Origin: Salinivirgaceae bacterium
GTDB taxonomy: Bacteria; Bacteroidota; Bacteroidia; Bacteroidales; SZUA-534
Direction of reading: 5' to 3'
Assembly (NCBI GenBank): GCA_024405635.1
Contig: JAKSOL010000010.1
Span: 2,128-66,127 of the forward strand
Length of the DNA: 64,000 nucleotides
Positions 1 to 64,000 of this stretch are shown piece by piece; positions within the stretch are counted from its first letter, which is position 1, and every line of letters begins with the position of its first letter. Position numbers and translations under genes: made by a program. The notes under the pieces are model-generated. The model saw nothing but the letters and a program-made list of their open reading frames with translations. It was not told where the DNA came from and did no database searches.

Positions 1-347
1 GACGCACAATATTTACACATTGCATTTACTACAATGTTGACGAAAGCAAGCTAACAGCAAAAGCACAAGCCGAGCTTGAAGAAGTTATTAAGTTCCTAAT
101 GGACAATCCAAACATTGGAGCCGAAATAAACGGTTATGCCGACCAAACAGGCGGCAGCGAGCACAACATTGATTTGTCGCAACAACGAGCACAAAACGTT
201 ACAAAACACTTGCTAAACAACGGAGTGGACCGACGGAAACTGATAACAAACGGGCACGGAACGTCGCTACGAAACGGCAAAACCGAAAACGGAGCAGTAA
301 ACTACCGTCGAGTTGAAATAATTTTGTTTGAACTTAAAAACAAGTAA
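1..347 (+). CDS. OmpA-family peptidoglycan-binding domain protein (C-terminal part; 5' end lies outside the window)
   Basis: Frame 3 is open from the window edge (..NVDESKLTAKAQAELEEVIKFL..) to the stop at 345-347. It carries the OmpA C-terminal-like signature NGYADQTGGSEHNIDLSQQRAQNV...YRRVEI. Confidence 0.85.
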   Translation, partial: RTIFTHCIYYNVDESKLTAKAQAELEEVIKFLMDNPNIGAEINGYADQTGGSEHNIDLSQQRAQNVTKHLLNNGVDRRKLITNGHGTSLRNGKTENGAVNYRRVEIILFELKNK

Positions 348-351
348 AGCC

Positions 352-897
352 ATGACAACAAAAAGAACCATATTGATGTCGGCATTGCTTTGCTTGCTGA
401 CACTAACAACAAAAGCCCAATATGCCGAGTACGAAATAAAGGCTGCATACATTTTCAACTTTGCAAAATTTATAGAGTGGCCCGAAACCGAAACCACGCC
501 CTCCGACTCTATCTATTTATGCATTTACCAAAAAGACCCATTTGGTGTTATTTTGGAAAAAACCATGGTTGGACGCACAGCCAACGGCAAAAGTTGGAGC
601 ATAAAACGTATAAATAGTTTGAAAGAAGTTACCAAATGCCACATCTTGGTAATACCAGACATAAGCCAACACAATGTAACTAAACTACTTAAAGAAATTG
701 GCAACAAACCAATACTAACCATTGGCGACGAAATACCAAACTTTTGCAATTTGGGTGGTATAGTAAACTTTACGCCTCAAATGTCAAAGTGTCAGTTTGA
801 AATGAACAACGATGTTGCTTGCGGCAACCGTATTCGCATAAATCCAAAATTGTTGCAATTGGCAAAAATCATATCAAATAAAGAAGATGAATTTTAA
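352..897 (+). CDS. YfiR-like periplasmic protein (DUF4154 family)
   Basis: An ATG at 352 lies 4 nt after the upstream stop. There is a signal peptide (MTTKRTILMSALLCLLTLTTKAQ) and the DUF4154/YfiR hallmark IKAAYIFNFAKFIEWPE. The 328 start in the ORF track is a TTG that overlaps the upstream gene. Confidence 0.75.
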   Translation: MTTKRTILMSALLCLLTLTTKAQYAEYEIKAAYIFNFAKFIEWPETETTPSDSIYLCIYQKDPFGVILEKTMVGRTANGKSWSIKRINSLKEVTKCHILVIPDISQHNVTKLLKEIGNKPILTIGDEIPNFCNLGGIVNFTPQMSKCQFEMNNDVACGNRIRINPKLLQLAKIISNKEDEF

Positions 898-3148
898 AGA
901 CATATCCATTAGGTCAAAGATCTCAATCTTAGTGGTGGGTATATGCTTAGCCACGCTGATTGTGTCTAGTTTATTGTTTTTTGTATTCGATAGCCGTCAA
1001 TACAAAAAAATGATACTTGAAAAAGTAACCATCACAGCCGATGTAATTGGAGGCAACAACACAGCCAACATCATTTTCAACAACCCACAAGAGGCCGCAA
1101 CAGTACTACGTACACTAATTGCCGACGATGGCATAAACGTAGCTCGCATATACGACAACGACGACAATATTTTTGCCGAATACATAAAAGAACCTGAGTA
1201 TGCAATGTCAAACCTCGATTTCATCACAAGCAACGCATCTCATAAATATGTAAAACGAACATTACTTGTAAAACGCCCTATTATTCTTGACAACGAGAAA
1301 ATTGGCGCAACATTTTTGAATTACAGCATGGAAGGATACTATGCCCGACGCATAAGTTTCATTCACTTTTTGTTAGGACTATTTACTGCTGCACTTATAA
1401 TTGTTTTGTTGCTAACTGTTAAACTTCAACGCATCATTTCAACCCCCATTATTAACTTGACAAACACGATGCGTAGCATTGAAAAAAACCTTGACTACAT
1501 TACAGTTGACGACAAAAGAAAAGACGAAATAGGCCAGTTAATAAATGGTTTTAACTCCATGATTACACAAATCAAGCAACAAAACCAAGATTTGGTACTG
1601 GCCAAAAACCAAGCAGAAAATTCTGCCAAAATTAAAGACCAATTTCTTGCCAACATGAGCCACGAAATTCGAACACCAATGAACGGTGTTATTGGTATGG
1701 CTAAATTGCTTGAAAACACTCCACTTTCAGCCGAACAAAAATGCTTTTTAGACAACATTTCAATATCGGCAAGCAACCTGCTAGTTATTATCAACGACAT
1801 TTTGGACTTCTCAAAAATTGAGGCAGGCAAAATGGAACTTGAAGAGATTGAATTTAATTTGAGCAACATAATTGACACATTAAATGTAGTTTACACCAAA
1901 ACAACCGCCGACAAACGCTTGTACTTTAAACTAAACATTGACGACAATGTGCCCAAAATGCTATGGGGCGACCCTACTCGACTAACACAAATACTGAACA
2001 ATTTGATTGGCAATGCCGTAAAATTCACCGAGTATGGAGGCATTACGCTCACCATAAAATCGCGTGAAATGTCGCACAACTTCACACATTTAAAGTTTAT
2101 TGTTTCAGACACTGGCATTGGCATCCCACAAGAAAAACAAGACCTTATATTCAAAAGTTTTTCGCAAGCAAGCAGCGACACGACGCGCAAATATGGAGGC
2201 ACAGGACTTGGACTTACCATATCGCGTCAACTGGCTTTAATGCACAAAGATGGAAACCTAACAGTTAGTAGCCAAATTGACAAAGGCAGTACATTTTGTT
2301 TCGATGTAACCTACAAACAAAGCAACGCCACCCCAGAACCTATTGTTAAGACTACTGAAAGACCAAAACCTATTGAAGGAAAAAACAGGGTTAAAGTACT
2401 ACTAGCCGAAGACAATGAGATAAACCAATTGTTTGTTAAAACAATTCTAAAACCATACTTTGATGTTTACTCGGCCGAAAATGGCAAAATTGTGGTTGAT
2501 TGGCTACGAAAAGAAGATTTTGACATTATTCTGATGGACTTGCACATGCCCGAAATGGACGGCTACCAAGCAACATCTGAAATACGAAAAATGGATGACG
2601 AACGAATAAACAACATTCCAATTATTGCATTAACAGCAGCTGCTATTAAAGGCGAACGCGAAAAATGCATCGACTCGGGAATGAACGACTACATTTCAAA
2701 ACCATTTAACCCCGATGAACTTATCGACAAGATTTTTAGTTTGGTAACGCCATCCGAAAACATTGCTAACAAGCCTGAAGAAAGCCCAAAAAGCAAAATC
2801 AAACCTACTGAATTCAAATACATAAACACCAAATACCTTGATTCAATAACCGACGGCGACGAAAACTTTCAACACCAACTAGTATCGATTTTTATTGATC
2901 AAGTGCCTGAACTTAAAAACAATATGCTTGAAGCATTTGAGTCGCACAACTACCATCGCCTATCAGAAGTTGCTCACAAGGCAAAATCTTCAGTTGCAAT
3001 GATGGGAATGAGCCAGTTACGCGAACACCTTGCTCGACTTGAGCAAAGTGCTAAAGAAGGCATTGAGGCTGAAACCTACAAAGAAAAAATTGACCTATTT
3101 ATTGTTACTTGCGAGGCCGCTATCGAAGAATGTAAAAACCTACTATAA
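887..3148 (+). CDS. Hybrid sensor histidine kinase (2 TM, periplasmic loop, HAMP, HisKA, HATPase, REC, Hpt)
   Basis: It overlaps the upstream stop by 11 nt. Two hydrophobic helices flank a roughly 120-aa loop. Motifs seen: H-box FLANMSHEIRTPMNGV, N-box NLIGNAVKFT, G-boxes DTGIGI and GGTGLGL, receiver VLLAEDNEINQ...ILMDLHMPEMDG...ISKPF, and a C-terminal Hpt motif AHKAKSSVAMMG. Confidence 0.92.
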   Translation: MNFKDISIRSKISILVVGICLATLIVSSLLFFVFDSRQYKKMILEKVTITADVIGGNNTANIIFNNPQEAATVLRTLIADDGINVARIYDNDDNIFAEYIKEPEYAMSNLDFITSNASHKYVKRTLLVKRPIILDNEKIGATFLNYSMEGYYARRISFIHFLLGLFTAALIIVLLLTVKLQRIISTPIINLTNTMRSIEKNLDYITVDDKRKDEIGQLINGFNSMITQIKQQNQDLVLAKNQAENSAKIKDQFLANMSHEIRTPMNGVIGMAKLLENTPLSAEQKCFLDNISISASNLLVIINDILDFSKIEAGKMELEEIEFNLSNIIDTLNVVYTKTTADKRLYFKLNIDDNVPKMLWGDPTRLTQILNNLIGNAVKFTEYGGITLTIKSREMSHNFTHLKFIVSDTGIGIPQEKQDLIFKSFSQASSDTTRKYGGTGLGLTISRQLALMHKDGNLTVSSQIDKGSTFCFDVTYKQSNATPEPIVKTTERPKPIEGKNRVKVLLAEDNEINQLFVKTILKPYFDVYSAENGKIVVDWLRKEDFDIILMDLHMPEMDGYQATSEIRKMDDERINNIPIIALTAAAIKGEREKCIDSGMNDYISKPFNPDELIDKIFSLVTPSENIANKPEESPKSKIKPTEFKYINTKYLDSITDGDENFQHQLVSIFIDQVPELKNNMLEAFESHNYHRLSEVAHKAKSSVAMMGMSQLREHLARLEQSAKEGIEAETYKEKIDLFIVTCEAAIEECKNLL

Positions 3149-3149
3149 T

Positions 3150-3491
3150 ATGATTATCAACAACGACATTACTGGTTGCGCCATTGTTTCACCAAACTTT
3201 AACAATCGCCGCATTACTGTTAGCAACGCTGAAGAGTTTAAAAAAGAATTATTTAAAGTACTTGACAACAACTACTTAAACTTAATTCTTAACCTAAAAG
3301 ACATCGACATTATTGATAGCACAGGTCTTGGCGTTATAATTACAAGTTACAACCGCGCACAAAACCGCAACTGCAAATTCAAACTTTGCAATTTAAGCAA
3401 CGCTGTTGCCAACTTGCTACACATGACTAAACTTGACCAAGCTCTTGACATTTATTCTTCAGTTGACGAGGCAGTTGCATCAATCAAATAA
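3150..3491 (+). CDS. STAS-domain protein (anti-sigma factor antagonist family)
   Basis: An ATG at 3150 lies 1 nt after the kinase stop. The SpoIIAA/RsbV-like motif IDIIDSTGLGVII retains the phosphorylatable Ser (Ser57, codon 3318-3320). The longer 3030 start overlaps the Hpt coding region. Confidence 0.85.
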   Translation: MIINNDITGCAIVSPNFNNRRITVSNAEEFKKELFKVLDNNYLNLILNLKDIDIIDSTGLGVIITSYNRAQNRNCKFKLCNLSNAVANLLHMTKLDQALDIYSSVDEAVASIK

Positions 3492-4927
3492 TGGAAACAA
3501 CAAAACTCAACGAGTCGATTTGGCATCAACTGTATGCGCAACAAACCGGCAACGAACCTATAAACATTGAAAAGCTACCTCGTTCTGGATCCGACCGCCA
3601 ATATGCTCGACTCACTAATGAAACTGGCGAAACTCTTTTGGCCGCTTTCAATCCTAATGTTGACGAAAACGAAGCCTATTTTGCATTTTCAGAACACTTT
3701 TCAAGATTTAACATTAACGTACCCAAAGTGTTGGCAATTGGCTCCGACAGGCAACACTATTTAGTTGAAGACATTGGCCGCGACTCGCTTTATGACCACA
3801 TAACACTCGCCAAAGGTGAGTTTAACAACCAACTCAACCAACTATACTGCAAAGCACTAACTGACCTTGTTCAAATGCAAGTTGTAGCAGGAAAAACAAT
3901 TGACTACACCAAATGCTTTCCAACCGACAAATTTGACCAAACCGCCATTGGTTGGGACCTTAACTACTTTAAATACTGCTACTTAAAGTTAGCTCACGTT
4001 GATTTTGACGAAGTTAAACTTGAACAAGATTTTGATGCTATAAAACAAGCCATTGCCAATATTGATTGTTCTGCATTTATGTTCCGCGATTTTCAGTCAC
4101 GAAACATTCTTCTGAAAAACAACACCCCATATTACATCGATTTTCAAGGAGGACGCCGCGGCCCACTTACTTACGATGTTGCATCGCTACTCTATCAAGC
4201 CAAGGCGCAATTGAGCGAAGATGTTCGCAACAAACTGTTTGACCATTACGCAACAGAATTGTCAAAAGTGAAAGCAATTGACAAAGCAAAACTATTTGGC
4301 GAGTTTAAACTATTTGCATTGCTACGAACTTTGCAAGTGCTTGGAGCTTATGGATATAGAGGATATTTTGAGCAAAAAACACACTTTATTTCAAGCATAC
4401 CATTTGCAATTGAAAACCTAAAAACACTATTGCAACAAAATTTGCCCATTGATTTGCCTTACATTAAACACATTGCTAATCAGTTAAATACGTCCAAAAC
4501 CATTTCAACCAAAGCCGACCGACTAACCGTTAAAGTGTTTAGTTTTTCATACAAACGAGGCATACCATTTGACGAATCTGGCAATGGCGGGGGATTTGTA
4601 TTCGATTGCCGTGGGCAACATAATCCAGGCCGATTCCCCGAATACAAAAACGTTACTGGTCGCGACCAAATGATTAAAGACTTTTTCAAACAAAACCCAG
4701 GCATCGACCAATTCCTTGATGATGCTACACGCACAGTTTCTCCTACCATTGAAACATATATGCGTCGCGGATTTGCTAGTCTAATGGTAAGTTTTGGTTG
4801 CACAGGTGGGCAACACCGTTCAGTTTATTGTGCACAAGGTTTTGCCGAACGTATAAGCAAACTATTTGATATTGATGTTGAACTTTGCCATCGCGAACAA
4901 AACATAACCGAAAAATTTAGCAGATAA
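3491..4927 (+). CDS. Fusion protein: AmgK-like (APH-fold) sugar kinase N-terminal domain plus RapZ C-terminal-like domain
   Basis: The start overlaps the STAS stop by 1 nt. The N-terminal domain has GSDRQYARL, FRDFQSRNILL and YIDFQGGRRGPLTYDVASLL, which are protein-kinase-like/APH motifs as in anomeric MurNAc/GlcNAc kinases. The C-terminal part (aa 343-478, nt 4517-4924) has LTVKVFSFSYKRGIPFD, FDCRGQHNPG, VTGRD and GCTGGQHRSVY. These align motif by motif with the E. coli RapZ C-terminal domain. Confidence 0.8.
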   Translation: METTKLNESIWHQLYAQQTGNEPINIEKLPRSGSDRQYARLTNETGETLLAAFNPNVDENEAYFAFSEHFSRFNINVPKVLAIGSDRQHYLVEDIGRDSLYDHITLAKGEFNNQLNQLYCKALTDLVQMQVVAGKTIDYTKCFPTDKFDQTAIGWDLNYFKYCYLKLAHVDFDEVKLEQDFDAIKQAIANIDCSAFMFRDFQSRNILLKNNTPYYIDFQGGRRGPLTYDVASLLYQAKAQLSEDVRNKLFDHYATELSKVKAIDKAKLFGEFKLFALLRTLQVLGAYGYRGYFEQKTHFISSIPFAIENLKTLLQQNLPIDLPYIKHIANQLNTSKTISTKADRLTVKVFSFSYKRGIPFDESGNGGGFVFDCRGQHNPGRFPEYKNVTGRDQMIKDFFKQNPGIDQFLDDATRTVSPTIETYMRRGFASLMVSFGCTGGQHRSVYCAQGFAERISKLFDIDVELCHREQNITEKFSR

Positions 4928-5647
4928 ATGGAAGCAATGCTATTTGCCGCTGGACTTGGCTCACGACTCCGCCCCCTGACAAACGACCGCCCCAAAGCCT
5001 TAGTTAAAGTTGCTGGTCGCACGCTACTTGAACACAATATTGCGGCACTTGAAAATGCTGGCGCAACTCACATTGTGATTAACGTGCACCACTTTGCCGA
5101 CATGATGAAACAAACTATAAGCAACATTAACTGCAAAGCAAAACTCACCATTTCCGACGAAAGCGAAATGCTACTTGACACAGGTGGAGGCATAAAACAC
5201 GCATCGCAATACTTTACAAGCAATAAACCTATTGTGGTTGCAAATGTTGACATTCTATCAAACATCAACCTACAAAAAATGTATGCGCAACACACTGAAA
5301 ACAAGACCATTGCAACTCTTGCCGTGCGCAATCGTAATAGTTCTAGAATGTTGCTTTTCAACTCAAACAACGAACTGAAAGGTTGGCAAAACAATAAAAC
5401 TGGCGAAGTGAAATATACAAGCAACGACCGAGACCTTAAACAATTAGCATTCAGTGGAATACACATAATTTCACCCGAAATTTTCAATTATTTCCCTACC
5501 GAAAACATATTTTCGATAATTGACTTTTATCTAAAATTAGCACAAACTGAGCGCATTGTTGGATACCAACACCAACAAGATTATTGGTTTGATGCTGGAT
5601 CGCCAGCAAAAATTGAAGAAGCCGAAAAATTTCTACTCACTTTATAA
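4928..5647 (+). CDS. Sugar-1-phosphate nucleotidyltransferase (MurU-like)
   Basis: The ATG immediately follows the upstream stop (taaatg). The N-terminal signature is MLFAAGLGSRLRPLTNDRPKALVKVAGRTLLEH. The size (239 aa) and the position next to an APH-fold kinase mirror the AmgK-MurU pairing. Confidence 0.75.
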   Translation: MEAMLFAAGLGSRLRPLTNDRPKALVKVAGRTLLEHNIAALENAGATHIVINVHHFADMMKQTISNINCKAKLTISDESEMLLDTGGGIKHASQYFTSNKPIVVANVDILSNINLQKMYAQHTENKTIATLAVRNRNSSRMLLFNSNNELKGWQNNKTGEVKYTSNDRDLKQLAFSGIHIISPEIFNYFPTENIFSIIDFYLKLAQTERIVGYQHQQDYWFDAGSPAKIEEAEKFLLTL

Positions 5648-5662
5648 CCACACAACTATCAA

Positions 5663-6382
5663 ATGATAAAAACTGCAAAAGAGCAATTTTTGCAAAAACA
5701 TAACTACCAGTCACTCAACATAAAAGCTGCGCTATTTGACATGGACGGAGTACTATTTAATAGTATGCCGTTACATGCCAAAGCATGGGTTGAAGCCTTG
5801 CGCAAACTTGGAATTAACTTTTCCGAATATGAAGTATATCTGAACGAAGGAAGAACAGGCTTTTCAACAATCGATGAGCAATTTTTAAAACAATTTGGCC
5901 GACATAGTACCGAACAAGAACAACGCGAAATATATGCTCAAAAAAGTGCCATTTTCAAATCGATGCCAAAACCTGCTCCTATTACAGGAACTTTGGATAT
6001 TGTTAAATACTTAGCCAACAACAAAATAGCCCGATTAGTAGTAACCGGGTCGGGAGAAGAAACAACACTAAACCGAGTTGCCGAACACTACCCTAACCTA
6101 TTTGACCGTAAACAAATGGTTACCGCACACGATGTTAAACTAGGCAAACCACACCCCGAGCCTTATTTAATGGGACTTAGCAAAGCGCAAGTTGCTGCAA
6201 ACGAAGCAATTGTAATTGAAAATGCTCCTCTCGGCATTAGAGCTGGTGTAGCTGCTGGCATTTTCACCATCGGAATAAACACTGGCATATTAAAACGCGA
6301 GGACCTTATAAATGCTGGCGCTGATTTGGTGTTTGACAATATGCACGAATTCTTACTATCTATTGAAGAAATAATACACTAA
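5663..6382 (+). CDS. HAD-IA hydrolase, beta-phosphoglucomutase-like (sugar-phosphate phosphatase or pyrophosphatase candidate)
   Basis: Motif I is FDMDGVLFNS, motif II is VVTGSG, and the motif III Lys is in GKPHPEPYL. Motif IV reads VIENAPLG, with E-N (6218-6223) rather than the usual E-D. Confidence 0.8.
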   Translation: MIKTAKEQFLQKHNYQSLNIKAALFDMDGVLFNSMPLHAKAWVEALRKLGINFSEYEVYLNEGRTGFSTIDEQFLKQFGRHSTEQEQREIYAQKSAIFKSMPKPAPITGTLDIVKYLANNKIARLVVTGSGEETTLNRVAEHYPNLFDRKQMVTAHDVKLGKPHPEPYLMGLSKAQVAANEAIVIENAPLGIRAGVAAGIFTIGINTGILKREDLINAGADLVFDNMHEFLLSIEEIIH

Positions 6383-6400
6383 TAATCAAACAAATACACA

Positions 6401-6949
6401 ATGAAAAAAGTTTACATTTTTCTAGCCGAAGGTTTTGAAACAATTGAGGCTCTGGCTCCTGTTGATGTGCTTCGACGCGGAGGGATTGACGTTGTAACAG
6501 TATCGATAACCGACAGCGAAACTGTTGCTTCATCGCACAAAGTATTGGTTAAAGCAGACACCACTTTTGCTAAAGCCAACCTAAGTGATGGCGATGCCAT
6601 TATTCTTCCTGGTGGTTTTCCTGGTTATGCCAACTTGGGAAAATCGGCCGAGGTTGGACAAACTATAAAGAATTACTACAACAGCGGCAAATTAGTTGCT
6701 GCCATTTGCGGCGCCCCTACAGTATTGAAAATAAACGAAATAGGTGAAGGTAAACTTATAACCTGCCATAGTTCGGTTGTTGCCGATATGGTAAACTACA
6801 ACTACACTGGTACAGCAACCGCTACCGATGGTAACCTTATTACTGCTGATGGTGCTGGGCATTCAATTGTTTTTGGTTGCGAAATATTACGCTATCTAAC
6901 CAACGACGAAACTGTTACTTCTGTTAGAGGCAAAATGGAGTTGAAATAA
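6401..6949 (+). CDS. DJ-1/PfpI family protein
   Basis: A 182-aa protein with the nucleophile-elbow AAICGAP and IILPGG, which is typical DJ-1/ThiJ-like architecture. Confidence 0.85.
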   Translation: MKKVYIFLAEGFETIEALAPVDVLRRGGIDVVTVSITDSETVASSHKVLVKADTTFAKANLSDGDAIILPGGFPGYANLGKSAEVGQTIKNYYNSGKLVAAICGAPTVLKINEIGEGKLITCHSSVVADMVNYNYTGTATATDGNLITADGAGHSIVFGCEILRYLTNDETVTSVRGKMELK

Positions 6950-6970
6950 TCTCTCAATAGTTGTATAAAC

Positions 6971-7002
6971 AAAAAAGCCACGATTAAATCGTGGCTTTTT
7001 TG
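6971..7002. terminator. Bidirectional rho-independent terminator between convergent genes
   Basis: The sequence aaaaaagccacga-ttaaa-tcgtggctttttt forms a GC-rich stem flanked by an A-run and a T-run. Confidence 0.8.
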
Positions 7003-7023
7003 TTTGAATATCAAGCTATTATA

Positions 7024-9078
7024 TTAATTCTCAGGATATGTTGCAACCTTTTTAATCGAATAATCTTTAGCGTAGTTAATTATATAAATAGCCGTATTTT
7101 GATAACCTCCCTGATCGGTTGTTGGCATAAAGTTTAGCGATGTTTGCAACAATGGTACTTTATGGAACATTATTGCACGACGAAAATCTCTACCATATTT
7201 ATTCAATGCCGAACAGAAATATGTTGTTATATCGTAAGCCTGAAAAGCGGTTTTGCTAGGTTCAATTTTAAACATATTTCGGAACTGACTTACAAACTCA
7301 ATTATCTGTGGTTCAGAATAGTTTATATATGAATTTGACAGAAAATGCATGTTTGTATTAAACAAGTTATCAATGTCAATACTCTCAAACATTTCCCATC
7401 GGCTTTGACCAAACACCGTAATGTCGTACTCGTATGAGTAACCGTTTATCTTTCCAATCACGTCGGTTACAAACGAACGGTCGGTTGATGGAATAATAAC
7501 AATATTCTCTCTTCCTTTTACAAACGCACTATTGAGCAAATCTCCATTTGCATTAAAATAGTAATACTCATGATAACGAACTTGGTCAAGGTTATCGCTA
7601 CTAATAGTTGAATAAAGCTGACGTTTAAATTCTGAAATGTAATCTTGCTCTTGACTATTTCCGTTATGAATAACTATGTAGTTTTTAGAATCGACTTGTG
7701 TTAAAAATTCTGCCACATACTTCATTTGAATATCAAACGATGGGCTTACCTGAAAAGCATACGGGTTATGTGTAATAAAATCGTTTTTAACCGACAATGG
7801 CGACACAATGTTTATTTGATGCTCCCAAGCATAATCGCCAACTACCGATAGTTCGCCACTAAATGCTGGACCAATAAACAAATCGAAGTTTGATAAATCG
7901 GTGGTTTTCAAATAGTTTGCAATATATGTACTATCGCCACGAGTATCAATTATTTTAACATTGAACGACATTCCTTTGCTCTTTAAATCTTGCAAAGCCA
8001 ACATTGCTCCAATGTAGAAATCAACAAACATTTTTGATTTGCCATATATCTTTCCAGTGCCGTCGCCCCAACCCGCTGTATCGCTCATATTTAGATACAA
8101 TGGCAAGAAGAAAGCTACATTGTACGATTTTTCGGTATCAATTTGAGCATTCATAAATTCAACCATCTCTTGCTTGTTAGCCGAGTAGTCGTTTATGCGA
8201 AGTTGCTCTTGTTCTTTTTGCTTAATCGCCGAACTATCAACCTTTGCAACCAACTCTGTTTCAGACATTACCATTGAGCTTCCCTTTGGTATGCGTATTA
8301 TTTCACCTTCTTGCAATCCTCGTTTTTTCAAATCGGGATTAAGTTTCAAAATCTGCTTATCGGATATATTGTATTTGCGGGCTATACCATACAAAGTTTC
8401 TTGTTTGGCAACTTTATGCCAATCGCATTCTTCCTCAGCAACAGCAGCAACTGCCTCTTTTGCAGGTATTTTAAGCGATTCGCCTATTTGTATTGAACGT
8501 GTTTTTATTTCTTGATTCAAAGCCTCAATTTCTTCAACCGAAACATGATACTGACGCGATATGCCAAACAGAGTTTCTTGTTTCTTAACTACGTGCAGAA
8601 TAAAAGAATTATCGTCAATAGCAGGTTCTTCAAACTCGGTATTTTGTTCGGTTTTATTGGCCACTTCTTGTGCACGAAAACGTAAACGGTCGCCTATGCG
8701 AATACCAAGTTCAGTTCCTGGGTTAAGTTCATACAATTCTGAAACCGTACAACCATAGCGCTTTGATAGGTTGTATGGTGTATCGCCTTTTTCTACTTTG
8801 TGGTAAATGTAGGTTGAGTTAACTACAGGCTCTTGCTTAACTCTAACTTTAATGTATTGGTTGGGATGAATAACGTATGCTGCTTGTGGGTTATCGGCAA
8901 TAAGAGTATCAACTGGCACCTCGTACTGGCGACTTATGGCGCTCAATGTTTCTCCTTGTCGAATAATGTGCATATAATATTCGCGACCGTTGAGCAACAC
9001 TTTATTATTTTGAGCATTTACGGCTGCGGCTAATAAAAGTCCTATTGATAGTATCCAAAAACGTTTCATATTGTGCAT
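7024..9078 (-). CDS. Secreted protein with four LysM repeats and a C-terminal type-I periplasmic-binding-protein-like domain
   Basis: There is a signal peptide (MKRFWILSIGLLLAAAVNAQ) and four LysM-like repeats (..GETLSAISRQYEV.., ..GDTPYNLSKRYGC.., ..QETLFGISRQYHV.., ..QETLYGIARKYNI..). A roughly 380-aa C-terminal domain follows. An alternative ATG start lies at 9069. Confidence 0.8.
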   Translation of the reverse strand: MHNMKRFWILSIGLLLAAAVNAQNNKVLLNGREYYMHIIRQGETLSAISRQYEVPVDTLIADNPQAAYVIHPNQYIKVRVKQEPVVNSTYIYHKVEKGDTPYNLSKRYGCTVSELYELNPGTELGIRIGDRLRFRAQEVANKTEQNTEFEEPAIDDNSFILHVVKKQETLFGISRQYHVSVEEIEALNQEIKTRSIQIGESLKIPAKEAVAAVAEEECDWHKVAKQETLYGIARKYNISDKQILKLNPDLKKRGLQEGEIIRIPKGSSMVMSETELVAKVDSSAIKQKEQEQLRINDYSANKQEMVEFMNAQIDTEKSYNVAFFLPLYLNMSDTAGWGDGTGKIYGKSKMFVDFYIGAMLALQDLKSKGMSFNVKIIDTRGDSTYIANYLKTTDLSNFDLFIGPAFSGELSVVGDYAWEHQINIVSPLSVKNDFITHNPYAFQVSPSFDIQMKYVAEFLTQVDSKNYIVIHNGNSQEQDYISEFKRQLYSTISSDNLDQVRYHEYYYFNANGDLLNSAFVKGRENIVIIPSTDRSFVTDVIGKINGYSYEYDITVFGQSRWEMFESIDIDNLFNTNMHFLSNSYINYSEPQIIEFVSQFRNMFKIEPSKTAFQAYDITTYFCSALNKYGRDFRRAIMFHKVPLLQTSLNFMPTTDQGGYQNTAIYIINYAKDYSIKKVATYPEN

Positions 9079-9088
9079 AAACGAATTG

Positions 9089-9096
9089 CAAAGTTA
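9089..9096 (-). promoter_or_regulatory. Bacteroidota-type -7 promoter box (TAACTTTG)
   Basis: Exact match to TAnnTTTG on the minus strand, just upstream of the LysM gene start codons at 9078 and 9069. Confidence 0.4.
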
Positions 9097-9208
9097 ACAA
9101 AGTTTGCCAAGAAACCTTTTGCTGTTGACCTTTAACCACAAGCATTTGACAAACATAAGTTACAGACAGAACTCTATCTTTTTTAACAAACCAAAATTGA
9201 ACCACAAA

Positions 9209-10708
9209 CTATTGATAAGTTTGAAACGCAAACCCCAGGTTGTTTATTATATCAGATGCCACAAGCGACTGATACCCAACCTCTTCAGCTGCAATATCGC
9301 CTGCCAATCCATGAACAAACACTCCAAGACGTGCTGCCATGTCTGGTTTATAGCCTTGAGCTAATAAGCCAAGCACAACACCTGTAAGAACATCGCCACT
9401 GCCTGCTGTTGCCATTCCCGGATTTCCGGTCGAATTAAAAAATACATTTCCGTTGGGCAAAGCAATGGTGGTGTATGCGCCTTTAAGCACCACAATAATC
9501 TGTTGCGATTTTGCAAGTTCAATTTGTGTAGTAAAACGCTCGTAACCTGATTGATGTTTGTGCGTAAGTCGGTCAAATTCACCAGGATGTGGAGTTATTA
9601 TAGTAAATGGAGGCAGTTTATCGAGCAATTCTTTTTTATCGGCAATTATATTAAGTGCATCAGCATCAATAACTAAAGGAACTTTTGCATTGCTCAAAAT
9701 TTGTTCAACAACATTACGCATTTCAGCTCGTTTGCCAAGTCCGGGACCTATTCCAATTGCCGAAAAACGTTGTAAATTTTCCACTTTACAAAACTCTTGT
9801 TCAGTTGCATCAACATTTACAATAGCCTCTGGTACTGCTATTTGCATTATTTGATATTCGCTTTCGGGTACATGTGTGGTTAGCAATCCAACTCCAGAGC
9901 GCAAACACGATTTACTTGCCAACACTGATGCCCCCATCATGCAATGGCTGCCAGCAACTAACAGTGCATGACCAAATGTTCCTTTGTGCGAGAATCGTTT
10001 GCGAGGTTGTTTTTCTGCTACTAAATTGTTGTCTTGAAAGAAAAACTGCGACTCTTGTGCATCAATAAAAGCCTTATCCAATCCTATTGGCAACACATGC
10101 CAATAGCCAACAAACTGTTCATTTTCAGCAAAAAAGAACGGCAGTTTAGGCATTTCAAGTGTTAGCGTGTGCGAAGCCTTAATTATCGGTCCGCCGTTGC
10201 AACTATTGTCCCACGCAATCAATCCCGATGGCACATCAATCGATATAACTGTGGAGTTTGAATTGTTGATGTGGTTTACAAAATCGGCCCAATAAGCCGT
10301 TATTTCACGGTTAAGTCCCGAGCCAAAAATGCCATCAACCACAACTGTAGTTGCATCAATTTGCGGCAGTGTATCACTTGGGGCAATTTCTACAACATGT
10401 ATCAGTTTTTTCAACCTTTGAAGGTTTATTGCGCAATCGGCCGAAGGTTGTGATGCTATTTTTAGGTAATATGCTGTAATATTCTTGTAACCAGATTCTA
10501 TTAACAATCGAGCAACAGCCAAAGCATCGCCACCGTTGTTGCCTGAACCTGCAAAAACTGCAAATTGTGTTTCAGCATCAAACTCATTTAATAACCAAGA
10601 AACCAATTGGTTAGATGCTCGCTCCATCAAATCTATCGACTTAATAGGTTCGTTATCAATTGTTGCTCGGTCGCAAGCTCTTATCTGTTCTGGTGTAAGT
10701 ATTTTCAT
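9209..10708 (-). CDS. nnr: Bifunctional NAD(P)H-hydrate repair enzyme (epimerase/ADP-dependent dehydratase)
   Basis: The YjeF-N motif AGSGNNGGDA and the C-terminal carbohydrate-kinase motif GSGDVLTG are present. The ATG at 10708 (MKILTPEQIR) is preferred over the 40-codon upstream extension. Confidence 0.9.
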   Translation of the reverse strand: MKILTPEQIRACDRATIDNEPIKSIDLMERASNQLVSWLLNEFDAETQFAVFAGSGNNGGDALAVARLLIESGYKNITAYYLKIASQPSADCAINLQRLKKLIHVVEIAPSDTLPQIDATTVVVDGIFGSGLNREITAYWADFVNHINNSNSTVISIDVPSGLIAWDNSCNGGPIIKASHTLTLEMPKLPFFFAENEQFVGYWHVLPIGLDKAFIDAQESQFFFQDNNLVAEKQPRKRFSHKGTFGHALLVAGSHCMMGASVLASKSCLRSGVGLLTTHVPESEYQIMQIAVPEAIVNVDATEQEFCKVENLQRFSAIGIGPGLGKRAEMRNVVEQILSNAKVPLVIDADALNIIADKKELLDKLPPFTIITPHPGEFDRLTHKHQSGYERFTTQIELAKSQQIIVVLKGAYTTIALPNGNVFFNSTGNPGMATAGSGDVLTGVVLGLLAQGYKPDMAARLGVFVHGLAGDIAAEEVGYQSLVASDIINNLGFAFQTYQ

Positions 10709-10858
10709 TTTGCTGTTTTTTTTGCGATTATAGTTAGAAAAGCCATAAAGTTGACTTGTAATTGCCACCAAATAAAGCAATAGTAGCATTTTGAAAAACT
10801 TGATTCGGCATAACAAATGAGCTTGCAACTTTCCGCTTTACCAACTATTTAACTCAAT

Positions 10859-10866
10859 TATCTTTG
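10859..10866 (+). promoter_or_regulatory. Bacteroidota-type -7 promoter box (TATCTTTG)
   Basis: Exact TAnnTTTG match 21 nt upstream of the ATG at 10887. Confidence 0.45.
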
Positions 10867-10886
10867 TCGCATCAAATATTAGCCCT

Positions 10887-12266
10887 ATGTTAAGCCGACA
10901 AAGGTTATTTAACTTAAAGAGTCTCAACGGATTACAACGCCGACTTGCGTTATTGGCAGGTCCAATTTTTATGGAAACACTGCTAGTAATGACACTTGGA
11001 GCCGTTGACACCATAATGTTGAGCCAACACTCCGATAATAGTGTGGCCGCAGTTGGTTTGGTAAACCAATTAATTAGCATGGTTTTTTTGGTGTTTGAGG
11101 TAACCGCACTAGGCACATCAATACTATGCTCACAATACATTGGCGCCAAATTACGCAACAAAGTTGTGCAAACTGTAGGAGTATCAATAGTGCTAAACAC
11201 CGTGTTTGGCATTGTGGTAAGTGCATTGTTCTACTTTTGCTCAACTGGCATATTGAACCTTATGGGTGTTCGCCCCGAATTGATGCCCGATGCCTATTGT
11301 TACATGCGAATTGTTGGCTCGCTTGCCTTTGTTCAAGCCATTTCTATGGCCATATCGGCCTCGTTACGTGCAGCTGACAAAGCTTTTTACCCCATGATGG
11401 TTACTTTGGTGGTAAACATTCTAAACATTATAGGTAACTACTCGCTCATATTCGGAAAGTTTGGCATGCCTGCTCTTGGAGTTGAAGGTGCTGCCATCAG
11501 TACCGCAATAAGTCGCGCTATTGCTATGGTGGTGTTATTTATTTTGCTAAAACGAAAACATGTTCGCCACTTTCCTCGCGAATTGTTCAAACCTTTTCCT
11601 TTTATTGAATTGCGAAATTTGCTACGCATAGGTTTGCCATCGGCAGGCGAACAGATATCATATAGTTTGTCGCAAGTGGTAATAACATTTATGATAAACT
11701 TTATCAGCAACGAAGCTCTTGCCGCCAAAACATATTGCTCAAACATTATCATGTTTGGCTTTATATTTTCAATTGCAATGGGTCAAGGCGGCGCCATTTG
11801 CATCGGACACCTGGTTGGCAACCGCAAACCTCACGCTGCATTTGTGCTTGGCAAAATGGTGATGCGGCTAGCCATAATTGTATCAATTATACTTGCCATT
11901 GTGGTAGCTATTGGAGGCCGATTTGTGTTTGGTTATCTAACTGACAATCAAGAAATTATTCGAATGGGCATCATCATTTTATGGATAGATGTTGTGCTTG
12001 AATTTGGTCGTGCAGTAAACATTTTTGCGGTAAATGCACTGCGTTCGTCTGGCGATGTTTACTTCCCTGTTTTGCTCAGTATAATTGTAACATGGGGCGT
12101 TTCTGTTTGCTTTAGTTACGTGTTTGGTTTATGGATGGGCTACGGACTAATTGGCATGTGGGTTGCGTTTCTGCTCGACGAAAACATTCGAGCTTTTATC
12201 TTCATTCACCGTTGGAATAGCCTTAAATGGACAAGTAAAAGTTTTGTAAAAGACGAAAACATTTAA
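10887..12266 (+). CDS. MATE family efflux transporter
   Basis: A 459-aa polytopic membrane protein with a MATE-type N-terminus (LAGPIFMETLLVMTLGAVDTIMLS) and 12-TM-like hydrophobic periodicity. Confidence 0.85.
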   Translation: MLSRQRLFNLKSLNGLQRRLALLAGPIFMETLLVMTLGAVDTIMLSQHSDNSVAAVGLVNQLISMVFLVFEVTALGTSILCSQYIGAKLRNKVVQTVGVSIVLNTVFGIVVSALFYFCSTGILNLMGVRPELMPDAYCYMRIVGSLAFVQAISMAISASLRAADKAFYPMMVTLVVNILNIIGNYSLIFGKFGMPALGVEGAAISTAISRAIAMVVLFILLKRKHVRHFPRELFKPFPFIELRNLLRIGLPSAGEQISYSLSQVVITFMINFISNEALAAKTYCSNIIMFGFIFSIAMGQGGAICIGHLVGNRKPHAAFVLGKMVMRLAIIVSIILAIVVAIGGRFVFGYLTDNQEIIRMGIIILWIDVVLEFGRAVNIFAVNALRSSGDVYFPVLLSIIVTWGVSVCFSYVFGLWMGYGLIGMWVAFLLDENIRAFIFIHRWNSLKWTSKSFVKDENI

Positions 12267-12319
12267 CATAACAAGCATAAACACAGTATTTTCGTAGCAT
12301 AAACATCACAATACCAACT

Positions 12320-13345
12320 ATGACTAAAACCGCAGTTGTAATATTAAATTGGAACGGAGAAAAATTCCTAGAGCAATTTATGCCGTCGGTAACAACAAAC
12401 ACCACCGCTCCCAACACCGAAATTTGGGTAGCCGACAATGGTTCTACCGACAATAGCATAAAATTTTTGCAACAAAATTATCCAAACGTTCACACGCTGC
12501 TTTTCGATAAAAACTACGGATTTACAGGCGGTTACAACCGAGCGTTAGCAAAAATTGAAGCCGAATACTTTGTGTTATTAAACTCAGACATTGAAGTTGC
12601 TCCAAATTGGCTTGAACCTTTGGTTAACTACATGGACAACAACCACAATGTTGCGGCATCAATGCCAAAAATTCTTCAGTTTGCCGACAAAACTAAGTTT
12701 GAATATGCAGGTGCTGCGGGAGGATTTATTGATTGCTACGGATTCCCTTTTTGCCGTGGTCGTGTGCTCAGCAACGTTGAAACCGACAACGGACAATACA
12801 ACGACGTATGTGATATTTTTTGGGCAACCGGCGCTTGTCTTATGATTCGCAGTGATCTATTCCGAAAAAGCGGTGGACTTGATGAGGCCTTTTTTGCTCA
12901 CATGGAAGAAATTGACCTTTGCTGGAGGCTGAAAAATATGGGACATCGTATTGTTGTTGTTCCCCAATCGGTTGTTTATCACGTTGGCGGAGGAACTTTG
13001 CCAAATAATAGTCCACGAAAACTTTTCCTAAACTATCGAAACTGTTTGTGGATGATGTACAAAAACTTGCCAACAAAAAAATTTCATCGCACTTTGTTTA
13101 TGCGCATGGTGCTTGATGGGCTTTCAGCATGTATGTATTTAGTAAAACTGCAATTCAGTTTCTTTTGGGCAGTACCACGCGCACATTTTGCCTTTTACAG
13201 CGAACTGAAAAACCTCCGCGCCAAACGTGCTGATTTAAAAGCAAATAGAACAATTTTCACAATTCACCCCGAAGTCCTCAAACATAGTTTTGTACTTAAA
13301 GTTTATTTGGGAGGTAAAAAAACATTTGCCGATTTAATGAAATAA
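12320..13345 (+). CDS. Glycosyltransferase family 2
   Basis: Motifs seen: VVILNWNG, ADNGSTDNS, NYGFTGGYN and LLNSDIEV (DXD-type). This matches a GT-A fold GT2. Confidence 0.85.
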   Translation: MTKTAVVILNWNGEKFLEQFMPSVTTNTTAPNTEIWVADNGSTDNSIKFLQQNYPNVHTLLFDKNYGFTGGYNRALAKIEAEYFVLLNSDIEVAPNWLEPLVNYMDNNHNVAASMPKILQFADKTKFEYAGAAGGFIDCYGFPFCRGRVLSNVETDNGQYNDVCDIFWATGACLMIRSDLFRKSGGLDEAFFAHMEEIDLCWRLKNMGHRIVVVPQSVVYHVGGGTLPNNSPRKLFLNYRNCLWMMYKNLPTKKFHRTLFMRMVLDGLSACMYLVKLQFSFFWAVPRAHFAFYSELKNLRAKRADLKANRTIFTIHPEVLKHSFVLKVYLGGKKTFADLMK

Positions 13346-13461
13346 ACACACCATTACCTAATAGTGCTTATTAAAGTATAGAGTTTAGTTTGTAATAATT
13401 GCAAATAGCAAGAAACTGTTTTAGCCAACAGGTTTTTGCTAAGCAACTTTAAGCTCTCGGC

Positions 13462-14610
13462 TCACTCCATTACATCAATAATCTCAATATCGAATATCAT
13501 ATCAGAATTGGCTGGGACACCTTCAACATTCTCAGAACCATAAGCCAAAAATGATGGTACAAGCAATTGAAATTTTGAACCTTTTCGCATTAAAGGCATT
13601 GCATCTTCCCAACCGTCAAGAATCATCCCCGCATTGGTTGGAAACTTAACTGGAGTTTCGCGTTTTACAGACGATTCAACCAATGTTCCATCGGTCAAAT
13701 ATGCCGAATAATGAGCTGTTACGATACTATTTGGCTGAATTGTTGTGCCTTCACCCTGCTCAAACACAACATATCCAACACCCGATGGAGTGTGTAAGGT
13801 ATCACGTCCAGCAGCATTCCATTTTTCAACAATCACTTGTGGCGACACCCGCACCAACTCAAGGTCAAGACTAATGCTAGCATTGGCAGGAACTTGTATT
13901 CCATAACCCTCGGCACCAAAAGCCAAATTACTTGGTATTAACGCTCTAACTTTAGAACCAGGTTTCATCAAGCCAAGAATATAATCCCAACCTTCAATCA
14001 CTTCGCCACCGCCCACAGTAATGCGCATTGGGTTTGATTTATGTACCGATGTACCAAAAATAGAACCATTATCAAGCCACCCCGTGTAATGAACATAAGC
14101 ATTATCTCCCTTTTTGGGTGCATTTCCTGTGCCTTCTTTTACAACATAGTATTTAATTCCATTGGGCAATTTTTTCAATTTTTTTCCTGAAATATCAAAT
14201 GGTCTAATTTGCTGATGCTTATTAACTTGAACAACTTTAATTACAAAGTGTAAAGTTGAGCCCGATGGTATATCCTCCGTTTCCAAATCGCCATAACCCA
14301 AAGTTGGAGGAACCGTTAGTTCAATAACTCCACCTTCGCCAATCAATTGTAAACCTTCTTCCCAACCTTTTATCAGCATTCCTTGCCCCAAGTAAAAGTC
14401 AATGCAGCCATATTCGGCAGTTGATGCAAACACAGTTCCATCGGTCAACATTCCTGTGTATTCAACCCAAACCTGATCGCCTTCACGTGGAGTGTTTGCA
14501 TTGCCAGCTTTTGCTATTCGGTAAACCAAGCCACTTGACGTTGTTGTTTGCGCCGATGCGCTTACTGATAACATTGTTACAGCAAAAAGTATTTTCAGTA
14601 CTCGAATCAT
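13462..14610 (-). CDS. FKBP-type peptidyl-prolyl isomerase with three tandem FKBP domains (secreted)
   Basis: There is a signal peptide (MIRVLKILFAVTMLSVSASAQ) and three repeats of the type GD.V.V.YTG.L.DG..F. The start at 14610 is preferred because the longer ORF runs through the upstream gene's terminator. Confidence 0.85.
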   Translation of the reverse strand: MIRVLKILFAVTMLSVSASAQTTTSSGLVYRIAKAGNANTPREGDQVWVEYTGMLTDGTVFASTAEYGCIDFYLGQGMLIKGWEEGLQLIGEGGVIELTVPPTLGYGDLETEDIPSGSTLHFVIKVVQVNKHQQIRPFDISGKKLKKLPNGIKYYVVKEGTGNAPKKGDNAYVHYTGWLDNGSIFGTSVHKSNPMRITVGGGEVIEGWDYILGLMKPGSKVRALIPSNLAFGAEGYGIQVPANASISLDLELVRVSPQVIVEKWNAAGRDTLHTPSGVGYVVFEQGEGTTIQPNSIVTAHYSAYLTDGTLVESSVKRETPVKFPTNAGMILDGWEDAMPLMRKGSKFQLLVPSFLAYGSENVEGVPANSDMIFDIEIIDVME

Positions 14611-14703
14611 CGTTTCGTTATGTTTATGGTGTAAAAATAAGGTTGAACACATAGACAATGCTACCCTTTTGCCAAAAAAGCAGCCACATTTGACAAATTG
14701 CAT

Positions 14704-14736
14704 AAAAAAAGGGCACAACCCATAAGAATTGTGCCC
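14704..14736 (-). terminator. Rho-independent terminator of the PNP operon
   Basis: The stem gggcacaa...ttgtgccc is followed on the minus strand by T7. Confidence 0.7.
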
Positions 14737-14757
14737 CAAGTAGTACTTTATTGAAAA

Positions 14758-15573
14758 CTATAAACTCTCAATAATTTTTGTAATCAGAACTGTAAGTTTC
14801 GGAGCAACCGAATTAGCTACATTCTGAACTTCTTCGTGAGTTGTTTCACCATTTGGGTCGGCAGGTTTTGAGCCGTTAGTTACAACCGACAAGCCAAAAA
14901 CACGCATTCCTTGATGATGAGCCACAATAACTTCTGGAACGGTTGACATTCCAGTTGTGTCGGCACCCAAAAGTCGCAACATACGGTATTCGGCAGGAGT
15001 TTCAAGAGTTGGTCCTGAACTTCCCACATAAACACCCTCTTGCAACTTAAATCCATTGTTTGCTGCAATTTGATGAGCTCGGTTTATCAACTCGCGGTCG
15101 TATGTTTTACTCATATCGGGAAAACGCACACCTAACTCATCAATATTTTTTCCAATAAGCGGATTGTGTGGAAAATTATTGATATGGTCGTTAATAACCA
15201 TAATATCGCCTGTTGCATAATCAGGGTTAAGACCACCAGCGGCATTTGACACCACCAAAGTTTCAACTCCCAAAAACTTCATTACACGAATTGGGAATGT
15301 AACCTGATCCATTGAGTAGCCTTCGTAATAGTGGAAACGACCTTGCATTGCCACTACTTTTTTCCCACCTAGGGTACCTAAAATCAACTGGCCTTTGTGT
15401 CCCTCAACAGTTGAAATTGGGAACCCCACAATATCTTTGTACTGAATAATTTTGTCGGCAACAATAACATCGGCCAAGCCTCCCAAACCACTGCCTAGCA
15501 CTATGCCCACAGTAGGTTTGTAGTTTAAACCCGACAAGATAAACTCTGCCGCTTTTTTGAATTTTTCAGTCAT
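14758..15573 (-). CDS. Purine nucleoside phosphorylase (trimeric PNP family)
   Basis: Motifs seen: GSGLGGLAD, VAMQGRFHYYEGY, VSNAAGGLN, GPTLETPAEYRML and GADTTGMSTVPEV. Confidence 0.9.
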   Translation of the reverse strand: MTEKFKKAAEFILSGLNYKPTVGIVLGSGLGGLADVIVADKIIQYKDIVGFPISTVEGHKGQLILGTLGGKKVVAMQGRFHYYEGYSMDQVTFPIRVMKFLGVETLVVSNAAGGLNPDYATGDIMVINDHINNFPHNPLIGKNIDELGVRFPDMSKTYDRELINRAHQIAANNGFKLQEGVYVGSSGPTLETPAEYRMLRLLGADTTGMSTVPEVIVAHHQGMRVFGLSVVTNGSKPADPNGETTHEEVQNVANSVAPKLTVLITKIIESL

Positions 15574-15574
15574 A

Positions 15575-15841
15575 TTATTTTTTGTTTATCAAAGCTTGCA
15601 ATTCTGACAAAATTGCATCCACACCGTCAACCAATTCTTTTTTAATTGCTGAGTAGTGTTTTTTATCGCCTTTGGTATAAACTTTTGTCATTGTTGCATT
15701 GTACAAGTCCATAGTTTTATTGAAAAGTGCCTCAATTTCAGCATCTTTTTCAGCATTCAAGAACGATGCAACGCTGCAATCTGAAAGTACTTCGTAAACT
15801 AAGCCGTTAATTTCTTTTTTAAGGGTTCTAATGTTTGCCAT
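15575..15841 (-). CDS. Hypothetical small protein (88 aa)
   Basis: An intact ORF whose stop lies 1 nt before the PNP start, so the two are probably co-transcribed. It looks helical and no family was recognised. Confidence 0.6.
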   Translation of the reverse strand: MANIRTLKKEINGLVYEVLSDCSVASFLNAEKDAEIEALFNKTMDLYNATMTKVYTKGDKKHYSAIKKELVDGVDAILSELQALINKK

Positions 15842-16022
15842 AACTATAATTATTTAATGATATGAGCGAATTTACTTATTTGGTAGCACTTGTTGTTACA
15901 AATGATTGCAAAAGATTTCCACAAGCAAACGTTTTTATAACATCGGTTATACTATTTTCATTTTCAACTATATACAACACACAAGCACCCACATTCGCCA
16001 TTTCGTTTTCAACACCATAAAC

Positions 16023-16062
16023 AAAAAAAAGGCTTGCAATTTGGAGTACCTCATTGCAAGCC
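16023..16062 (-). terminator. Rho-independent terminator
   Basis: A perfect 10-bp stem (ggcttgcaat/attgcaagcc) is followed on the minus strand by T8. It lies 25 nt downstream of the 16087 stop. Confidence 0.75.
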
Positions 16063-16086
16063 CACTATTAGAAACAACTCTACATA

Positions 16087-16434
16087 TTATCTTGGTCCGC
16101 CGCCCATCATGCTAGCACGTTGTTTTTTCACCTCATCGTACTTTGTTTTTTGTTCAGGGGTCAAAACTTTTTCAATGTTAGCATCTGTTTCGTCCATTTG
16201 CTTTTTCATTGCATCAAAATCGGGCATACCTTGTGAAAAATCTGGCATTTTTTCTGCCTCAAAAATTGCCTTTACACTTGCTTGTTGTTCAGTTGTAAGT
16301 GACAATTGTTGAGTCAATTGATCAAGACGCATTTTAACAATTTCCTCTTTTGAAGGCATTTGTCCCATTGGCATTTGAGCCATTGTGCTGAATGAGGTGC
16401 AAACCAACACTGCAAGCACTGCTAAAAATCTCAT
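16087..16434 (-). CDS. Periplasmic LTXXQ-motif protein (Spy/CpxP-like)
   Basis: There is a signal peptide (MRFLAVLAVLVCTSFSTMAQ) and two LTXXQ motifs (LTTEQ, LTPEQ). The protein is helical and charged. Confidence 0.7.
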   Translation of the reverse strand: MRFLAVLAVLVCTSFSTMAQMPMGQMPSKEEIVKMRLDQLTQQLSLTTEQQASVKAIFEAEKMPDFSQGMPDFDAMKKQMDETDANIEKVLTPEQKTKYDEVKKQRASMMGGGPR

Positions 16435-16477
16435 AATGTTTAGTTTTTTTTAGTAAATAATTTGTTGTTAACGGCAG

Positions 16478-16485
16478 CAAATGTA
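16478..16485 (-). promoter_or_regulatory. Bacteroidota-type -7 promoter box (TACATTTG)
   Basis: Exact TAnnTTTG match on the minus strand, 44 nt upstream of the ATG at 16434. Confidence 0.4.
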
Positions 16486-16670
16486 TATGGCGTTTTTTCA
16501 ATATCAAGTTAGTATCTACAAACTAGGCTTTTAAACCGACAATTTGGCTATCAATGGCTATTAGTGCATTTTAACAAATTAGAATTTGCCAATATTATTG
16601 CACTACAAAAAGCACAGCAATAGCTTAATAGACAATAAATAACTAACAAATAAGGTATTGTAGAGGAATA

Positions 16671-19337
16671 CTATTGAATCTCAAAACCGACTACCGAAAT
16701 ATCGTCAACTTGAGGGTTTGAACCACGCCACTCGTTGAATTTTTCCTCAAGAATAATCATTTGTTCTTCTTTTGGTTTGTTAACACATTGGCGCAAAACC
16801 TCTTTAAATCCCAAACTCTTCATTTTCACATTGTCGTTGCCACCAAACTGATCGTAATATCCGTCAGAGAACATATAAATTTGGTCGCCCGACATTAACT
16901 GAACTTTGGTTTGTGAGAACGAACGATCCTCGTTATCATAAAAACCAACTGGCATACGGTCTGGTTTTAGTTCAATAATACCACCTTCGCGGAAAATATA
17001 AATTGGGTTCATTGCTCCTGCAAAGACAAGTATTTTGTTTTCGCGATCGATTGACACAATTGACATATCCATGCCATCGCCAGCCGACGAATTGTTGTTG
17101 TTTTGATGCAGATATCGAATAACATCAATACGCAATCGATTAAGAATAGCTGCAGGTTGTACAATTCCAAGTTCTTCAACAATTTTACTCATCAGCAACA
17201 TTCCCACAAGACTCAAGAATGCACCAGGAACACCATGACCAGTTGAATCGGCACAAGCCACAATGGTACGCCCGTGTTTTTCGCCTATCCAATAAAAATC
17301 GCCACTAACAATATTACGTGGACGATAGTACGCAAAACTGTTTGGATATATTTTCGACAATGTCTCAAAAGGAGGCATTATGGTGTTTTGTATGCGGCAA
17401 GCATATTGAATACTAGCATTAATATCAATATTGGCAGCAGTTAACTCATCTTGAGTCTTTTTAAGTTTAGTAATGTTTGTTTCAATTGAAATAATGCTTT
17501 TAACATGGTTTTCTCCATCTGATGATAACAAAGGAGTTAGTGTTTGGTGTACCCAAAGTTGATCGCCCCATTTAGTAGTTATTCCAATCTCTTTTTCAAT
17601 CGATTCTTTAGTTTCTTGATTCTTCCAAATGCTAATAGCCTCGGCAACATCAACGCCGCCAAGCAGCGACGAATCCATCAACAAATCGTCTAAACTATAG
17701 CCATACATGTGCGAAAAGCCTTCGTTTATCCAAGTCAGATTTCCTTCATTGTCTAGCACTCTAATAGCATTATCGGTTTCGCAAGCAATAAGCGACAACT
17801 TTTCAAGTTCAAGATTTGTATCTTGCAAATGCTTACGCTGAGCCTCAATTTCTTCTTTTTGCTGCGATATTTTGAATGTTTTCTCTTGCAACTCAGCGTT
17901 TGCCTTACCTTTTTGCACCAACAACCTTATTAGAATCAGTGTTAGAATAATAGCCAACGCTATTAAGCAAGTAGCATAAGTAATAATATGGTATTGACGA
18001 CCTATAAGGCTTTGTTTCTTTTGGTTGTCAGATACAGTTTCTTGGTTTTGTCGCAACAACATTTCTTTTTGTTGGGTAAGACGCAGCAATTCTGCGTTTT
18101 GTAGCAATTCCATTTCTTGTTCTGACAATGAGGACAATACACTATCAGCATAAAGTATTGAGTTGCGATAATACTCGTTTGCCAAGCCTGTACGATTGGT
18201 CTTTGTGCTTATATCGCCAAGTATTTGACAAATTGCTTTAATGTCGGGCCAGTACTTTAACTGTTCAGCATAACTGAATGCGTTTTTGGCATAGTGCTCA
18301 GCTCCCATCAAGTTGCCGTTTAGCATATACAGTTCGGCCATAAACTTGTACACATAATAGTGCAACGACAAATCTTCTGATGAATTACACAGGGTTTCTG
18401 CTTTTGTTGCGTACTCTATTGAAGTGTTTAGCAAGTTTTGATAATAATACCACGTTGCCAAATCGAGGTTAGCTTTAATTTTTGGCAAAATAGCATCAGT
18501 ACGTTCACTCATTGTGCGAGAACGGTTAAAATCGTCAAGCGACACTTTTATTTCTCCATTTTCCCACTCAATGAATCCTATTATACTATATGCCATCACT
18601 TGGCCTGTTGGATTATTGATGGCATTAAATGTTGACAAAGCATCTTTTGCATACTCCATTGCTCCTTTTGAATCGAAACGTGCCCCACGTATTTTGGCAA
18701 TCATAAGCAATGCTTGACCATAATTACAATTTGCAGGGTCGCCTTGTGCTATTTCTTGCGCTGCTTGTGCATAAGCAAGTGCTTTGGGCATGTCGTTGCT
18801 TGAATAATAGTACTGAGCTTGCAATTCATCAAACTCAACTACAAGGGCACTATTTGACGATTCGGAAATATAATGTTGAGCTGAATCGAGATAACTGCGT
18901 GTTGTTTTTTGGTTTAGCAAAGCTTGCTCACAAGTAGCAAGTAAATAATATATTGACAACCAATAATCGTTAGAATTAGCGCCACCATTGACTTCCAATT
19001 TGGCACGAGCCTTTTTTACATATTTAATACACTCGCTTATTTGACCTAGTTGATAGCTCAAATAACCAGCATGAATATTCAATGAAATTTGAACGTTGGG
19101 TGTTGTGTCGGCTAAAAGTACTTGATTGTAAATACCGAGCGCCATTTTTAGCGAATTGCTTTTTTCATACACACTAGCCTCATTAAGCAAACTTTGGGCT
19201 TCATTGCTACTAACTGATAGTTGTCGCAAAGGCCTATCTTTTGCCTTACCTATTCGCTTATCGGACTCGGCACTAACTTGCGAAATTGCCGACAACGCAA
19301 AAAGCATTGAGACTATAAGAAAAAATAAGCGCTTCAT
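16671..19337 (-). CDS. TPR-repeat, transmembrane, PAS-domain, PP2C/SpoIIE-type serine phosphatase
   Basis: The order is a signal peptide, about 430 aa of TPR-like repeats, one TM helix (ITYATCLIALAIILTLILIRLLV), a coiled coil, a PAS-like region, and a C-terminal PP2C domain (SGDFYW, ADSTGHGVPGA, MFSDGYYDQ, DDISVVGF). Confidence 0.88.
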   Translation of the reverse strand: MKRLFFLIVSMLFALSAISQVSAESDKRIGKAKDRPLRQLSVSSNEAQSLLNEASVYEKSNSLKMALGIYNQVLLADTTPNVQISLNIHAGYLSYQLGQISECIKYVKKARAKLEVNGGANSNDYWLSIYYLLATCEQALLNQKTTRSYLDSAQHYISESSNSALVVEFDELQAQYYYSSNDMPKALAYAQAAQEIAQGDPANCNYGQALLMIAKIRGARFDSKGAMEYAKDALSTFNAINNPTGQVMAYSIIGFIEWENGEIKVSLDDFNRSRTMSERTDAILPKIKANLDLATWYYYQNLLNTSIEYATKAETLCNSSEDLSLHYYVYKFMAELYMLNGNLMGAEHYAKNAFSYAEQLKYWPDIKAICQILGDISTKTNRTGLANEYYRNSILYADSVLSSLSEQEMELLQNAELLRLTQQKEMLLRQNQETVSDNQKKQSLIGRQYHIITYATCLIALAIILTLILIRLLVQKGKANAELQEKTFKISQQKEEIEAQRKHLQDTNLELEKLSLIACETDNAIRVLDNEGNLTWINEGFSHMYGYSLDDLLMDSSLLGGVDVAEAISIWKNQETKESIEKEIGITTKWGDQLWVHQTLTPLLSSDGENHVKSIISIETNITKLKKTQDELTAANIDINASIQYACRIQNTIMPPFETLSKIYPNSFAYYRPRNIVSGDFYWIGEKHGRTIVACADSTGHGVPGAFLSLVGMLLMSKIVEELGIVQPAAILNRLRIDVIRYLHQNNNNSSAGDGMDMSIVSIDRENKILVFAGAMNPIYIFREGGIIELKPDRMPVGFYDNEDRSFSQTKVQLMSGDQIYMFSDGYYDQFGGNDNVKMKSLGFKEVLRQCVNKPKEEQMIILEEKFNEWRGSNPQVDDISVVGFEIQ

Positions 19338-19615
19338 TTAATTTTGAATATGGCATGCAAGTTAACTATAAATTATCATCAACAATCCCTTATTAACAGT
19401 TTTTTTAACAATTGTGCTTTTTTTATTTTTCTGTAACAGCAAACCAACTAGCTAAAATGTCTTCGGCCATAATACATTTAAGCATCAATCGCTAACGATA
19501 TGGCACACTTGTCTCCCAAAACGATTCACAAAACACCCCTCAATACAATAACTATACATTCCACCTATTTTATGGTTTAGCTATTTAATTGTGAACGCAA
19601 ACGAGCCATATTTGA

Positions 19616-19623
19616 TTAAATTT
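19616..19623 (+). promoter_or_regulatory. Bacteroidota-type -7 promoter box (TAAATTTG)
   Basis: Exact TAnnTTTG match 23 nt upstream of the ATG at 19646. Confidence 0.45.
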
Positions 19624-19645
19624 GCTTAAACTTAAAATAATCCTT

Positions 19646-21007
19646 ATGAAAATAATAATAGACTCGCAAACAAAAACAATAGCAAACAAAAAGATAACGA
19701 TAGTCAAAAAAGCAACCGACGAGAGCAAAGAAAAGACTCTCATTTCGGAGCCCGACAATCATAGCAACATAACAATATCATTAAGCACATTGTGCGATGC
19801 TATTGACGTTCGCTCAGCTGGTTATTCGTGGTTTGAAAAACTGAAAGTTCAAAAAGAAACCGAAGCAACTCTTATTGTTCAAGACATTGATAGCCAATAT
19901 ATTTTATGGTTAATTGAAGGTTTAATGCTTGGCAATTATTCGTTCAACAAATACAAAAGCGCTGAACCATTTGTAATAAAAAGCCTAGTTACAAATGCAC
20001 AATTAAAACAAAGCGACATAACCCGTTTACAGAATCTTATTGAAGCTGTCAATTGGGCCAAAGATCAAGTAAATGAACCAGGCAACAAACTTGGAACAAC
20101 TGAATTTGCAAAGCGTATTTCACAATTGTGCACACAAAGTGGAGCAACTGTTGAAATTCTTGGCAAAAAGAAAATATCAGCTCTAAAAATGGGCGGTTTA
20201 TTATCGGTAAACCTTGGAAGCACCGAAGATCCTGCTTTAGGCATTCTAACTTGGAAACCTGAAAACGCAATAAATAAAAAACCAATTGTTTTGGTTGGAA
20301 AAGGCATTGTATTTGACACCGGAGGCTACAACATTAAAACCAGCAACTACATGAACGACATGAAAACCGACATGGCAGGAGCCGCAGCAGTAGCAGCATC
20401 GGTTGCGTATGCTGCAAAGCAAAAATTGCCTATTTATGTTATTGGAATAACGCCAATAACCGATAACCGTTTACAATCGGCAGCTATGGTACCTGGCGAC
20501 GTGATTTATATGCACAACGGCACCTCAGTTGAAGTACTAAACACCGATGCCGAAGGTCGCCTAATTTTAGCCGATGGAATATGTTATGCTCAAAAATTCA
20601 ACCCCGAAGTTACGATATCAATAGCAACCCTAACAGGCGCAGCATCTGTTGCCATTGGACCTTACGCCTCAGTTGTAATGGGCAACAATAACAAACTACT
20701 TAACAAAGTAATTGAAGCCGGAAACTGCGCAAGCGAGCGATTAGTAAATTTTCCGTTATGGGACGAATACGCAGCGCTTATCAAATCAGATATTGCCGAC
20801 TTAAAAAACATTGGCGGCCGCGAGGCTGGAGCAATAACTGCCGGTAAATTTTTGGAGCATTTCAGCACAGCATCGCCTTTTATACACATCGACATTGCAG
20901 GCACCGCTTACATTGATAAAAAGCTAGACTATAGACACAAAGGTGCAACCGGAGTTGGAGTTAGGCTATTTGCCAATTTTATGGAAAACTTTCAGGTAGC
21001 CGATTAA
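19646..21007 (+). CDS. pepA: Leucyl aminopeptidase (M17 family)
   Basis: Motifs seen: VGKGIVFDTGGYNIK, DMAGAAAV and NTDAEGRLILAD. The ATG at 19646 is preferred over the TTG at 19622. Confidence 0.9.
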   Translation: MKIIIDSQTKTIANKKITIVKKATDESKEKTLISEPDNHSNITISLSTLCDAIDVRSAGYSWFEKLKVQKETEATLIVQDIDSQYILWLIEGLMLGNYSFNKYKSAEPFVIKSLVTNAQLKQSDITRLQNLIEAVNWAKDQVNEPGNKLGTTEFAKRISQLCTQSGATVEILGKKKISALKMGGLLSVNLGSTEDPALGILTWKPENAINKKPIVLVGKGIVFDTGGYNIKTSNYMNDMKTDMAGAAAVAASVAYAAKQKLPIYVIGITPITDNRLQSAAMVPGDVIYMHNGTSVEVLNTDAEGRLILADGICYAQKFNPEVTISIATLTGAASVAIGPYASVVMGNNNKLLNKVIEAGNCASERLVNFPLWDEYAALIKSDIADLKNIGGREAGAITAGKFLEHFSTASPFIHIDIAGTAYIDKKLDYRHKGATGVGVRLFANFMENFQVAD

Positions 21008-21011
21008 ATTA

Positions 21012-21019
21012 TAAATTTG
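21012..21019 (+). promoter_or_regulatory. Bacteroidota-type -7 promoter box (TAAATTTG)
   Basis: Exact TAnnTTTG match 22 nt upstream of the ATG at 21041. Confidence 0.35.
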
Positions 21020-21040
21020 CCACCATTAAAACTAAAATAG

Positions 21041-22084
21041 ATGGATTCGAACAAATTGAAAGTGGGTATTACCCAAGGTGACATTAATAGCACCAGTTAC
21101 GAAATAATGATAAAAACATTTCAAGAATCGTTGGCTTCTGAAATGTGCATTCCTGTGATTTACGGATCGCCAAAAGTTGCCGCATACTACCGTAAAGCAC
21201 TGAATATCACAACATTTTCATTTAACACAGTTGCATCAGCAAGCGAAATGCAAGACCACAAGTCAAACATTGTTAATGTGCTTGACGATGACGTAAAAGT
21301 TGAACTTGGCAAAAGCACACAAATGGCTGGCGAATCGGCTTTAATTTCAATAGATAAAGCTTGCGCCGACATTGAATCTGGCATTACCAATGCTTTGATT
21401 GTCAACCCAATAAACACCAAAAACACTGCTGAGTTTAATTTAACTGACCAATTTGATTTTGTTAAAAAAAGAACAAACACAAGCAACTCCATAACAGTTT
21501 GGGTTAACGATGCACTAAAAGTTTGCTCTTTAACTGGACCAACATCGTTGCTTGATGCCGCAAAAAAAGTAACAGCAAGCAACATACTCACAACCTTGCG
21601 CACACTTAACCAATCGCTAATTGCCGACTTTGGCATTGATAAACCCAAAATTGCCGTACTTGGATTGAACCCAAATTTGGCAAACGCAACCGAACTAACC
21701 CGCGAGGAGAAAAACGAAATTGCACCTGCCATTGAAAGTGCAAACAACGAAAACATTATGGCAATGGGACCATACGATGCTGAAACAATTTTTGGAACCG
21801 ACCTATTTACCAAATTTGACGCTGTTTTGGCAATGTACTACGACCAAGGTATGGTACCATTTCGCGCATTAAGCTACGACGATGGCGTTAGCTATATGGC
21901 AGGAGCCAACTTTATTTGCGTTGCACCAATGCAAGATGTTGACTACGAAAACGCAGGTTTAGACAAAGCAAACCCATGCGCTTTTCAAAAAGCACTTCAC
22001 TTGGTTTGCAAAATTGGACGTTGCCGCAATATGCACGCCGAATTGACTGCCGATGTGCTTAAAACTCACAACATAAGCGAATAA
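21041..22084 (+). CDS. pdxA: PdxA-family protein (4-hydroxythreonine-4-phosphate dehydrogenase fold), divergent at the canonical metal-binding histidines
   Basis: It is collinear with the PdxA scaffold (KIAVLGLNP.., DAVLAMY.DQG, ..NAGLDKAN). However, it reads LNPNLAN, AMYYDQG and QDVDYENAG where PdxA has LNPHAGE, AMYHDQG and VDHGTA. Confidence 0.7.
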   Translation: MDSNKLKVGITQGDINSTSYEIMIKTFQESLASEMCIPVIYGSPKVAAYYRKALNITTFSFNTVASASEMQDHKSNIVNVLDDDVKVELGKSTQMAGESALISIDKACADIESGITNALIVNPINTKNTAEFNLTDQFDFVKKRTNTSNSITVWVNDALKVCSLTGPTSLLDAAKKVTASNILTTLRTLNQSLIADFGIDKPKIAVLGLNPNLANATELTREEKNEIAPAIESANNENIMAMGPYDAETIFGTDLFTKFDAVLAMYYDQGMVPFRALSYDDGVSYMAGANFICVAPMQDVDYENAGLDKANPCAFQKALHLVCKIGRCRNMHAELTADVLKTHNISE

Positions 22085-22103
22085 TCAGCCATTAAATAAT
22101 TAT

Positions 22104-22137
22104 AAAAAATCCACCTAGTTTTAGGTGGATTTTTTTA
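22104..22137 (+). terminator. Rho-independent terminator
   Basis: A 9-bp stem (atccaccta/taggtggat) is followed by T7. Confidence 0.8.
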
Positions 22138-22158
22138 TGCAACTTACTGTCAGTTAAT

Positions 22159-22166
22159 TAAATTTG
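22159..22166 (+). promoter_or_regulatory. Bacteroidota-type -7 promoter box (TAAATTTG)
   Basis: Exact TAnnTTTG match 26 nt upstream of the ATG at 22192. Confidence 0.45.
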
Positions 22167-22191
22167 CTGAAAATATTCAACCCTACACACT

Positions 22192-23664
22192 ATGTTAAAA
22201 AAATTACGAATTGCATTAGGTACACTATCTTTTGCTCTTATCACCCTTGTGTTTCTTGACTTTACAGGCACACTGCATCATTGGTTCAGTTTTTTGGCAA
22301 AAATTCAGTTTTTACCAGCAGTACTTGCCCTAAACATTGGCGTTATTGTAGCTTTATTAGCTCTCACAATTCTATTTGGACGTGTTTACTGTTCAATTAT
22401 TTGCCCACTTGGCATTATGCAAGATTTGTTTTTTAGACTTGGCAACAAACAAAAGAAAAATCGTTGCACATATTCTCCTGCCAAAAATTGGCTACGCTAC
22501 TCTGTATTAGTCATTTTTGTTTTAGCCTTTTTGCTAAATATCAATGCATTAGTTGCTATTCTTGCGCCTTACTCGGCATACGGACGTATAGCAAGTTCAA
22601 TTATGCAACCAATATACATTGCATGCAACAACGTACTAGCATATTTTGCCGAGCGCATTAACTCATACACATTCTACTCTACCGAAGTATGGCTCAAAAG
22701 TTTACCAACACTAATAGTTGCAGCTATAACTTTAATCATTGTGGGTGTTTTAGCTTGGCGCAACGGACGCACCTACTGCAACACCATTTGCCCTGTTGGC
22801 ACAATTTTGGGCGCTTTATCTCGTCTTTCTATTTTCAAAATTCAAATCGATACCGAAAAATGTAACTCTTGCGGACTATGTGCAATGAATTGCAAAGCTG
22901 CATGCATCAATTCCAAAGAGCACGAAATAGATTACTCGCGTTGCGTAGGTTGCTTTAATTGCATTGAAACTTGCCGAAAAGGATCAATAAAATTTGCCCC
23001 AGTTAAACATGCAACAAAATGCAACAACGAAGAAAGTTCAGTTGACAATAGCCGACGTAAGTTTTTGGCTACAAGCGCTTTAATAACTGCAACAACTATT
23101 GTAAAAGCACAAACCGATAGTGTTGACGGCGGTTTGGCAGCAATTGAGGACAAAAAGAAACCAACACGTCAAACCCCAATAAAACCTTGTGGCTCAGTTA
23201 GTTTAGCAAATTTTAGCAAACACTGCACTGCTTGCCAATTGTGCGTTAGCGAATGCCCTAACCAAGTGTTGCGACCATCGTCAAACCTTGCAACCTTTAT
23301 GCAACCCGAAATGAGTTACGAACTTGGATATTGCCGCCCAGAATGTACTCGTTGCGCCGATGTTTGCCCAACTGGTGCTATTTTAAAAATCAGCAAAGAA
23401 CAAAAATCATCAACCCAAATAGGTCATGCGGTTTGGATTGCCGACAACTGTTTGGCAAATAAAGGCACCAAGTGCGACAATTGTTTCCGCCATTGCCCTA
23501 CTTCTGCCATTAGCATGATGCCAAAAGCTGACAATCAAGAAATTAAGATTCCAATTGTTGACAACGAGCGTTGCATTGGTTGTGGTGCTTGCGAAAACCT
23601 TTGTCCATCTCGTCCTTTCAGCGCAATGTACGTTGAAGGAAACGAGGTTCATCACGAAAATTAA
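22192..23664 (+). CDS. Membrane polyferredoxin: NapH-like N-terminal half fused to a NapG-like four-cluster ferredoxin half
   Basis: The TM region carries two CX3CP motifs (YCSIICPLG, YCNTICPVG). Two CxxCxxCxxxC motifs follow, then an internal SRRKFLATSALITATTIV (from nt 23050), then four more Cys-cluster motifs (CTACQLCVSECP, CTRCADVCP, CDNCFRHCP, CIGCGACENLCP). Confidence 0.75.
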   Translation: MLKKLRIALGTLSFALITLVFLDFTGTLHHWFSFLAKIQFLPAVLALNIGVIVALLALTILFGRVYCSIICPLGIMQDLFFRLGNKQKKNRCTYSPAKNWLRYSVLVIFVLAFLLNINALVAILAPYSAYGRIASSIMQPIYIACNNVLAYFAERINSYTFYSTEVWLKSLPTLIVAAITLIIVGVLAWRNGRTYCNTICPVGTILGALSRLSIFKIQIDTEKCNSCGLCAMNCKAACINSKEHEIDYSRCVGCFNCIETCRKGSIKFAPVKHATKCNNEESSVDNSRRKFLATSALITATTIVKAQTDSVDGGLAAIEDKKKPTRQTPIKPCGSVSLANFSKHCTACQLCVSECPNQVLRPSSNLATFMQPEMSYELGYCRPECTRCADVCPTGAILKISKEQKSSTQIGHAVWIADNCLANKGTKCDNCFRHCPTSAISMMPKADNQEIKIPIVDNERCIGCGACENLCPSRPFSAMYVEGNEVHHEN

Positions 23665-23682
23665 GCCTAAGAAACCATCATT

Positions 23683-23722
23683 AAAAAGGGGAATTAGCCA
23701 AACGGTTAACTCCCCTTTTTTG
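23683..23722. terminator. Bidirectional rho-independent terminator between convergent genes
   Basis: The sequence aaaaaggggaatta...ttaactcccctttttt forms a 9-bp stem with one mismatch, flanked by A- and T-runs. Confidence 0.7.
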
Positions 23723-23743
23723 TTTTTCCATATTTGGTTTTAG

Positions 23744-25000
23744 TTATGTTTTTCGCTCTTTCTTTTTAGCAGCAGGGAACAACAAATTATTAAGAATTAG
23801 CCTATATCCTGGCGAATTGGGATGCAATTCCAAATCGGTTGGTTTGTCGCCAACAAAATGCTGATAGTCCTCAGGATCGTGCCCACCATAAAAGGTCCAC
23901 ATTCCTTTTCCAAACTCTCCATGAATGTATCGAGCCTCATTTATTGACCTATTTTCGCCCATCACTAACACGTTTGGCTTCAACAAACTGCGATTAAATG
24001 CTGTAGTTTGTCCCATAAAACCACGAATAATCGTTTCGTGATTTTGGCAAAGCATGGTTGGCACTGGGTCCCATTTTGCCGAAAATTCAAACAATGAAAA
24101 GTAATCATCATCGCTACTTACTGTACGATAAGTTGTTACATCGATGTCAGAATATTCGTATTCCAACGGATTGGTTCTCAACTTAAAGTTTTGAAAAGCA
24201 AACGTTTCGTTAAAATCCAACTTTTGCTGAGCCCTTGGGTCGGCTGGATCGCCGTCAAACATATAATCGCATATATCAGTATTTGCCGCCGCCAAAGCAA
24301 TGTCGTAACTATCAGCAGCAGAACACATTGCAAACAAAAAACCGCCATCGGCAACAAATTTTTTAATTGTTTGGCAAACATACAGTTTTAGTTTTGAGAC
24401 TTTGCTAAAGCCCATTCGTTGTGCCTCTTGTTCAGCATTTTGCACTTGGTTTATATACCAAGCCATGTGTTTATATGCAGCATAAAATTTGCCATACTGA
24501 CCTGTAAAATCCTCGTGATGCAAGTGCAACCAATCGTAGTTTTTTAGTTCACCATCAACCACTTCTTGGTCATAAATAACATCGTAAGGTATTTCGGCAT
24601 AAGTAAGAACCATGGTAACAGCATCGTCCCAAGGAAGTTTATCTTTTGGTGAATAAACAGCCACACGTGGTGCTTTTTCGAGCCGTAGTGCATCCATGTT
24701 CACATCTTGATTGGCAATTTCGGCCAAAATGGCATCGGTTTGAGCATCGGAAATAACCTCACGCGTAACACCTCGAACTGTGCATTCAAGTTCAATTTGT
24801 TTGTTGTAGGGAAACATAAAACTTCCCCCACGATAATTAAGCAGCCAATGCCCTACCACTTCTTGTTGCAACGCATAAAACGCTACACCATAAGCTTTTA
24901 GATGATTGCGTTGGCTATCGTCCATTGGAATTAGGATTGATGCAGCAAAGGTTTGAACCATGCTACAAAAAAGCATCAGTATGGACAGATAAAAGCGCAT
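23744..25000 (-). CDS. Exported hypothetical protein (418 aa)
   Basis: There is a signal peptide (MRFYLSILMLFCSMVQTFA). The ORF is intact and starts 3 nt after the dnaB stop. I could not assign a family with confidence. Confidence 0.6.
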   Translation of the reverse strand: MRFYLSILMLFCSMVQTFAASILIPMDDSQRNHLKAYGVAFYALQQEVVGHWLLNYRGGSFMFPYNKQIELECTVRGVTREVISDAQTDAILAEIANQDVNMDALRLEKAPRVAVYSPKDKLPWDDAVTMVLTYAEIPYDVIYDQEVVDGELKNYDWLHLHHEDFTGQYGKFYAAYKHMAWYINQVQNAEQEAQRMGFSKVSKLKLYVCQTIKKFVADGGFLFAMCSAADSYDIALAAANTDICDYMFDGDPADPRAQQKLDFNETFAFQNFKLRTNPLEYEYSDIDVTTYRTVSSDDDYFSLFEFSAKWDPVPTMLCQNHETIIRGFMGQTTAFNRSLLKPNVLVMGENRSINEARYIHGEFGKGMWTFYGGHDPEDYQHFVGDKPTDLELHPNSPGYRLILNNLLFPAAKKKERKT

Positions 25001-25003
25001 TGG

Positions 25004-26569
25004 CTAAAATGGCAAATTATCGTCAGTATTATAACTATCGCCCAATCCAAAGTTATTGTTAACTGGCATTGGTTCAGGTTGCGATGGTTCTTCTGATTCT
25101 GCCGAATTCATCTTTGAGTGAATAACATTGTTGTTCATCTCGTCAATTGCTGCATTTGCATCAGAATCGTCAGCATTTTCAAAACGAGTGTACTGACTGA
25201 TAAATTTCAAATAAACTGAACCAACGGCACCGCTACGGTGCTTTGCTATTATTATTTCAGCAATACCTTTTAACGAACGCCCCGACTCATCGGTATCTAT
25301 GTGGTAATATTCTGGTCGGTGAATAAACATAACCATATCGGCATCTTGCTCAATAGCACCAGACTCGCGCAAGTCTGACAACTGAGGACGTTTGTCGCCT
25401 CCGCGACTTTCAACTGCACGACTCAACTGGCTCAATGCAATAATCGGCACATTCATTTCCTTGGCAATGGCTTTCAAATTTCGCGAAATGGTACTAACCT
25501 CTTGCTCACGGCTACCAAAGTTGCCACCTGCCGTCATAAGCTGCAAATAGTCGATAATTGCAATTTTTATTTTGTGACGTTCTACCAATCGGCGCATTTT
25601 GGTACGGAACTCGGTAACTGACAAAGCTGGAGTATCGTCAATATACATTGGCGTTTTTGATAGGAATTCCATTTTATCGGTCAATCGTTGCCAATCAGAA
25701 GAATCAAGTTTACCTGTTTTCATTTTTTCGCTTTCGATGCGAGCTTCGGCACTCACAATGCGATTTACAAGTTGCACCGACGACATCTCCAACGAGAACA
25801 CCGCAACAGGTTCATTATTTATAGCAATGTTACGTGCCATTGAAAGCACAAATGCAGTTTTACCCATGGCTGGACGTGCTGCAATAATAACCAAATCAGA
25901 AGGATGCCAGCCCGCTGTAATTTTGTCCAATTCGGTATAACCACTAGGCACTCCGCTCATTCCGCCTTCGCTTTTTGCCGCTTTCTCCAGTTGGTCATAA
26001 GCATCGCGCAGCACCGCTCCAATCTCCGACACCTCTTTCTTTATATATCCATTTTCTAATTCAAAGACCGAATGTGAAGCTTTTTGTAACAATTCAGCAA
26101 CATCTTGACTTTCGTCAAAAGCATCACGCTGAATGGCAGCACCAACACGAATCAATTCACGTTGCAAGAACTTTTCTGACACAATGCGAGCATGAAATTC
26201 AACGTGAGCAGTGGATGCTACACGATTGGTAATAAGCGCCAACTCGGCAATACCTCCAACCTCTGTCAGTTTACCATTTCTCGATAATTGCTCGGCAACT
26301 GTATTCATATCAATAGGATTGCGGCTATCTGACAAATTTTTAATTGCCTTGTATATTTCACCAAACTTTTCGTTGTAAAAATGCTCGGGTTTCAAAAAAT
26401 CGGCCACAGCATATATTGCATCTTTTTCAAGCATCAACGCACCCACAACCGACTCTTCAAATTCGGTTGCTTGAGGAGGTGTTTTTCCGGTTCCTTCAAA
26501 ATATTTTTCGTCTGGCGTTACCTTAGTATTTCGTCTTCGCGAACGGACATTTGACTGTTCTTCTGGCAT
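25004..26569 (-). CDS. dnaB: Replicative DNA helicase DnaB with a 56-aa acidic C-terminal extension
   Basis: Motifs seen: Walker A ARPAMGKTAF, Walker B IIDYLQLM, the RecA-like core and the N-terminal DnaB domain (ESVVGALMLE). The extra tail ends in DDNLPF. Confidence 0.93.
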   Translation of the reverse strand: MPEEQSNVRSRRRNTKVTPDEKYFEGTGKTPPQATEFEESVVGALMLEKDAIYAVADFLKPEHFYNEKFGEIYKAIKNLSDSRNPIDMNTVAEQLSRNGKLTEVGGIAELALITNRVASTAHVEFHARIVSEKFLQRELIRVGAAIQRDAFDESQDVAELLQKASHSVFELENGYIKKEVSEIGAVLRDAYDQLEKAAKSEGGMSGVPSGYTELDKITAGWHPSDLVIIAARPAMGKTAFVLSMARNIAINNEPVAVFSLEMSSVQLVNRIVSAEARIESEKMKTGKLDSSDWQRLTDKMEFLSKTPMYIDDTPALSVTEFRTKMRRLVERHKIKIAIIDYLQLMTAGGNFGSREQEVSTISRNLKAIAKEMNVPIIALSQLSRAVESRGGDKRPQLSDLRESGAIEQDADMVMFIHRPEYYHIDTDESGRSLKGIAEIIIAKHRSGAVGSVYLKFISQYTRFENADDSDANAAIDEMNNNVIHSKMNSAESEEPSQPEPMPVNNNFGLGDSYNTDDNLPF

Positions 26570-26835
26570 AACTTTATTTTTTTACGCCACAAAATTAGAA
26601 CTCGAAAACGAAAGGCGAAGTTTATCGCAAATGAGTTTTCAACACGCACAACAAAATAATCGCTTTTTCGCCATAACAAGCTACAAATCAACTGATTATA
26701 TTTTATCAACAATCAAAAAAAAAGCAAACTGACAAAAGCATTAAAAGCAGCACTTTAAGCACAAAGTGAAGAAAAATTGCACTTGACTGCAAATTCATTT
26801 CTGGCAACAATAACATAGAGCAAAAACAAGATTTT

Positions 26836-26843
26836 TATTTTTG
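26836..26843 (+). promoter_or_regulatory. Bacteroidota-type -7 promoter box (TATTTTTG)
   Basis: Exact TAnnTTTG match 63 nt upstream of the ATG at 26906. Confidence 0.35.
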
Positions 26844-26905
26844 CATTACTAGTCAATACCATTTTAGAATTGGCCAAACCAACAAACACGCACAAATTAA
26901 ACAAT

Positions 26906-27745
26906 ATGATTTTTTACCCTAACGCAAAGATTAACATTGGTTTACGAATAATTAACAAACGTCCCGACGGTTTTCATAACCTTGAGTCGTTTATGCTTCC
27001 CATAGGTTTACACGATGAATTGAACATTGAACCAACCTATTCTGCTAATAAAAAAATTGCGCTATCAATAAAAGGGATGCAGATTGACGGCAGTTTAGAC
27101 GACAATTTAATTTGCAGAGCATACCGATTGATTGATGCCGACCTAAACCTTCCACCAGTAAGCATAACATTGCAAAAAAACATTCCAACTGGAGCAGGTT
27201 TGGGTGGAGGTTCGGCCGACTGTGCATTTACCATTACTGGACTGAATAAGCTTTTTAATCTTGGGCTTTCTGTTGAAAAAATGCAACAATATGCGGCTCA
27301 ACTTGGTAGCGATTGTGCTCTATTTGTTGAAAACAAACCAGCGTTAGCATATAGCCGTGGCGAAGTTTTGAAGCCTGTTGATGTAAACCTTGCAGAGTAT
27401 AAACTGATGTTGGTTTTGCCTCAAATTCATGTAAGTACAGGCAAGGCCTACAGCCTTATTACACCAGCCGAGCCTACCGAAAAAGTTGCTGACCTTTACA
27501 AACTCAATCCTAACGAATGGCCAAACCGAATGATAAACGATTTTGAGGCTCCAATTTTTGACCTTTATCCACAATTGGCTGCTATAAAACAAAGACTTTA
27601 TGACCTTGGTGCCGAATACGCTTCAATGTCGGGCAGCGGGTCATCGGTTTATGGCATATTTAAACAACTGCCACAAACATTGGCAAGCGATTTTGAAGGT
27701 TGCTTTGTATGGAAAGGAAATTTAACGCCACAAAATATTAAATAA
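26906..27745 (+). CDS. ispE: 4-diphosphocytidyl-2-C-methyl-D-erythritol kinase
   Basis: Motifs seen: AKINIGLRI...RPDGFHNL and the GHMP-kinase motif PTGAGLGGGSADCA. The ATG at 26906 is preferred over the TTG at 26870. Confidence 0.9.
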   Translation: MIFYPNAKINIGLRIINKRPDGFHNLESFMLPIGLHDELNIEPTYSANKKIALSIKGMQIDGSLDDNLICRAYRLIDADLNLPPVSITLQKNIPTGAGLGGGSADCAFTITGLNKLFNLGLSVEKMQQYAAQLGSDCALFVENKPALAYSRGEVLKPVDVNLAEYKLMLVLPQIHVSTGKAYSLITPAEPTEKVADLYKLNPNEWPNRMINDFEAPIFDLYPQLAAIKQRLYDLGAEYASMSGSGSSVYGIFKQLPQTLASDFEGCFVWKGNLTPQNIK

Positions 27746-27795
27746 CAACAACTTATCTTATCAATACGCATTTCACAATTAAACTCTACAGCATT

Positions 27796-27830
27796 AAAAG
27801 AGCCACAAAGCAATGCTTTGTGGCTCTTTT
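27796..27830. terminator. Bidirectional rho-independent terminator between convergent genes
   Basis: The sequence aaaagagccacaaagc-aat-gctttgtggctctttt is a perfect long palindrome with A and T flanks. Confidence 0.85.
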
Positions 27831-27847
27831 AATATTTATAAAGTGAA

Positions 27848-28651
27848 CTATTTACCGCTATACTTCACTTTTAATTGAGTCATAACACGTTTGGTGTCAA
27901 GAGCAAATTCTCCGTTCATCATCCAACTATAGTAACTTGGCTCAACAGCTAGCACTTCCGACACCAATTTACCTTTGTGTTTGCCAAAGTTGAACACTTC
28001 TTGGTTTTTGTCGTTGTATATAATACGACCAGCAAAATCAACATCGCGGTTATGAGATGAGAAAGCCGATAGTGCATCAATATCGTTCACAATAGGTTTT
28101 GAAACACGCTTATTTTCTTCATACTCAGCATCTTGATAACGATCAAGTTGAGCTTTTAAAACTTCGTAAGTTGCTCGAGTATCGGCAGCTGCACCATGAG
28201 CACCAACCAACTCTTGTCCACAATAGAACTTGTACGCAGCTGAAAGAGTTCGACGTTCCATTTTGTGAAAAATCACTTGCACATCAACCATTTTATGGCG
28301 ACGAAAATCAAAATCCACATCGGCACGCAAAAACTCTTCGGCCAACATTGGCACATCAAACTTATTAGAGTTAAAACCAGCAATATCGCAGCCCTCAAGT
28401 ATTTGCGCAAACGTTTTGGCGTAATCTTTAAACAAAGGTTTATTTTTTACATCGTCGTTTGTAATGCCATGAACAGCCGTTGCTTCAGCAGGGATTTCTC
28501 TACCGGGATTGAATCGCATAACTTTTTGCTCCTCTTCTCCATCAGGAAAAACTTTTAAATACGAAAGTTCAACAATGCGGTCGTTAACCACATTGATGCC
28601 AGTTGTTTCAAGGTCGAAGAAAACTATTGGTCGTTTGAGAGAAAGTTGCAT
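27848..28651 (-). CDS. DEDDh 3'-5' exonuclease (DnaQ/epsilon-like) with a C-terminal extension
   Basis: Exo I is FFDLETTG, Exo II is GFNSNKFDVPML, and Exo III is HGAAADTRATYEV. Confidence 0.85.
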   Translation of the reverse strand: MQLSLKRPIVFFDLETTGINVVNDRIVELSYLKVFPDGEEEQKVMRFNPGREIPAEATAVHGITNDDVKNKPLFKDYAKTFAQILEGCDIAGFNSNKFDVPMLAEEFLRADVDFDFRRHKMVDVQVIFHKMERRTLSAAYKFYCGQELVGAHGAAADTRATYEVLKAQLDRYQDAEYEENKRVSKPIVNDIDALSAFSSHNRDVDFAGRIIYNDKNQEVFNFGKHKGKLVSEVLAVEPSYYSWMMNGEFALDTKRVMTQLKVKYSGK

Positions 28652-28663
28652 ATCTATTAAATT

Positions 28664-29119
28664 TTATAACGAAGCCAAAACGTCTTTCACTTTTTGAGCA
28701 ATAACACTACCATCGGCTTTGCCATTGAGTTGAGCACGAGCCTCTTTCATCATTTTGCCCATATCTTGAGGACCTGCCGCACCAATAGCTGCTGCTATTT
28801 TGCGTATTTCGGCCTCAATTTCTGCTTCGCTCATTTGTTTTGGCAAGTATTCTGCAATAACATTTGCCTCAAACAACTCTTTGTCGGCCAATTCTTGACG
28901 ACCATTTTGTGCATACACTTCAGCCGACTCTTTACGTTGTTTCACAAGTTTTTGCATCACTTTTAACTCAGTTTCTTCCGATAGCACATCGCTTGCTCCT
29001 TTTTCGGTTTTTGCCAACAAAAAAGCAGCTTTTACAGCACGCAAGGCCTCAAGACGTTCTTTCTCTTTTGACAACATTGCTGCCTTAATATCATTTTCAA
29101 CTTTTTCAAAAAAACTCAT
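28664..29119 (-). CDS. GatB/YqeY domain-containing protein
   Basis: A 151-aa helical protein with the motifs MLSKEKERLEALRAVKAA and QRKESAEVY, typical of the YqeY family. Confidence 0.85.
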   Translation of the reverse strand: MSFFEKVENDIKAAMLSKEKERLEALRAVKAAFLLAKTEKGASDVLSEETELKVMQKLVKQRKESAEVYAQNGRQELADKELFEANVIAEYLPKQMSEAEIEAEIRKIAAAIGAAGPQDMGKMMKEARAQLNGKADGSVIAQKVKDVLASL

Positions 29120-29305
29120 AATAATATGTTTTATAGTTTAACTTAATTGTTTAGATATCAACATTTTAACCGCAAGATACAATTATGCTCCAATCGTTTT
29201 CTTTTTAACAGAAATTGATAAAAATTTATTGCTTTTTGCAAAATTGTTCAACAACACAAATGTAAGTATTGGAGTTTGAGTTTCGCACAAGAATTTTTCT
29301 TGTTG

Positions 29306-29313
29306 TAATTTTG
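29306..29313 (+). promoter_or_regulatory. Bacteroidota-type -7 promoter box (TAATTTTG)
   Basis: Exact TAnnTTTG match 17 nt upstream of the ATG at 29330. Confidence 0.45.
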
Positions 29314-29329
29314 TTGTGATTTACAAATT

Positions 29330-29947
29330 ATGGAAACACCAAAACTTAAACTGAATATTCCGCATCAGCAGACAAAAGTTGTTCTGCACTCGTGCTGTGC
29401 GCCTTGCTCGTCGGCCATTGTTGAGTGTTTAATGCAAAACGGCATTGAGCCTGTTATATTTTACTGTAATCCAAACATTTACCCGTTGAATGAGTATCAA
29501 ATTCGAAAGGACGAAATAACCCGTTATGCTCAGAATTTAGGTTTACGAATTGTTGACGACGACTATAATCACAACGATTGGTTATGTGCCATGCAAGGAC
29601 ACGAAAACGAGCCTGAACGCGGCAGTCGATGTCTTGAATGTTTTAAATACAGGTTATTGCGCACTGCACAATTTGCTCATAATGAAGGCATTAAACTATT
29701 CACTACAACTCTAGCATCGTCGCGATGGAAAAGTTTGGAGCAGATAAACACAGCTGGTTTGTTTGCTGCAAGTCATTTTCAAAGTACCGAATATTGGGAC
29801 CAAAACTGGCGCAAAGGTGGATTATCGGAACGACGTGTGGAAATAATTAAGCAATACGATTTTTACCAACAATTGTATTGTGGTTGCGAGTTTAGTCTAC
29901 AAGGTGTAAACCAATGGCGCAAGCAAAACGGAAAAACCTATTATTAA
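29330..29947 (+). CDS. queH: Epoxyqueuosine reductase QueH (DUF208)
   Basis: Motifs seen: HSCCAPCS, the conserved Cys pattern (RCLECF, YCGCEF) and a size of 205 aa. Confidence 0.85.
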   Translation: METPKLKLNIPHQQTKVVLHSCCAPCSSAIVECLMQNGIEPVIFYCNPNIYPLNEYQIRKDEITRYAQNLGLRIVDDDYNHNDWLCAMQGHENEPERGSRCLECFKYRLLRTAQFAHNEGIKLFTTTLASSRWKSLEQINTAGLFAASHFQSTEYWDQNWRKGGLSERRVEIIKQYDFYQQLYCGCEFSLQGVNQWRKQNGKTYY

Positions 29948-30016
29948 TGTTAAGGCCGATTAGCCGAGTTATCGACAATAAAAGGGCATAAATAATAGTG
30001 TGCTAGGGTACAAATT

Positions 30017-31132
30017 CTACTTTGCAGTAGCAATGCACTCCATTTCGATTAGCCAAGTTGGACGGCAAACAGGAGCCAATACAATAACTTTTGGTGTATT
30101 AGGGAATCGTGTATTAAAGATATCGGCAACAGTTGAATAATCGGCCACATCGCGCAGATACACAATCATTTGAGCCACATCGTCGAAAGTGCATTTTGCT
30201 TCGTCAAGCAGTTTTTCAACATTTTCAATCATGCGGTTGGCTTGCAATTCAATGTTGCCAACATGCACAACTTCGCCCTTGTTATTAATACTAGCAGTAC
30301 CAGAAATAAACACTTGTCTATGGTCGTCGTACCAAACACATGTACCACGCTCAAAACCAACACCATATTCGTAAGTTGGATTTAGGTGAGTTGGTGCATA
30401 AAGGAATTGTATTTGATGAGGAGCCACTCCCCCAACAGCATAGGCATCCATAGTAACAAGCGAGTTGTGAGTTTCGGTTCGACCTTGTATGCCTGTACTT
30501 GCAATAAAGTGAGTATCGGGCGAAAGTGCCTGAGTATCAAATATATGATTGCGTGCAGTAACAATGCCTGCGTAGTTGCGGTCAATGTTTTGCACAAAAA
30601 TCCAAGTGCGAATGCAATTGTTTGACAATGAGAGATTAGAGTCAACTAGTTTGCTGATATATTGCAAAAAGATGCCGTGCATTTGTTGGTACGAATCACC
30701 TTGAACATTGCGCAATGCTGTAGCCCAATAGTGTGTATACTTACCATTCTTAACAGTTACTAAACCGTTGTTGTTCAATACTTCAACATTTGTTTGCAAA
30801 TATGCCCATAGTGCAATTTTTGACCCGTTTAAAGGTGTCTGTTCAATAATAGACACTGCACAATTCAACTTATTAGCCTCGTTTGCAACAAGTTCGAATT
30901 GGTTAGCTGCATCGCTCACAAAAAAGCGAAGAAAAACAGGTTTATAACCAACAAGTTCAGTTTGTACAAGATTGTTGAATGTATCTATTACCGATTGCAA
31001 TTGATTTTCGAAAGACAAACGTTGTTGGTCAATAGCAATAACGGCCATACATTCAGAATTCAGTTGGCCGTTAAATACCGACAACTGAACCGAAGTGTTT
31101 GATTCTGAAAATGTTAATAGTTTAAATTCCAT
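30017..31132 (-). CDS. Two-domain RidA/YjgF-fold protein (possible FkbO/Hyg5-type chorismatase)
   Basis: The C-terminal 120 aa look RidA-like (IELQANRMIENVEKLL...DVAQMIVYLRD...LIEMECIATAK), with an additional roughly 240-aa N-terminal region. The size and layout resemble chorismatases. This is unverified. Confidence 0.45.
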   Translation of the reverse strand: MEFKLLTFSESNTSVQLSVFNGQLNSECMAVIAIDQQRLSFENQLQSVIDTFNNLVQTELVGYKPVFLRFFVSDAANQFELVANEANKLNCAVSIIEQTPLNGSKIALWAYLQTNVEVLNNNGLVTVKNGKYTHYWATALRNVQGDSYQQMHGIFLQYISKLVDSNLSLSNNCIRTWIFVQNIDRNYAGIVTARNHIFDTQALSPDTHFIASTGIQGRTETHNSLVTMDAYAVGGVAPHQIQFLYAPTHLNPTYEYGVGFERGTCVWYDDHRQVFISGTASINNKGEVVHVGNIELQANRMIENVEKLLDEAKCTFDDVAQMIVYLRDVADYSTVADIFNTRFPNTPKVIVLAPVCRPTWLIEMECIATAK

Positions 31133-31160
31133 TATTTGCTGTTTTTAATTAGCAGCACGG

Positions 31161-31168
31161 CAAATCTA
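31161..31168 (-). promoter_or_regulatory. Bacteroidota-type -7 promoter box (TAGATTTG)
   Basis: Exact TAnnTTTG match on the minus strand, 29 nt upstream of the ATG at 31132. Confidence 0.4.
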
Positions 31169-31231
31169 CAATTACTTTTTAGAGTTGACTTGCAAAATGA
31201 CAAAATTTAGTATCACTAAAAATGACTATTT

Positions 31232-32014
31232 TTAAATAACCCCAAAATGTTTAAGTGCGTTTTCAACTCCATTGTTATCAATATGCGATGTAACATAATC
31301 AGCCGCACGTTGCACATTGATGCCGGCGTTGCCCATAGCGATACCGATTCCAGCTTTTTTTAGCATTGAAATATCGTTACCTCCATCGCCAAAAGCAATC
31401 GTATCGGCAATTGAAATTCCAAAATGTTGAGCAATAGCCTCCAAACCATTGTCTTTGCCCGCCATTGACGATGTTATATCGGTAAAAAGCGGAGTCCAAC
31501 GGCCCGACACACAACCAACAAGCCGTTGCATTAGGTTAAGTTCTTGCTGCTCGGTGCAAAAGGCAGTAAGTTGCAATATTCGTTGCGATGCAATAACAGA
31601 CTCGGGCGATGGCATAGTGCGCAAATCGGCATTCAGTTCACCCAAGAAAGTATCAACAGCTATGGCTTTAGGATTAAAGATGCACATGTCTTTTTCAGCC
31701 GACACAACAACTGGATAATCAAGCGCTTGCGCATCAGCCAAAACGGTTTCCACATCGGTTTTTATTATTTCGTTGGTAAGAACAACCGTATTGCCTACAA
31801 AGCAATGAGCGCCGTTGGTGGTTATGTAACCATCGACCAAATGCTCAATTTGCCCAACGTTGTTCAAAATTGGTTTGGGCCTACCTGTTGAAATAAAAAT
31901 TTTGTGTCCATTGGCTTTTGCTTGCTCCAATGCAGCAATGGTTGACTGCGGTATGTTATGTGTGGAAAAACTGACTAAAGTTCCATCAATATCGAAAAAA
32001 AGTGCCTTTGACAT
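31232..32014 (-). CDS. Cof-type HAD-IIB hydrolase (sugar phosphatase family)
   Basis: Motifs seen: FFDIDGTL, ISTGR and FGDGGNDISML. Confidence 0.88.
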   Translation of the reverse strand: MSKALFFDIDGTLVSFSTHNIPQSTIAALEQAKANGHKIFISTGRPKPILNNVGQIEHLVDGYITTNGAHCFVGNTVVLTNEIIKTDVETVLADAQALDYPVVVSAEKDMCIFNPKAIAVDTFLGELNADLRTMPSPESVIASQRILQLTAFCTEQQELNLMQRLVGCVSGRWTPLFTDITSSMAGKDNGLEAIAQHFGISIADTIAFGDGGNDISMLKKAGIGIAMGNAGINVQRAADYVTSHIDNNGVENALKHFGVI

Positions 32015-32122
32015 CGGTTTGCGATTTATGGGACAAAGATAGTCAATGCTGTTGCTACGATTTAATTTTAAACAAATAGTTTATGCTGAAGTAAGAATGA
32101 TTATCTTCAACAAAAAAACCTT

Positions 32123-32575
32123 ATGGAACTTACTAAATACAATTTCGCTTTTCAATTTATACCGATGCTGGTTAACGACTTAAAATCGGATTTTAAACTG
32201 ATTGAATTCCTGATAAACAAAACAGCAATGCAAACATTGGCAAAGCACATTTATGGCGACGAGTGTACAAAATCATTTGATTGGGAACAGCTAACAATTG
32301 AACCACAAAAGTTAAACGAACGTTACATTATTGTGTTGTTTATATTGCCCGAAGCTTTGGTTGAAGGCGAAGCAAAATATGGATTGATTATTGCCGATTG
32401 CGCAAACGATACTAATCCAAGATTGGGATATTTTACACTTGAGCATCCCGAAAATGGAGGATGTTGGTTTATTGGATCAAAGGACAACGATAATCACACT
32501 AACTACGGGATACTTGAAGATGAACCCAATTACAAGAACTTTATCGCAAAATCGTTTGAAATTTTCACTGCATAG
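32123..32575 (+). CDS. Hypothetical cytoplasmic protein (150 aa)
   Basis: An intact ORF with no signal peptide. No family was recognised. Confidence 0.5.
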   Translation: MELTKYNFAFQFIPMLVNDLKSDFKLIEFLINKTAMQTLAKHIYGDECTKSFDWEQLTIEPQKLNERYIIVLFILPEALVEGEAKYGLIIADCANDTNPRLGYFTLEHPENGGCWFIGSKDNDNHTNYGILEDEPNYKNFIAKSFEIFTA

Positions 32576-32684
32576 TTAAAGTATTTAGCAACATTTGTTG
32601 ATAAACTCGCAAACAAGATACCAACAAAAACACTATCTTGCTTTCAGTTTTTTCAAACAAAAATCAGTAAAATCAAAAACAACG

Positions 32685-33896
32685 ATGAATAAAAAACTAC
32701 TTGCGATAGCACTCATCACATTGTGTTTCTGCGGAGCAAAAGCCCAAAAGTTGCCAACATATTCGCAATGGTCGGCAGAAGAAATTAAACAAGCAAACAC
32801 AGCAGTTAATGCCATTTTATCGCCACAAGAGAAAAACGTTTACACACTTTGCAACCTTGCACGACTAAATGGTCGCAAATTTGCCGAGACATACGTTGAC
32901 GACTACTGTAAAAAGCATGATATTGATAATGTACACGTAAACTCGCTAAAAGCAGATTTGATAAACGTAATAGACTTGCCCATGTTGCGACCAGTGGCAG
33001 AACTTTGCGAAGTGGCCACCTTTCATGCGCTCGACATGGGAAACAATGGTCTTACAGGCCACACCTCGTCAGACGGTACCGATTGGTCAACAAGGTTGAG
33101 AAGACAACTTGGAGCATCAACCAACTGCTCAGAAAGCGACTCGTATGGTTTATCATCGGCATTAGACATTGTTATGAGTCTGCTTATTGACGAAAAAATA
33201 CCATCACACGCAAATCGACGCTCAATTATTAACTCGCGATATATAAATATGGGCGTGAGCATTCAGCCGCACAAGCGATTTAAATATACTTGCGTAATAG
33301 ACTTTGCAGGCCGCGTGGCTCAGAAAAATGTTCCTCACTATGCCGAATGGAGCGCCGAGGAATACAAACGCGCCAACACTGCAGCAAATCAAAAGATGCT
33401 TCAACAAGAAAAAGATATTTATCTGCTTTTTAATCTTGCTCGCATCGATGGCGACAAGTTTGCAAGAACTTATGTAGCATCGTATTTTAAATACATTCAA
33501 AGCGATGAAAAAAAGCAACTAATATCGGCACTGCAAGCAACTTATAATCTTCCAGTGATTGAACCATCGGCTGAGCTTTGCCAAGCAGCTATTGACCACG
33601 CAACTGAAATGGGACGCGCAGGAAAGATGGGACATAAATCGCTTAACGACGACGGTCCAGGCAACCGTATTAGTAGATACAAAAAAGGAGCAACAAATAT
33701 TTCAGAAATATGCAACTATGGCAACCCTTGCGCCATGGACATTGTTATGAGCATTTTGATTTGCGAAGGAGAAGAAGATAGCTCGCAACGCGACAATATT
33801 TTAAGCCGTTCAAACTCTCTAATGGGCGTGAGCATAAAACCTCACAAAAACAAAGATTACAATTGCGTTATTGACTTTGCAACTTTTAACAAATAA
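32685..33896 (+). CDS. Secreted protein with two tandem CAP/SCP (YkwD-like) domains
   Basis: There is a signal peptide (MNKKLLAIALITLCFCGAKAQ) and two homologous halves. Each half has ..EWSAEE.K.ANTA.., LARL(I)(N/D)G.KFA.TYV, A..HA..MG..G..GH and NC(Y)VIDFA. The ATG at 32685 is preferred over the 32595 extension. Confidence 0.75.
   Translation: MNKKLLAIALITLCFCGAKAQKLPTYSQWSAEEIKQANTAVNAILSPQEKNVYTLCNLARLNGRKFAETYVDDYCKKHDIDNVHVNSLKADLINVIDLPMLRPVAELCEVATFHALDMGNNGLTGHTSSDGTDWSTRLRRQLGASTNCSESDSYGLSSALDIVMSLLIDEKIPSHANRRSIINSRYINMGVSIQPHKRFKYTCVIDFAGRVAQKNVPHYAEWSAEEYKRANTAANQKMLQQEKDIYLLFNLARIDGDKFARTYVASYFKYIQSDEKKQLISALQATYNLPVIEPSAELCQAAIDHATEMGRAGKMGHKSLNDDGPGNRISRYKKGATNISEICNYGNPCAMDIVMSILICEGEEDSSQRDNILSRSNSLMGVSIKPHKNKDYNCVIDFATFNK
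32760..33896 (+). repeat. Intragenic tandem duplication (two units of about 193 codons) encoding the two CAP-like domains
   Basis: Unit 1 starts at YSQWSAEEIKQANTAVN (nt 32760). Unit 2 starts at YAEWSAEEYKRANTAAN (nt 33339). The motif order is collinear through both units. Confidence 0.7.
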
Positions 33897-33911
33897 CCCC
33901 ACAACCGACAC

Positions 33912-33951
33912 AAAAAAGCCCCGATTTTCAATTGAGCATCGGGGCTTTTTG
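33912..33951. terminator. Bidirectional rho-independent terminator between convergent genes
   Basis: The sequence aaaaaagccccgat...atcggggcttttt forms an 8-bp GC-rich stem with A and T flanks. Confidence 0.8.
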
Positions 33952-33961
33952 TTGCATATAA

Positions 33962-35782
33962 TCAACGTTTTTTTCGCCGTTTATCGCGATGGTTGTTATC
34001 GCCAAAACGGTTGTCTTTGAATTTACCACCACGACGTTGGTTTACCTCAGACCAATCGTTGCCACCACGTTGTTTCTTAGGTTTGCGAGCCGCTTGCGGA
34101 CCAAGATCTTCTTTCACCTTTCGGCGCTCAAATCCAAATCGGTCGTTTTTGTCAAAATTATCGTCGGCAGGGGCAGTAACTTCAACCTTAACTGGAATAT
34201 TCTCGTACACTACTCCATTGAACGACGAAAGTATTTTCTGCTCAAAGTCCTTTTCAATTTCAAAGAACGAGAACTTGCGCAAAATGTCAATCTTGCCAAT
34301 ATCAATGCTCTTATCGTCAGTAAGTTCGTTAATTAAACCGATGAGCGAAGTAGCATTGAGTCCGTTTTTCAAGCCTAAATTGATATAAAAACGGCTATAA
34401 GTTTTGTTGCGTTTTTGCTGACGCTTATTCGATGTTGAATCTTTTTCTTTTTCTTGAGCCACATTCAAATCGGGAGCGCCTTTGTAATACTCAATAAAAT
34501 GGTTGAACTCCAAACCGACCAAACGTTTAATAAGTTCATCTTTATCGAGCCACGATAGTTTTTTAATTGCAAGAGGCAAGAAATCAGATATTTCGTTTTC
34601 GTCAACCTCAATACGTTCAAGTTTATCGAGAACGGTAAATAGTCGTTTTTCGCAAATTTCGCGACCACTGGGCACTAATTTCAACTCAAAGTGCTTACCC
34701 GAAATTTTTTCAAGTTCTTTAATCTTACGAGTTTCGCGCGAGTGAATAATAGTCATTGACACTCCCGATTTTCCTGCACGGCCAGTTCGACCACTACGAT
34801 GAATGTACACTTCGGGATCGTCGGGCAAGTTGTAGTTAATAACGTGAGTGAGGTCGTTAACATCAAGTCCGCGAGCAGCCACGTCGGTTGCAATAAGCAG
34901 TTGGAGGCTTTTGTTTCTAAAACGGTTCATTACGTAATCGCGTTGAGCTTGCGACAAGTCGCCATGCAACGCATCGGCATTATATCCGTCTTGAATAAGT
35001 TTATCGGCCACCTCTTTTGTTTCTTGACGAGTGCGGCAAAAAACGATGCCGTAAATTTTTGGATTTATATCGGCTAATCGTTTAAGCGCAAGATAGCGAT
35101 CGGCCGCCTTAACCATATAATACTCGTGCTTAACATTGTCGGCAGCTGCATTTTTGGCACCAACCGCAATTTCAACCGCGTTATTCATATAGAGGTTAGC
35201 AATGTCGCGAACCTCATTAGGCATAGTTGCCGAAAACAGCAAGGTTTGTTTTTCGCTAGGCGTTGATAGCAAAATTTCGTCCAAATCCTCTTTAAAACCC
35301 ATGTTGAGCATTTCGTCGGCCTCGTCGAGCACAAGCCATTTAATGCGACCTAAGCGTAGAGCGCCACGTCGTATAACGTCGAGTGTGCGGCCAGGAGTGC
35401 CAACTACAATTTGAACACCAGCCTTTAACATTTTAATTTGAGGGACGATGCTAGCTCCACCATAAATTGCAGCAATGTTAAGGTTGCTAATGTGTTTTGA
35501 AAAACGTGTAAGGTCAGAAGCAATCTGCAAACAAAGTTCGCGAGTTGGGGCAAGCACAAGCGCTTGTGGTTGACGCAAATCGTTGTCGATTAACTGCAAC
35601 ACAGGCAGGCCGAATCCGGCAGTTTTTCCTGTACCGGTTTGCGCAAGAGCAACAACATCGTTTGCCGAAGAAAGAATTGTTGGAATGGTTTTTTCTTGAA
35701 TGGGTGTAGGCGTTTGAAAACCTAAATCGCCTATGGCCTTTAAGATACTGTCGTTCAGGCCCAAATCGCTAAATAATGTCAT
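33962..35782 (-). CDS. DEAD-box ATP-dependent RNA helicase (DeaD/CsdA-like, basic RG/K-rich tail)
   Basis: Motifs seen: AQTGTGKT, PTRELC, VLDEADEML, SAT and HRSGRTGRAG. There is also a DbpA-like C-terminal region and an Arg/Lys/Gly-rich terminus. Confidence 0.92.
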   Translation of the reverse strand: MTLFSDLGLNDSILKAIGDLGFQTPTPIQEKTIPTILSSANDVVALAQTGTGKTAGFGLPVLQLIDNDLRQPQALVLAPTRELCLQIASDLTRFSKHISNLNIAAIYGGASIVPQIKMLKAGVQIVVGTPGRTLDVIRRGALRLGRIKWLVLDEADEMLNMGFKEDLDEILLSTPSEKQTLLFSATMPNEVRDIANLYMNNAVEIAVGAKNAAADNVKHEYYMVKAADRYLALKRLADINPKIYGIVFCRTRQETKEVADKLIQDGYNADALHGDLSQAQRDYVMNRFRNKSLQLLIATDVAARGLDVNDLTHVINYNLPDDPEVYIHRSGRTGRAGKSGVSMTIIHSRETRKIKELEKISGKHFELKLVPSGREICEKRLFTVLDKLERIEVDENEISDFLPLAIKKLSWLDKDELIKRLVGLEFNHFIEYYKGAPDLNVAQEKEKDSTSNKRQQKRNKTYSRFYINLGLKNGLNATSLIGLINELTDDKSIDIGKIDILRKFSFFEIEKDFEQKILSSFNGVVYENIPVKVEVTAPADDNFDKNDRFGFERRKVKEDLGPQAARKPKKQRGGNDWSEVNQRRGGKFKDNRFGDNNHRDKRRKKR

Positions 35783-35886
35783 TATATATTTTTAAAATGG
35801 CTGCAAATGTAACCAAAAAACGAGAAGATTACTGGAATCTACAAATTCACTATTTTAGCAAAAACAACACTGACACACAGCTACAA

Positions 35887-36735
35887 ATGCAACCACGAAC
35901 CGACTATAACTCAATAAATTACAACATAGTTGTACCTTGTCAAAAGTTACAGCCCTATATTGTTCACTATTGGACATTGCAAATTGCTGCCGAAGTTGGA
36001 CGTTGGCACGAACGAACTTTACCAAACGGGTGTGTAAGTTGGTTTTTCCATCGTCGTAATCCTCTTTTATTTGGCAACAGAAGCCAACAATCTCAAGCTT
36101 TGGTGCGCGGACAAGACTTTAGTTTTGTTGATGTTTGTACTCAAGGCGAAACCGACTTTATTGCTGTTGTTTTTAGGCCATTTGCCGCACATTTGTTTAT
36201 GCCGCACTCAGCCAATGATTTTAGCAATCAAATGATTGACATTGAACAACTTGACGATAAAAGGCTAACAATTCTTGCACAAAAAATTGAAGAATCGGAC
36301 TCAAACCTTAAAGCGATAGAACTAATTGAAACCGAACTGATTAACCGCCTTACAAATGTTAAACAAAATGTTGCGAGCAACGCCAAAAGAGTTGAATATG
36401 CAGTGCAACTAATTAACAATGAGCCAAGTATAAACATTGGAAGGTTAGCACAGCAAACATGCGTAAGCGAGCGGCAACTGCGCCGACTATTTGCTGAGCA
36501 TGTTGGTCTTTCGCCGCAAGAACTAGTTCGTGTAGCCCGGTTTAACCAAGCTATGCTGCTGATGCTAAACAATCCAACATGGGCATTTGTTGACATTGCA
36601 TTAGAACTAAATTACACCGATAGTGCACACTTTTCGCACGATATTAAGCAATTTACAGGCTGTGCGCCAACGCAGTTCAACAGCAAATGCCGCCCCTACT
36701 CCGAATTTTTTACTTGTCCAACTATAAACTCGTAA
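35887..36735 (+). CDS. AraC family transcriptional regulator
   Basis: The C-terminal HTH pair reads IGRLAQQTCVSERQLRRLFAEHVGLSPQE...YTDSAHFSHDIKQFTGCAP. The ATG at 35887 is preferred over the extension that overlaps the helicase gene. Confidence 0.85.
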   Translation: MQPRTDYNSINYNIVVPCQKLQPYIVHYWTLQIAAEVGRWHERTLPNGCVSWFFHRRNPLLFGNRSQQSQALVRGQDFSFVDVCTQGETDFIAVVFRPFAAHLFMPHSANDFSNQMIDIEQLDDKRLTILAQKIEESDSNLKAIELIETELINRLTNVKQNVASNAKRVEYAVQLINNEPSINIGRLAQQTCVSERQLRRLFAEHVGLSPQELVRVARFNQAMLLMLNNPTWAFVDIALELNYTDSAHFSHDIKQFTGCAPTQFNSKCRPYSEFFTCPTINS

Positions 36736-37508
36736 CCATAAAAACGGTTATACTTTTCAAACATTTCAATCTCGCTTTTCAAACCTTCGACCAGTAGCTG
36801 TGCTGTTTGATTATTTGGTTTTTCACTCAAAAAATGTTGCAGACGATTGCGCATTGGTGCATAGTAATTTTCGGTCCAACAATTGTTTGGCAAGGTAAAA
36901 TGACCTAAAACATTGTATCCACACTTTTTCATTGTTTCAACTTTTGACTCAGCTGTGGCAATTTCAATAAAATTTTGATGTAGCCAATCGTCAAGTTGAT
37001 GTGGCAGAGGTTCAGTTGTAGGTTTTAGTACGCACTCGGTTAATGCTACCAAACCGTTTGGGGCCAAATAGTTACGCCATTTTTGCAGCCCCAATTCGTA
37101 GCCTACATGATAAATGGAACCCTCGGCCCAAATAAGATTAAGAGTATTAGCACAAATTTCATTGCAGTCAATCATTGACCCTGTAACTGTTTTAAGCTCA
37201 ATGTTATGCACACTCGATAGCCTATTTGAGGTTGCAGCAAGCATTTCGGGAGCAATGTCAACTGCAATAATTGAACTACCATTTGGTAGTAGTTTCGACA
37301 AAGTTTCGGTTTGATGTCCCGAACCACACCCCATGTCGGCAACACACAATTCTTGATTTGGCAAATTAGGTTTAACAAATCCGTTCCAAGCACGTTGAGT
37401 TGTCGCGGCACTACCAGGTCCTTGCTGTGGCAAACCTAGCATAAAATCAACAATCACTTGAAAATCGAAATTTTCCATTTCAGCTACTTGATTTTCATTT
37501 TCGTTCAT
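36696..37508 (-). CDS. Class I SAM-dependent methyltransferase
   Basis: Motif I is VADMGCGSGHQT, with the post-I acidic residue in IIAVDIAPEM. The start at 37508 (MNENENQ) is preferred. The 3' end overlaps the AraC gene by 40 nt. Confidence 0.85.
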   Translation of the reverse strand: MNENENQVAEMENFDFQVIVDFMLGLPQQGPGSAATTQRAWNGFVKPNLPNQELCVADMGCGSGHQTETLSKLLPNGSSIIAVDIAPEMLAATSNRLSSVHNIELKTVTGSMIDCNEICANTLNLIWAEGSIYHVGYELGLQKWRNYLAPNGLVALTECVLKPTTEPLPHQLDDWLHQNFIEIATAESKVETMKKCGYNVLGHFTLPNNCWTENYYAPMRNRLQHFLSEKPNNQTAQLLVEGLKSEIEMFEKYNRFYGYEFIVGQVKNSE

Positions 37509-37660
37509 CGCTATTATGTTTTGATTAATCCACAAAACTATGGTGCGGCAAACAACCAAGCTTGTAAAAAACGGCCAATGTTTGTTTTAACAAATGAGAT
37601 TATGACTCGCGTTTTGATTAAAAAAGGCTCAATTATTAAAGTAATTGCAAAAAACAACAA

Positions 37661-37700
37661 AGGGACTTACAAAATTTGCAAGTCCCTTTGTTTATTTAAC
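37661..37700 (-). terminator. Rho-independent terminator closing the 47.4-37.7 kb minus-strand operon
   Basis: The stem agggactt...aagtccct is followed on the minus strand by a T-rich tract. It lies 11 nt downstream of the 37711 stop. Confidence 0.7.
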
Positions 37701-37710
37701 TATAAATCAC

Positions 37711-37995
37711 TCACTTATACTCAATTTGGGTTACCAAATCGGAAAGAGGGCAACCTTCATATTCAATTTGCAGGCCTTGTATCGATTTGGGCATAATAAG
37801 CGGTTTTACCAAATGCCATTGTGGACAGCCAAAATCGTACGATTGTCCACTGAGAATCAAACGGTTGCTAACATAATCGAACTCATAAAATCCACCGCCC
37901 AAACAATGTTCAGTGCCAACCAAGAGGTCTTTGTGCAAAAAAACATTGCCAAAACGAAAGTAGTTGTGCGTGGTGATGATAAACTTTTGAGCCAT
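37711..37995 (-). CDS. Hypothetical small protein (94 aa from the ATG)
   Basis: An intact ORF lying 9 nt downstream of the thioredoxin-like gene. It contains 3 Cys (HCLGGG, FGCPQW, EGCPL). No family was recognised. Confidence 0.55.
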   Translation of the reverse strand: MAQKFIITTHNYFRFGNVFLHKDLLVGTEHCLGGGFYEFDYVSNRLILSGQSYDFGCPQWHLVKPLIMPKSIQGLQIEYEGCPLSDLVTQIEYK

Positions 37996-38004
37996 TGACA
38001 ATTA

Positions 38005-39069
38005 CTATTTATCCAACATTTGCTCAATGGTTTGGCTAAAATCAGAAATGCTTAAGCCACAATCAATTATAACATTATTCTCGTCGAGCAAAAAGCAAGT
38101 TGGGATGCTACTTATAGCGTATTTGGCAAACGCATCGTTTCCGCTGAAATCACAAACGTTTATCCAAGGTAAATTGTCTTGTTTAACAGCATCGGCCCAA
38201 CGGGCAAATTCCTTGTCGCCCGAAATGCCAATAACCTCAAGGCCTTTTGAATGTAATTCGTTATAAATCTGAATGTTTGCTGGATTAGCTGCACGACATG
38301 GACCGCACCACGATGCCCAAAAATCAAGAACTTTAACCTTAGCTTTTACCGCCGACAATGCAATAGAATCGCCATTAATTGTTGGCAAAACAAAGTCGGG
38401 TGCAATGTGACCTGGCAAAACAGCTTCAAGGTCGGCAATGCTTTTTTCAAGTAACTTGGCCATATAGAATTTTGAACCTTTTTTGCTAATAAGAGAATTG
38501 AAATGTTTAAGTTCGTCAATTGACATATCGGCTTGCAAAGCAGTGCAAATTAACACTATAGCAACTGGCGAATCGGCATTATCATTACACCAATTAAGCA
38601 TATAATTTAGTCGCACTTCGCCTTGGTCAATAATTTCGTTTATGTAACGTTGAATTAGTTGATTGTTGTTTTCAGACTCGCAAGCTTGGCGATATAAGAC
38701 AAAAAGACTGTCGATTTTTGAAATATTGTAGCTATACACATCGTTGTAAATAGTCTGATTTTTAGGACCTTCAACAAGGTGATCCTCGTTTTCATCAATG
38801 AAAGCCTTGTACTGTCCGCTCTCAAGAATAAAGTTAGTTCCGGCATCTTGTACCAAAATTGATGCGAAAGTAATAGAGTCGATGCTACCAGTAAATTCAA
38901 ATTGATTGTTGACAATTGGTGCTGAAGCAACAATGTTAGAATTGGCTAGCAGATAAGCCGAATCGGCAACAATGTTAGTTGTACCTTTAATGGTGAAGGT
39001 TGAGTTTTGCGAACATGACGATGCAAAAAACGCAACCATCAAAAAAAGAAGTAATTTTTTCATATTCAA
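38005..39069 (-). CDS. TlpA/AhpC-like thioredoxin-fold lipoprotein (thiol-disulfide oxidoreductase)
   Basis: There is a lipoprotein signal (LFLMVAFFASSCSQ) and a C-terminal thioredoxin domain with FWASWCGPC. Confidence 0.85.
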   Translation of the reverse strand: MNMKKLLLFLMVAFFASSCSQNSTFTIKGTTNIVADSAYLLANSNIVASAPIVNNQFEFTGSIDSITFASILVQDAGTNFILESGQYKAFIDENEDHLVEGPKNQTIYNDVYSYNISKIDSLFVLYRQACESENNNQLIQRYINEIIDQGEVRLNYMLNWCNDNADSPVAIVLICTALQADMSIDELKHFNSLISKKGSKFYMAKLLEKSIADLEAVLPGHIAPDFVLPTINGDSIALSAVKAKVKVLDFWASWCGPCRAANPANIQIYNELHSKGLEVIGISGDKEFARWADAVKQDNLPWINVCDFSGNDAFAKYAISSIPTCFLLDENNVIIDCGLSISDFSQTIEQMLDK

Positions 39070-39082
39070 TTATTTATAAAAT

Positions 39083-39844
39083 TTATCTAGCTTTTTGACT
39101 TAATGGATATTTGGCTATAATAATAGCGTGAGCCCAAAGCGTGCGCAACAAACCAAAATGCGAGCGCATACTATTAAAACGCTCAATCCACGAAGCTTTT
39201 CGGTTTGCGTTTGAAACGCCAGCTAACATGAATCGCGAAATGTAACCGTTTATAAAAACATTCTGGCGCGACACCTCAAGCACTTTACAAGTCCAATCGT
39301 AATCGGCTGAAACTCTATATTTTAAGTTATAATCAGGAGCAATAGTTTTGCGAACAAGAATAGATTGATGGCAAACCACAAGTCCATTTAACAGATGCTT
39401 TTTTTGCAAGTTGGCTGGTGCAATTTTGTGGCGCTCGCCCACTGGATTGTCGTTGTGGTCGATAACAAGTGTTTGGCCGTAAACAACATCGCATTGTGGG
39501 TTTGCTTGCACAGCATCGGCAATGTGTTGTGCTGTTTGGTTGTCAAAAATCTTGTCGCCAGCATTCACAAACCACACAAAATCGCCAGTTGCAAGATGCA
39601 AACCTTTGTTCATTGCATCGTACAAACCGCTGTCGGGCTCGCTAATCCAACGTAGGCTGATGGGTGAATTGGAGTTTTTAAGTTCACTCTCAAACTCTTT
39701 AATCTGCTCAACTGTACGGTCGGTCGATTTACCGTCAACAATAATATACTCAATGTTGCTATAAGTTTGACTAGCAACACTTTGCATTGTTTTTGGCAAA
39801 AACTGTTCGGCGTTGAATGTTATTGTTACAACCGATATTTTCAT
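39083..39844 (-). CDS. Glycosyltransferase family 2 (short, soluble, WcaE-like)
   Basis: Motifs seen: ISVVTITFNAEQFL, IIVDGKSTDRT and NAGD (DXD-like). It is 253 aa with no evident TM segment. Confidence 0.8.
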   Translation of the reverse strand: MKISVVTITFNAEQFLPKTMQSVASQTYSNIEYIIVDGKSTDRTVEQIKEFESELKNSNSPISLRWISEPDSGLYDAMNKGLHLATGDFVWFVNAGDKIFDNQTAQHIADAVQANPQCDVVYGQTLVIDHNDNPVGERHKIAPANLQKKHLLNGLVVCHQSILVRKTIAPDYNLKYRVSADYDWTCKVLEVSRQNVFINGYISRFMLAGVSNANRKASWIERFNSMRSHFGLLRTLWAHAIIIAKYPLSQKAR

Positions 39845-39873
39845 TTTTCTGCAAAAAGAGTTATAACCTATTG

Positions 39874-42321
39874 TTAATCAGCCTCTACTGTTTCTTCTTT
39901 GCGTTTTTTTAAAACTAAAGCAATAACAAGGCCAAGAGTAACCAATCCAACAATCCACGACGAACAAGTAGAAATTTTGTTGCTCAAAACATACACATCG
40001 TCAATGCACTTAAACTCAATTGTATGCTGGCCAGCAGGAATTGGCAAACCGCGCAAAATGTAGTTTACTCGCACAATTGGAGTTTCTTGACCATCGATGT
40101 ATGCTTTCCAAGTTTTGTAATAAACCTCAGAAAACACAGCCAACTGATCTTTACTATTTTGACTTTGATAAACGAGGTTTCCTGGATTAACATATTCAGT
40201 TAAAACGATGCTTGCGTTATCGCTATCGTGCTGAAGTTCAGCGGCATTTGGAAGTTTATCGGCCCAGCAACGATCGATAAACGCGGTGGTTTGCGGATTA
40301 AATTCGTCAAGAGCCATAATTTCTTGGTCAGGCGAGTCAACCCACACTATTTCGTTAACAAACCAAGCATTACCGAGTGCATCAGGATTTTGATTTACAG
40401 CAGGTTGGCCATCTTGACCGCGAGTAATAACATAACGTGTGTTGAGCATGTTAAGCACATTGATGTTAATACTGCCCGATAGATGGTGATCGATAATGTC
40501 TTGATAGCGTTGCAATTTGGCAGCACTATAACCACCAACCGATTTATGGAATAACGATGTAGTTGCATCGTTAAAGGTGCTTACGGTAAGATTCAGTACG
40601 CGATAATCAGGGTCGGTATCTTTCATAATCAGACGATCGGCAGCAGTTGGCTGAACAACTTTTGCTGTTTTTTTAGGAACAAAATCGGCATCGTTAAGAA
40701 AACGTTTGTCAACCATCCATAAATCGAGCAGAATTAGCGCACCCAAACATGCAACTAACGTGTTGGTTTTCAGTTTATTATTTACTAACATCAGCATTAA
40801 AACAAATGCCAAAGCAATGAACACAAACGAGCGGAAAGAGTCGCTACGTAGCATATTGGCGCGGTCGGCCTCAAGACTCGAAACCAACCAACCTGGGAAG
40901 TTGCTATCGATAGGTGAACTGAAACTGCAGAATGCACCGCCAATTGTAGCAAACAAAAGGCACAAGCCACCGGTTATTCCTGCTGCTATGCACATTGGTT
41001 TTACAAATTGCTTTCGGTTTTCGGTGGCCAAAAATTCTTTAACAGCCAACATTCCAAGAGCTGCCATTGTAACCTCGGCAATAACCAAGGCCATTGATGG
41101 TGTTCGGAACTTATTAAACAAAGGCAAAGTGTTGAACATAAGCTCGTTAAAAGCCATAAAATTGCCTCCCCACGATAGCATAAGCGACAATATGGTAGCC
41201 AACAATAGCCACCACCTATCGGCTGTTTTTACAACTATGAGACCTAACACAAACAAAAAGCAAATGATGGCTCCCATGTAAACTGGTCCCGATGTGAAAC
41301 TTTGTGTTCCCCAATAAGTTGGCGCATTGGCGCAAAATTGCTTTGCTTGGCCCGATTGGCGCAGAGCATTATAACATTCAGATTTGTTACCAATATTATA
41401 ATGTGAGCTACCACCGTAAAAATTAGGAATAAGCATAGTCATAGACTCGGCAACTCCGTAGCTCCATTGAAAGGCATAGTCAATATCAAGGCCGCTTTTT
41501 TTCTTCTGATTTTCAGACTTTTGAGTTTTTAAAACTGCCCCACCTCGCATTGTATCTTTTGAGTAATCGTAGGTTGGCAATAAAGTTCCTGTTGATGGAA
41601 GAACCGCTAATATGGCAACCAAACCAAGCACAGCCGATGATATAAAGAACTGTTTAACAGTTTTTTGGCGAATGGCATACACTAAATATACACCTGCCAA
41701 TATTAACAACATCAAAAGCAAATAGTATGATATTTGTTGATGAGCCCAATATACATTTAACCCAGTAAAGACAAGAGTTACAAGCGCTCCAACTAAATAT
41801 TTTTGCTTATAAGTAAGAATAACGCCAGCAATAACCGGCGCCATTGTTGCCATAACTAATGCTTTATTTACATGCCCCGCCTCAATAATTATAATATTAT
41901 ACGAAGCAAAAGTATAGGCAATTGCCCCCACAATAGATAACCACGGTTTACAACCAAAAGCAAGCATAAGTATATAAAAACCAATGGCATACAAGAAAAT
42001 TAAGCCCAAGTGATAAGTAGGCATCTTAAACCTAATCCAACGAGAAATTGGTCGAAAAATGTTAGTAGTTTGCGGAGCGTATGCCATATTGGCTGGCATA
42101 CCACCAAACATTCCGTTTGTCCAATAAGCAAATTCGCCAGTCTGCTCATGATAGTCGCGCAAATCTTTACTTGACATACGTCCACTTGCGACATCGCTTT
42201 GCGGCAAATCTTTGTTATCGAATGCTGCTGGCGCCATGTACACAACCGACATTAGCACAAACGACACAACCGCAACCAAGTGCGGCAACATTTTCTTTAA
42301 ATTGAGGTTCTTCATAAACAA
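39874..42321 (-). CDS. YfhO-family polytopic membrane protein (GT-C-like glycosyltransferase candidate)
   Basis: An 815-aa protein with many TM helices in the first 480 aa or so, a large soluble domain and a final TM anchor. The N-terminal WTNGMFGGMP-type motif is as I recall for YfhO-family proteins. Confidence 0.6.
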   Translation of the reverse strand: MFMKNLNLKKMLPHLVAVVSFVLMSVVYMAPAAFDNKDLPQSDVASGRMSSKDLRDYHEQTGEFAYWTNGMFGGMPANMAYAPQTTNIFRPISRWIRFKMPTYHLGLIFLYAIGFYILMLAFGCKPWLSIVGAIAYTFASYNIIIIEAGHVNKALVMATMAPVIAGVILTYKQKYLVGALVTLVFTGLNVYWAHQQISYYLLLMLLILAGVYLVYAIRQKTVKQFFISSAVLGLVAILAVLPSTGTLLPTYDYSKDTMRGGAVLKTQKSENQKKKSGLDIDYAFQWSYGVAESMTMLIPNFYGGSSHYNIGNKSECYNALRQSGQAKQFCANAPTYWGTQSFTSGPVYMGAIICFLFVLGLIVVKTADRWWLLLATILSLMLSWGGNFMAFNELMFNTLPLFNKFRTPSMALVIAEVTMAALGMLAVKEFLATENRKQFVKPMCIAAGITGGLCLLFATIGGAFCSFSSPIDSNFPGWLVSSLEADRANMLRSDSFRSFVFIALAFVLMLMLVNNKLKTNTLVACLGALILLDLWMVDKRFLNDADFVPKKTAKVVQPTAADRLIMKDTDPDYRVLNLTVSTFNDATTSLFHKSVGGYSAAKLQRYQDIIDHHLSGSININVLNMLNTRYVITRGQDGQPAVNQNPDALGNAWFVNEIVWVDSPDQEIMALDEFNPQTTAFIDRCWADKLPNAAELQHDSDNASIVLTEYVNPGNLVYQSQNSKDQLAVFSEVYYKTWKAYIDGQETPIVRVNYILRGLPIPAGQHTIEFKCIDDVYVLSNKISTCSSWIVGLVTLGLVIALVLKKRKEETVEAD

Positions 42322-42354
42322 TTCATTTTAGCGCACGAAGATAAAAAAGCAAAT

Positions 42355-43890
42355 TTAGTTATGTTTTTTACCTTTAATTTGATTTATATACTTGATAATG
42401 TACGAGTTAACAACTTCAGAAATCTGCCATTTATAAATTACCCACATTCCCAATCCTCCTAGAACCGAAGTACGAACAATAGAATCGGCAAATAAATTGA
42501 CAAGTTTTATGCTGCTTAAGCTTAAAAAGGTAGGTGCAACAAACAATTGCCACAACTTATTTAAGCCAAATAATGCCAGAATAACAATAGCACATTTAAG
42601 TTGCGGCCAACAAAAAAGCGAAATGTTATCTTTAATCTTGACAACCAAAAGCAACAACGAATATTGAATGCAATATGCTAACAACGAAGCAATTACAGCG
42701 CCTTCCATTCCCCAAATTGGGATAAGAAGAATGTTTAGCACAACGGCTGAAACCGACAGTAACAGAGTAAAAATTAACGAATAATAATAGTATCGCGAAT
42801 AAGAAAGCACGGTGCTACCAATGCTCAAAACCGAATTAAATAGCCTTGTAAATCCCAAAATAAGCACCACATTTTTTGCAGCGGCATATTTTTCACCATC
42901 GTGTAATATGCTGAATATCAAATCGATATTAATCCACATCAGGAATAAAATAAATGCACCAACCAAAAACTGATGCAAAGCCACATTTTTCACCAACGAG
43001 TTACATTCGGTAACATTGTGATTTTTCATGTGATCGGCCACAAGAGGGCGAGCAATTGCGCCAAGCGAACGATAAGGCATTTCAACCATTCCCGCCATGT
43101 AAAATGCTATAGCAAACACTCCTGTAGTTGCCAATCCCATTTTCATACTTATAAAAAATGAGTTTATGTATGGCGTTATGGTTCCACTCAAAGCAGCGGT
43201 TATCAAAAACAAAGAATAAAGCAGGTAATCTTTTCGTAATGAAGGAGTTATGTGTTTAAAATCGGGTTTAAACGAAATCTTTTTAAGCGACAGCAAATAA
43301 ACAATGTTTGCTAATGTAGCAATACCATAAACGGAACTAAACGCAACCACAAATCCATCAAAATCAAGCATTTGCGCAGCATAAAGTGCATAAACGCCTA
43401 ATGTTAACACGCGAATTAGAACCTCTTTAATGAATTTGGGAACTGCCACACGCATCAGCACATTGGCATTGGTCTCAAACACAGCAGAATAGAGTATGAA
43501 AAAGCCAATAGGGAAAACAAAATTGTAACAGCTGACAAACAATGCCGACTTATCGGAAAACAGACTTGTAATGGGTTCGCGAAGGAACCAAAACAGCATT
43601 CCGTACAAAGCAAAGCCAAACAAGGGAACCAAAACCGTCCAAAAGAAAAAACCATGGTCGTTATGGTCGGCATCTTTAAAATATGGATAAAAGCGCATAG
43701 CCGATGAGTTGGTGCCCAGTTGCGCCAATCCACTCAATAATGTTGCAGCATCAACCAAAACTCGGGTTAGTCCAATCTCTTCGGAAGTGAGAACGCGTGT
43801 AAGAACAAAAAAAGTTGTTACCGCACCTATTGCTGCACCTAAATAGGTGGCAAGTGTTCCTTTAATACTCTGATTAACAATCACTCCCAT
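42355..43890 (-). CDS. Wzx-like polysaccharide/oligosaccharide flippase (MOP superfamily)
   Basis: A 511-aa protein with about 14 hydrophobic segments and an N-terminus typical of polysaccharide biosynthesis (PST) proteins. Confidence 0.75.
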   Translation of the reverse strand: MGVIVNQSIKGTLATYLGAAIGAVTTFFVLTRVLTSEEIGLTRVLVDAATLLSGLAQLGTNSSAMRFYPYFKDADHNDHGFFFWTVLVPLFGFALYGMLFWFLREPITSLFSDKSALFVSCYNFVFPIGFFILYSAVFETNANVLMRVAVPKFIKEVLIRVLTLGVYALYAAQMLDFDGFVVAFSSVYGIATLANIVYLLSLKKISFKPDFKHITPSLRKDYLLYSLFLITAALSGTITPYINSFFISMKMGLATTGVFAIAFYMAGMVEMPYRSLGAIARPLVADHMKNHNVTECNSLVKNVALHQFLVGAFILFLMWINIDLIFSILHDGEKYAAAKNVVLILGFTRLFNSVLSIGSTVLSYSRYYYYSLIFTLLLSVSAVVLNILLIPIWGMEGAVIASLLAYCIQYSLLLLVVKIKDNISLFCWPQLKCAIVILALFGLNKLWQLFVAPTFLSLSSIKLVNLFADSIVRTSVLGGLGMWVIYKWQISEVVNSYIIKYINQIKGKKHN

Positions 43891-43901
43891 TGGCTATGGT
43901 G

Positions 43902-45209
43902 TTAATTTTTTATCTCGTTTAATATTATATCAATAATTTTTTGCGAAGGCATTACCCCATCAGTTGGGCATAAATACTCTTCAAAAAACTGCACACGCTG
44001 AGTTTTCATAGCATCGTTACCGGCAATAACAACATCGGCAACATAGCGTTCAACATCGGCTGGTGAATGTGCATGATAGTGCAAAGCAAAGCACTTTTCG
44101 CCAAAAGAGTTCAGGTGGTCGGTTGTGTGCTCGTCTTTAACTATAAACATGGTTGGTTTTTGTGTATAAAGGTACTCGGCAGTAAACGACGCGCAATCGT
44201 GAATCATTGCATCTGAGGTTGCAAACAAATCGATGTATGCGCCATCTTCAAGCTGGCCGTTGGGCAAATTGCGCCAACGTTGGTAGTATTCTTCAGTTTT
44301 TTCTTCGCCCCAAATGTTTATCAATTTAAACTTTAACACTGGATGAGGCTTAAATGCTATCTGAATTTCGTCTTGATACTTTTCGGCCAGTTGCAACATT
44401 AACTCGCAGTAGGTAAAAAAGTTTGAAAAGTTAAACAGATAATCAACAGTGTGATGCGGTGCCCAAATGATGCGTTTTTTAGGTTTTGACTGCGGTTTCC
44501 AAACATTGCGAGGTTGGTAGTTGGGGCTAATAATTGGCTCCATTCCTAAACATCCTGACACAACTACATTTTCGTCAGACCGAATGCCATATTTGTTGTA
44601 GTATTCCTTTTGATAAGGAGTTTCAACAAACGATTTCCAAAGCATTGAATGGAAAATAGACCCATAGTTATTTTTGTAATTATCGATGCACACAAATCCG
44701 TAAGGAACATAGCACGACAATTTGTTGGCAAAAGAGTAAACATGATACTTTGGCAGAGTATCTTTATATGGTTTAGTAAAGAAAACAATGTCGGGATTCA
44801 CCTCTTTTTTCACGTCAATCCACTTGTGATTTGACGCACAATAAGCCGATATGTATTTATAATTGCTTGATTTAACAAACTCTTCAGTTTGAGCCATTAC
44901 GTTAATGTACTCTTGCTTAGAATAATATAGGTGTACATTGAACGGAACAATAACCACAATGGGGTCAAAAATGTTGTAACGCTCAAATAATCGGTACAGA
45001 TAGTCATATTTCCAAGTGGTTGGAGTTTGTATAAAAAAGGCTACTTTAATTTTATCTTTTTTAGCCAATTGTTTAACAAGTTTTTGCTGGCTATGCACTA
45101 TTTTTTTTAAACGTTTGGCTAGCAATTTGGGGAATAGAGAGATGAAAAGGTCTCCAAAAGAAACCGATTTGTACAATACATCTACTTTTTGCAACAAGTT
45201 GGAAAACAT
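43902..45209 (-). CDS. CDP-glycerol glycerophosphotransferase family protein (TagB/TagF-like)
   Basis: The C-terminal half has KKRIIWAPHHT, FKPHP and SDAMIHDCASFTAEYLYTQKP. These match the TagF-type pattern (..APT.R.., .HP, sD.litDySS...f....kP). Confidence 0.6.
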   Translation of the reverse strand: MFSNLLQKVDVLYKSVSFGDLFISLFPKLLAKRLKKIVHSQQKLVKQLAKKDKIKVAFFIQTPTTWKYDYLYRLFERYNIFDPIVVIVPFNVHLYYSKQEYINVMAQTEEFVKSSNYKYISAYCASNHKWIDVKKEVNPDIVFFTKPYKDTLPKYHVYSFANKLSCYVPYGFVCIDNYKNNYGSIFHSMLWKSFVETPYQKEYYNKYGIRSDENVVVSGCLGMEPIISPNYQPRNVWKPQSKPKKRIIWAPHHTVDYLFNFSNFFTYCELMLQLAEKYQDEIQIAFKPHPVLKFKLINIWGEEKTEEYYQRWRNLPNGQLEDGAYIDLFATSDAMIHDCASFTAEYLYTQKPTMFIVKDEHTTDHLNSFGEKCFALHYHAHSPADVERYVADVVIAGNDAMKTQRVQFFEEYLCPTDGVMPSQKIIDIILNEIKN

Positions 45210-45210
45210 A

Positions 45211-46554
45211 TTATATAAGTGTAGTTTTTTGTCCTTTTATATAAATGTCAATTACAGATGATATTGCAGTAGATTCTTTGATGGACAATTTGTATGATTC
45301 TTTTTTAGGAGAATTAATTAGATGCAAGAACTCTTCAATTTCGTATCTAAGTCCATCGCCATCAAATTTGTAGAAGTATTTTTTAGTATTATTCAAATCC
45401 TCGTAACGCAATTCAAAATATTCGGTTTTCCACCATGGTGCAGGTACATAGGCGTAACCTTTGGTACCCGAAATAATAAGGCAGCCCTCTGTTTTAACGC
45501 CTAAACCAACTTTAAACGAAGCTGTTGACTGTTTAAACTGGAACAATCCTTTTGTAAAGATATCAACACCATTTTCGTAGCTAGAGAAAAAACGCACATC
45601 ACAAAAATCGTTTCCAAACAATTTAACTATTGGCAACAACACATAAGAGGCAAGTTCGGTAACACTACCACCTGCCATTTGAGGATTCAGTTCGCGTAAG
45701 TTTCCGGTTGTTAGTTTGGTAAACGATGCCTCAACATCTTTTATAGTTCCTATGCATCCGCTTTTTACTAATGAAATTAAATGAGTAAATCCGGGCGAAT
45801 AGGCGGTTTTTATTGCCTCAAGCAGAACTAGGTTCTTAGAGTTTGCAAGTTCATACAAACTTTCGGTTTCAGTTTTTGACAAGGTAATTGGTTTTTCACA
45901 AAGAACATGTTTACCCTTGTTTAATGCTTGTCTAATGTAATCGGCATGAGTTTTATGAGGTGAGGCTATGTATATAGCATCAACATTTTCGGCAAATGAA
46001 TCAAAATTTGATGATGCTATTTTTAGTTCGTGTTTGGCACAAAAGGCATCGGCCGATGCTTGATTGGGGTTATATACACCAACAACATCAACGCCGCTCA
46101 CATATTTTGATTCTAAAACAAAGCGATTTGCAATTCGGCCACTTCCAATTATACCTATTTCAACTATTCGTTGCGACAAATCGCGTATTTGAGTGCTTGA
46201 TATTCCCTTTGTGCGCTCCAAATAAACAACATCGCAATATTCTTTTAGGTAATCAAATTTACCAACCCAATCTGAACCTATAGCAAAAATGTCTATTCCA
46301 TATTTTTGTATATCGTCAATTTTTTGTCCTTCGTATTCTTCAATAATAATTTCGTCGGCCAAACCTGTTGCTCTTACGTCATTTATTCGATCAATGCAAC
46401 TTTTCTGAACATTTAATTTACCACGACCTTTATCATAGTTTTCGGTAGTAACGCCTACAATTAAATAATCGCCAAGGGCTTTTGCTCTTTTAAGCAAATT
46501 GATATGCCCATAATGTAGCATATCAAATGTTCCGTATGTTATTACTTTCTTCAT
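45211..46554 (-). CDS. Fusion protein: TagD-type glycerol-3-phosphate cytidylyltransferase domain plus Gfo/Idh/MocA-family NAD(P) oxidoreductase domain
   Basis: The N-terminus (nt 46171-46554) reads MKKVITYGTFDMLHYGHINLLKRAKALGDYLIVGV...GSDWVGKFDYLKEYCDVVYLERTKGISST, with an HxGH signature. The C-terminus has the Rossmann motif IGIIGSGRIANRF and HVLCEKP, typical of Gfo/Idh/MocA. Confidence 0.8.
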   Translation of the reverse strand: MKKVITYGTFDMLHYGHINLLKRAKALGDYLIVGVTTENYDKGRGKLNVQKSCIDRINDVRATGLADEIIIEEYEGQKIDDIQKYGIDIFAIGSDWVGKFDYLKEYCDVVYLERTKGISSTQIRDLSQRIVEIGIIGSGRIANRFVLESKYVSGVDVVGVYNPNQASADAFCAKHELKIASSNFDSFAENVDAIYIASPHKTHADYIRQALNKGKHVLCEKPITLSKTETESLYELANSKNLVLLEAIKTAYSPGFTHLISLVKSGCIGTIKDVEASFTKLTTGNLRELNPQMAGGSVTELASYVLLPIVKLFGNDFCDVRFFSSYENGVDIFTKGLFQFKQSTASFKVGLGVKTEGCLIISGTKGYAYVPAPWWKTEYFELRYEDLNNTKKYFYKFDGDGLRYEIEEFLHLINSPKKESYKLSIKESTAISSVIDIYIKGQKTTLI

Positions 46555-46624
46555 ATATGCATGAACTTCAAATAATTCATTTAAGTTGCACGTTTTCGTT
46601 TTATGCCTCTTCTAAAATAGTTTG

Positions 46625-47425
46625 TTAATCATTGAATTTTATTTCCAAGCTATGTATTTGTCGCTTTTCAATTGGCGGCACTTGCATATAATCTCCATAA
46701 ATGTTTGATAAATATGCATCAAAATTGCCTGGACACAAGAATTTATGTCCTTCAAATTCAATTTCGGTTAATGGAAATATTGTATTAGAGTTTACTCGTT
46801 TATTTCGCATTAGAGTAAAAAAGTCAATTGCATAGCTATAAATCAAGTTTTTAATTTGAAAAACCGAGAAAAAAGTACGCAATGTAAACTCAATCAGCAA
46901 GCAAGGCAAATACAATATGCAAGCAACTATGTATTCTGATTTAGAACTTGAAAAATGATTTACCCGTCGGAAAGTACGGCCATAGATTAAATCAAATGCT
47001 GTTTTAATTTTTACCGATCCTGTTTCCATTGGAAAGATATCGACAAACAGGCCGTTGTGCGCTTTGGCAAATTCGGTTTTATGAATGCTCACTATCTCCG
47101 ATTTGGTATCAACAACTCTTCCGTATGCTAAAAAGTAGTTTTTGTCGGTTTTATGGTTTTGCAAAACGTATTTTTCAGGTAGTTCTAATTCTAATGCTTT
47201 GTATAACCGTTTTTGGTCTTTTCTGAGTATTGTAATATCCACGTCATCGTCCCATGGAATAAAACCTTTATGGCGAACAGCGCCAAGTAGAGTGCCAAAA
47301 TCAAGCCAATATGGAATATTGTTTTTTCGGCACACTTTATCTATTTCCACCAAAATGTCGAGGAGTCGTAATTGTGCTTTACGTAATGTTGTTCCTTCGG
47401 CATTATAATGTGACAAATCTTCCAT
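46625..47425 (-). CDS. LicD-family phosphotransferase
   Basis: Motif seen: YWLDFGTLLGAVRHKGFIPWDDDVDI. The ATG at 47425 (MEDLSHYN) is preferred over 47461. Confidence 0.85.
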   Translation of the reverse strand: MEDLSHYNAEGTTLRKAQLRLLDILVEIDKVCRKNNIPYWLDFGTLLGAVRHKGFIPWDDDVDITILRKDQKRLYKALELELPEKYVLQNHKTDKNYFLAYGRVVDTKSEIVSIHKTEFAKAHNGLFVDIFPMETGSVKIKTAFDLIYGRTFRRVNHFSSSKSEYIVACILYLPCLLIEFTLRTFFSVFQIKNLIYSYAIDFFTLMRNKRVNSNTIFPLTEIEFEGHKFLCPGNFDAYLSNIYGDYMQVPPIEKRQIHSLEIKFND

Positions 47426-47528
47426 TTTTAACTTGTTATTTGCTTTGCAAAGTAAGCACAAGCCCGCAATATCACGTTATAAATAGGCCATTGTTTTTAT
47501 TGATAAATTGCTTTTTGCTATAAACAAC

Positions 47529-47567
47529 AAACTCCGCCCCAAAGTTGAAGGCCTTTGAGCGGAGTTT
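47529..47567 (-). terminator. Hairpin terminator downstream of the aminotransferase gene
   Basis: The arms aaactccgc and gcggagttt pair, with an inner caaag/ctttg extension. A T-rich tract follows on the minus strand. Confidence 0.6.
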
Positions 47568-47592
47568 GCTATGTAAAGCTATTGTTGAGCTA

Positions 47593-48882
47593 TTATTTTG
47601 CAACCTCTTTGCAAGCTGCGTATATTCCCTCAAACAATGGTTTAATATCTTTTTCAGCAACTGCTGAGAATGCAATGCGCAACAATCCGTTAAGGTTGAT
47701 TGTTCCAATGCTATATTTTTCAATTAGCAACATACGAACAGCTTCTGCATCAATGTTTTCGTTTAGTTTGATGCACATAAAATAGCCTGAGTTGTATGGT
47801 AGTGGAGCAAAACACTCTTTGTATTTTTCGTCTTTAAGAGTCTCTTTTACTGCATTGTAACGTTGTTGCATTGTTTGCAATTTAGCTTTCTTTTCGTCGG
47901 CATAGGTAGGCGACTCAAAGGCTTGCAACAACAACGATTGCGACAAGTTGCTTGCATTTGAAATGTTGCCACGAACGGCGCCTGCTGTTTTGTTTTCAAG
48001 TGCTGCATATAGGTCGGCATCGCCACCTTTTACTCCGTATGTGATAAAGCCTACACGGAAACCCCAAACGTAATCTTCTTTGGTTGGGCCGTCAACTTTT
48101 ACAGCAAGTACATTTTCGTGCAAGTCGCACAAGTATGCAAATGGCGATTGAAGGTCAACGCCTTGTTCGTAAACTAAGCCAAAGTATGCATCGTCGCAAA
48201 CTACCGCTATTTTTTTGCCACTCTCGGCTGCTTTTTTAATGGTTGCAACCAATTGTTTCATTTCTTCAACAGTTGGAGAGTAACCTGTTGGGTTGTTTGG
48301 GAAGTTAAGCAATAGTACTTTTTTGTCGCCTTCGGCCATAAGTGCAGCCTCAACAGCGGCAATGTCCATTGCGTTGTTTTTAAACAAGTTGTATGTTACA
48401 ACTTTTGCACCGTAACCGTTAGTTAATGCCAAATTGTAGTTGCCCCAATAAAGGTTTGGTACAAGAATTTCTTGCCCTTCGTCTAACAACATATAGCCAA
48501 CCATGCTAATACCATGAGTTAGTGCGCTTGTTGCAACTGGTAAACTGTAAACTTTGCCTTTCAACGATGGATTTTTCTCAGCAATCATTGTTTGCCAACG
48601 TTTACGAATGTCAGGGCGACCAAAACTTGGAGCGTATAGGAATGCTAGTTTTGAGTCGATGCCCAATTTTGAACTGATGCTCTCAAGGTGCATTGGAGTG
48701 CCATCGTCTTCAATTGCAGTACCAATTGTTGCATTGATTTTTGTTCCTTTGGCATCGGCCGATTGGCCTAGAATACCTTTTTTAGGGAAGAAAATGTTTT
48801 TGCCACGTTGTGACAACAATTCAAAAACTGCATTGTTTTTTTGCTGAATTGTGTTGTTTAATTCTTGCGCTTGGGGATTCAT
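47593..48882 (-). CDS. Class I/II PLP-dependent aminotransferase (429 aa)
   Basis: It has aminotransferase-fold motifs (NFPNNPTGYSP, DDAYFGLVYE, a Lys in GPTKEDYVWGFRVGF). The substrate cannot be assigned. Confidence 0.8.
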   Translation of the reverse strand: MNPQAQELNNTIQQKNNAVFELLSQRGKNIFFPKKGILGQSADAKGTKINATIGTAIEDDGTPMHLESISSKLGIDSKLAFLYAPSFGRPDIRKRWQTMIAEKNPSLKGKVYSLPVATSALTHGISMVGYMLLDEGQEILVPNLYWGNYNLALTNGYGAKVVTYNLFKNNAMDIAAVEAALMAEGDKKVLLLNFPNNPTGYSPTVEEMKQLVATIKKAAESGKKIAVVCDDAYFGLVYEQGVDLQSPFAYLCDLHENVLAVKVDGPTKEDYVWGFRVGFITYGVKGGDADLYAALENKTAGAVRGNISNASNLSQSLLLQAFESPTYADEKKAKLQTMQQRYNAVKETLKDEKYKECFAPLPYNSGYFMCIKLNENIDAEAVRMLLIEKYSIGTINLNGLLRIAFSAVAEKDIKPLFEGIYAACKEVAK

Positions 48883-48916
48883 ATTTGTATCAATTTATTG
48901 ATTTCGTAATTGGTCG

Positions 48917-48924
48917 CAAATTTA
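48917..48924 (-). promoter_or_regulatory. Bacteroidota-type -7 promoter box (TAAATTTG)
   Basis: Exact TAnnTTTG match on the minus strand, 35 nt upstream of the ATG at 48882. Confidence 0.4.
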
Positions 48925-48968
48925 CAAAAAATGCCACTGACAGCATACGTGTTTCACGTTTCTATCTA

Positions 48969-49643
48969 TCACTTTTTTGAGTAGTCGCGCTCGCCAAAAA
49001 TAGAGGAGCCTATACGTACTATTGTACTGCCTTTTGCTATTGCCAACTGGTAGTCGCCCGACATGCCCATTGATAGTTCACAAAAATCGTCTTTGGTGCT
49101 AAAAAAATCGCGTTTCAAGTTGTTGAATATGCTTTGCAAATGAGCAAACTCTTGTTCGGTTTGTTGTTTATTGTCAGTAAAACTGCCTATTCCCATAACA
49201 CCTACAATGTTTACGTTTTGCAGTTGAGCAAACTCTTCTGATTTAAGTATTGCGTACGCTTCGTCTTCGGTTAACCCAAATTTGCTCAACTCGGTTGCTA
49301 TATGGAATTGTAGCAAGCAATTGATTACACGATTGTTTTTTGCTGCCTCTTTGTTTATAACTTGCAGAACTTCAAGGCTATCGATGCTATGAATAAGCGA
49401 AACAAATGGTGCTATATACTTAACCTTATTTGTTTGCAAGTGACCAATAAAATGCCATTCAATGTCGGTTGGCAATTCGTCGTGTTTTTGTCGCAATTCT
49501 TGCGGTTTGTTTTCGCCAAATGCACGTTGTCCAAGATTGTAAGCTGCCAAAATATCTTCGTTTGGCTTGGTTTTAGACACTGCCAATAGTTTTACGTTAC
49601 TTGGCAGTTCGGCTCGCAGTTTTAGCAGATATTCCGAATTCAT
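48969..49643 (-). CDS. yggS: YggS-family pyridoxal-phosphate homeostasis protein
   Basis: Motifs seen: LLAVSKTKP (PLP Lys), HFIGHLQTNK and ELSMGMSGDY. Confidence 0.9.
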   Translation of the reverse strand: MNSEYLLKLRAELPSNVKLLAVSKTKPNEDILAAYNLGQRAFGENKPQELRQKHDELPTDIEWHFIGHLQTNKVKYIAPFVSLIHSIDSLEVLQVINKEAAKNNRVINCLLQFHIATELSKFGLTEDEAYAILKSEEFAQLQNVNIVGVMGIGSFTDNKQQTEQEFAHLQSIFNNLKRDFFSTKDDFCELSMGMSGDYQLAIAKGSTIVRIGSSIFGERDYSKK

Positions 49644-49652
49644 TGCTGAAAT

Positions 49653-50738
49653 TTATTGTTCGTTGAGCACCATATAATCGTAATGCACAACAGGTTTTGA
49701 TAGTTTTTTGGTAATCGACTTTTCCAAAATTTCGGAGCTGTAGGCTGTTTTTCCTATTCCAATTTGTTCGCCTTGTGGTCCGCAAATAGCAACAATGTCG
49801 CCTTTTTCAAAAAATCCACTTACTGCTGTTATTCCAACCGAAAGTAAGCTTGATGCTTTTTCGCTTAACAAGGCTTGCATTGCGCCGCTATTTACAGTAA
49901 CAACACCTTTAGCAAACGACTGCGAATGTGCTAACCATTTTTTTACACTTGTTGCTTTTTTGGTATGTGGCACAAAGTGCGTAAAGTCTTTAAGTTTACC
50001 ATTTACAAGGTCTGAAATAACATTTGGACGTGTGCCATTGGCAATGTACACGTTTATGCCCTCGCTTGCAATTTTTGAAGCAATTGAGCATTTGGTAAGC
50101 ATTCCACCGCGACCAAAGCCCGATTTAGTAGGCGCTATGTATTTTTCAACTGCTGCAAAATTGGTGTCAATTTTTCGTATCAGTTCCGAACCTTCTTTGT
50201 CTGGAGCTCCGGTGTAAACTCCATCGATGTTTGATAATATGATTAGCGAGTCGCAATTCATCATTGAGGCAATGAAACCCGATAGTTCGTCGTTATCGGT
50301 AAACATCAACTCGGTTACGCTAATGGTATCGTTTTCGTTTACTATTGGCACAACATGATTTTCAATCATGGATGTGATGCAGTTTTTCATTGTTAGATAG
50401 TGTCGGCGGTCGGCAAAGTTTTCTTTTGTGGTTAAAACTTGTGCGCAATGCAAATCGTTTGCCTCAAAACGTTGAATGTATAGCGACATTAGTTTTACTT
50501 GTCCCACCGCTGACCAAACTTGCTTAGCCGACACAAGGTCAGTTTTTTTCGATACCTCAACCTCGCCACGACCTGCTGCCACTGCTCCCGACGACACTAC
50601 TATAACCTCGGTTCCTGCTTTTTGTAATGCCGATATTTGATTTACCAATTCGGTAATGCGTTCGGTGTTGAGCGAGCCGTCGTTTTTGGCTAATACGTTG
50701 CTGCCTATCTTTATTGTTATTCGTTTAAACTTTTGCAT
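49653..50738 (-). CDS. proB: Glutamate 5-kinase (with C-terminal PUA domain)
   Basis: Motifs seen: ITIKIGSNVL, VVSSGAVAAG and TDNDELS, plus a PUA-like C-terminus (KGDIVAI). Confidence 0.92.
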   Translation of the reverse strand: MQKFKRITIKIGSNVLAKNDGSLNTERITELVNQISALQKAGTEVIVVSSGAVAAGRGEVEVSKKTDLVSAKQVWSAVGQVKLMSLYIQRFEANDLHCAQVLTTKENFADRRHYLTMKNCITSMIENHVVPIVNENDTISVTELMFTDNDELSGFIASMMNCDSLIILSNIDGVYTGAPDKEGSELIRKIDTNFAAVEKYIAPTKSGFGRGGMLTKCSIASKIASEGINVYIANGTRPNVISDLVNGKLKDFTHFVPHTKKATSVKKWLAHSQSFAKGVVTVNSGAMQALLSEKASSLLSVGITAVSGFFEKGDIVAICGPQGEQIGIGKTAYSSEILEKSITKKLSKPVVHYDYMVLNEQ

Positions 50739-50757
50739 CTGCTTGTATTATTGTATG

Positions 50758-53700
50758 TTATTTTTTCTTCTTTTTTCCTTTATCCTCTTGTGGCACAGCA
50801 TCAACAGGAGCATCGGCTGGAGCTTCAATTTTCATCAAGCTATCGGTGCGTATGCTGTCTAATCTAATGCTATCGAGTTGCAGTTGATCGAGTTCGTCAA
50901 AAGCCGAAACGCTGTCGCTTGCCTGTAGCACGTTACCGTCTTCGTCAACAAACACTTCGTCATCAATGTCGCCATCGCCTTCTGGGGCTTCAATATTAAG
51001 GTCGATGCGCTTCAAGAAATCGTCTTTCTTCTTTTTGTTCGATAAGAAGAATGAATAAGCCATTTGTCCACGAATTGCAGGCAACCTACGTGCATTACCT
51101 TTTATTGATGTGATTACTGAATTGAATTTTTGGTCGCAGCTGTATGCCTGCATCAAACCTCTTTTGTATGAGAAGAAGTACCACAAATCGGGGTTAAGTT
51201 CCATGTAAATGTTGAGAGCATCGGCACTTCGTTTGCGGTCAATTTCAATAACAAACTTAACGCGACGGTTAATTTGGTATCCACCAAGGTTAACCAATCC
51301 AATTTCGCCAACCGATTGCCACGAGCGTGTTTTCTTGTTCCAAACCATACGCATTTCCGACAATACCATGGCTTTGTTCATTTCCTCTGGTATTTGGTTC
51401 AGTTTACCAAATATGTTTTGCTCGGTAAACATTTTCTGTGCACGTCCTGAACCCATCAATTCGCGCACGCCTTTAGTATAAACCGAGCTGATAAGACTAA
51501 TGTTCTTGCGGTTTTTATCGGCAAGAATTGTATCGGCAATAACCTTAAAGCACTCTTGTGGCAGATAGAAATCAAGTGTCATAAGAATGTCCATTGAGTA
51601 TTGGTCAAAGGCAATGTCGTAGGTTGTTTTACCTTTTGCCACAGCCTTAACACGTCCAAGATTTGCGACAAGATCGATGCTACCGTCGGTTGTAATGGTG
51701 CAAGCTTTTTTGTTTAGTCGCATGTAGTTGCCCAAACTATCGTTGTAGGTTATGCGCTCGCGGCTACCTATTTCATAAAAATCGCCATAACGGTTGTAGT
51801 GTAGATAACCTTGTGTGTGGGTAATGTGGCGGTTGCTGTACCAACGACGAGGCGACAAGAATGCTGGGTAAAGGTAAACCGAGTCCATACCCATCATGGC
51901 TCCCGAAGTTAGGAATGCGTTATTGATGCTCATTGGTTGGCTATCGATTGGCACAAACACATCTTTTGGGTCAATTTCAGCATGAAAGTTTACCCAAGTT
52001 TTTGGAATGTCGCAGTTATGAACAATGGCTGTTGCTCCGGTGTAATCAAGCAACGGATTTTGCGACTTCATATTAACTTTTCCTTGATACTTAAAGGCTG
52101 GCGAAAGTGTAAAGTCGTCGATACTTTTAATTCTACCCTCGCCTATGGTTTGTCCAGCAGTGTCAACCTTAATTGGATCAAACGCAATGTACTCTACTTC
52201 GCCATTGTTTTGAGTATATGTATAGTCGCCATTTCCGTAATATTTATGGCGAGTTTCAATATCAACATTTGCATTTACCAAATGGTGGTAGTTATGAAGT
52301 GTATCGGCATCAATTTTAGCTTTTTTCAATTTGCGAATTTTTGCCATTGGTTCAATGGTCATTTCGCCTTGATCAGGATAAATGCGAGCATCGGCAATAG
52401 GCACATAGTTTACCTTGTGAGCCGACATAATGTTGTCGGTTAGGCTGAAGTCCAACAGAGGCGAAACCCAATAGAGCGAATCTTGCCCTTTGTGTGTTGA
52501 CACAAACAAGCTACCAGTGTTGCGGTCGATATTGGATGAGCTACGTGTGCGGTCAACTTCTTTTGAGCTGGCAAACTGCATCTGTTTTTTTCGCATCATC
52601 CAACTAAAATTCTCAACCCAAGCTAAATAAAGGTTTTCAGGAAAATCGACTCGTTCGGTTCCACTATTGCTTTTAAAGGTTGCTTTACCTGATGCAAAAT
52701 CGACATGGGCTTTTAAATTTTTAGTACTAACGGCCAGATTTTCAGGCCTATACGACTTAATTTGCAAACTTGCAGTATCGCAGCTATAATCGGTGTGGCG
52801 CATTTTGAACAAATTTGAGGTTATAGCTCCATCAAATTGTGTTGCAGTTCCTTTGGCTGTGATGCTGTTTGTGCCATAAAACACGTGACCTTTGAGTTCG
52901 CACTCGCCTTTAAACAGAGCAAGAGGAGCACCAAGGCTCTTAATGTCAAGCACATCGTTATATGGTTCCCAATGAATGTAGGCTTGTGTAGCTGCCACGT
53001 TGGTATGAATGCCAGGTTTGTTATCAATTGTCATTGATGTTGTTATGGCATTGGCCGAGTCGGGGAAGAACAAAAAGTCGTCGGATTTAATATCGGCAAG
53101 TTGATATTTAACCTCACCATTTCCACGCAAACCTTTGTTACTCATGTAAATATCGTTGTAGTATGTGCCCTTGCCTTTGTAGGCGGAATAGCCTTGAGGC
53201 GCATGCTCAACAAAACCAAACGAGAAGTCGTCTTGCACCGACAATCGTTGTTTGAAAACTGGGAAGATGTCGGCAGAATGTAGTTCGCCATCGTAGCCCA
53301 ATGCTTCGGTTGAGAAGTGGTTCAAACTGTCGATGGTGTAAGGATAAACTTGGAAATAGAAGTTGTCGCGAATGTATTTTCCGTCGGCAATATGCGGTGC
53401 GTCGTAGTAAACGTACGAGTCTTTTTCTGATGCAAAAATTGGGTATTGCAAGTATCGCTTAACGCCCGATTTGTTACCGGGGTCGTCAATTTTCAGTTTT
53501 CCGGTAATGTTCTCAATGGAGTTTTGCACGTTGGCAAGCATACGCTCACCTTTAGCGTTAGTTCCCGTTTTAACTTTTACTTTAAGAGAGTCAACGTGAC
53601 TAAGCTCAACCATAAAATCGTCGTAGTTGAAGTGGAAATCGGTACCATAGAAAGTGAACAAACCTGCCTCAATTCGACCACCGAAGTCAAAGTTCATGTC

Positions 53701-55491
53701 GCGTTTCACAAGGATTTGACCTTTGCTGGGATAAAAAATAACGTTTTGGCTATCGGACACGTTAACCATAGGAACACCACGAATGGCCAAGTCCATATTC
53801 AAAAGATTTAGTTCGGCATTGTTTATGCCTGAGCCTGTTTCCGATTCAAGTTTAATCAAGTCGTAGTCGCGTTTTCCAACCACACAATCGAGATATCGGT
53901 ACAATTTTGGAAGAACAACAACCCAATCGGTTTCGGTATTCAGTTCTACTATCTTATTATAAGCCAACTGAATAAGCAAACGTTTGGTGGTTGTCATGCC
54001 CATTTTTATATATTTAGCAAAGTCTTCAACATAAAACTCTTTGCTTCCAAAACGCTGAACAAACGACCTCAACATTAAATATGGGTGAGTTTCTTCCAAT
54101 CCTTGAGCCTCGTAATAACGTTGAGCACTGAAATAGTTTTGCGACTCAAAGTTTGCGTAGTTGATGGTACTACCAATGGTATTACCCATAAAAATTTTGT
54201 CATCGTCCATTTGCCAAGTAAGCAACGAAAAGTCGAGCTCCATTTTGTGGTACGAGTCAACATACGGACTTCGCGACATGTTTTCGGGGCTATTATCGCG
54301 CAACAATTCAATGGTTCGAGTATCGTTGTTGTACTTAAACTCCAAACCTGGGTGAAAAATTGAATCGTCTTCAATGTATATTGATGTTTTGGCGTTGAGC
54401 GAACGGGCACGATCTGATTTAAAGCTAAAGTGCTTACCTTCAATGTACATCACCTTGCGCTTGCCAGTTACTGTTTCACCCTTTTCGTTTGCATAAAGGT
54501 ACTCGCGATAGAATGTCAGTTTTGCAGGATTATCAGCGGTTCCAGCACCCGAAACCTTTGAACCACTAGCTATAAAACCGCCTTGAAAATCAATATCGGT
54601 ATATAGGTTTTTAATTTTCAGTTGTTGGTCGTCCGATTGAAATTTAGGATAGTTGCCTTTATATGAGTTTTCAACCACTTTATCGGTTATTGTACCAATA
54701 ATGGCGTCTGAGAAATATGGCAAGTTGTAGTAGTACACGTTTTTCATGGTGTACGACTGGTGGGCAAGGTTAATTGTGTATTGGTCAACCTCGGCCCAAG
54801 TTGAGTCGCGCGACAAACCTACGCGTTCCCAAAACACCATACCCGAGTTGCCATACCACATGTTTGATATTGGGTTAAAGTAGCCCGATGTGTTATAAAT
54901 TGTCAAACTATCGTTGCGTACTTTGCAATGAAGGTCAAGGTTGTCGTAGTAGTAACATGTTGTGTCGCCCAACGACATAATTTGGAAACTACTGTTGCTA
55001 CCATACCAACGCATTCCGTATGACGAATAAATGGCGTTTTCTTTCAACATTCGCACAATACTGCTATTGTACTTGTCCATATCGCTCAATTTTGACTTTT
55101 TATTGTTGAGCATGCGAATCAAGCCATCTTGCCACGAATCGTAACTATATTCTGATATTTCGACAGTGTTTACAGCCTCAAGAGCAAGCAAATAGTTGTA
55201 TATATTTGGATATGCGCGGCCTTTGCGAGTCAAGTATTGGTTGCAAATTTCGTAAACCTTTTGGCGTCGTTCGGGAGTAAAAATTTCGTCGTTGTACCAA
55301 ATTGGGTTCAACATAGCCACAATTTCCTTGCCCTTTGGTGCGCTTACATCGTTTTGCGAGAACAAATCTTGAAGGTCTTTGATAAACGCTTTTGGTTCGG
55401 GAGTGAGCGTACGTACTGGTTTTTGTGCCAACGCAACCATTGGCAACAAAAGTAAGGTTATGATAAATAGTTTTAGTTTATTCATTTTCAA
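50758..55491 (-). CDS. Very large secreted protein of unknown function (1577 aa)
   Basis: A single uninterrupted ORF with a signal peptide (MKMNKLKLFIITLLLLPMVALAQ). The body is aromatic-rich and beta-like. The C-terminal tail is acidic, then poly-Lys (..LDSIRLDSIRTDSL..DKGKKKKK). Its start abuts the prmA stop. Confidence 0.7.
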   Translation of the reverse strand: MKMNKLKLFIITLLLLPMVALAQKPVRTLTPEPKAFIKDLQDLFSQNDVSAPKGKEIVAMLNPIWYNDEIFTPERRQKVYEICNQYLTRKGRAYPNIYNYLLALEAVNTVEISEYSYDSWQDGLIRMLNNKKSKLSDMDKYNSSIVRMLKENAIYSSYGMRWYGSNSSFQIMSLGDTTCYYYDNLDLHCKVRNDSLTIYNTSGYFNPISNMWYGNSGMVFWERVGLSRDSTWAEVDQYTINLAHQSYTMKNVYYYNLPYFSDAIIGTITDKVVENSYKGNYPKFQSDDQQLKIKNLYTDIDFQGGFIASGSKVSGAGTADNPAKLTFYREYLYANEKGETVTGKRKVMYIEGKHFSFKSDRARSLNAKTSIYIEDDSIFHPGLEFKYNNDTRTIELLRDNSPENMSRSPYVDSYHKMELDFSLLTWQMDDDKIFMGNTIGSTINYANFESQNYFSAQRYYEAQGLEETHPYLMLRSFVQRFGSKEFYVEDFAKYIKMGMTTTKRLLIQLAYNKIVELNTETDWVVVLPKLYRYLDCVVGKRDYDLIKLESETGSGINNAELNLLNMDLAIRGVPMVNVSDSQNVIFYPSKGQILVKRDMNFDFGGRIEAGLFTFYGTDFHFNYDDFMVELSHVDSLKVKVKTGTNAKGERMLANVQNSIENITGKLKIDDPGNKSGVKRYLQYPIFASEKDSYVYYDAPHIADGKYIRDNFYFQVYPYTIDSLNHFSTEALGYDGELHSADIFPVFKQRLSVQDDFSFGFVEHAPQGYSAYKGKGTYYNDIYMSNKGLRGNGEVKYQLADIKSDDFLFFPDSANAITTSMTIDNKPGIHTNVAATQAYIHWEPYNDVLDIKSLGAPLALFKGECELKGHVFYGTNSITAKGTATQFDGAITSNLFKMRHTDYSCDTASLQIKSYRPENLAVSTKNLKAHVDFASGKATFKSNSGTERVDFPENLYLAWVENFSWMMRKKQMQFASSKEVDRTRSSSNIDRNTGSLFVSTHKGQDSLYWVSPLLDFSLTDNIMSAHKVNYVPIADARIYPDQGEMTIEPMAKIRKLKKAKIDADTLHNYHHLVNANVDIETRHKYYGNGDYTYTQNNGEVEYIAFDPIKVDTAGQTIGEGRIKSIDDFTLSPAFKYQGKVNMKSQNPLLDYTGATAIVHNCDIPKTWVNFHAEIDPKDVFVPIDSQPMSINNAFLTSGAMMGMDSVYLYPAFLSPRRWYSNRHITHTQGYLHYNRYGDFYEIGSRERITYNDSLGNYMRLNKKACTITTDGSIDLVANLGRVKAVAKGKTTYDIAFDQYSMDILMTLDFYLPQECFKVIADTILADKNRKNISLISSVYTKGVRELMGSGRAQKMFTEQNIFGKLNQIPEEMNKAMVLSEMRMVWNKKTRSWQSVGEIGLVNLGGYQINRRVKFVIEIDRKRSADALNIYMELNPDLWYFFSYKRGLMQAYSCDQKFNSVITSIKGNARRLPAIRGQMAYSFFLSNKKKKDDFLKRIDLNIEAPEGDGDIDDEVFVDEDGNVLQASDSVSAFDELDQLQLDSIRLDSIRTDSLMKIEAPADAPVDAVPQEDKGKKKKK

Positions 55492-56328
55492 CTATTTAGA
55501 ACAAAACAGAGCACTTACCCACTCGTTTTGGTTTATTACTTTTTCGAGTTTCAAGCCTAGTTGTTCAGCTCGTTGGTTAAGTATCTCAACATCAGACTGA
55601 TAAAAACCGCTCAAACAAACCAAAGCTCCTGCATTTAACTTTGATGCATAAACCGGCAACTGTTCAAGCAAAATATTGCGGTTAATGTTTGCCAAAATCA
55701 CATCAAAACTGCCACTTATAGCCTCGCTACCACCAAGTTTTACTTCGATTTTTGAAGCACCATTTGTTGCAACATTTTCAATGGCATTTTTATACGACCA
55801 TTCGTCAATGTCGATAGCTGTAACTTGTGCAGCGCCAAGTTTTTCGGCTGCAATAGCAAGTACACCAGTTCCGCAACCCATGTCAAGCACTTTTTTGCCA
55901 CACAAGTCCATACCCAACATTTGAGTAATCATTAAGCATGTGGTGGCATGATGTCCTGTACCAAACGACATTTTGGGGTCAATAACAATGTCGATGTCAA
56001 AGTTTGTATCGGGTTGGTGAAAAGGTGCACGAATTCGGCAACGATTTGCTATACAAATTGGAGTAAAATCGGCCTCCCACTTAGCATTCCAATCAACGTC
56101 GGGCATTTGGTTTGCTGCTATTTCTAATTTATCAAGCATTGCCTTAACCGGTTCAACTGCCGACTCAATTTCTTCAATATTAAAAACAGCGGTGGGAATA
56201 TAAGCTAACACGCCTGATTTTGTATCCATAAAACTATCGCATTGTGTTTCAGACAACAACGCAGTTATTATCTCTTTATTTTCGGCCGATGCTGGCTCAA
56301 TATCAATCTTTATTTCGGTGTATTGCAT
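55492..56328 (-). CDS. prmA: Ribosomal protein L11 methyltransferase
   Basis: Motifs seen: PKMSFGTGHHATT and VLDMGCGTGVLAIAA. Confidence 0.9.
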   Translation of the reverse strand: MQYTEIKIDIEPASAENKEIITALLSETQCDSFMDTKSGVLAYIPTAVFNIEEIESAVEPVKAMLDKLEIAANQMPDVDWNAKWEADFTPICIANRCRIRAPFHQPDTNFDIDIVIDPKMSFGTGHHATTCLMITQMLGMDLCGKKVLDMGCGTGVLAIAAEKLGAAQVTAIDIDEWSYKNAIENVATNGASKIEVKLGGSEAISGSFDVILANINRNILLEQLPVYASKLNAGALVCLSGFYQSDVEILNQRAEQLGLKLEKVINQNEWVSALFCSK

Positions 56329-56344
56329 GTCAAAATGTTTGAAG

Positions 56345-56352
56345 CAAAATTA
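56345..56352 (-). promoter_or_regulatory. Bacteroidota-type -7 promoter box (TAATTTTG)
   Basis: Exact TAnnTTTG match on the minus strand, 17 nt upstream of the prmA ATG at 56328. Confidence 0.45.
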
Positions 56353-56457
56353 AGCACAAAGTTAACCTTATTGCAAAAGAGAAACCTACTGCAAATAGTT
56401 GGCGTTTACACAATTTGTCAACAAGAAATATACCTACATATCAGAATGTGGGTTTAC

Positions 56458-56494
56458 AAAAAAAAAAGCCCCACATTCATAACGAATGCAGGGC
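56458..56494 (-). terminator. Probable rho-independent terminator of the etfBA-acd operon
   Basis: An imperfect hairpin (gccc/gggc plus cattc/gaatg, with an internal 2x2 loop) is followed on the minus strand by T10. Confidence 0.5.
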
Positions 56495-56520
56495 CATAAT
56501 TGTATTAACCTAATTACAAT

Positions 56521-58230
56521 CTATGCTTTGTAAAGATTGATTTCGTCAAGATTTGAGTTTTTGATAAATGCTGCACGTTGAGCGTTTTGTGCACGTGTGA
56601 ATTTAACAAATACCTCAACCGATTTGTCGAACAAGTTGCAGTTGTTTGCATCGCGCAACAACAAGTACGACATAATGGTGTAACCTGCCATTTCAACCAT
56701 ACGGCGAGCATGCAACTCAATGTACTCGGTCGATTCTTTTTCAACAACCTCTTTAACGGTTTCTTCGTACTCGTTGGTAATGTTGATAAGAATGTTGCGC
56801 AATGGTTGCAATTCTGCTTTTACGCTTGCTGTTTCAGCCTCAAGGTTACGAATCATTTCCAAATAGAAACCTGTTGTTACATAGCGAGTTGCAGCAACTA
56901 CTTGCAATTGAGTTGTACCTTCGTAGATGCTGGTGATACGAGCATCGCGATACAAGCGTTCGCAAGTGTAGTCTTTCATAAAGCCCGAACCGCCGTGAAC
57001 TTGAATACAATCGTAAGCGTTTTGGTTAGCAAACTCGCTGCCCAAACCTTTTGAAAGTGGGGTTAAAGCGTCGGCCATTTTTGAGTATTTTTTACCCTCA
57101 GCGCGCTCCTCTGGAGTCAATTTGCGTTCTTTTGAAATATCGTCAAGAGATTTGTAAATATCAACGTAACGAGCTGTTTCGTAAATAATTGCACGAGCAG
57201 CATCAAGTTTTGCTTTCATAGTTACAAGCATCTCAGACACTGCCGAGAACTCAATGATTGATTTACCAAATTGCTTGCGGTCGTTTGCATAAGCAAGAGC
57301 CTCGTTGTATGCTGCTTGTGAAATACCTGCCGATTGAACTGCGATGCCCAAACGTGCGCTATTCATCAAAGCCATAACGTATTTAATAAGACCAAGTTTA
57401 CGCTCGCCACAAAGTTCTGCTTTAGCGTTTTTGTAAACGATTTCGCAAGTTGGAGAACCTTTAATACCAAGTTTATTCTCAATGCGACGAACATTTACAC
57501 CACCGTTGCGTTTGTCGTAAATAAACATTGAAAGACCACGACCGTCGTGAGTTCCCTCTTCAGAACGAGCCAAAACCAAGTGAATGTCGGCATCACCATT
57601 GGTAATGAAACGTTTTACACCGTTAAGGTACCAGCAGTTGTCTTTTTCGCTGTAGGTTGCTTTTAGCATAACCGATTGCAAGTCAGAACCTGCATCTGGC
57701 TCGGTAAGGTCCATTGACATTGTTTCGCCGTTGCAAACGCGTGAGATAAAGCGTTGGCGTTGGTCTTCGTTACCAAACTCGTAAAGAGTCTCGGCGCAGT
57801 CTTGCAAGCCCCAAAGGTTTTCAAAACCAGCATCGGCGCTGCTCACCATGTCGGCAGCCATAATGTAAGGAACGGTAGGAAGGTTTAGTCCGCCAAAGCG
57901 ACGAGGCATTGACATTCCCATCAAGCCAGCCTTGCGGGTAATATCAAGGTTTTCAACAGTTCCCGATGCATAACGCACGCGGTTGTTTTCGCAAACTGGA
58001 CCTTCGTGGTCAACTCCTTCAGCGTTTGGAGCTATTGTTTCGGCGCAAATTTCGCCAACAATTTCCATAACACGATTGTAGTTGTCCATTGCATCTTCAA
58101 AGTCGGTTGGTGCATAGTCATATTCCTTTGCATCAGCAAAATTTCTCTCTTTCAGTTCCACAATGCGACGCATAAGTGGATTGTTCAAGTGAAATTTTAG
58201 TTCTGGGGTATCGTTATAATAATTTGCCAT
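56521..58230 (-). CDS. Acyl-CoA dehydrogenase, long form (569 aa, C-terminal extension)
   Basis: It has the ACAD core (TEPDAGSDL, ITNGD, YDCIQVHGGSGF, IYEGTTQLQ) plus about 120 extra C-terminal residues. Confidence 0.88.
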   Translation of the reverse strand: MANYYNDTPELKFHLNNPLMRRIVELKERNFADAKEYDYAPTDFEDAMDNYNRVMEIVGEICAETIAPNAEGVDHEGPVCENNRVRYASGTVENLDITRKAGLMGMSMPRRFGGLNLPTVPYIMAADMVSSADAGFENLWGLQDCAETLYEFGNEDQRQRFISRVCNGETMSMDLTEPDAGSDLQSVMLKATYSEKDNCWYLNGVKRFITNGDADIHLVLARSEEGTHDGRGLSMFIYDKRNGGVNVRRIENKLGIKGSPTCEIVYKNAKAELCGERKLGLIKYVMALMNSARLGIAVQSAGISQAAYNEALAYANDRKQFGKSIIEFSAVSEMLVTMKAKLDAARAIIYETARYVDIYKSLDDISKERKLTPEERAEGKKYSKMADALTPLSKGLGSEFANQNAYDCIQVHGGSGFMKDYTCERLYRDARITSIYEGTTQLQVVAATRYVTTGFYLEMIRNLEAETASVKAELQPLRNILINITNEYEETVKEVVEKESTEYIELHARRMVEMAGYTIMSYLLLRDANNCNLFDKSVEVFVKFTRAQNAQRAAFIKNSNLDEINLYKA

Positions 58231-58253
58231 TGTAATATCTTTTTAAGTGATTG

Positions 58254-59273
58254 TTACTTAGAGTTTTGCTTGTAGTATTTAATCATTTTTGGCAACACAT
58301 CTTCAACGTTGCCCACAATCACATAGTCGGCAATTTTGTTGATTGGAGCCTCAGGATCGTTGTTGATTGAAATAATCATGCTCGACTCTTGCATGCCTGC
58401 AATGTGCTGAATTTGGCCCGAGATGCCGCAAGCGATGTAAAGTTTAGGACGAACTGTAACACCAGTTTGACCAATTTGGCGTTCGTGCTCAACAAAGCCA
58501 GCATCAACTGCGGCACGTGATGCACCAACTTCGGCGCTAATGGCGTTTGCCAAATCGAACAATAGTTGGAAGTTTTCTTTTGAACCTACACCGTATCCAC
58601 CTGCCACAATGATTGGCGAGTTTTTGATATTGATTTTTGATTTTTCGATGTGGCGCTCAATGATGCTCACAACAAAATCTTCGGCCTTAACATATTTGTT
58701 TACATCAAGATTAACGATTTCGCCTTTGTGGTTTGCGTCAAAAATTTCTTTACGCATAACTCCCTCGCGTACTGTTGCCATTTGTGGACGGCACTCAGGG
58801 TTTACGATTGTTGCAATGATGTTACCACCAAATGCTGGACGAATTTGATATAGAAGGTTTTGATATTCTTTTCCGCTTTTTGCATCGGTGTGAGGGCCAA
58901 TTTCAAGGTTGGTACAATCGGCAGTCAAACCGCTATGTAAAGCCGACGAAACGCGTGGACCAAGGTCGCGGCCAACGGTTGTAGCTCCCATAAAGGCAAT
59001 TTGTGGTTGTTGCTCTTGGAAAAGTTTGATAACGATTGATGAGTGTGGCAATGTTTGGTAGTGCTCAAGGCGAGCGTCGTCGGCCAAATAAACCACATCG
59101 GCTCCGTAAGGGAATACTTGCGATGGTGCGTTTTTAAGATCTTTACCAATAATTAAAGCCTCAAGCTTGCAGCCAAGTTGGTTTGCCAACGAACGGCCTT
59201 TTGTAAGCAATTCAAGGCTAACGTCGGCTACTTTGCCGTCTTCAAATTCGCAGTAAACTATAATGTTGTTCAT
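58254..59273 (-). CDS. etfA: Electron transfer flavoprotein alpha subunit
   Basis: The C-terminal FAD-binding region reads GQTGVTVRPKLYIACGISGQIQHIAGM. Confidence 0.9.
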   Translation of the reverse strand: MNNIIVYCEFEDGKVADVSLELLTKGRSLANQLGCKLEALIIGKDLKNAPSQVFPYGADVVYLADDARLEHYQTLPHSSIVIKLFQEQQPQIAFMGATTVGRDLGPRVSSALHSGLTADCTNLEIGPHTDAKSGKEYQNLLYQIRPAFGGNIIATIVNPECRPQMATVREGVMRKEIFDANHKGEIVNLDVNKYVKAEDFVVSIIERHIEKSKINIKNSPIIVAGGYGVGSKENFQLLFDLANAISAEVGASRAAVDAGFVEHERQIGQTGVTVRPKLYIACGISGQIQHIAGMQESSMIISINNDPEAPINKIADYVIVGNVEDVLPKMIKYYKQNSK

Positions 59274-59301
59274 ATTTCTTACTATTTGATTTGTGAGTTA
59301 A

Positions 59302-60174
59302 TTAGCCAATTGTGTGATTGCTTATCAATTCTTGCATCAGGTCGTTAATTTCGTTGTCGGTATCGCCCAACACTTTCGACTCTTTGGCTTGGAATACAAT
59401 GTTCATAACGTTTTTAACCTTGGTAGGCGAACCCGACATACCAAGTTGCTCGGCCTCGCAAGTAATATTTGCAACGCCCCACTCTTTAATATCAAGATAA
59501 GGACGACCTTCAGCAACTTCAGCCAATTTTGGGTTAGCTGTGCGCTCGCTTGGTGTTGCAGCGTTTTTGAACTTCATAACGCGTTTTGCGTTACGAGGGC
59601 GGCAAGGTGCAGCCGAACCGTTTACGGTTATTAGCAATGGCATTGCGCCTGCAACAACTTCGGTTCCGTGCTCCAAACGACGTTTTACTGTTATTGTTCT
59701 TTCGTCAATCTTAACCACCTCTTCAGCGTAGGTAATTTGAGGAATGCCTAGTTTTTCAGCCACTTGAGGACCAACTTGAGCGGTATCACCGTCAATAGCT
59801 TGACGACCACCAATAATAAGATCGAACTCGCCAATGCTGCGAATTGCACACGACAAAGCGTATGATGTTGCCAAGGTGTCGGCACCTGCAAATGCACGAT
59901 CGGTAAGCAAAACACCACCATCGGCACCACGGAACATTCCTTCGCGCAAAATTTCAGAAGCACGACCAGGACCCATGGTCAACATTGTGATTTCGGTTCC
60001 TGGAACTTGCTCTTTGATGCGTAATGCTTGCTCAAGAGCGTTCAAATCTTCGGGGTTGAAAATAGCTGGCAGAGCCGCACGGTTCACGGTTCCAGCCTCG
60101 GTCATAGCGTCTTTGCCAACGTTGCGAGTATCTGGTACTTGCTTGGCAAGAACGATTATTTTTAATCCTTTCAT
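59302..60174 (-). CDS. etfB: Electron transfer flavoprotein beta subunit (bifurcating-type motif)
   Basis: It starts MKGLKIIVLAKQVPD. The motif DGDTAQVGP lies at nt 59767-59793. The ATG at 60174 is preferred over the 25-codon extension. Confidence 0.9.
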   Translation of the reverse strand: MKGLKIIVLAKQVPDTRNVGKDAMTEAGTVNRAALPAIFNPEDLNALEQALRIKEQVPGTEITMLTMGPGRASEILREGMFRGADGGVLLTDRAFAGADTLATSYALSCAIRSIGEFDLIIGGRQAIDGDTAQVGPQVAEKLGIPQITYAEEVVKIDERTITVKRRLEHGTEVVAGAMPLLITVNGSAAPCRPRNAKRVMKFKNAATPSERTANPKLAEVAEGRPYLDIKEWGVANITCEAEQLGMSGSPTKVKNVMNIVFQAKESKVLGDTDNEINDLMQELISNHTIG

Positions 60175-60247
60175 ATAGTATATTTTGAGGTAAAATTGTG
60201 TTTTCGACTTTGAGTTAAACAAAGATTGTGCCAATGTTATTCCTATC

Positions 60248-60284
60248 AAAAAAAAATCCTAACAACCATTGTGGATGTTAGGAT
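60248..60284 (-). terminator. Rho-independent terminator downstream of the aminotransferase gene
   Basis: A 9-bp stem (atcctaaca/tgttaggat) is followed on the minus strand by T9. Confidence 0.75.
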
Positions 60285-60305
60285 TCGTGTTCAATGTTTT
60301 GCTTT

Positions 60306-61445
60306 TTATATCAACGTTTTTAGATATTGTTCTACCCTGTCGAGTGCTATTTTGATATTTTCGAGTGAGTTTGCATACGAAAAACGAATATAGCCTTCGC
60401 CTCGGCTGCCAAAATCGACACCAGGAGTTACTCCAACGTGAGCTTTTTCAAGTATATCGAACGCAAATCGATACGAATCGGTTGTAAATCGACTTGCATC
60501 GGCAAAAATATAAAACGCACCTTGCGGCTCTGTGTGAATGGTGAATCCCATTTGACGAAGGCGATTTATCATGTATATACGGCGCTCGTTGTAAATATTG
60601 CGCATGCGGTCAACGTCGGCCGATGCTTGTGTAAGTGCCGCAATGCCAGCGCGTTGAGCTATGCTTGGCGCACAAATAAAAAGGTTTTGTTGTAGTACTT
60701 GAAGGTTGCGCATGTACTCTGGCGGTGCAATTAAATAACCTAATCGCAAGCCTGTCATTGCAAATCGTTTTGAAAAGCCGTTGAGTACAAATGCGTTTTG
60801 CGTATATTCAAGTATTGAGTGAACCTTGCCTTTGTAAACCAATCCGTGGTATATTTCGTCGGAAAGGATTGGTATGTTGAGTTCCGAAAGTTGCTGCATC
60901 ACACTGCCGCTGAGTAATGTCCCTGTTGGATTCATTGGCGAGTTGATAAAAATGGCACGTGTGCGTGGGGTTATTGCTTGCTTAACTTTTTCAACATTGA
61001 ACTGAAAGCCCGATTCGGCAGTTAAATCGACCTCAACGGGCACGCCATTGCATGCTCGTACAAAGTTGCTGTAACACGCATAACCTGGATTTGACAGAAT
61101 TACCTCGCCGCCTGCCTCGCACAGAACCATAATGGCTAATAAAATAGCTGGCGACGACCCCGATGTAACTACAATGCAATCGGGATTAACGGTAACACCA
61201 TATTCTTGATGATAAAAATTGGCAATGGCTTGGCGCAAATCGGCATCGCCTAACGAATGTGAATAATGTGTAACACCTTGTTCTACAGCACTTTTAGCTG
61301 ATTCGGCTACACATGATGGCACATCAAAGTCGGGTTCGCCCACCTCAAGGTGAATAACATCAATACCTTGCGCTTGCATTGCTTTTGCTCGCTCAAGCAC
61401 ATCCATCACTATGAACGATGTTATGTTATCAATTGCTTTATTCAT
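60306..61445 (-). CDS. PLP-dependent aminotransferase (aspartate aminotransferase family, class I)
   Basis: Motifs seen: INSPMNPTG, SDEIYHGLVY and NGFSKRFAMTGLRLGY. Confidence 0.88.
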   Translation of the reverse strand: MNKAIDNITSFIVMDVLERAKAMQAQGIDVIHLEVGEPDFDVPSCVAESAKSAVEQGVTHYSHSLGDADLRQAIANFYHQEYGVTVNPDCIVVTSGSSPAILLAIMVLCEAGGEVILSNPGYACYSNFVRACNGVPVEVDLTAESGFQFNVEKVKQAITPRTRAIFINSPMNPTGTLLSGSVMQQLSELNIPILSDEIYHGLVYKGKVHSILEYTQNAFVLNGFSKRFAMTGLRLGYLIAPPEYMRNLQVLQQNLFICAPSIAQRAGIAALTQASADVDRMRNIYNERRIYMINRLRQMGFTIHTEPQGAFYIFADASRFTTDSYRFAFDILEKAHVGVTPGVDFGSRGEGYIRFSYANSLENIKIALDRVEQYLKTLI

Positions 61446-61468
61446 AAGTAGTTATGTAGCTTGTATTG

Positions 61469-62974
61469 TTACTTATTAATATTTGTTGCTCCGCTCAATG
61501 CGTCAACATTAACTGAGGCATCGGCCTCTACTTGAATAATTTTTCCACGTACTGAATTGCGCAATTCTATTTGCGTTTTTGGCACTGGGCAAATCATAAA
61601 GTCGGAGTTATTAAAGTTTAACAGAAAGTTTTTGTAGAAATCGGGCTCTTCTTGTGGAACCACAAACGGCTTGCCAAAGTTGCCGTTTGCATCAAAGTAA
61701 GCAATAAACGGACGAGTAAAAACGCCGTCGATGCGCTTACTGCCTACTACGAGCCAATGTCCGTTGCTTGACCATGCGTGGTTACTTTCGGCAAAGTTGC
61801 TGTTTATCTGCGGTTTGGTTAGCTCTCCTGTTTCAACATCAAGCAGCGCAATGTCCGATTGTTTGTTTTGTATGGCAAAGTAGCCGCGATTTGCTAAAGT
61901 TAATGCCACATAGCGGCCATTGGTTGGGCAAACCTTTGGGAATGAAATACTTGCACCAACTTGCGATGAACGCAAAACTGTATCAACGCTTCCCCACGAA
62001 TTGTCGTCAACATTGTAGGTTATGCGGCAAAGGTCGTACAAGTCTTCGGCTTGCGGATTTTGCATTGGATAGGTGTCGCGTTTTTTACGAGTGATGTAGT
62101 AAAGTGTTTTTCCATCGGGAGCCCATGCTGGTAGGTTTTCGAGGTCGGGAGTTGAAAGTCTGGGACAAGTGGTAAGAGTGTTGGTTTTCATGTTAAGCAA
62201 CACAATATCTGAAGCGCGGTCGCTTACAAAAATGCGGTCATCGCCACCGCTTGTAAATTGCTGACTAATGGCATTGGTTGACATGGCAAGCAAGTATCCA
62301 TTAGGATTCCACGACGAGTAAACTCCAGCCGACATTGATATTGGAGTTTTAGTGTTGTAGCGTTGCACTTTTCCGTTGTATATAATATTGGTACCGCCGT
62401 TGTGCATGCGCGTGTGAAACATCATTGTGTTTGGATTGTTGTTGCAAAAGGTGTGGCAATTGATGCACGCACGGTTAACCGACTGACTTTCGATGATTGG
62501 CGATTGTTCAAAATTTTCGAGACAACGTTGGTAAAGCCCCATTTTTTCCCAAAGCACATAGCCTGTGTTTATTAGTCGGTATGCCAAATACGAGTCAACG
62601 CTATCGGGTACAACATGCTGAACAATAGGTTGATATTGCGAATAACTACCATCAGCATTTTGCACTGCAATGGTTATGCTTATTGTTTTTCCGTTTTTCA
62701 GTTTTTCCCACACTTTGGCTGGCCACAACACTTTTCCTTGACAATTTTTTAGCACATACGAAAATCCGTTGTCGTTTTTTGCCTCAACAACAATTGGCAA
62801 AACAGTGTCGGCCAACATAAAATTTAGTGGCGCAATGTTACACGGAATGGTAACGCTGACATAATCAGGGAATATATTTGGCTGAGCATCAATCGGTTTG
62901 CAATTTGTAGGCATTTGTACTTTTCCGCAAGCCGACAATGCTGCCACCACCATCAGTAATATTATCTTTCTCAT
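61469..62974 (-). CDS. Lipoprotein with one CXXCH motif and a beta-propeller-like C-terminal half
   Basis: The lipobox is VVAALSAC. The motif ACINCHTF encodes CINCH at nt 62453-62467. The C-terminal half has repeats suggestive of TolB/PD40-like blades (APDGKTLYY, SSNGHWLV). Confidence 0.6.
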   Translation of the reverse strand: MRKIILLMVVAALSACGKVQMPTNCKPIDAQPNIFPDYVSVTIPCNIAPLNFMLADTVLPIVVEAKNDNGFSYVLKNCQGKVLWPAKVWEKLKNGKTISITIAVQNADGSYSQYQPIVQHVVPDSVDSYLAYRLINTGYVLWEKMGLYQRCLENFEQSPIIESQSVNRACINCHTFCNNNPNTMMFHTRMHNGGTNIIYNGKVQRYNTKTPISMSAGVYSSWNPNGYLLAMSTNAISQQFTSGGDDRIFVSDRASDIVLLNMKTNTLTTCPRLSTPDLENLPAWAPDGKTLYYITRKKRDTYPMQNPQAEDLYDLCRITYNVDDNSWGSVDTVLRSSQVGASISFPKVCPTNGRYVALTLANRGYFAIQNKQSDIALLDVETGELTKPQINSNFAESNHAWSSNGHWLVVGSKRIDGVFTRPFIAYFDANGNFGKPFVVPQEEPDFYKNFLLNFNNSDFMICPVPKTQIELRNSVRGKIIQVEADASVNVDALSGATNINK

Positions 62975-62982
62975 AATTTGCT

Positions 62983-64000
62983 CTATTTAATTGAAACCGA
63001 ATTTTTGGTGATGCTTGGATGTTGAAACGCATAATAGGTCCAGTAACTATGCAAAAAACGAGTTACTGCATACTTAGGATTTTGCGCTCGTAATTGCGAA
63101 AATGCTTGAAATTCGTTTTGTAAAGCACCACTGATTTTTATCGATTTGGCTAATTCAACAGGTTCGGTTTTTGAATTGGCGCACGAAGCGAAATAAGCAA
63201 CTATTCCCTCTTGCCACACTTTTGGCAAATTGCTGGCATTAAAGCCTGGACTATGAGCAAGTAACTGTGCAAAAGTAGCAAGTTGACTATCGTCATTAAC
63301 CGACGACGACAACAAGCATGTTGCCAACAAGTAATCGTAGGCAGGTTTGTTGCCCGGATTTTTTCGCACAAAATTGAAGATGCTTGTAAGCTGATTGTTG
63401 GTGTAAAACACATCGGTTGGCTGCATTTCTCTCATTTGCTCAACATAGTCGCGGTTCAACTTGCTCTTTCCTCCTGAAATGAACGACCGGCGATCGGCTA
63501 CAAAACGCTTGCAAAGCATCACTTTATCAAGTCGTTTCAAATACATTTCAGCTTGCTGATAATCGCCTTTAATTATCAATAAATCAACAATTTGACGCAA
63601 CACATATTTACTATATGGCAAATTAGTTTCGGCCTCGTAAGCAAAACGCAATGCGGGTTCAACAAAACCTATTTGCTTGTACAAATAGCTGCTTGGCATA
63701 CAAATTTCCCCAACCATTGGCGATTCGATAAACATTCCGTCGATGCCCAACATTTGTGGATAATTGAAAAGCATACTACCCATTTGCCCCGTTTTGGCCA
63801 ACGCCAGGTTGTAACATTGGTTAATGTAACGCTCGTAAACCTTGCACGAGTGACGGTTGTTTAGCGCCAAATCAATCACGCGATTCCAATCTTCGTAATA
63901 CGACGCCTTGCGCACTTGAACGCTCACACGCAAAACTGGATTTTCAACATGTGCGGCATAACCAAAGCTAACGCCAAAAACTGCAACCATTGCCAAGCTT
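62983..64000 (-). CDS. Hypothetical protein, C-terminal part (5' end outside the window); helical/TPR-like, possibly DUF6057-like
   Basis: The ORF is open to the window edge. The sequence is helical and repeat-like (IIKGDYQQAEMYLKRL). The family name comes from weak recollection only. Confidence 0.5.
   Translation of the reverse strand, partial: SLAMVAVFGVSFGYAAHVENPVLRVSVQVRKASYYEDWNRVIDLALNNRHSCKVYERYINQCYNLALAKTGQMGSMLFNYPQMLGIDGMFIESPMVGEICMPSSYLYKQIGFVEPALRFAYEAETNLPYSKYVLRQIVDLLIIKGDYQQAEMYLKRLDKVMLCKRFVADRRSFISGGKSKLNRDYVEQMREMQPTDVFYTNNQLTSIFNFVRKNPGNKPAYDYLLATCLLSSSVNDDSQLATFAQLLAHSPGFNASNLPKVWQEGIVAYFASCANSKTEPVELAKSIKISGALQNEFQAFSQLRAQNPKYAVTRFLHSYWTYYAFQHPSITKNSVSIK

Follow-up and report, generated by a model that had tools for sequence, protein, structure and literature searches.

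The first 3,491 nucleotides (1-3491) of a 64,000-nt stretch of DNA from a Salinivirgaceae bacterium (GCA_024405635.1 JAKSOL010000010.1:2128-66127; the window hereafter) carry the end of an OmpA-family gene followed by genes for a YfiR-like protein, a hybrid sensor histidine kinase and a STAS protein (Table 1). The genes are tightly packed, with 4 nt between the OmpA-family and YfiR-like genes, an overlap between the YfiR-like and kinase genes and 1 nt between the kinase and STAS genes. An earlier note on this DNA had described this order and these junctions, and the ORF coordinates agree. The sequence GAAGATGA(A/G)TTTTA(A/G) is found at the YfiR-like/kinase junction in 11 of 12 sequences (the window and 10 of 11 related Bacteroidota loci). 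Retention of the overlap at the nucleotide level points to translational coupling as its probable role. No terminator-like site was detected on the + strand within positions 1-7200 by a scan that gave promoter and terminator results at chance level alike and does not extend to Bacteroidota promoters.

Table 1. Genes, junction and protein domains at the locus (positions counted from the first nucleotide of the window).
Feature	Position (nt)	Strand	Remarks
OmpA-family protein, portion upstream of the window			TPR, PD40 beta-propeller, CRD, ~190-aa clade-specific insertion (Pfam PD40 and OmpA; insertion from alignment)
OmpA-family gene, 3' end	1-347	+	frame of base 3; TAA 345-347; last 114 codons only
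YfiR-like (DUF4154) periplasmic protein (predicted)	352-897	+	181 aa; ATG 352, TAA 895-897
YfiR-like/kinase overlap	887-897	+	11 nt (GAAGATGAATTTTAA); YfiR-like stop region on kinase start
Hybrid sensor histidine kinase	887-3148	+	753 aa; ATG 887, TAA 3146-3148
Kinase CHASE8	1013-1315	+	Pfam
Kinase HAMP	1430-1576	+	Pfam
Kinase HisKA	1634-1828	+	Pfam
Kinase HATPase_c	1967-2308	+	Pfam
Kinase receiver	2396-2734	+	Pfam
Kinase Hpt	2876-3058	+	Pfam
Single-domain STAS protein	3150-3491	+	113 aa; ATG 3150, TAA 3489-3491

The YfiR-like protein and the kinase

The YfiR-like protein matches Pfam DUF4154 (PF13689) over the full length of the model (1-143/143; 5.5e-38, 130.7 bits, cutoff 24.9). It begins with MTTKRTILMSALLCLLTLTTKA|QY, in which residues 1-22 form a signal peptide with predicted cleavage at TKA|QY; the A-x-A|Q pattern is kept in the orthologues. 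From this leader, of the signal peptidase I type and read directly from the sequence, the protein is predicted to be exported to the periplasm. Its profile matched Pseudomonas aeruginosa YfiR in the PDB (E=4e-8), and when its AF2 model (pLDDT 87.8) was compared with the PDB using Foldseek, the top 15 matches were all crystal structures of P. aeruginosa YfiR (target-normalised TM-score 0.74-0.81, probability 1.0), followed by a Rhodothermus substrate-binding protein (target-normalised TM-score 0.56-0.60). The identification as a YfiR relative proposed in the earlier note is thus upheld by Pfam, by the PDB profile match and by the predicted fold. Relatives are annotated publicly as 'YfiR family protein'. 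Identity to P. aeruginosa YfiR is only ~15%, the Cys145-Cys152 pair is not kept as such, and the scores against NCBIfam sequest_YfiR (NF053586; 50.9 bits vs 85) and YfiR_like_TOL0243 (NF053591; 106.1 vs 125) both fall below cutoff. In P. aeruginosa YfiR, residues F151, E163 and I169 have been proposed to bind YfiN and lie in a region that also holds part of the YfiB interface (PMC4887326); that region aligns to the most conserved C-terminal block of the family (F149/N152/A156/L167/L168). Residues Q23, Y24, E28, Y33, Y59, C132, Q143, S145 and E178 are specific to the clade.

The sensor part of the kinase matches Pfam CHASE8 (2.3e-10; 41 bits, cutoff 27) and HAMP (4.2e-09; 37 bits, cutoff 25), and hydropathy places TM1 within residues 6-37 and TM2 within residues 154-189, leaving a periplasmic loop of ~120 aa. 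Its output part consists of HisKA (5.1e-21), HATPase_c (1.4e-26), Response_reg (4.8e-27) and Hpt (8.2e-09), all above gathering scores and with no GGDEF domain. The phosphorelay motifs are legible in the translation: H-box SHEIRTP, N and G boxes, receiver DLHMPEMDG and Hpt AHKAKSS. Residues 7-231 score 151 bits against NCBIfam HK_near_YfiR_like (NF053592; cutoff 194), and a YfiR-like gene does adjoin. Comparison of the sensor region with PDB sequences returned marginal HAMP matches only (E >= 0.06), and a homologue search with the same region returned none. A single-sequence AF2 model of residues 1-238 (pLDDT 63.8; 38-62 in the periplasmic part, as 10-residue block means) was not used. Pfam and hydropathy thus agree with the description, given in the earlier note, of a CHASE8-HAMP sensor whose kinase output stands in place of GGDEF. 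The matches to the OmpA, DUF4154 and CHASE8 models all lie above the gathering scores.

The OmpA-family protein and conservation of the gene order

The whole OmpA-family gene lies on the same contig (L001:7561-9996) and encodes an exported protein of 811 aa. The portion within the window is the peptidoglycan-binding OmpA_C domain only (Pfam OmpA 5.6e-19, above gathering score), with its D...NxxLSxxRA motif present (ADQTGGSEHNIDLSQQRAQNV). The ~190-aa insertion sits just before OmpA_C, and neither Pfam nor PDB sequences gave a credible match to it; in alignments, it is kept in the YfiR-linked orthologues and missing from ~685-aa paralogues encoded nearby. Further OmpA-family paralogues occur in the neighbourhood, one of 1183 aa in this MAG and those of ~685 aa in relatives. 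A homologue search with the OmpA fragment gave one match only.

The upstream gene had been likened to yfiB. The likeness holds for the OmpA_C domain, to which the match with NCBIfam YfiB (NF053585; 51.7 bits vs a cutoff of 128) is confined, but not for the rest of the protein. YfiB is a lipobox lipoprotein of ~165 aa, whereas the 811-aa protein has a leader ending in AQA|QY and lacking the lipobox cysteine; the N-terminal arm through which YfiB binds YfiR (F48, W55, F57) has no counterpart in it, the preceding segment being the unrelated insertion. Its architecture is instead that of PorE (PG1058, type IX secretion) and of CHU_0125 from Cytophaga hutchinsonii, with TPR, WD40/PD40 propeller, CRD and OmpA_C in the same order (PMC12773672, PMC7192894). 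Alignments to NCBIfam CHU_0125_OmpA (NF053607; 209 bits, cutoff 620) and PorE (NF052230; 182 bits, cutoff 600) span residues 28-539 and OmpA_C. Because both scores fall below cutoff, the protein lies outside both equivalogs in spite of the common architecture. It also differs from them in having no lipobox, in carrying the conserved insertion and in being linked to a signalling pair, not to secretion genes.

The gene downstream of the YfiR-like gene was surveyed in 72 loci (the window and 71 loci of its closest GTDB relatives). CHASE8+HAMP was found in 59, HATPase_c in 57, a receiver in 44 and Hpt in 19; GGDEF was outside the 25 most frequent families among these 72 downstream genes. In some relatives the receiver and Hpt are encoded by separate genes, and the relay therefore belongs to the family. 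The kinase output, which the earlier note took for a rewiring, is accordingly the rule in this YfiR-like subfamily, and such pairs have been known in silico since 2012: a YfiR-like protein with a 'YfiN' that has a kinase output appears in Table S4 of Malone et al. 2012 (PMC3375315), which contains no Bacteroidota example. NCBIfam models exist for both members (NF053591, 'YfiR-like'; NF053592, 'sensor histidine kinase, YfiR-like protein-associated'). These systems share with the window the two-gene core and the sensor architecture, which is also the commonest arrangement among relatives of the window protein, but they are described without a YfiB-type partner. Scoring below both cutoffs (106 vs 125 and 151 vs 194 bits), the window pair represents a more divergent branch.

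Of the 13 Bacteroidota genome loci that were informative, 12 have an orthologue of the 811-aa protein encoded directly upstream of the YfiR-like protein, with junctions that are either gaps of 0-5 nt or 4-nt stop/start overlaps (e.g. ATGA). The exception, locus L016, has the YfiR-like/kinase pair with no OmpA-like gene directly upstream. In the reverse test, in which metagenome loci were found via the insertion domain, the YfiR-like gene lay directly downstream in 31 of 32 informative loci, and the kinase came next in every one with enough DNA. The order is thus shared by 12 species-level genomes and by 31 loci from metagenomes, even where identity of the YfiR-like protein is as low as ~39%. 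All carriers found are uncultured metagenome-assembled genomes of a Bacteroidales/Marinilabiliales clade. The suggestion, made from the sequence of the window, that the locus parallels YfiBNR has stood on each of these points: DUF4154 and CHASE8 are both matched, the YfiR-like protein is predicted to be periplasmic and not cytoplasmic, and the gene order is conserved. Outside Bacteroidota, no OmpA_C gene was found within 8 kb of a YfiR-like/kinase pair, save 1 marginal match in 66 loci; the phyla with such unaccompanied pairs include Acidobacteriota, Verrucomicrobiota and Nitrospirota. Since the pair lacks an OmpA_C partner there, the YfiR-like/kinase core can work without one.

The STAS gene

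The STAS protein (Pfam STAS 4.1e-18, above gathering score) is of the anti-sigma-factor-antagonist type (TIGR00377, 69.5 bits vs a cutoff of 53.45). Its IDS(T/S)G motif is invariant, and the phosphorylatable S57 is unchanged in 8 orthologues. STAS comes next after the kinase in 8 genome loci and at 14 of the 26 metagenome loci that were informative; roughly half of the related loci have it. The genes past it differ among relatives (TPR-PAS kinase, DUF3857/transglutaminase proteins, M13 peptidase), so that STAS is the last gene of the conserved unit. Apart from the genes described here, no receiver, kinase, Hpt or STAS gene was found in the 64-kb window; nor was an RsbW-type kinase, although this last is a weak negative. 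The sole PP2C phosphatase in the window is a TPR-PAS-SpoIIE protein (16671-19337, other strand), 13 kb away and without a receiver domain, so that neither a cognate RsbW-type kinase nor a PP2C phosphatase adjoins the STAS gene. The TPR-PAS-SpoIIE protein resembles the TPR-PAS kinase of locus L010 in architecture only.

The closest parallel for a relay ending in such a protein is the HptB-HsbR-HsbA circuit of Pseudomonas (PMC6482189), which likewise combines a hybrid kinase, an Hpt and a STAS antagonist with a phosphorylatable serine. An HsbR-type receiver-PP2C-kinase protein was, however, not found in the window, and the link there is one of adjacency. The earlier note was right in placing STAS 1 nt past the kinase; the partner switch it envisaged is indicated by that adjacency only, in a gene present at about half of the related loci.

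A candidate envelope-sensing module

The textbook example of control over an inner-membrane enzyme by an outer-membrane protein, through a shuttling periplasmic repressor, is YfiBNR. Both YfiBNR (TpbB/DgcN; P. aeruginosa, E. coli) and Yersinia HmsCDE resemble the window in having a gene for a DUF4154/YfiR-fold protein beside one for a two-TM CHASE8-HAMP sensor, a peptidoglycan-binding OmpA_C protein in the operon, and the conserved C-terminal surface block of YfiR; the periplasmic domain of YfiN is itself classed as CHASE8 (PMC8085984; PMC8294551). The window differs from YfiBNR in its order, OmpA-YfiR-sensor, and in its output, HisKA-HATPase-REC-Hpt in place of GGDEF. On balance we favour the view that the three genes form an envelope-sensing module built on the YfiBNR principle with a phosphorelay output, its contacts, signal and downstream regulator being inferred. 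The YfiR-like protein would bind the periplasmic CHASE8 domain of the kinase, a contact suggested by conserved synteny, and so lock it into a single signalling state. Upon a change in the envelope or peptidoglycan, the wall-anchored OmpA-like protein would capture or release the YfiR-like protein, probably via the insertion domain. This switch would alter autophosphorylation of the kinase, and phosphate would then pass from His to Asp to His (HisKA, receiver, Hpt) and from Hpt to a response regulator presumably encoded elsewhere. The weakest step would be the last, in which the adjacent STAS protein ties the relay to a partner-switching circuit, as in HptB-HsbR-HsbA. A fuller version, a Bacteroidales-specific tripartite system for envelope surveillance in which the wall-anchored PorE-like protein captures the YfiR-like protein by its hitherto undescribed ~190-aa insertion domain and so switches the hybrid kinase, whose phosphorelay feeds a STAS partner switch, seems to us conceivable, if doubtful.

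We think it less likely than the three-gene module that the signalling unit comprises the YfiR-like protein and kinase only, the OmpA-like protein being a co-transcribed envelope protein and not a sequestering sensor. Pairs in other phyla do without an OmpA_C gene within 8 kb, as the pair of L016 does without one directly upstream; most divergent Yfi operons lack yfiB (Malone et al. 2012, PMC3375315); and other OmpA-family paralogues (1183 aa, ~685 aa) are encoded nearby. Yet within the clade each side of the association is almost always accompanied by the other (12/13 genome loci; 31/32 from the OmpA side), the stop/start junctions are coupled, and the conserved insertion is specific to the linked orthologues, being absent from the paralogues. 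Under a two-part arrangement the OmpA-like protein could be, for instance, a structural tether between wall and outer membrane or a product whose level is monitored or regulated by the system.

The YfiR-like protein might instead be a ligand-binding co-receptor that tunes or activates the kinase when loaded with a small molecule, as in TorT-TorS or LuxP-LuxQ, with no sequestered repressor. The Rhodothermus substrate-binding protein that comes next after YfiR among the Foldseek matches is consistent with this, as is the binding of vitamin B6 and L-Trp by P. aeruginosa YfiR in a pocket also used by YfiB F57 (PMC4887326). We consider it improbable: the YfiR-like subfamily has no known ligand, its sole characterised relative is a repressor, and the conserved OmpA-like partner would be left unexplained. 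Fortuitous adjacency of functionally unrelated genes is scarcely credible in the face of an order and overlapping junctions kept across the 12 genomes and 31 metagenome loci noted above.

Genome comparisons had already brought the pairing of YfiR with a kinase to light, and the cell-wall-anchored partner is the one element that looks new; the novel part of the preferred three-gene module appears to be the triad of OmpA-like protein, YfiR-like protein and kinase, found in a limited set of Bacteroidales and not outside their phylum. Literature searches returned no experimental study of a kinase-coupled YfiR-like system, in agreement with the earlier note's statement that such a module is uncharacterised in Bacteroidota. 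A paper on 'yfiR' of A. baumannii proved to have no bearing on kinase-coupled systems. Kinase-coupled relatives of YfiBNR are widespread, and the clade described here has a well-defined three-gene version, in which the protein that binds the wall is a different and much larger one and includes a candidate domain for docking. Were the tripartite, STAS-feeding reading true, the role of YfiB would have been reinvented independently by an unrelated scaffold. Practical value is limited for now, the carriers found being uncultured MAGs. The three-gene module could nonetheless serve to test the generality of the sequestration mechanism, and could show how Bacteroidales, gut and rumen organisms included, sense the state of their envelope.

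Four genes at the start of the window

Domain identities of the first four products were established by a Pfam scan in which every match exceeded its gathering score, in agreement with the domain-level reading of the earlier note, and the open frames, coordinates and junctions it proposed were recovered when the window was re-read. The OmpA-family stop lies 4 nt before the ATG of the DUF4154 gene, the latter overlaps the kinase ATG by 11 nt, and 1 nt separates the kinase stop from the STAS ATG.

Coordinates of the features discussed (L001, contig with the complete OmpA-like gene; L005, a related genome locus)
Feature	Location	Strand	Remarks
OmpA-family 3' end	window, open from base 3, TAA 345-347	+	Pfam OmpA
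DUF4154 (YfiR/HmsC-like) gene	window 352 (ATG)-897	+	181 codons; Pfam DUF4154
Kinase gene	window 887 (ATG)-3148	+	753 codons; Pfam CHASE8-HAMP-HisKA-HATPase_c-Response_reg-Hpt
STAS gene	window 3150 (ATG)-3491	+	113 codons; Pfam STAS
APH/AmgK-like sugar kinase fused to RapZ C-terminal domain	window 3491-4927	+	Pfam PapZ_C 1.2e-30
MurU-like uridylyltransferase	window 4928-5647	+	
HAD hydrolase	window 5663-6382	+	
DJ-1/PfpI protein	window 6401-6949	+	
Exported protein, several LysM repeats	window 7024-9078	-	684 aa; converges on cluster
TPR-TM-PAS-SpoIIE (PP2C) phosphatase	window 16671-19337	-	888 aa; 13 kb from STAS gene
Insertion in OmpA-like protein	L001:9097-9678		residues 513-706 of 811-aa protein; upstream of window
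~260-aa divergent protein	L001:6703-7497; L005:4639-5436	-	
350-aa TPR protein	L005:3498-4553	-	
~685-aa paralogue	L005:1430-3484	-	

Export signals are present, the DUF4154 protein bearing a signal-peptidase-I type leader (read from the sequence) that ends in TKA, before QY. This protein has the YfiR fold: a profile built from 34 relatives matched P. aeruginosa YfiR in the PDB (E=4e-8), and the 15 best Foldseek matches of its AF2 model (pLDDT 87.8) were YfiR crystal structures (target-normalised TM-score 0.74-0.81, ~15% identity). Relatives appear in public records as 'YfiR family protein [Salinivirgaceae bacterium]'; the NCBIfam model NF053591 (YfiR-like, TOL_0243 family) aligns at 1.5e-30, below its cutoff. 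The proposed YfiN-binding residues of P. aeruginosa YfiR (F151, E163, I169) and part of its YfiB interface lie in one segment (PMC4887326), to which the family's most conserved C-terminal block (F149, N152, A156, L167, L168) aligns. The clade's YfiR-like proteins invariably end in EDEF (window 883-897 and orthologous junctions); the kinase start, M-(N/S)-F, is read from the same codons, so dual coding, and not a functional tail, may lie behind this conservation.

The kinase is a membrane protein whose two transmembrane segments, placed by hydropathy within residues 6-37 and 154-189, enclose a loop of ~120 aa. CHASE8 is the class assigned to YfiN's own periplasmic domain (PMC8085984). The translation shows the catalytic residues (His, Asp, His) as well as the ATP-binding boxes; the model NF053592 ('sensor histidine kinase, YfiR-like protein-associated') aligns at 3.5e-44, again below cutoff. 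The overlap with the YfiR-like gene, GAAGATGA(A/G)TTTTA(A/G), is kept in 11 of 12 sequences examined, window included; the conserved gene order points to translational coupling.

Outputs of YfiR-linked kinases

A kinase in place of the cyclase, the headline novelty of the earlier note, proved to be known from comparative genomics and to be the commonest state in the closest relatives. Scanning one genome per GTDB species gave 434 confirmed relatives; the 80 best loci were retained. Among the 72 genes directly downstream that were scanned with Pfam (the window's included), CHASE8 and HAMP each occurred in 59, HATPase_c in 57, HisKA in 56, a receiver in 44 and Hpt in 19; GGDEF was outside the 25 most frequent families. 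Malone et al. (2012) had described divergent Yfi operons that swap GGDEF for kinases, Hpt or MCP domains, almost all of them missing yfiB, and proposed a modular core, YfiR-YfiN[PAS/HAMP]; their Table S4 examples come from Acidobacteria, Dechloromonas, Desulfobacterium and Thauera, and Bacteroidetes did not turn up in a term search of the paper's supplementary files (PMC3375315). NCBIfam already models such YfiR-like/kinase pairs (NF053591 and NF053592). In non-Bacteroidota loci (among L017-L084), the gene after the YfiR-like gene encodes a TonB-dependent receptor in four cases and carries a second DUF4154 domain in three.

The STAS gene and its neighbours

The STAS gene comes after the kinase in eight genome loci; among metagenome loci, 14 of the 26 that are informative have it there. 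The serine of its IDS(T/S)G motif is invariant, and the genes beyond STAS differ among relatives. More divergent relatives have the receiver and/or Hpt as separate genes, marking the relay as a family trait. Within the 64-kb window, further receiver, kinase, Hpt or STAS genes were absent, and the search for an RsbW-like protein gave no match, a weak negative. Its SpoIIE phosphatase, a candidate STAS phosphatase, has no receiver domain. Of all the steps, the link between the kinase and STAS therefore has the least support. In one relative (L010), the gene directly after STAS is also TPR-PAS, with a histidine-kinase output.

The ATG of the sugar kinase-RapZ fusion overlaps the STAS stop (TAATG), and the OmpA-like gene through DJ-1/PfpI forms a run of eight co-directional genes with gaps of at most 18 nt. 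The four genes beyond STAS resemble a peptidoglycan-salvage set, and none but the three closest genomes (L005, L006, L038) have this set after STAS. The converging LysM protein also contains a weak periplasmic-binding-protein (ANF_receptor/Peripla_BP_6) region.

A PorE-like partner linked to the YfiR-like/kinase pair

The window begins within the OmpA-like gene, whose complete 811-aa product was read from the same contig, located through an exact match to the DUF4154 protein (MAG GCA_045643365.1, contig JAZUKO010000046.1). Its cleavable leader (AQA, then QY) lacks a lipobox. After this come TPR-like repeats, beta-propeller repeats of the PD40 type, a region resembling a CRD and, at the C terminus, the OmpA domain, an order like that described for PorE (TPR-WD40-CRD-OmpA_C; PMC12773672, PMC7192894). 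Its best NCBIfam alignment is to the CHU_0125 family (209 bits, cutoff 620); PorE gives 182 bits (cutoff 600), and the YfiB model covers only OmpA_C (51.7 bits, cutoff 128). Hence the YfiB likeness claimed in the earlier note stands for the peptidoglycan-binding OmpA_C domain and fails for the rest of the protein.

Aligning orthologues and paralogues revealed a conserved insertion of ~190 aa between CRD and OmpA_C in YfiR-linked proteins, absent from the ~685-aa paralogues encoded divergently close by. Its core, VNNTFYDLYKT.EADSI...PKQPKYYDHLLELIENIIQTTDT...TLSILDANA.QKDK, has no credible sequence match in Pfam or PDB. The insertion is clade-specific, occurring almost only beside YfiR-like/kinase genes. 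Divergently upstream of the OmpA-like gene, 13 Bacteroidota loci encode a ~260-aa protein without a family match, followed in most relatives by the 350-aa TPR protein and the PorE/CHU_0125-like paralogue; together they resemble another conserved envelope operon that faces the first.

Bacteroidota contributed 14 MAGs (Salinivirgaceae, Marinilabiliales, Bacteroidales) to the best 80 loci, 13 with upstream DNA. In 12 of these (L016 being the exception) an orthologue of the 811-aa protein is encoded immediately upstream on the same strand, with a gap of 0-5 nt or a 4-nt stop/start overlap (e.g. ATGA) before the YfiR-like gene. In other phyla OmpA_C was found within 8 kb in one of 66 loci, marginally and on the opposite strand. 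Conversely, when metagenome contigs were probed with the insertion, 33 loci were found, 32 with downstream DNA; in 31 the OmpA-like gene is followed immediately by one for a YfiR-like protein, and the kinase comes next wherever the contig extends far enough. The exception, L111, encodes a divergent 958-aa protein. The order OmpA-like/YfiR-like/kinase is thus conserved beyond the source genome, a point that the earlier note had proposed to check, and within the clade the association is near-obligate both ways.

By analogy with the Pseudomonas YfiBNR system, the YfiR-like protein would bind the CHASE8 loop of the kinase, the OmpA-like protein would compete for it, and the state of the kinase would shift, phosphate going on to a further regulator. 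Alternatively, the YfiR-like protein and kinase might form a two-part core with which the OmpA-like protein is merely co-expressed, or the YfiR-like protein might act as a co-receptor, as TorT and LuxP do. Neither the PorE-like partner, with its insertion, nor the near-obligate linkage of this protein appears to have been described before; the linkage is good evidence not for any particular mechanism but for a functional triad.

Follow-up and report, generated by a model that had tools for sequence, protein, structure and literature searches.

We found that the eight genes at positions 1-6949 of the window (the whole analysed stretch of DNA, 64 000 nucleotides) form a real array, recently assembled from three independent units: a sensor cassette (unit A, genes 1-4), a salvage pair (unit B, genes 5-6) and a pyrophosphatase followed by a DJ-1 protein (unit C, genes 7-8). 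With a probability of about 60%, we read this array as a lineage-specific composite operon, the three units of which are inherited separately elsewhere, and in which unit B is transcribed together with the envelope-sensor operon. The features determined directly were the gene content, the junctions, the phylogenetic distribution and the pattern of promoter boxes.

Upon recomputation, all eight ORFs in 1-6949 were located on the + strand, at positions 3-347 (open at its 5' end), 352-897, 887-3148, 3150-3491, 3491-4927, 4928-5647, 5663-6382 and 6401-6949. The seven junctions, from gene 1 to gene 8, were +4, -11, +1, -1, 0, +15 and +18 nt. Strand and junction sizes were identical to those of an initial annotation of this DNA, and its domain calls were likewise reproduced (OmpA; DUF4154/YfiR; CHASE8 kinase; STAS; APH with RapZ_C; NTP_transferase; HAD; DJ-1). 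Also in agreement with that annotation, a search for terminator-like sites on the + strand of 1-6949 found none, and no structure was seen upon folding of three stretches, at the STAS/kinase, MurU-like/pyrophosphatase and pyrophosphatase/DJ-1 junctions. The strong bidirectional intrinsic terminator that it had placed at 6971-7002 was confirmed by a hairpin fold on both strands (-25.5 kcal/mol, z -8.45 on the + strand; -28.3 kcal/mol, z -8.0 on the - strand), and by the A and T runs that flank it on either side; this terminator is common to the eight-gene array and a convergent LysM/periplasmic-binding-protein gene (7024-9078, - strand). The eight genes had furthermore been labelled as translationally coupled, which, to judge from spacing only, they may be. 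The host is a rumen-type Bacteroidales bacterium.

Unit A enters the window with the 3' end of gene 1 (1-347, + strand), covering an OmpA-type peptidoglycan-binding domain; these are the final 114 codons of a gene for 811 aa, the full length of which (G000:C2:39-2474) is cut by the window edge. As its start lies 38 nt from the contig edge, the upstream promoter is not readable in this genome. The product is a secreted TPR / PD40 beta-propeller / OmpA protein (PF00691, 64-69 bits; PD40, 68 bits) and a PorE/CHU_0125-like paralogue, which falls far short of both the PorE model (180 bits, cut-off 600) and the CHU_0125 model (210 bits, cut-off 620). It occupies the place of YfiB in the gene order, scoring 52-57 bits with the YfiB model (cut-off 128), and lacks a lipobox while having an ordinary signal peptide. 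Gene 2 (352-897, + strand) encodes a periplasmic YfiR-like protein with a signal peptide and DUF4154, which gave 130.7 bits with PF13689 (YfiR/HmsC-like, cut-off 24.9), 50.9 bits with the NCBIfam YfiR model (cut-off 85) and 106 bits with NF053591 (TOL_0243 family YfiR-like protein, cut-off 125), and which matched the YfiR structures 4XJY/4YN7 in PDB over their full length (E 3e-4, residues 36-172). Gene 3 (887-3148, + strand) encodes a membrane hybrid histidine kinase of the order TM-CHASE8-TM-HAMP-HisKA-HATPase-REC-Hpt, with a sensing end of YfiN type (CHASE8, 41 bits; HAMP, 37 bits) and HisKA-HATPase-REC-Hpt as output; the domain scan of this protein found no GGDEF domain, and its score with NF053592 (sensor histidine kinase, YfiR-like protein-associated) was 151 bits, with a cut-off of 194. 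Gene 4 (3150-3491, + strand), one of two STAS genes in the genome, encodes a single-domain STAS protein of the anti-sigma antagonist type that passes TIGR00377 (69.5 bits, cut-off 53.45), having a phosphorylatable Ser in DSTGLG that is invariant in 21 orthologues (motif IDS[ST]G[LF]G). The cassette of OmpA protein, YfiR-like protein, CHASE8 hybrid kinase and STAS protein was found in 32 of 33 family genomes, as counted by the kinase orthologue, and the 11-nt overlap of genes 2 and 3 was unchanged in 26/26 related loci. In the relatives L098, L100, L101 and L106, a hairpin-T terminator directly 3' of the STAS gene ends the cassette. This distribution, together with the terminator and the invariant overlap, shows that unit A is autonomous.

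The sensor half is similar to YfiBNR in its OmpA-domain protein, YfiR homologue and CHASE8-HAMP membrane kinase. As in YfiBNR (TpbB) of Pseudomonas aeruginosa and E. coli, an OmpA/Pal-type gene is adjacent to genes for a periplasmic YfiR-like protein and a CHASE8-HAMP inner-membrane receptor. Differently from that system, the receptor here ends in a hybrid histidine kinase carrying REC and Hpt rather than in a GGDEF cyclase; YfiB is a small lipoprotein, whereas its counterpart here is a TPR/PD40 propeller of 811 aa that bears an ordinary signal peptide; a STAS gene follows; and the cut-off is reached for 0/3 of the YfiB, YfiR and YfiR-like equivalog models. The locus also resembles the NF053591 plus NF053592 pair, occurring in Acidobacteriota, Desulfobacterota, Verrucomicrobiota and others, in that a YfiR-like gene directly precedes one for a kinase whose N-terminal sensor matches, although the scores here lie under both cut-offs (106 vs 125 and 151 vs 194). 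In the loci from other phyla (10 with ORFs listed, 9 ORFs scanned), it was a TonB-dependent receptor and not an OmpA protein that flanked the YfiR-like gene, in 5/10 cases (upstream in four), and the four downstream ORFs that were scanned comprised one REC-GGDEF protein, one REC protein and zero STAS proteins. These comparative data show that the YfiR/CHASE8 sensing device serves outputs besides c-di-GMP synthesis, and that it pairs with varied outer-membrane partners, in this case an OmpA propeller protein and in the other phyla TonB-dependent receptors. In a literature search, no paper was found that treats YfiR-like/DUF4154 proteins together with a histidine kinase.

By analogy with the YfiBNR mechanism (PMC3375315, PMC8085984), unit A would be a trans-envelope sensor on the YfiBNR plan, with the OmpA protein in the role of YfiB. 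Disturbance of the envelope, or of the peptidoglycan-to-outer-membrane relation, would cause the YfiR-like protein to be captured by the OmpA protein, setting free the kinase, the output of which is a HisKA-REC-Hpt phosphorelay in place of a diguanylate cyclase. The gene for the phosphorylatable STAS protein comes next. As no response regulator or DNA-binding protein is encoded in the operon, any feedback of the kinase upon the operon would be putative.

Unit B consists of two adjacent, co-oriented genes with a 0-nt gap. Gene 5 (3491-4927, + strand) encodes, as judged from Pfam, NCBIfam and PDB matches, a fusion of an AmgK-like sugar kinase, of APH fold, with a RapZ C-terminal domain, an architecture common to all of its top 120 homologues, and gene 6 (4928-5647, + strand) encodes a MurU-like sugar-1-phosphate nucleotidyltransferase of the NTP_transferase family with PDB MurU matches. 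The designation of the enzyme half as AmgK-like and MurU-like was upheld by the APH fold of the former and by the best solved relatives of the latter, which are MurU (4Y7T, 1.9e-18, and 8HHD). Both proteins fail the corresponding equivalog models, however, with gene 5, which has just the APH fold in common with them, at 66.8 bits for NF045759 (cut-off 550) and 57.2 bits for NF045698 (cut-off 500), and gene 6 at 141.9 bits for NF045697 (cut-off 370) and 136.7 bits for NF045761 (cut-off 250). As these scores are far short of the AmgK and MurU cut-offs, the sugar substrate is a prediction. Gene 5 would act as an anomeric sugar kinase that phosphorylates a free amino sugar (MurNAc or GlcNAc being the likeliest) to the 1-phosphate, which gene 6 would turn into the UDP-sugar as a uridylyltransferase. 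Because MurA is also present in the genome, the salvage pair would be a bypass and not the sole route.

A functional AmgK/MurU pair is described in Tannerella (PMC7670621, PMC10941766). The genes studied here are similar to the AmgK-MurU salvage of MurNAc/GlcNAc in Pseudomonas putida, P. aeruginosa and Tannerella forsythia in having an APH-fold kinase adjacent to a small nucleotidyltransferase; they differ in the extra RapZ C-terminal domain, in scoring far below the equivalog models and in being found inside a signalling operon instead of standing alone. A gene 5 homologue was present in 181/201 genomes of the order (~90%), and exactly one such full-length kinase each was found in three of four Tannerellaceae-labelled MAGs and in Parabacteroides distasonis. 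By clustering of neighbouring ORFs, gene 6 adjoined gene 5 in 43/70 other loci, and the pair was retained in most of the 80 Bacteroidales loci fetched, among which sensor genes were found beside it only in close relatives (L003-L005). With a homologue in 181 genomes and the pair retained without sensor genes outside close relatives, unit B is autonomous as well. The longer spacers between genes 5 and 6 in relatives were searched for terminators, and none with a T tract was found; short tandem repeats were present. No paper mentioning AmgK and RapZ together was found in a literature search.

We compared the junction of units A and B across the family. The kinase gene and gene 5 were neighbours in this genome and in 13 of the 16 sister-genus genomes, the remaining three being contig breaks, and they were found on different contigs in all six other genera, with which a sequence check in G119 and G206 agrees. 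The halves were hence linked in 2/8 family genera and in 0/~70 other Bacteroidales loci, and for the YfiR-HK pair in other phyla salvage enzymes were never seen alongside. The initial annotation had suggested a self-contained module, which as a conserved unit is contradicted by this distribution. Linkage of the halves in relatives had been chosen beforehand as the test of that idea, and they were found joined in the genus and its sister genus, but unlinked above the genus level. On the composite-operon reading, a single event in the last ancestor shared by the genus and sister genus set unit B directly after the STAS gene, and unit C was added in this genome only.

Such a single origin also suits another explanation, which we find unlikely but which deserves weighing, namely that the juxtaposition is neutral. 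In the ancestor of the two rumen/gut genera, reduction or rearrangement of the genome would then have set the salvage pair behind the sensor and deleted the terminator, with genes 7-8 added later in this genome. The genes would be co-transcribed or use weak internal promoters, and sensing and salvage would be functionally unrelated. That the join arose only once weighs against the composite-operon reading in that it may reflect just such a rearrangement in small genomes, and the two linked genera do have the smallest genomes of the family (2.6-3.7 Mb vs 3.5-6 Mb in near-complete genomes of the unlinked genera). Consistent with neutrality, each half works without the other in six genera and throughout the order, enzymes of this kind are never acquired by the YfiR-HK pair in other phyla, and genes 7 and 8 show that this locus does take on unrelated genes. 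Opposed to it is the gap between genes 4 and 5, which ranged from -4 to +14 nt at 18 linked loci and has been held at that size across at least 14 species-level genomes, with proteins diverged to ~55-63% identity. Furthermore, the pair landed directly downstream of a STAS gene, of which the genome has only two, and its former neighbour encodes a PP2C, of the enzyme class acting on STAS proteins (see below); two chance adjacencies to one pathway are unlikely, although this was noticed post hoc. Should the link be neutral, the locus would be an example of ordinary operon accretion in a reduced genome.

Returning to the composite operon, we analyzed the occurrence of the Bacteroidetes -7 box TAnnTTTG across relatives. 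In 18/18 linked relatives it lay upstream of gene 1, at -31 to -35 relative to the ATG, and in these 18 it was absent from the 200 nt preceding each of genes 2, 3, 4 and 6 and from the 250 nt preceding gene 5. At unlinked loci, the box was present at -80 to -15 of gene 5 in 17/68 cases (Fisher p = 0.018); the missing box before gene 5 is weak evidence, as only 25% of free-standing gene 5 loci carry the exact box. As the linked relatives have the box only before gene 1, and -4 to +14 nt between the STAS gene and gene 5, transcription as one unit is likely, as estimated from spacing and motif absence, and unit B, being without a canonical box of its own in the linked clade, is most likely transcribed from the gene 1 promoter. 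Speaking against a single transcript, this genome has an exact box, TAATTTTG (319-326, + strand), 33 nt before the gene 2 ATG, which is not conserved in relatives and may be either an internal promoter or a match by chance, and there are sigma-70-like hexamers inside the STAS gene. A scan for sigma-70 sites was uninformative, giving 24 sites with 24.6 expected, and the promoter consensus of Bacteroidota differs; the combined pattern TTTG-N17-23-TAnnTTTG occurred at chance level only, for which reason the -7 box was evaluated by comparison among relatives.

Levels of the salvage enzymes would, with a shared transcript, follow expression of the envelope-sensor operon. Regulatory coupling of the sensor and salvage halves is likely, and a mechanistic sense-and-supply ('sense and repair') module is a plausible hypothesis. 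If the coupling is functional, a YfiBNR-type sensor of the peptidoglycan-to-outer-membrane relation would drive a precursor-salvage bypass, forming a direct cell-wall sense-and-supply loop in Bacteroidota, a phylum with poorly known envelope-stress responses.

We also considered whether coupling could occur at the protein level. Partner-switching modules are composed of an RsbV/SpoIIAA-type STAS protein, an RsbW kinase and a PP2C phosphatase, with phosphorelay-fed versions such as HptB-HsbR-HsbA. Gene 4, with its conserved phospho-Ser, and a genome with many SpoIIE-type PP2C sensors are reminiscent of these, but the operon contains no RsbW-type kinase, REC-PP2C protein or sigma factor, and no RsbW-type kinase was detectable genome-wide, as no HATPase_c_2 match exceeded the cut-off; among three weak matches, the two that were scanned are ordinary histidine kinases and the third lies in a 1233-aa frame. 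The genome has 12 SpoIIE-type PP2C genes, none in the operon and the nearest being a TPR-PAS-SpoIIE gene (16671-19337, - strand), with no REC domain in 7 of the 12 PP2C genes examined. A REC-PP2C protein or RsbW kinase bridging the Hpt domain to the STAS protein was sought and none was found, and a PP2C gene syntenic near the operon in both linked genera was rejected, the two PP2C genes in the vicinity being non-orthologous. Among genomes of the six unlinked genera, 11 of the 14 that could be assessed have a gene for a 1289-aa Reg_prop/Y_Y_Y/SpoIIE phosphatase next to gene 5 in divergent orientation, and none of the 17 genomes from the two linked genera has this phosphatase. A link to STAS/PP2C signalling thus persists, since the former neighbour of the salvage pair is a PP2C, although with 12 such genes in the genome that adjacency could be due to chance. 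The swap of a PP2C for a STAS neighbour gives a concrete handle on the regulation of the widespread, unstudied AmgK/RapZ-C kinase.

A far-reaching interpretation, to which we give little credence, is that this kinase is a working part of a PP2C/STAS partner-switching circuit, either gated by the STAS protein or itself being, through its protein-kinase-like APH domain, the missing STAS kinase. It would follow from the PP2C neighbour in six genera, the loss of that PP2C with gene 5 now behind one of two STAS genes, and the lack of a recognisable STAS kinase; if true, envelope state would control peptidoglycan-sugar salvage at the protein level. Direct post-translational coupling, by which the STAS protein, switched by kinase and PP2C inputs, would bind or be modified by the APH/RapZ-C kinase, with envelope signals gating salvage activity itself and not transcription alone, seems very improbable. 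In its favour, translation of gene 5 adjoins that of the STAS gene in every linked genome, gene 5 was formerly paired with a PP2C, 12 PP2C and two STAS genes occur without a recognisable RsbW-type STAS kinase, and the STAS Ser is invariant. Against it, gene 5 orthologues exist in ~90% of Bacteroidales genomes without a nearby STAS or PP2C gene, and the Tannerella AmgK is treated as a sugar kinase in the literature (PMC7670621, PMC10941766).

In unit C, gene 7 (5663-6382, + strand) encodes a HAD-fold inorganic pyrophosphatase of the BT2127 type, passing NF053653 (294 bits, cut-off 245) and matching PDB entries 3QU2 (E 1.6e-64) and 3DV9 (E 5.5e-67). The HAD fold of the initial annotation was thereby retained, but not the place of this protein among sugar salvage enzymes, as it is no sugar phosphatase; a MupP-like salvage phosphatase acting on MurNAc-6-P was rejected with 31.6 bits for NF009696 (cut-off 359). 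Although gene 7 resembles the BT2127 pyrophosphatase of Bacteroides thetaiotaomicron in passing the family model and matching 3QU2, its location beside MurU-like, AmgK-like and DJ-1 genes is unique to this genome in comparison with 80 Bacteroidales loci. Neither DJ-1 nor MurU was nearby in any of the 80 other gene 7 loci (0/80), and a conserved kinase-transferase-pyrophosphatase triad in Bacteroidales was discarded, with MurU near 0/80 and gene 5 within 3 kb in 1/80. The pyrophosphatase could pull the PPi-releasing MurU step. Gene 8 (6401-6949, + strand) encodes a glyoxalase III / deglycase of the DJ-1 family (PF01965, 137 bits), passing TIGR01383 (161.5 bits, cut-off 131.25) and keeping the nucleophile Cys in AAICGAP; it is without a cell-wall link. 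Genes 7-8 are attached to the array only in this genome and are absent downstream in all linked relatives, so that the HAD and DJ-1 proteins, which had been counted as members of the module, fall outside the conserved block. Gene 7 sits elsewhere in the sister-genus genomes, and one relative has gene 7, an FMN reductase gene and a DJ-1 gene in a row at a different locus.

Eight plus-strand genes open the window, as both the ORF listing and a direct reading of the sequence agreed with the initial annotation, and their junctions were re-derived as +4, −11, +1, −1, 0, +15 and +18 nt. No plus-strand terminator-like site was found within the eight genes, as had been claimed, and there was no folding in the three junction stretches that were folded (STAS/kinase, MurU-like/pyrophosphatase and pyrophosphatase/DJ-1). 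The strong two-way terminator at 6971–7002 was also recovered (folding −25.5 kcal/mol on the plus strand and −28.3 kcal/mol on the minus strand, z ≈ −8 on both); this hairpin faces a convergent gene (7024–9078, minus strand) whose product joins four peptidoglycan-binding LysM repeats to a solute-binding domain of the periplasmic Peripla_BP_6/ANF receptor type, a neighbour not kept beside the operon in relatives. The genome comprises 2.66 Mb in 36 contigs, with ruminant-gut Salinivirgaceae MAGs as its nearest named relatives.

The further proposal, that these genes form a self-contained module sensing cell-wall state and supplying or recycling precursors, held in part: the composite operon is real, but it is restricted to two genera and its last two genes are private to this genome. 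Of 201 genomes from the order, 181 carried the AmgK-like/RapZ-C gene (gene 5, 3491–4927), which was usually followed by the MurU-like gene (gene 6, 4928–5647; 80 loci), with sensor genes upstream of gene 5 only in the three closest of 80 loci. Searching from gene 2, we found genes 1–4 together in about 24 Salinivirgaceae-type loci; only the YfiR-like gene and the CHASE8 kinase of this cassette remained in other phyla. When the GTDB family was surveyed (33 genomes, 8 genera), orthologues of the kinase (gene 3) were found in 32 genomes and gene 5 in 31. The two were adjacent in the genome under study and in 13 of the 16 that represent one other genus, where contig breaks account for the other three. 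Throughout the six further genera every genome had them on separate contigs; co-occurrence of the sensor and enzyme halves as neighbours did not extend beyond the two linked genera. Gene 5 was found elsewhere in all five unlinked genomes tested, and a sequence check found the gene 5–6 pair alone in genomes G119 and G206. The cassette is closed by a terminator directly after STAS in the relatives' loci L098, L100, L101 and L106, and in L105 another kinase lies downstream of it.

Genes 7 (5663–6382) and 8 (6401–6949) were not downstream of gene 6 in any linked relative. Within the family gene 7 occurred only in the two linked genera, with the sister genus carrying it at another locus, and at none of 80 other Bacteroidales loci did a MurU-like or DJ-1 gene adjoin it. 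By this comparison genes 7–8 are a private addition of the genome under study, and since they are absent behind gene 6 in linked relatives, with gene 7 at other loci, the array resolves into units 1–4, 5–6 and 7–8. One genome of the sister genus, G230, has genes for the BT2127-type pyrophosphatase, an NADPH-dependent FMN reductase and the DJ-1 orthologue side by side at a separate locus (L255:5189–7345), likely the arrangement from which genes 7 and 8 came.

Across the unlinked genera, gene 5 has upstream of it an opposite-strand gene for a 1289-aa Reg_prop/Y_Y_Y/SpoIIE (PP2C) membrane sensor phosphatase, divergent from the AmgK-like/MurU-like pair (L173:10668–14537 in G119; also loci L172, L258–L261, L264 and L265). 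Full-length orthologues (54–58% identity) were found in 15 of 16 genomes of the six unlinked genera, and of the 14 genomes in which the position could be judged, 11 had the orthologue adjoining gene 5. None of the 17 genomes from the two linked genera has it. In other families, about 70 gene 5 loci showed no PP2C gene at distances up to 10 kb. Because this phosphatase adjoins the pair in unlinked genera and is absent in linked ones, we read the gene orders as a shift of the salvage pair from the PP2C side to directly behind STAS, in a lineage losing that PP2C. SpoIIE-type PP2C phosphatases act on phospho-STAS proteins in partner switching. The genome under study has 12 SpoIIE-type PP2C genes and only two STAS genes, with no RsbW/SpoIIAB-type kinase above cut-off. 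The swap of neighbours makes it more likely that the salvage pair is truly connected with STAS/PP2C signalling; against this, it is a single evolutionary event in a pattern spotted post hoc, and PP2C genes are common.

With regard to transcription, the 11-nt overlap of genes 2 and 3 was invariant (26/26 loci), and the gap between genes 4 and 5 was −4 to +14 nt in every linked locus. All 18 linked relatives have the Bacteroidetes −7 box TAnnTTTG ahead of gene 1, at −31 to −35 relative to its ATG, and lack it in the stretches preceding genes 2, 3, 4 and 6 (200 nt each) and gene 5 (250 nt); free-standing gene 5 loci carried it at −80 to −15 in 17 of 68 cases (Fisher p = 0.018). The genome under study, where gene 1 starts 38 nt from the contig edge, has a one-mismatch box within those 38 nt, at the same place as in the relatives, and no box ahead of genes 5–8. 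Taken together, this evidence is best read as one promoter preceding gene 1, and we give the composite, single-promoter operon a probability of about 0.6. Possibly a second promoter precedes gene 2, as an exact box (TAATTTTG) lies at 319–326, inside the end of gene 1 and 33 nt before gene 2; no relative has it at this place, and it could either act as an internal promoter peculiar to this genome or match by chance. Near-consensus sigma-70-type hexamer pairs lie within the coding region of STAS, shortly upstream of gene 5 (3313–3340, 11/12 matches; 3463–3492, 10/12), and are probably irrelevant in Bacteroidota.

Among the enzymes, gene 5 encodes an AmgK-like APH-fold kinase fused to a RapZ C-domain, an architecture common to the best 120 of at least 8000 homologues. 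Its RapZ-C part keeps a C-x5-R-S loop (CTGGQHRS, 4750–4800), similar to the phosphate-binding loop of Cys-dependent phosphatases. Gene 6 is MurU-like, with MurU 4Y7T and 8HHD as best solved relatives, and the pair is AmgK/MurU-like, not equivalog. The gene 5/gene 6 junction is 0 nt here, where sister-genus spacers reach 168 nt; the latter contain short tandem repeats of GTTAGAGA, AACTTCTAA and CAATCCTT units (L084:11400–11500, L090:14630–14775 and L092:14578–14722). A working AmgK/MurU pair is reported for Tannerella forsythia (PMC7670621, PMC10941766), and exactly one gene 5-type kinase, with no other AmgK-like gene, was found in three of four Tannerellaceae-labelled MAGs and in Parabacteroides distasonis. 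MurA is encoded elsewhere in the genome, and de novo UDP-MurNAc synthesis therefore exists. Gene 7 scores above cut-off with the BT2127 inorganic-pyrophosphatase model and has a match in PDB 3QU2 (E 1.6e-64); a sugar phosphatase was rejected, the MupP model giving only 31.6 bits where 359 are required. Gene 8 encodes a DJ-1 glyoxalase III.

Gene 1 (1–347), truncated by the window edge, encodes in full an 811-aa protein with signal peptide, TPR, PD40 propeller and OmpA domains, similar to PorE and CHU_0125 and, scoring far under both cut-offs, thus a paralogue. Divergent from it in the sister genus are a second TPR/PD40/OmpA gene of about 680 aa (L083:290–2341 and L084:277–2322, both minus strand) and two genes without Pfam hits, a region missing here as it falls at the contig edge. 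Gene 2 (352–897) encodes a secreted YfiR homologue (Pfam 130.7 bits; full-length match to solved YfiR structures, E 3e-4). Gene 3 (887–3148) has CHASE8, the periplasmic domain of YfiN (PMC8085984), between two transmembrane segments, then HAMP, HisKA, HATPase, REC and Hpt. Gene 4 (3150–3491) is a single STAS domain, with the Ser of DSTGLG invariant across 21 orthologues. Two further, distant YfiR-like paralogues (C1:87451–87948, minus strand; C12:16292–16723, plus strand) and a PD40/OmpA-type gene 1 paralogue at a distance of about 6 kb from one of the two (C12:22975–24195, plus strand), on other contigs of the genome, may be further sensors of this kind.

The mechanism we propose is modelled on YfiBNR (PMC3375315). 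By analogy, upon envelope disturbance the peptidoglycan-binding OmpA protein would capture the YfiR-like protein, which would release the CHASE8 kinase to pass phosphate via REC and Hpt to a regulator. The salvage pair would convert free amino sugar to its UDP form, the gene 7 pyrophosphatase would remove the PPi by-product, and placement on the sensor transcript would tie the level of these enzymes to the sensor operon. Within the single-promoter reading, such adaptive coupling of sensing and supply is tentative, at somewhat less than even odds. The likeness to YfiBNR would lie in how the sensing end works, whereas the operon differs in being without a GGDEF output or a YfiB-type lipoprotein and in scoring under equivalog cut-offs. 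In the four downstream ORFs scanned at loci of other phyla, one REC-GGDEF and one REC gene were found. A TonB-dependent receptor adjoined the YfiR-like/kinase pair in five of ten such loci with ORFs listed (L107, L110, L125, L136 and L137, from Acidobacteriota, Desulfobacterota and others), upstream in four, so that the outer-membrane partners on which the YfiR-type device reports may differ.

Follow-up and report, generated by a model that had tools for sequence, protein, structure and literature searches.

Why should a putative sugar kinase end in a domain of the kind found in RapZ, the RNase adaptor and GlcN6P sensor of E. coli? This question is raised by a 478-aa ORF in a 64,000-nt window of DNA from a Salinivirgaceae bacterium, the window being the whole stretch that we analysed. 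The pocket of the RapZ C-terminal domain, in which an essential cysteine is puzzling, has no assigned chemistry. The fusion architecture is present in databases, and no discussion of it was found in the searchable papers. As a new result, we report that the RapZ-type domain is a third module of a kinase/uridylyltransferase pair.

The fusion gene and its neighbourhood

The ORF lies exactly where a previous sequence-only reading had placed it, and the genes around it are encoded on the same strand.

3150..3491, + strand: STAS-domain (anti-sigma-factor-antagonist-like) gene, directly upstream and translationally coupled
3491..4927, + strand: fusion of an AmgK-like kinase and a RapZ C-terminal domain, 478 aa, single ORF with an ATG start
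4928..5647, + strand: MurU-like sugar-1-phosphate uridylyltransferase, 239 aa, by NCBIfam and PDB matches
5663..6382, + strand: BT2127-type HAD-family inorganic pyrophosphatase, by NCBIfam NF053653

The start of the fusion ORF overlaps the stop codon of the STAS gene (TAATG), and the ATG of the MurU-like gene begins at the base directly after the stop codon of the kinase gene, in the same frame as the fusion ORF. Among the 80 loci compared, the STAS gene was found upstream of the fusion gene only in the closest relative (L007). We treat it as context. The GC content of the surroundings is uniform (0.37-0.41), and horizontal acquisition of the fusion gene was rejected on this basis.

The top NCBIfam models for the downstream protein were those of MurU, with 141.9 and 136.7 bits, below the cut-offs of 370 and 250, respectively. 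Its best matches in the PDB were MurU structures, aligned over the full length (4Y7T, 1.9e-18; 8HHD, 6.6e-16). The presence of this gene right after the fusion agrees with the amino-sugar salvage context that had been proposed from the sequence. The HAD protein passed the BT2127-type pyrophosphatase model (NF053653, 294.2 bits, cut-off 245) and matched 3QU2 and related PDB entries at 1.6e-64. It was rejected as MupP, for which it scored 31.6 bits against a cut-off of 359. It was also rejected as a conserved partner: by tblastn, a relative lay near the kinase in 4 of the 80 loci, and the best clustered neighbour family of this gene size occurred in 5 of the 80.

The kinase domain

The N-terminal part of the protein is a small-molecule kinase domain with the following features.

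3491..4483, + strand: APH/protein-kinase-like small-molecule kinase domain, residues 1-331, by Pfam, NCBIfam and Foldseek
4085..4141, + strand: kinase catalytic core, with the catalytic loop R199-D200-F-Q-S-R-N205 and the metal-binding Asp of I216-D217-F-Q, all invariant in 61 homologues

The Pfam APH model PF01636 matched residues 29-260 (E 1.6e-11, 44.8 bits, cut-off 23.2). The best kinase models of NCBIfam were those of AmgK, NF045759 and NF045698, although their scores of 66.8 and 57.2 bits fall below the equivalog cut-offs of 550 and 500. By sequence, the kinase part matched the APH structure 3CSV in the PDB (1.7e-13), and Foldseek placed the same entry first (E 3e-14), ahead of further small-molecule kinases with the APH fold. 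The motifs quoted in the sequence-only reading, SGSDRQYARL (residues 32-40), FRDFQSRN (198-205) and IDFQGGRRGPLTYDVASLL (216-234), are all present.

The AmgK-family signature S34-x-R36-x-Y38-x-R40 is invariant in 61 homologues, as are D200, N205 and D217. Accordingly, the kinase of the fusion protein looks active. Considering that both the kinase and the uridylyltransferase score well below the AmgK and MurU equivalog cut-offs, their sugar specificity, putatively for MurNAc or GlcNAc, is something that we infer from their family relationships.

The RapZ-type C-terminal domain

The two domains are joined by a short linker, and the features of the C-terminal part are listed below.

4484..4522, + strand: inter-domain linker, residues 332-344, with lower model confidence; natural gene fissions fall here
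4523..4924, + strand: RapZ C-terminal domain (PF22740), residues 345-478; the basic RNA-binding tail is absent
4577..4594, + strand: Gly-rich stretch S-G-N-G-G-G, S363-G368, by alignment to E. coli RapZ
4601..4612, + strand: F371-D372-C373-R374, equivalents of F181/D182, V183 and R184 in E. coli
4799..4822, + strand: C-x5-R-S phosphate-binding loop C437-T-G-G-Q-H-R443-S444, invariant apart from Q441

The sequence-only reading had made its case depend on a significant match to the RapZ C-terminal domain. The Pfam model for this domain (PapZ_C/RapZ C-terminal, PF22740) matched residues 346-470 with an E-value of 1.2e-30 (106.7 bits, cut-off 27), so that separate profile searches with PF01636 and PF22740 are both significant and uphold an AmgK-like APH-fold kinase joined to a RapZ C-domain. 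The quoted RapZ-type motifs LTVKVFSFSYKRGIPFD, FDCRGQHNP, VTGRD and GCTGGQHRSVY were likewise found. The NCBIfam RapZ model scored 98.1 bits against a cut-off of 244 and aligned only at model positions 149-277 of 278. In the PDB, the C-domain matched E. coli RapZ (5O5O, 5O5Q and 5O5S) at about 1e-11 by sequence, and the profile of its family matched RapZ at 2e-23.

The AF2 model of the protein has a pLDDT of 93.9 overall, compared with about 68 for residues 331-340. The C-domain model (pLDDT 92.4) superposes on the RapZ-CTD crystal structure 5O5S with a TM score of 0.92, an rmsd of 1.7 A and 30% identity. The structural comparison bears out both assignments, that of the C-domain to RapZ and that of the kinase to the APH fold. 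When the C-domain model was searched against the PDB with Foldseek, the significant matches (E<=0.001) were RapZ entries only.

The P-loop N-domain of RapZ (PF03668) is absent from the fusion protein and from the Bacteroidia-type C-domain proteins inspected. As residues 1-331 have the APH fold, the claim that the P-loop domain is replaced by an unrelated kinase fold is correct. A P-loop and CTD architecture among the best Bacteroidia-type C-domain matches was also considered and rejected: the 270-306-aa candidates hold no P-loop and are N-truncated APH fusions or chimeric fragments with pieces of HSP70, glycosyltransferase or GH92.

The alignment with E. coli RapZ shows that the C-domain keeps the dimer-interface residues and the C-x5-R-S phosphate-binding loop, without the RNA-binding tail. 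F371 and D372 are invariant in all 61 sequences, and their equivalents F181 and D182 are essential for CTD dimerisation in E. coli RapZ (PMC5737377). The pocket of E. coli RapZ takes up sulfate and malonate and, putatively, GlcN6P (PMC5737377, PMC9841335, PMC7199280). The isolated E. coli CTD binds GlcN6P with a KD of about 10 nM, and conservation of the pocket extends well past the species with GlmY/GlmZ (PMC7073468). Four of its five residues are kept in the fusion family: E. coli T248, G249, H252 and R253 correspond to T438, G439, H442 and R443. These four and C437, the equivalent of the loop cysteine C247, are invariant in 61 of 61 sequences, whereas H190 is replaced by an invariant Gly with R or K beside it. 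The C-x5-R-S pattern is found in 98.7% of the 149 best family representatives. Residues S363-G367 form a five-residue insertion relative to E. coli RapZ, G368 aligns with D178, and G366-G368 are invariant. C373, at the position of Val183 in E. coli, is a second invariant cysteine of the C-domain. Further invariant polar residues are D361, D372, R374, N378, R426, H442 and H467, and N365, D392 and E469 are nearly so. The altered pocket, with Gly for H190, Cys for V183 and an added N-G-G-G loop, suggests that the ligand of the fusion-type C-domain may differ from that of E. coli RapZ. Since H190 is essential in E. coli and an invariant Gly takes its place in the fusion family, the ligand may be something other than GlcN6P itself.

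Distribution and module architectures

A database search gave at least 8000 candidate relatives of the fusion protein, and relatives occur in at least 582 species genomes of Bacteroidales, Marinilabiliales, Calditrichia and Marinimicrobia. The best 120 of these candidates all have both domains and are 465-521 aa long. The arrangement of the window, in which kinase-RapZ_C adjoins a MurU-like gene, was found in 58 of 80 genomes by tblastn and in 54 of 80 by clustering. The MurU-like gene is the only strongly conserved neighbour, the next family being present at 9 of the 80 loci. Four Tannerellaceae genomes (L062, L072, L078 and L085) have a fused gene adjoining a MurU-like gene.

Other arrangements of the same parts were also found. 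The kinase, RapZ_C and MurU-like NTase are three overlapping genes in 23 contigs, the kinase and RapZ_C are separate genes in 16 contigs, and a separate kinase is accompanied by a RapZ_C-MurU-like NTase fusion in three samples. Single kinase-RapZ_C-NTase polypeptides of 714-768 aa form at least eight clusters at 50% identity, one of which is present on five contigs. The split RapZ_C genes begin with M-K-D-K-LTV... and M-Q-Q-K-LKV..., so that the fission point is the linker. A search with the 140-aa C-domain returned short proteins only, without the full-length protein of the query; this list is biased by length and accordingly gives no estimate of the stand-alone fraction.

These architectures show that the kinase/uridylyltransferase unit has the RapZ-type domain as its third, autonomous module, which may be free, fused to either enzyme, or fused to both. 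The sequence-only reading had suggested a portable module that binds an amino-sugar phosphate or RNA. Its portability is strongly supported by the stand-alone, kinase-fused, NTase-fused and triple-fused forms; the RNA option is unlikely, as the basic tail and several RNA-path residues are missing.

Possible roles of the C-terminal domain

As the best explanation, we tentatively propose, with somewhat less than even confidence, that the fusion is a Bacteroidia-type AmgK whose C-domain dimerises and binds a phosphorylated amino sugar, thereby gating or coupling flux to the uridylyltransferase. Judging from homology and synteny, the kinase would convert sugar and ATP to sugar-alpha-1-phosphate, the MurU-like uridylyltransferase would convert this product and UTP to UDP-sugar and PPi, and the HAD pyrophosphatase would split PPi into 2 Pi, pulling the second step in this window. 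The C-domain would dimerise the kinase enzyme, and its pocket would hold a phosphorylated amino sugar, for which GlcN6P, GlcNAc-6P, MurNAc-6P, a sugar-1-phosphate or a UDP-sugar are candidates. In our preferred reading, occupancy of the pocket would gate or couple the flux from the kinase to the uridylyltransferase. Such a device would act in cis and would parallel the way in which RapZ of enterobacteria senses GlcN6P and adjusts the de novo synthesis of amino sugars. The sensing role is an extrapolation from a single enterobacterial protein of about 30% identity. For the pathway itself, AmgK/MurU orthologues of Tannerella forsythia, also of the Bacteroidia, support MurNAc incorporation in E. 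coli (PMC10941766, PMC7670621); that AmgK may be of the fused type.

Polar residues, two cysteines among them, are invariant to a very high degree, and the fusions occur in all permutations; such a picture is no less typical of a pathway enzyme than of a sensor. A serious, though less probable, alternative is that the RapZ-type domain is a cysteine-dependent sugar-phosphate phosphatase or phosphotransferase acting through C437-x5-R443-S444. It might, for example, convert MurNAc-6-P or GlcNAc-6-P to the free sugar, which the kinase would then phosphorylate at C1; this would be the equivalent of the HAD enzyme MupP of Pseudomonas, and the locus would then encode a salvage line of three or four enzymes. 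The C-x-x-G-x-x-R-S signature fits, with the loop between a strand and the start of a helix, and the domain also has a second invariant cysteine, C373, and a large set of invariant polar residues. Being fused in all possible ways to two consecutive enzymes of a pathway is classically the mark of an enzyme of that pathway, and phosphatase activity has been reported for YvcJ and for HpaP of Xanthomonas (PMC7525490, PMC9742497). However, these activities were not assigned to the CTD in the readable literature, in which no turnover of sugar phosphates by the RapZ CTD was found. The homology of the loop to those of PTP, LMW-PTP/ArsC and rhodanese/Cdc25 was rejected, because Foldseek and the PDB profile matched RapZ only; up to E 10, no PTP, LMW-PTP/ArsC or rhodanese protein came up when the PDB was searched with the C-domain profile. 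The resemblance of the C-domain to PTP is at the level of the loop only. In addition, no phosphatase step is needed between AmgK and MurU, a 6-phosphatase in a cell with a MurNAc 6-kinase could give a futile cycle, and T. forsythia is reported to be without AnmK, one source of MurNAc-6-P (PMC7670621).

A wider form of this alternative, which we regard as speculative and improbable, is that the RapZ C-domain is an ancient cysteine-dependent amino-sugar-phosphate enzyme that in Bacteroidia joins AmgK and MurU in a line of three enzymes, where it stands in for MupP without being homologous to it. If this were true, canonical RapZ and YvcJ would be cryptic amino-sugar-phosphate-processing enzymes, and the RNA-adaptor role in enterobacteria would be a late add-on.

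The C-domain could also be mainly architectural, a dimerisation and docking platform in a complex of kinase and uridylyltransferase, where the sugar-1-phosphate is handed over unreleased and the pocket holds its phosphate. We consider this quite improbable. It would fit the position of the C-domain between kinase and NTase in the gene order and in every fusion, the existence of RapZ_C-NTase fusions with a separate kinase, the invariant dimer-interface residues F371 and D372, and the role of the CTD, which binds sulfate or malonate in its pocket, as the oligomerisation hub of E. coli RapZ (PMC5737377). On the other hand, the stand-alone proteobacterial AmgK (38-39 kDa) and MurU function with no domain of this kind (PMC11957156), an adjacent NTase is missing from about a quarter of the genomes, and E. 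coli RapZ gave no response to GlcN-1-P (PMC7073468). A scaffold alone would also give no reason why the cysteine and the entire pocket are invariant.

That the C-domain binds RNA as in enterobacterial RapZ, and so links the kinase to post-transcriptional control, is very unlikely, since it has neither the basic C-terminal tail nor several of the residues that lie on the RNA path in E. coli RapZ. In the complex of E. coli RapZ with GlmZ, this pocket touches the RNA backbone (PMC9841335), and K355 (K170) and R374 (R184) are kept, but K194, K251 and R238 are replaced by Glu or variable residues, Gln and Gly, respectively. The basic tail is needed for RNA binding and is confined to Enterobacteriaceae (PMC7073468, PMC7525490). 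Here, the protein ends with ...LCHREQNITEKFSR, and the net charge over its last 25 residues is about -1, compared with a mean of +0.8 in 61 homologues. No Rfam match was found anywhere in the window.

Finally, the chance that the fusion arose artificially, through misassembly, a frameshift or faulty gene calling, is practically nil and this reading is refuted: some relatives hold the two domains as separate genes, but 78 of 80 species-representative genome loci have one uninterrupted ORF across both domains, the best 120 candidates are all two-domain proteins, an identical protein occurs in an independent JGI record (P0001), and the composition is homogeneous along the gene. The occurrence of separate genes in relatives, which the sequence-only reading had regarded as a sign of an artefact, is real in a minority of lineages. 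However, each split form begins with a start codon of its own and overlaps the adjoining genes as coupled genes do, and these forms come from different projects. Such clean, translationally coupled fissions in 16-23 independent contigs reinforce the functional link and do not expose an artefact.

Comparison with known systems

The AmgK pathway is reportedly that of Gisin et al. 2013. The fusion resembles AmgK of Pseudomonas putida/aeruginosa, Legionella and Caulobacter in its APH/protein-kinase-like fold, its catalytic D...N...D residues, its MurU-like partner and its N-terminal S-x-R-x-Y-x-R motif, which is common to 3CSV. It differs from the proteobacterial enzymes, which stand alone (PMC11957156), by the addition of a RapZ-type domain of about 135 aa, and by its distance from the AmgK equivalog cut-off. 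The MupP-AmgK-MurU recycling route of Pseudomonas likewise bypasses MurA/MurB with a kinase and a uridylyltransferase, and if the RapZ domain were a phosphatase, each of the three steps of that route would recur at this locus. Unlike the candidate third component here, which has a different fold, MupP is a HAD phosphatase encoded elsewhere, and the HAD gene of this operon matches the BT2127 pyrophosphatase.

With E. coli RapZ and its homologues YvcJ (Bacillus), HpaP (Xanthomonas) and Rv1421 (M. tuberculosis), the fusion shares the C-domain fold, most pocket residues, the PTP-like loop cysteine, the F-D interface pair and a link to amino-sugar and cell-envelope precursor metabolism. In contrast to RapZ, it has an APH kinase in place of the P-loop N-domain and the pocket changes and insertion given above. 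The glmR/whiA-type neighbourhoods are a setting of RapZ homologues, whereas the fusion-type domain is encoded with MurU, and not in these or in rpoN/ptsN-type neighbourhoods. The loop shares with the P-loops of cysteine-dependent phosphatases (PTP/DUSP, LMW-PTP/ArsC, Cdc25/rhodanese) its course from a strand to a helix N-terminus and its oxyanion binding, but the RapZ-type domain has no detectable kinship with them in fold or sequence. Among bifunctional sugar salvage enzymes are GlmU and Fkp (L-fucokinase/GDP-fucose pyrophosphorylase) of Bacteroides. In the 714-768-aa relatives, one polypeptide similarly combines the kinase with the nucleotidyltransferase that acts on the same sugar; their kinase is APH and not GHMP, and the intervening RapZ-type domain has no counterpart. 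A PTP-like loop had already been noted for RapZ by Khan & Goerke (PMC7199280).

Significance

In summary, a RapZ C-domain has been repeatedly joined to, and split from, the two enzymes of a putative route from MurNAc/GlcNAc through sugar-1-P to UDP-sugar. RapZ and YvcJ are widespread, and a C-domain that belongs to a defined two-step pathway offers a way to find the original function of the RapZ domain. The attachment to this pathway leaves only a few amino-sugar phosphates as candidate ligands, and the AmgK/MurU system is a simple in vitro setting in which sensing can be told from catalysis. The AmgK/MurU route bypasses MurA, the target of fosfomycin, the MurNAc auxotroph Tannerella forsythia relies on it for UDP-MurNAc, and its enzymes are tools for the metabolic labelling of peptidoglycan. 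Should this hitherto unrecognised third module control or supply the route in Bacteroidia, the fosfomycin bypass, the UDP-MurNAc supply of T. forsythia and such labelling would all be affected.

Domain composition and fold of the fused protein

The gene at 3491-4927 (+) is a single open reading frame of 478 codons with an ATG start, in which all motifs quoted in the sequence-only reading were located. That reading had described an AmgK-like kinase fused to the C-terminal domain (C-domain) of RapZ, and this was borne out by Pfam, by PDB sequence matches, and by AlphaFold2 models searched with Foldseek. In Pfam, two domains passed the threshold, APH (PF01636; residues 29-260, E 1.6e-11) and the RapZ C-terminal domain (PF22740, 'PapZ_C'; residues 346-470, E 1.2e-30). 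PDB sequence matches were 3CSV, from the APH family, for the N-terminal part (1.7e-13) and E. coli RapZ for the C-terminal part (about 1e-11). The AlphaFold2 model of the whole protein, based on 61 homologues, was confident (pLDDT 93.9, pTM 0.77) and showed two well-folded domains joined by a linker of lower confidence (about residues 331-345). The N-domain model sits among APH-fold small-molecule kinases, with 3CSV at the top, and the kinase catalytic residues are intact. For the separate C-domain model (pLDDT 92.4), RapZ structures were the sole matches (5O5S: TM 0.92, rmsd 1.7 Å, 30% identity). Because both domains are supported by sequence matches and confident models, we consider the fusion confirmed.

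The top NCBIfam models for the protein were RapZ and two AmgK equivalogs, all scoring far under their curated cut-offs (RapZ 98 versus 244 bits; AmgK 67 versus 550 and 57 versus 500), and the RapZ match was confined to the C-terminal half of the model (positions 149-277 of 278). The P-loop N-domain, which had been thought replaced, proved to be absent. Since this defining domain is missing and the score stays below the RapZ equivalog cut-off, the fused protein is not a RapZ; its C-domain is nevertheless a genuine RapZ C-domain, remodelled in the pocket. In function, the protein would behave like AmgK; by score it lies outside the curated AmgK equivalog families.

Distribution of the fusion

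A protein database search with the fused protein gave at least 8000 scored candidates. The best 120 matches listed were all 465-521 aa long with both domains, came from Bacteroidales, Salinivirgaceae, Muribaculaceae, Paludibacter, and Marinimicrobia, and were named just 'phosphotransferase' or 'RapZ C-terminal domain-containing protein'. In a scan of one genome per species, relatives were present in at least 582 species, the best 80 of which include Bacteroidaceae, Prevotellaceae, Muribaculaceae, Tannerellaceae, Rikenellaceae, Paludibacteraceae, and Dysgonomonadaceae, and also take in Marinilabiliales (Draconibacterium, Prolixibacteraceae, Saccharicrinis), Calditrichia, and Marinimicrobia. In these best 80 genomes, 78 of the 80 loci carry a single uninterrupted ORF spanning both domains, and base composition is uniform around the window gene. 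The fusion is real, and the chance that it is an assembly or frameshift artefact is negligible. One typical Bacteroidales-type kinase-RapZ C-domain gene, followed by a MurU-like gene, lies in a metagenome-assembled genome labelled 'Streptococcaceae bacterium' (L081, CAVDAU010000023.1); contamination of the bin is a more probable cause than transfer.

The architecture is abundant in sequence databases, where it is auto-annotated. A curated family model was not found, nor was the architecture discussed in the searchable literature, where no paper names AmgK together with RapZ; PF22740, 'RapZ-like', and 'RapZ C-terminal' are likewise absent there.

Gene neighbourhood

The kinase gene lies within a tightly packed run of same-strand genes, in which the YfiR-like, histidine kinase, and STAS genes stand head-to-tail ahead of it (328-3491, +).

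Genes of the run containing the kinase gene
328-897 (+), YfiR-like (periplasmic) protein
887-3148 (+), CHASE8/HAMP hybrid histidine kinase with receiver and Hpt domains
3150-3491 (+), STAS-domain protein; stop overlaps the kinase ATG
3491-4927 (+), kinase (AmgK-like with RapZ C-domain)
4928-5647 (+), NTP-transferase (MurU-like); ATG at the base next to the kinase stop, same frame
5663-6382 (+), HAD hydrolase, BT2127-type inorganic pyrophosphatase
6401-6949 (+), DJ-1 family protein

For the NTP-transferase, the top family models and closest solved relatives are MurU (MurNAc-alpha-1-phosphate uridylyltransferase), with NCBIfam scores under the cut-offs (141.9 and 136.7 bits) and full-length PDB matches (4Y7T, 1.9e-18; 8HHD, 6.6e-16). 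The kinase stop TAA (4925-4927) directly adjoins its ATG in the same reading frame (4925-4930), so that one stop-to-sense substitution would yield the triple fusion known from other lineages. The HAD protein scores above the NCBIfam threshold set for BT2127-type inorganic pyrophosphatase (294 versus 245 bits) and matches BT2127-type structures (3QU2, 1.6e-64), a 'logical' companion to a PPi-releasing uridylyltransferase.

Across 80 genome loci, the MurU-like gene was the sole strongly conserved neighbour (58 by tblastn, with gaps of -3 to about 520 nt; 54 by clustering), and the second most frequent family occurred at 9. The STAS, histidine kinase, and pyrophosphatase genes are lineage-specific neighbours: the pyrophosphatase is seldom adjacent to the kinase in other genomes, and the STAS gene is directly upstream also in the closest relative (L007, 60% identity) and at none of the other 79 loci. 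Elsewhere in the window, the C-terminal part of an 888-aa protein (16671-19337, -) resembles SiaA-type PP2C protein phosphatases (171 bits, under the cut-off), and this protein might act on the STAS protein as a partner-switching phosphatase. A 684-aa protein (7024-9078, -) has a signal-peptide-like N-terminus, several LysM-like repeats, and weak matches to families of murein hydrolases and amidase activators; it is predicted to bind peptidoglycan, and its gene is convergent with the salvage operon.

The RapZ C-domain as a movable module

A C-domain profile found 5232 relatives among 1.84 billion representative proteins, 380 of them at E<=1e-30, and we estimate the Bacteroidia-type clade at about 380. 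Architectures were surveyed in the best 150 of the 5232 by Pfam scans and contig look-ups. A word-indexed homologue search with a 140-aa C-domain query listed only proteins of 131-244 aa and missed its own 478-aa parent; accordingly, that list is length-biased.

Arrangements of the kinase, RapZ C-domain, and MurU-like NTase
(i) kinase-RapZ C-domain, then MurU-like: window and most genomes
(ii) kinase (345 aa), RapZ C-domain (138 aa), MurU-like (240 aa), three overlapping genes: 23 contigs, JGI and Logan data (P0239)
(iii) kinase (336 aa), RapZ C-domain (133 aa), NTase not adjacent, beside ddl and a class-IV aminotransferase: 16 contigs (P0221)
(iv) kinase (335 aa), RapZ C-domain-NTase fusion (387 aa): three samples (P0254)
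(v) kinase-RapZ C-domain-NTase, single protein of 714-768 aa: at least eight clusters at 50% identity (P0268, P0277, P0313, P0320, P0331, P0341, P0363, P0380; P0277 on five contigs)

The suggestion that the C-domain is portable held up, in that among the best 150 of 5232 relatives it was seen in every permutation with the kinase and the MurU-like enzyme. The split genes begin exactly at the linker, right ahead of the first C-domain strand (M-K-D-K-LTVTINSFS, M-Q-Q-K-LKVRVYSFS), and share 11 nt and 1 nt with the gene upstream, read in another frame. The split and fused forms are clean, independent fission or fusion events and not sequencing errors. No P-loop domain was attached to a Bacteroidia-type C-domain among those examined. 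The coupling of the MurU-like gene to the kinase is conserved. The C-domain is modular, and it is the third, movable module of the kinase/uridylyltransferase pair. These permutations with MurU appear to be unreported.

In the lineage with split kinase and C-domain genes and without the NTase (L004-L006), genes for a D-Ala-D-Ala ligase and a class-IV (D-amino-acid-type) aminotransferase lie alongside in divergent orientation, a further cell-wall precursor context. Odd architectures were also seen (P0250, P0326 at locus L092, P0247, P0260, P0261), namely 3'-5' exonuclease-APH-RapZ C-domain (718 aa), HEAT repeats-RapZ C-domain with an NTase gene after it (single contig), and short proteins in which glycosyltransferase, HSP70, or GH92 fragments precede the C-domain; most are probably chimeric or miscalled.

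Conserved residues and possible role of the C-domain

Conservation was read from an alignment with E. coli RapZ and from a 61-sequence alignment of about 45% overall identity. In the E. coli C-terminal domain (CTD), the pocket takes up sulfate or malonate, and a metabolite was proposed to bind there (PMC5737377). Four of the five pocket residues are invariant (T248/G249/H252/R253, here T438/G439/H442/R443), as is the cysteine beside it (C247, here C437). The fifth, H190, is replaced by an invariant Gly (G380) followed by R/K, K251 by Gln in the window protein, and V183 by a second invariant Cys (C373). Five inserted residues (S363-G367) form with G368 a Gly-rich loop, S-G-N-G-G-G. F371 and D372 are invariant and correspond to F181 and D182, whose mutation leaves the E. 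coli CTD unable to dimerise (PMC5737377). The loop cysteine, the dimer-interface residues, and the remodelled pocket are conserved across the alignment, and the Lys/Arg-rich C-terminal RNA-binding tail of enterobacterial RapZ is absent.

Pseudomonas, Legionella, and Caulobacter are established users of the AmgK/MurU route (PMC10941766; PMC11957156), which is assigned by homology in Bacteroides (PMC8054146). T. forsythia, which is without MurA/MurB, uses it (PMC7670621), and its AmgK/MurU orthologues work in E. coli (PMC10941766). In proteobacteria, AmgK stands alone as a 38-39 kDa protein (PMC11957156), whereas the window protein joins the kinase to a RapZ C-domain. Going by homology and synteny, the kinase would make MurNAc- or GlcNAc-alpha-1-phosphate, its sugar specificity being presumed, and the MurU-like enzyme would turn this into the UDP-sugar, with PPi removed in the window by the BT2127-type enzyme. 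The C-domain may form dimers and use its C-x5-R-S pocket to bind a phosphorylated amino sugar.

We ranked three mechanisms for the C-domain. We tentatively prefer that a ligand gates the salvage flux, by controlling or coupling it, as a cis counterpart of GlcN6P sensing by RapZ. This would extend the sole demonstrated biochemical property of the domain, as the CTD alone binds GlcN6P with a KD of about 10 nM at a site kept in diverse bacteria (PMC7073468); however, it is extrapolated from one protein of about 30% identity, and the pocket is remodelled. A mycobacterial RapZ homologue is described as binding UDP and UDP-GlcNAc through its N-domain (PMC11229554). Ranked second, as a less likely but serious rival, the C-domain could itself be a Cys-dependent sugar-phosphate phosphatase or phosphotransferase feeding the kinase, analogous to the Pseudomonas HAD phosphatase MupP. 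Invariant cysteines, many invariant polar residues, a fusion pattern typical for pathway enzymes, and hints in the RapZ literature point to this, but no turnover is reported in the literature read, and Foldseek and profile searches of the PDB gave no fold relation to known Cys phosphatases. A CTD crystal grown with GlcN6P was described as holding 'likely a chemically transformed product' (PMC9841335), and phosphatase besides NTPase activity was reported for YvcJ and Xanthomonas HpaP (PMC7525490; PMC9742497). A scaffold or channelling platform is rather improbable: the C-domain sits between the kinase and the MurU-like enzyme and keeps its dimer-interface residues, but proteobacterial AmgK and MurU function without it. 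RNA binding is disfavoured as very unlikely. In its favour, the same CTD pocket contacts the RNA backbone in a cryo-EM complex (PMC9841335); against it, the RNA-binding tail, missing here, is not conserved beyond the enterobacterial group (PMC7073468; PMC7525490), and no Rfam family matched anywhere in the window.

Through the fusion, the enigmatic C-domain of RapZ is linked, in a different phylum, to a defined amino-sugar pathway with two enzymes, and therefore the question of whether this domain is a sensor or an enzyme becomes experimentally simple.
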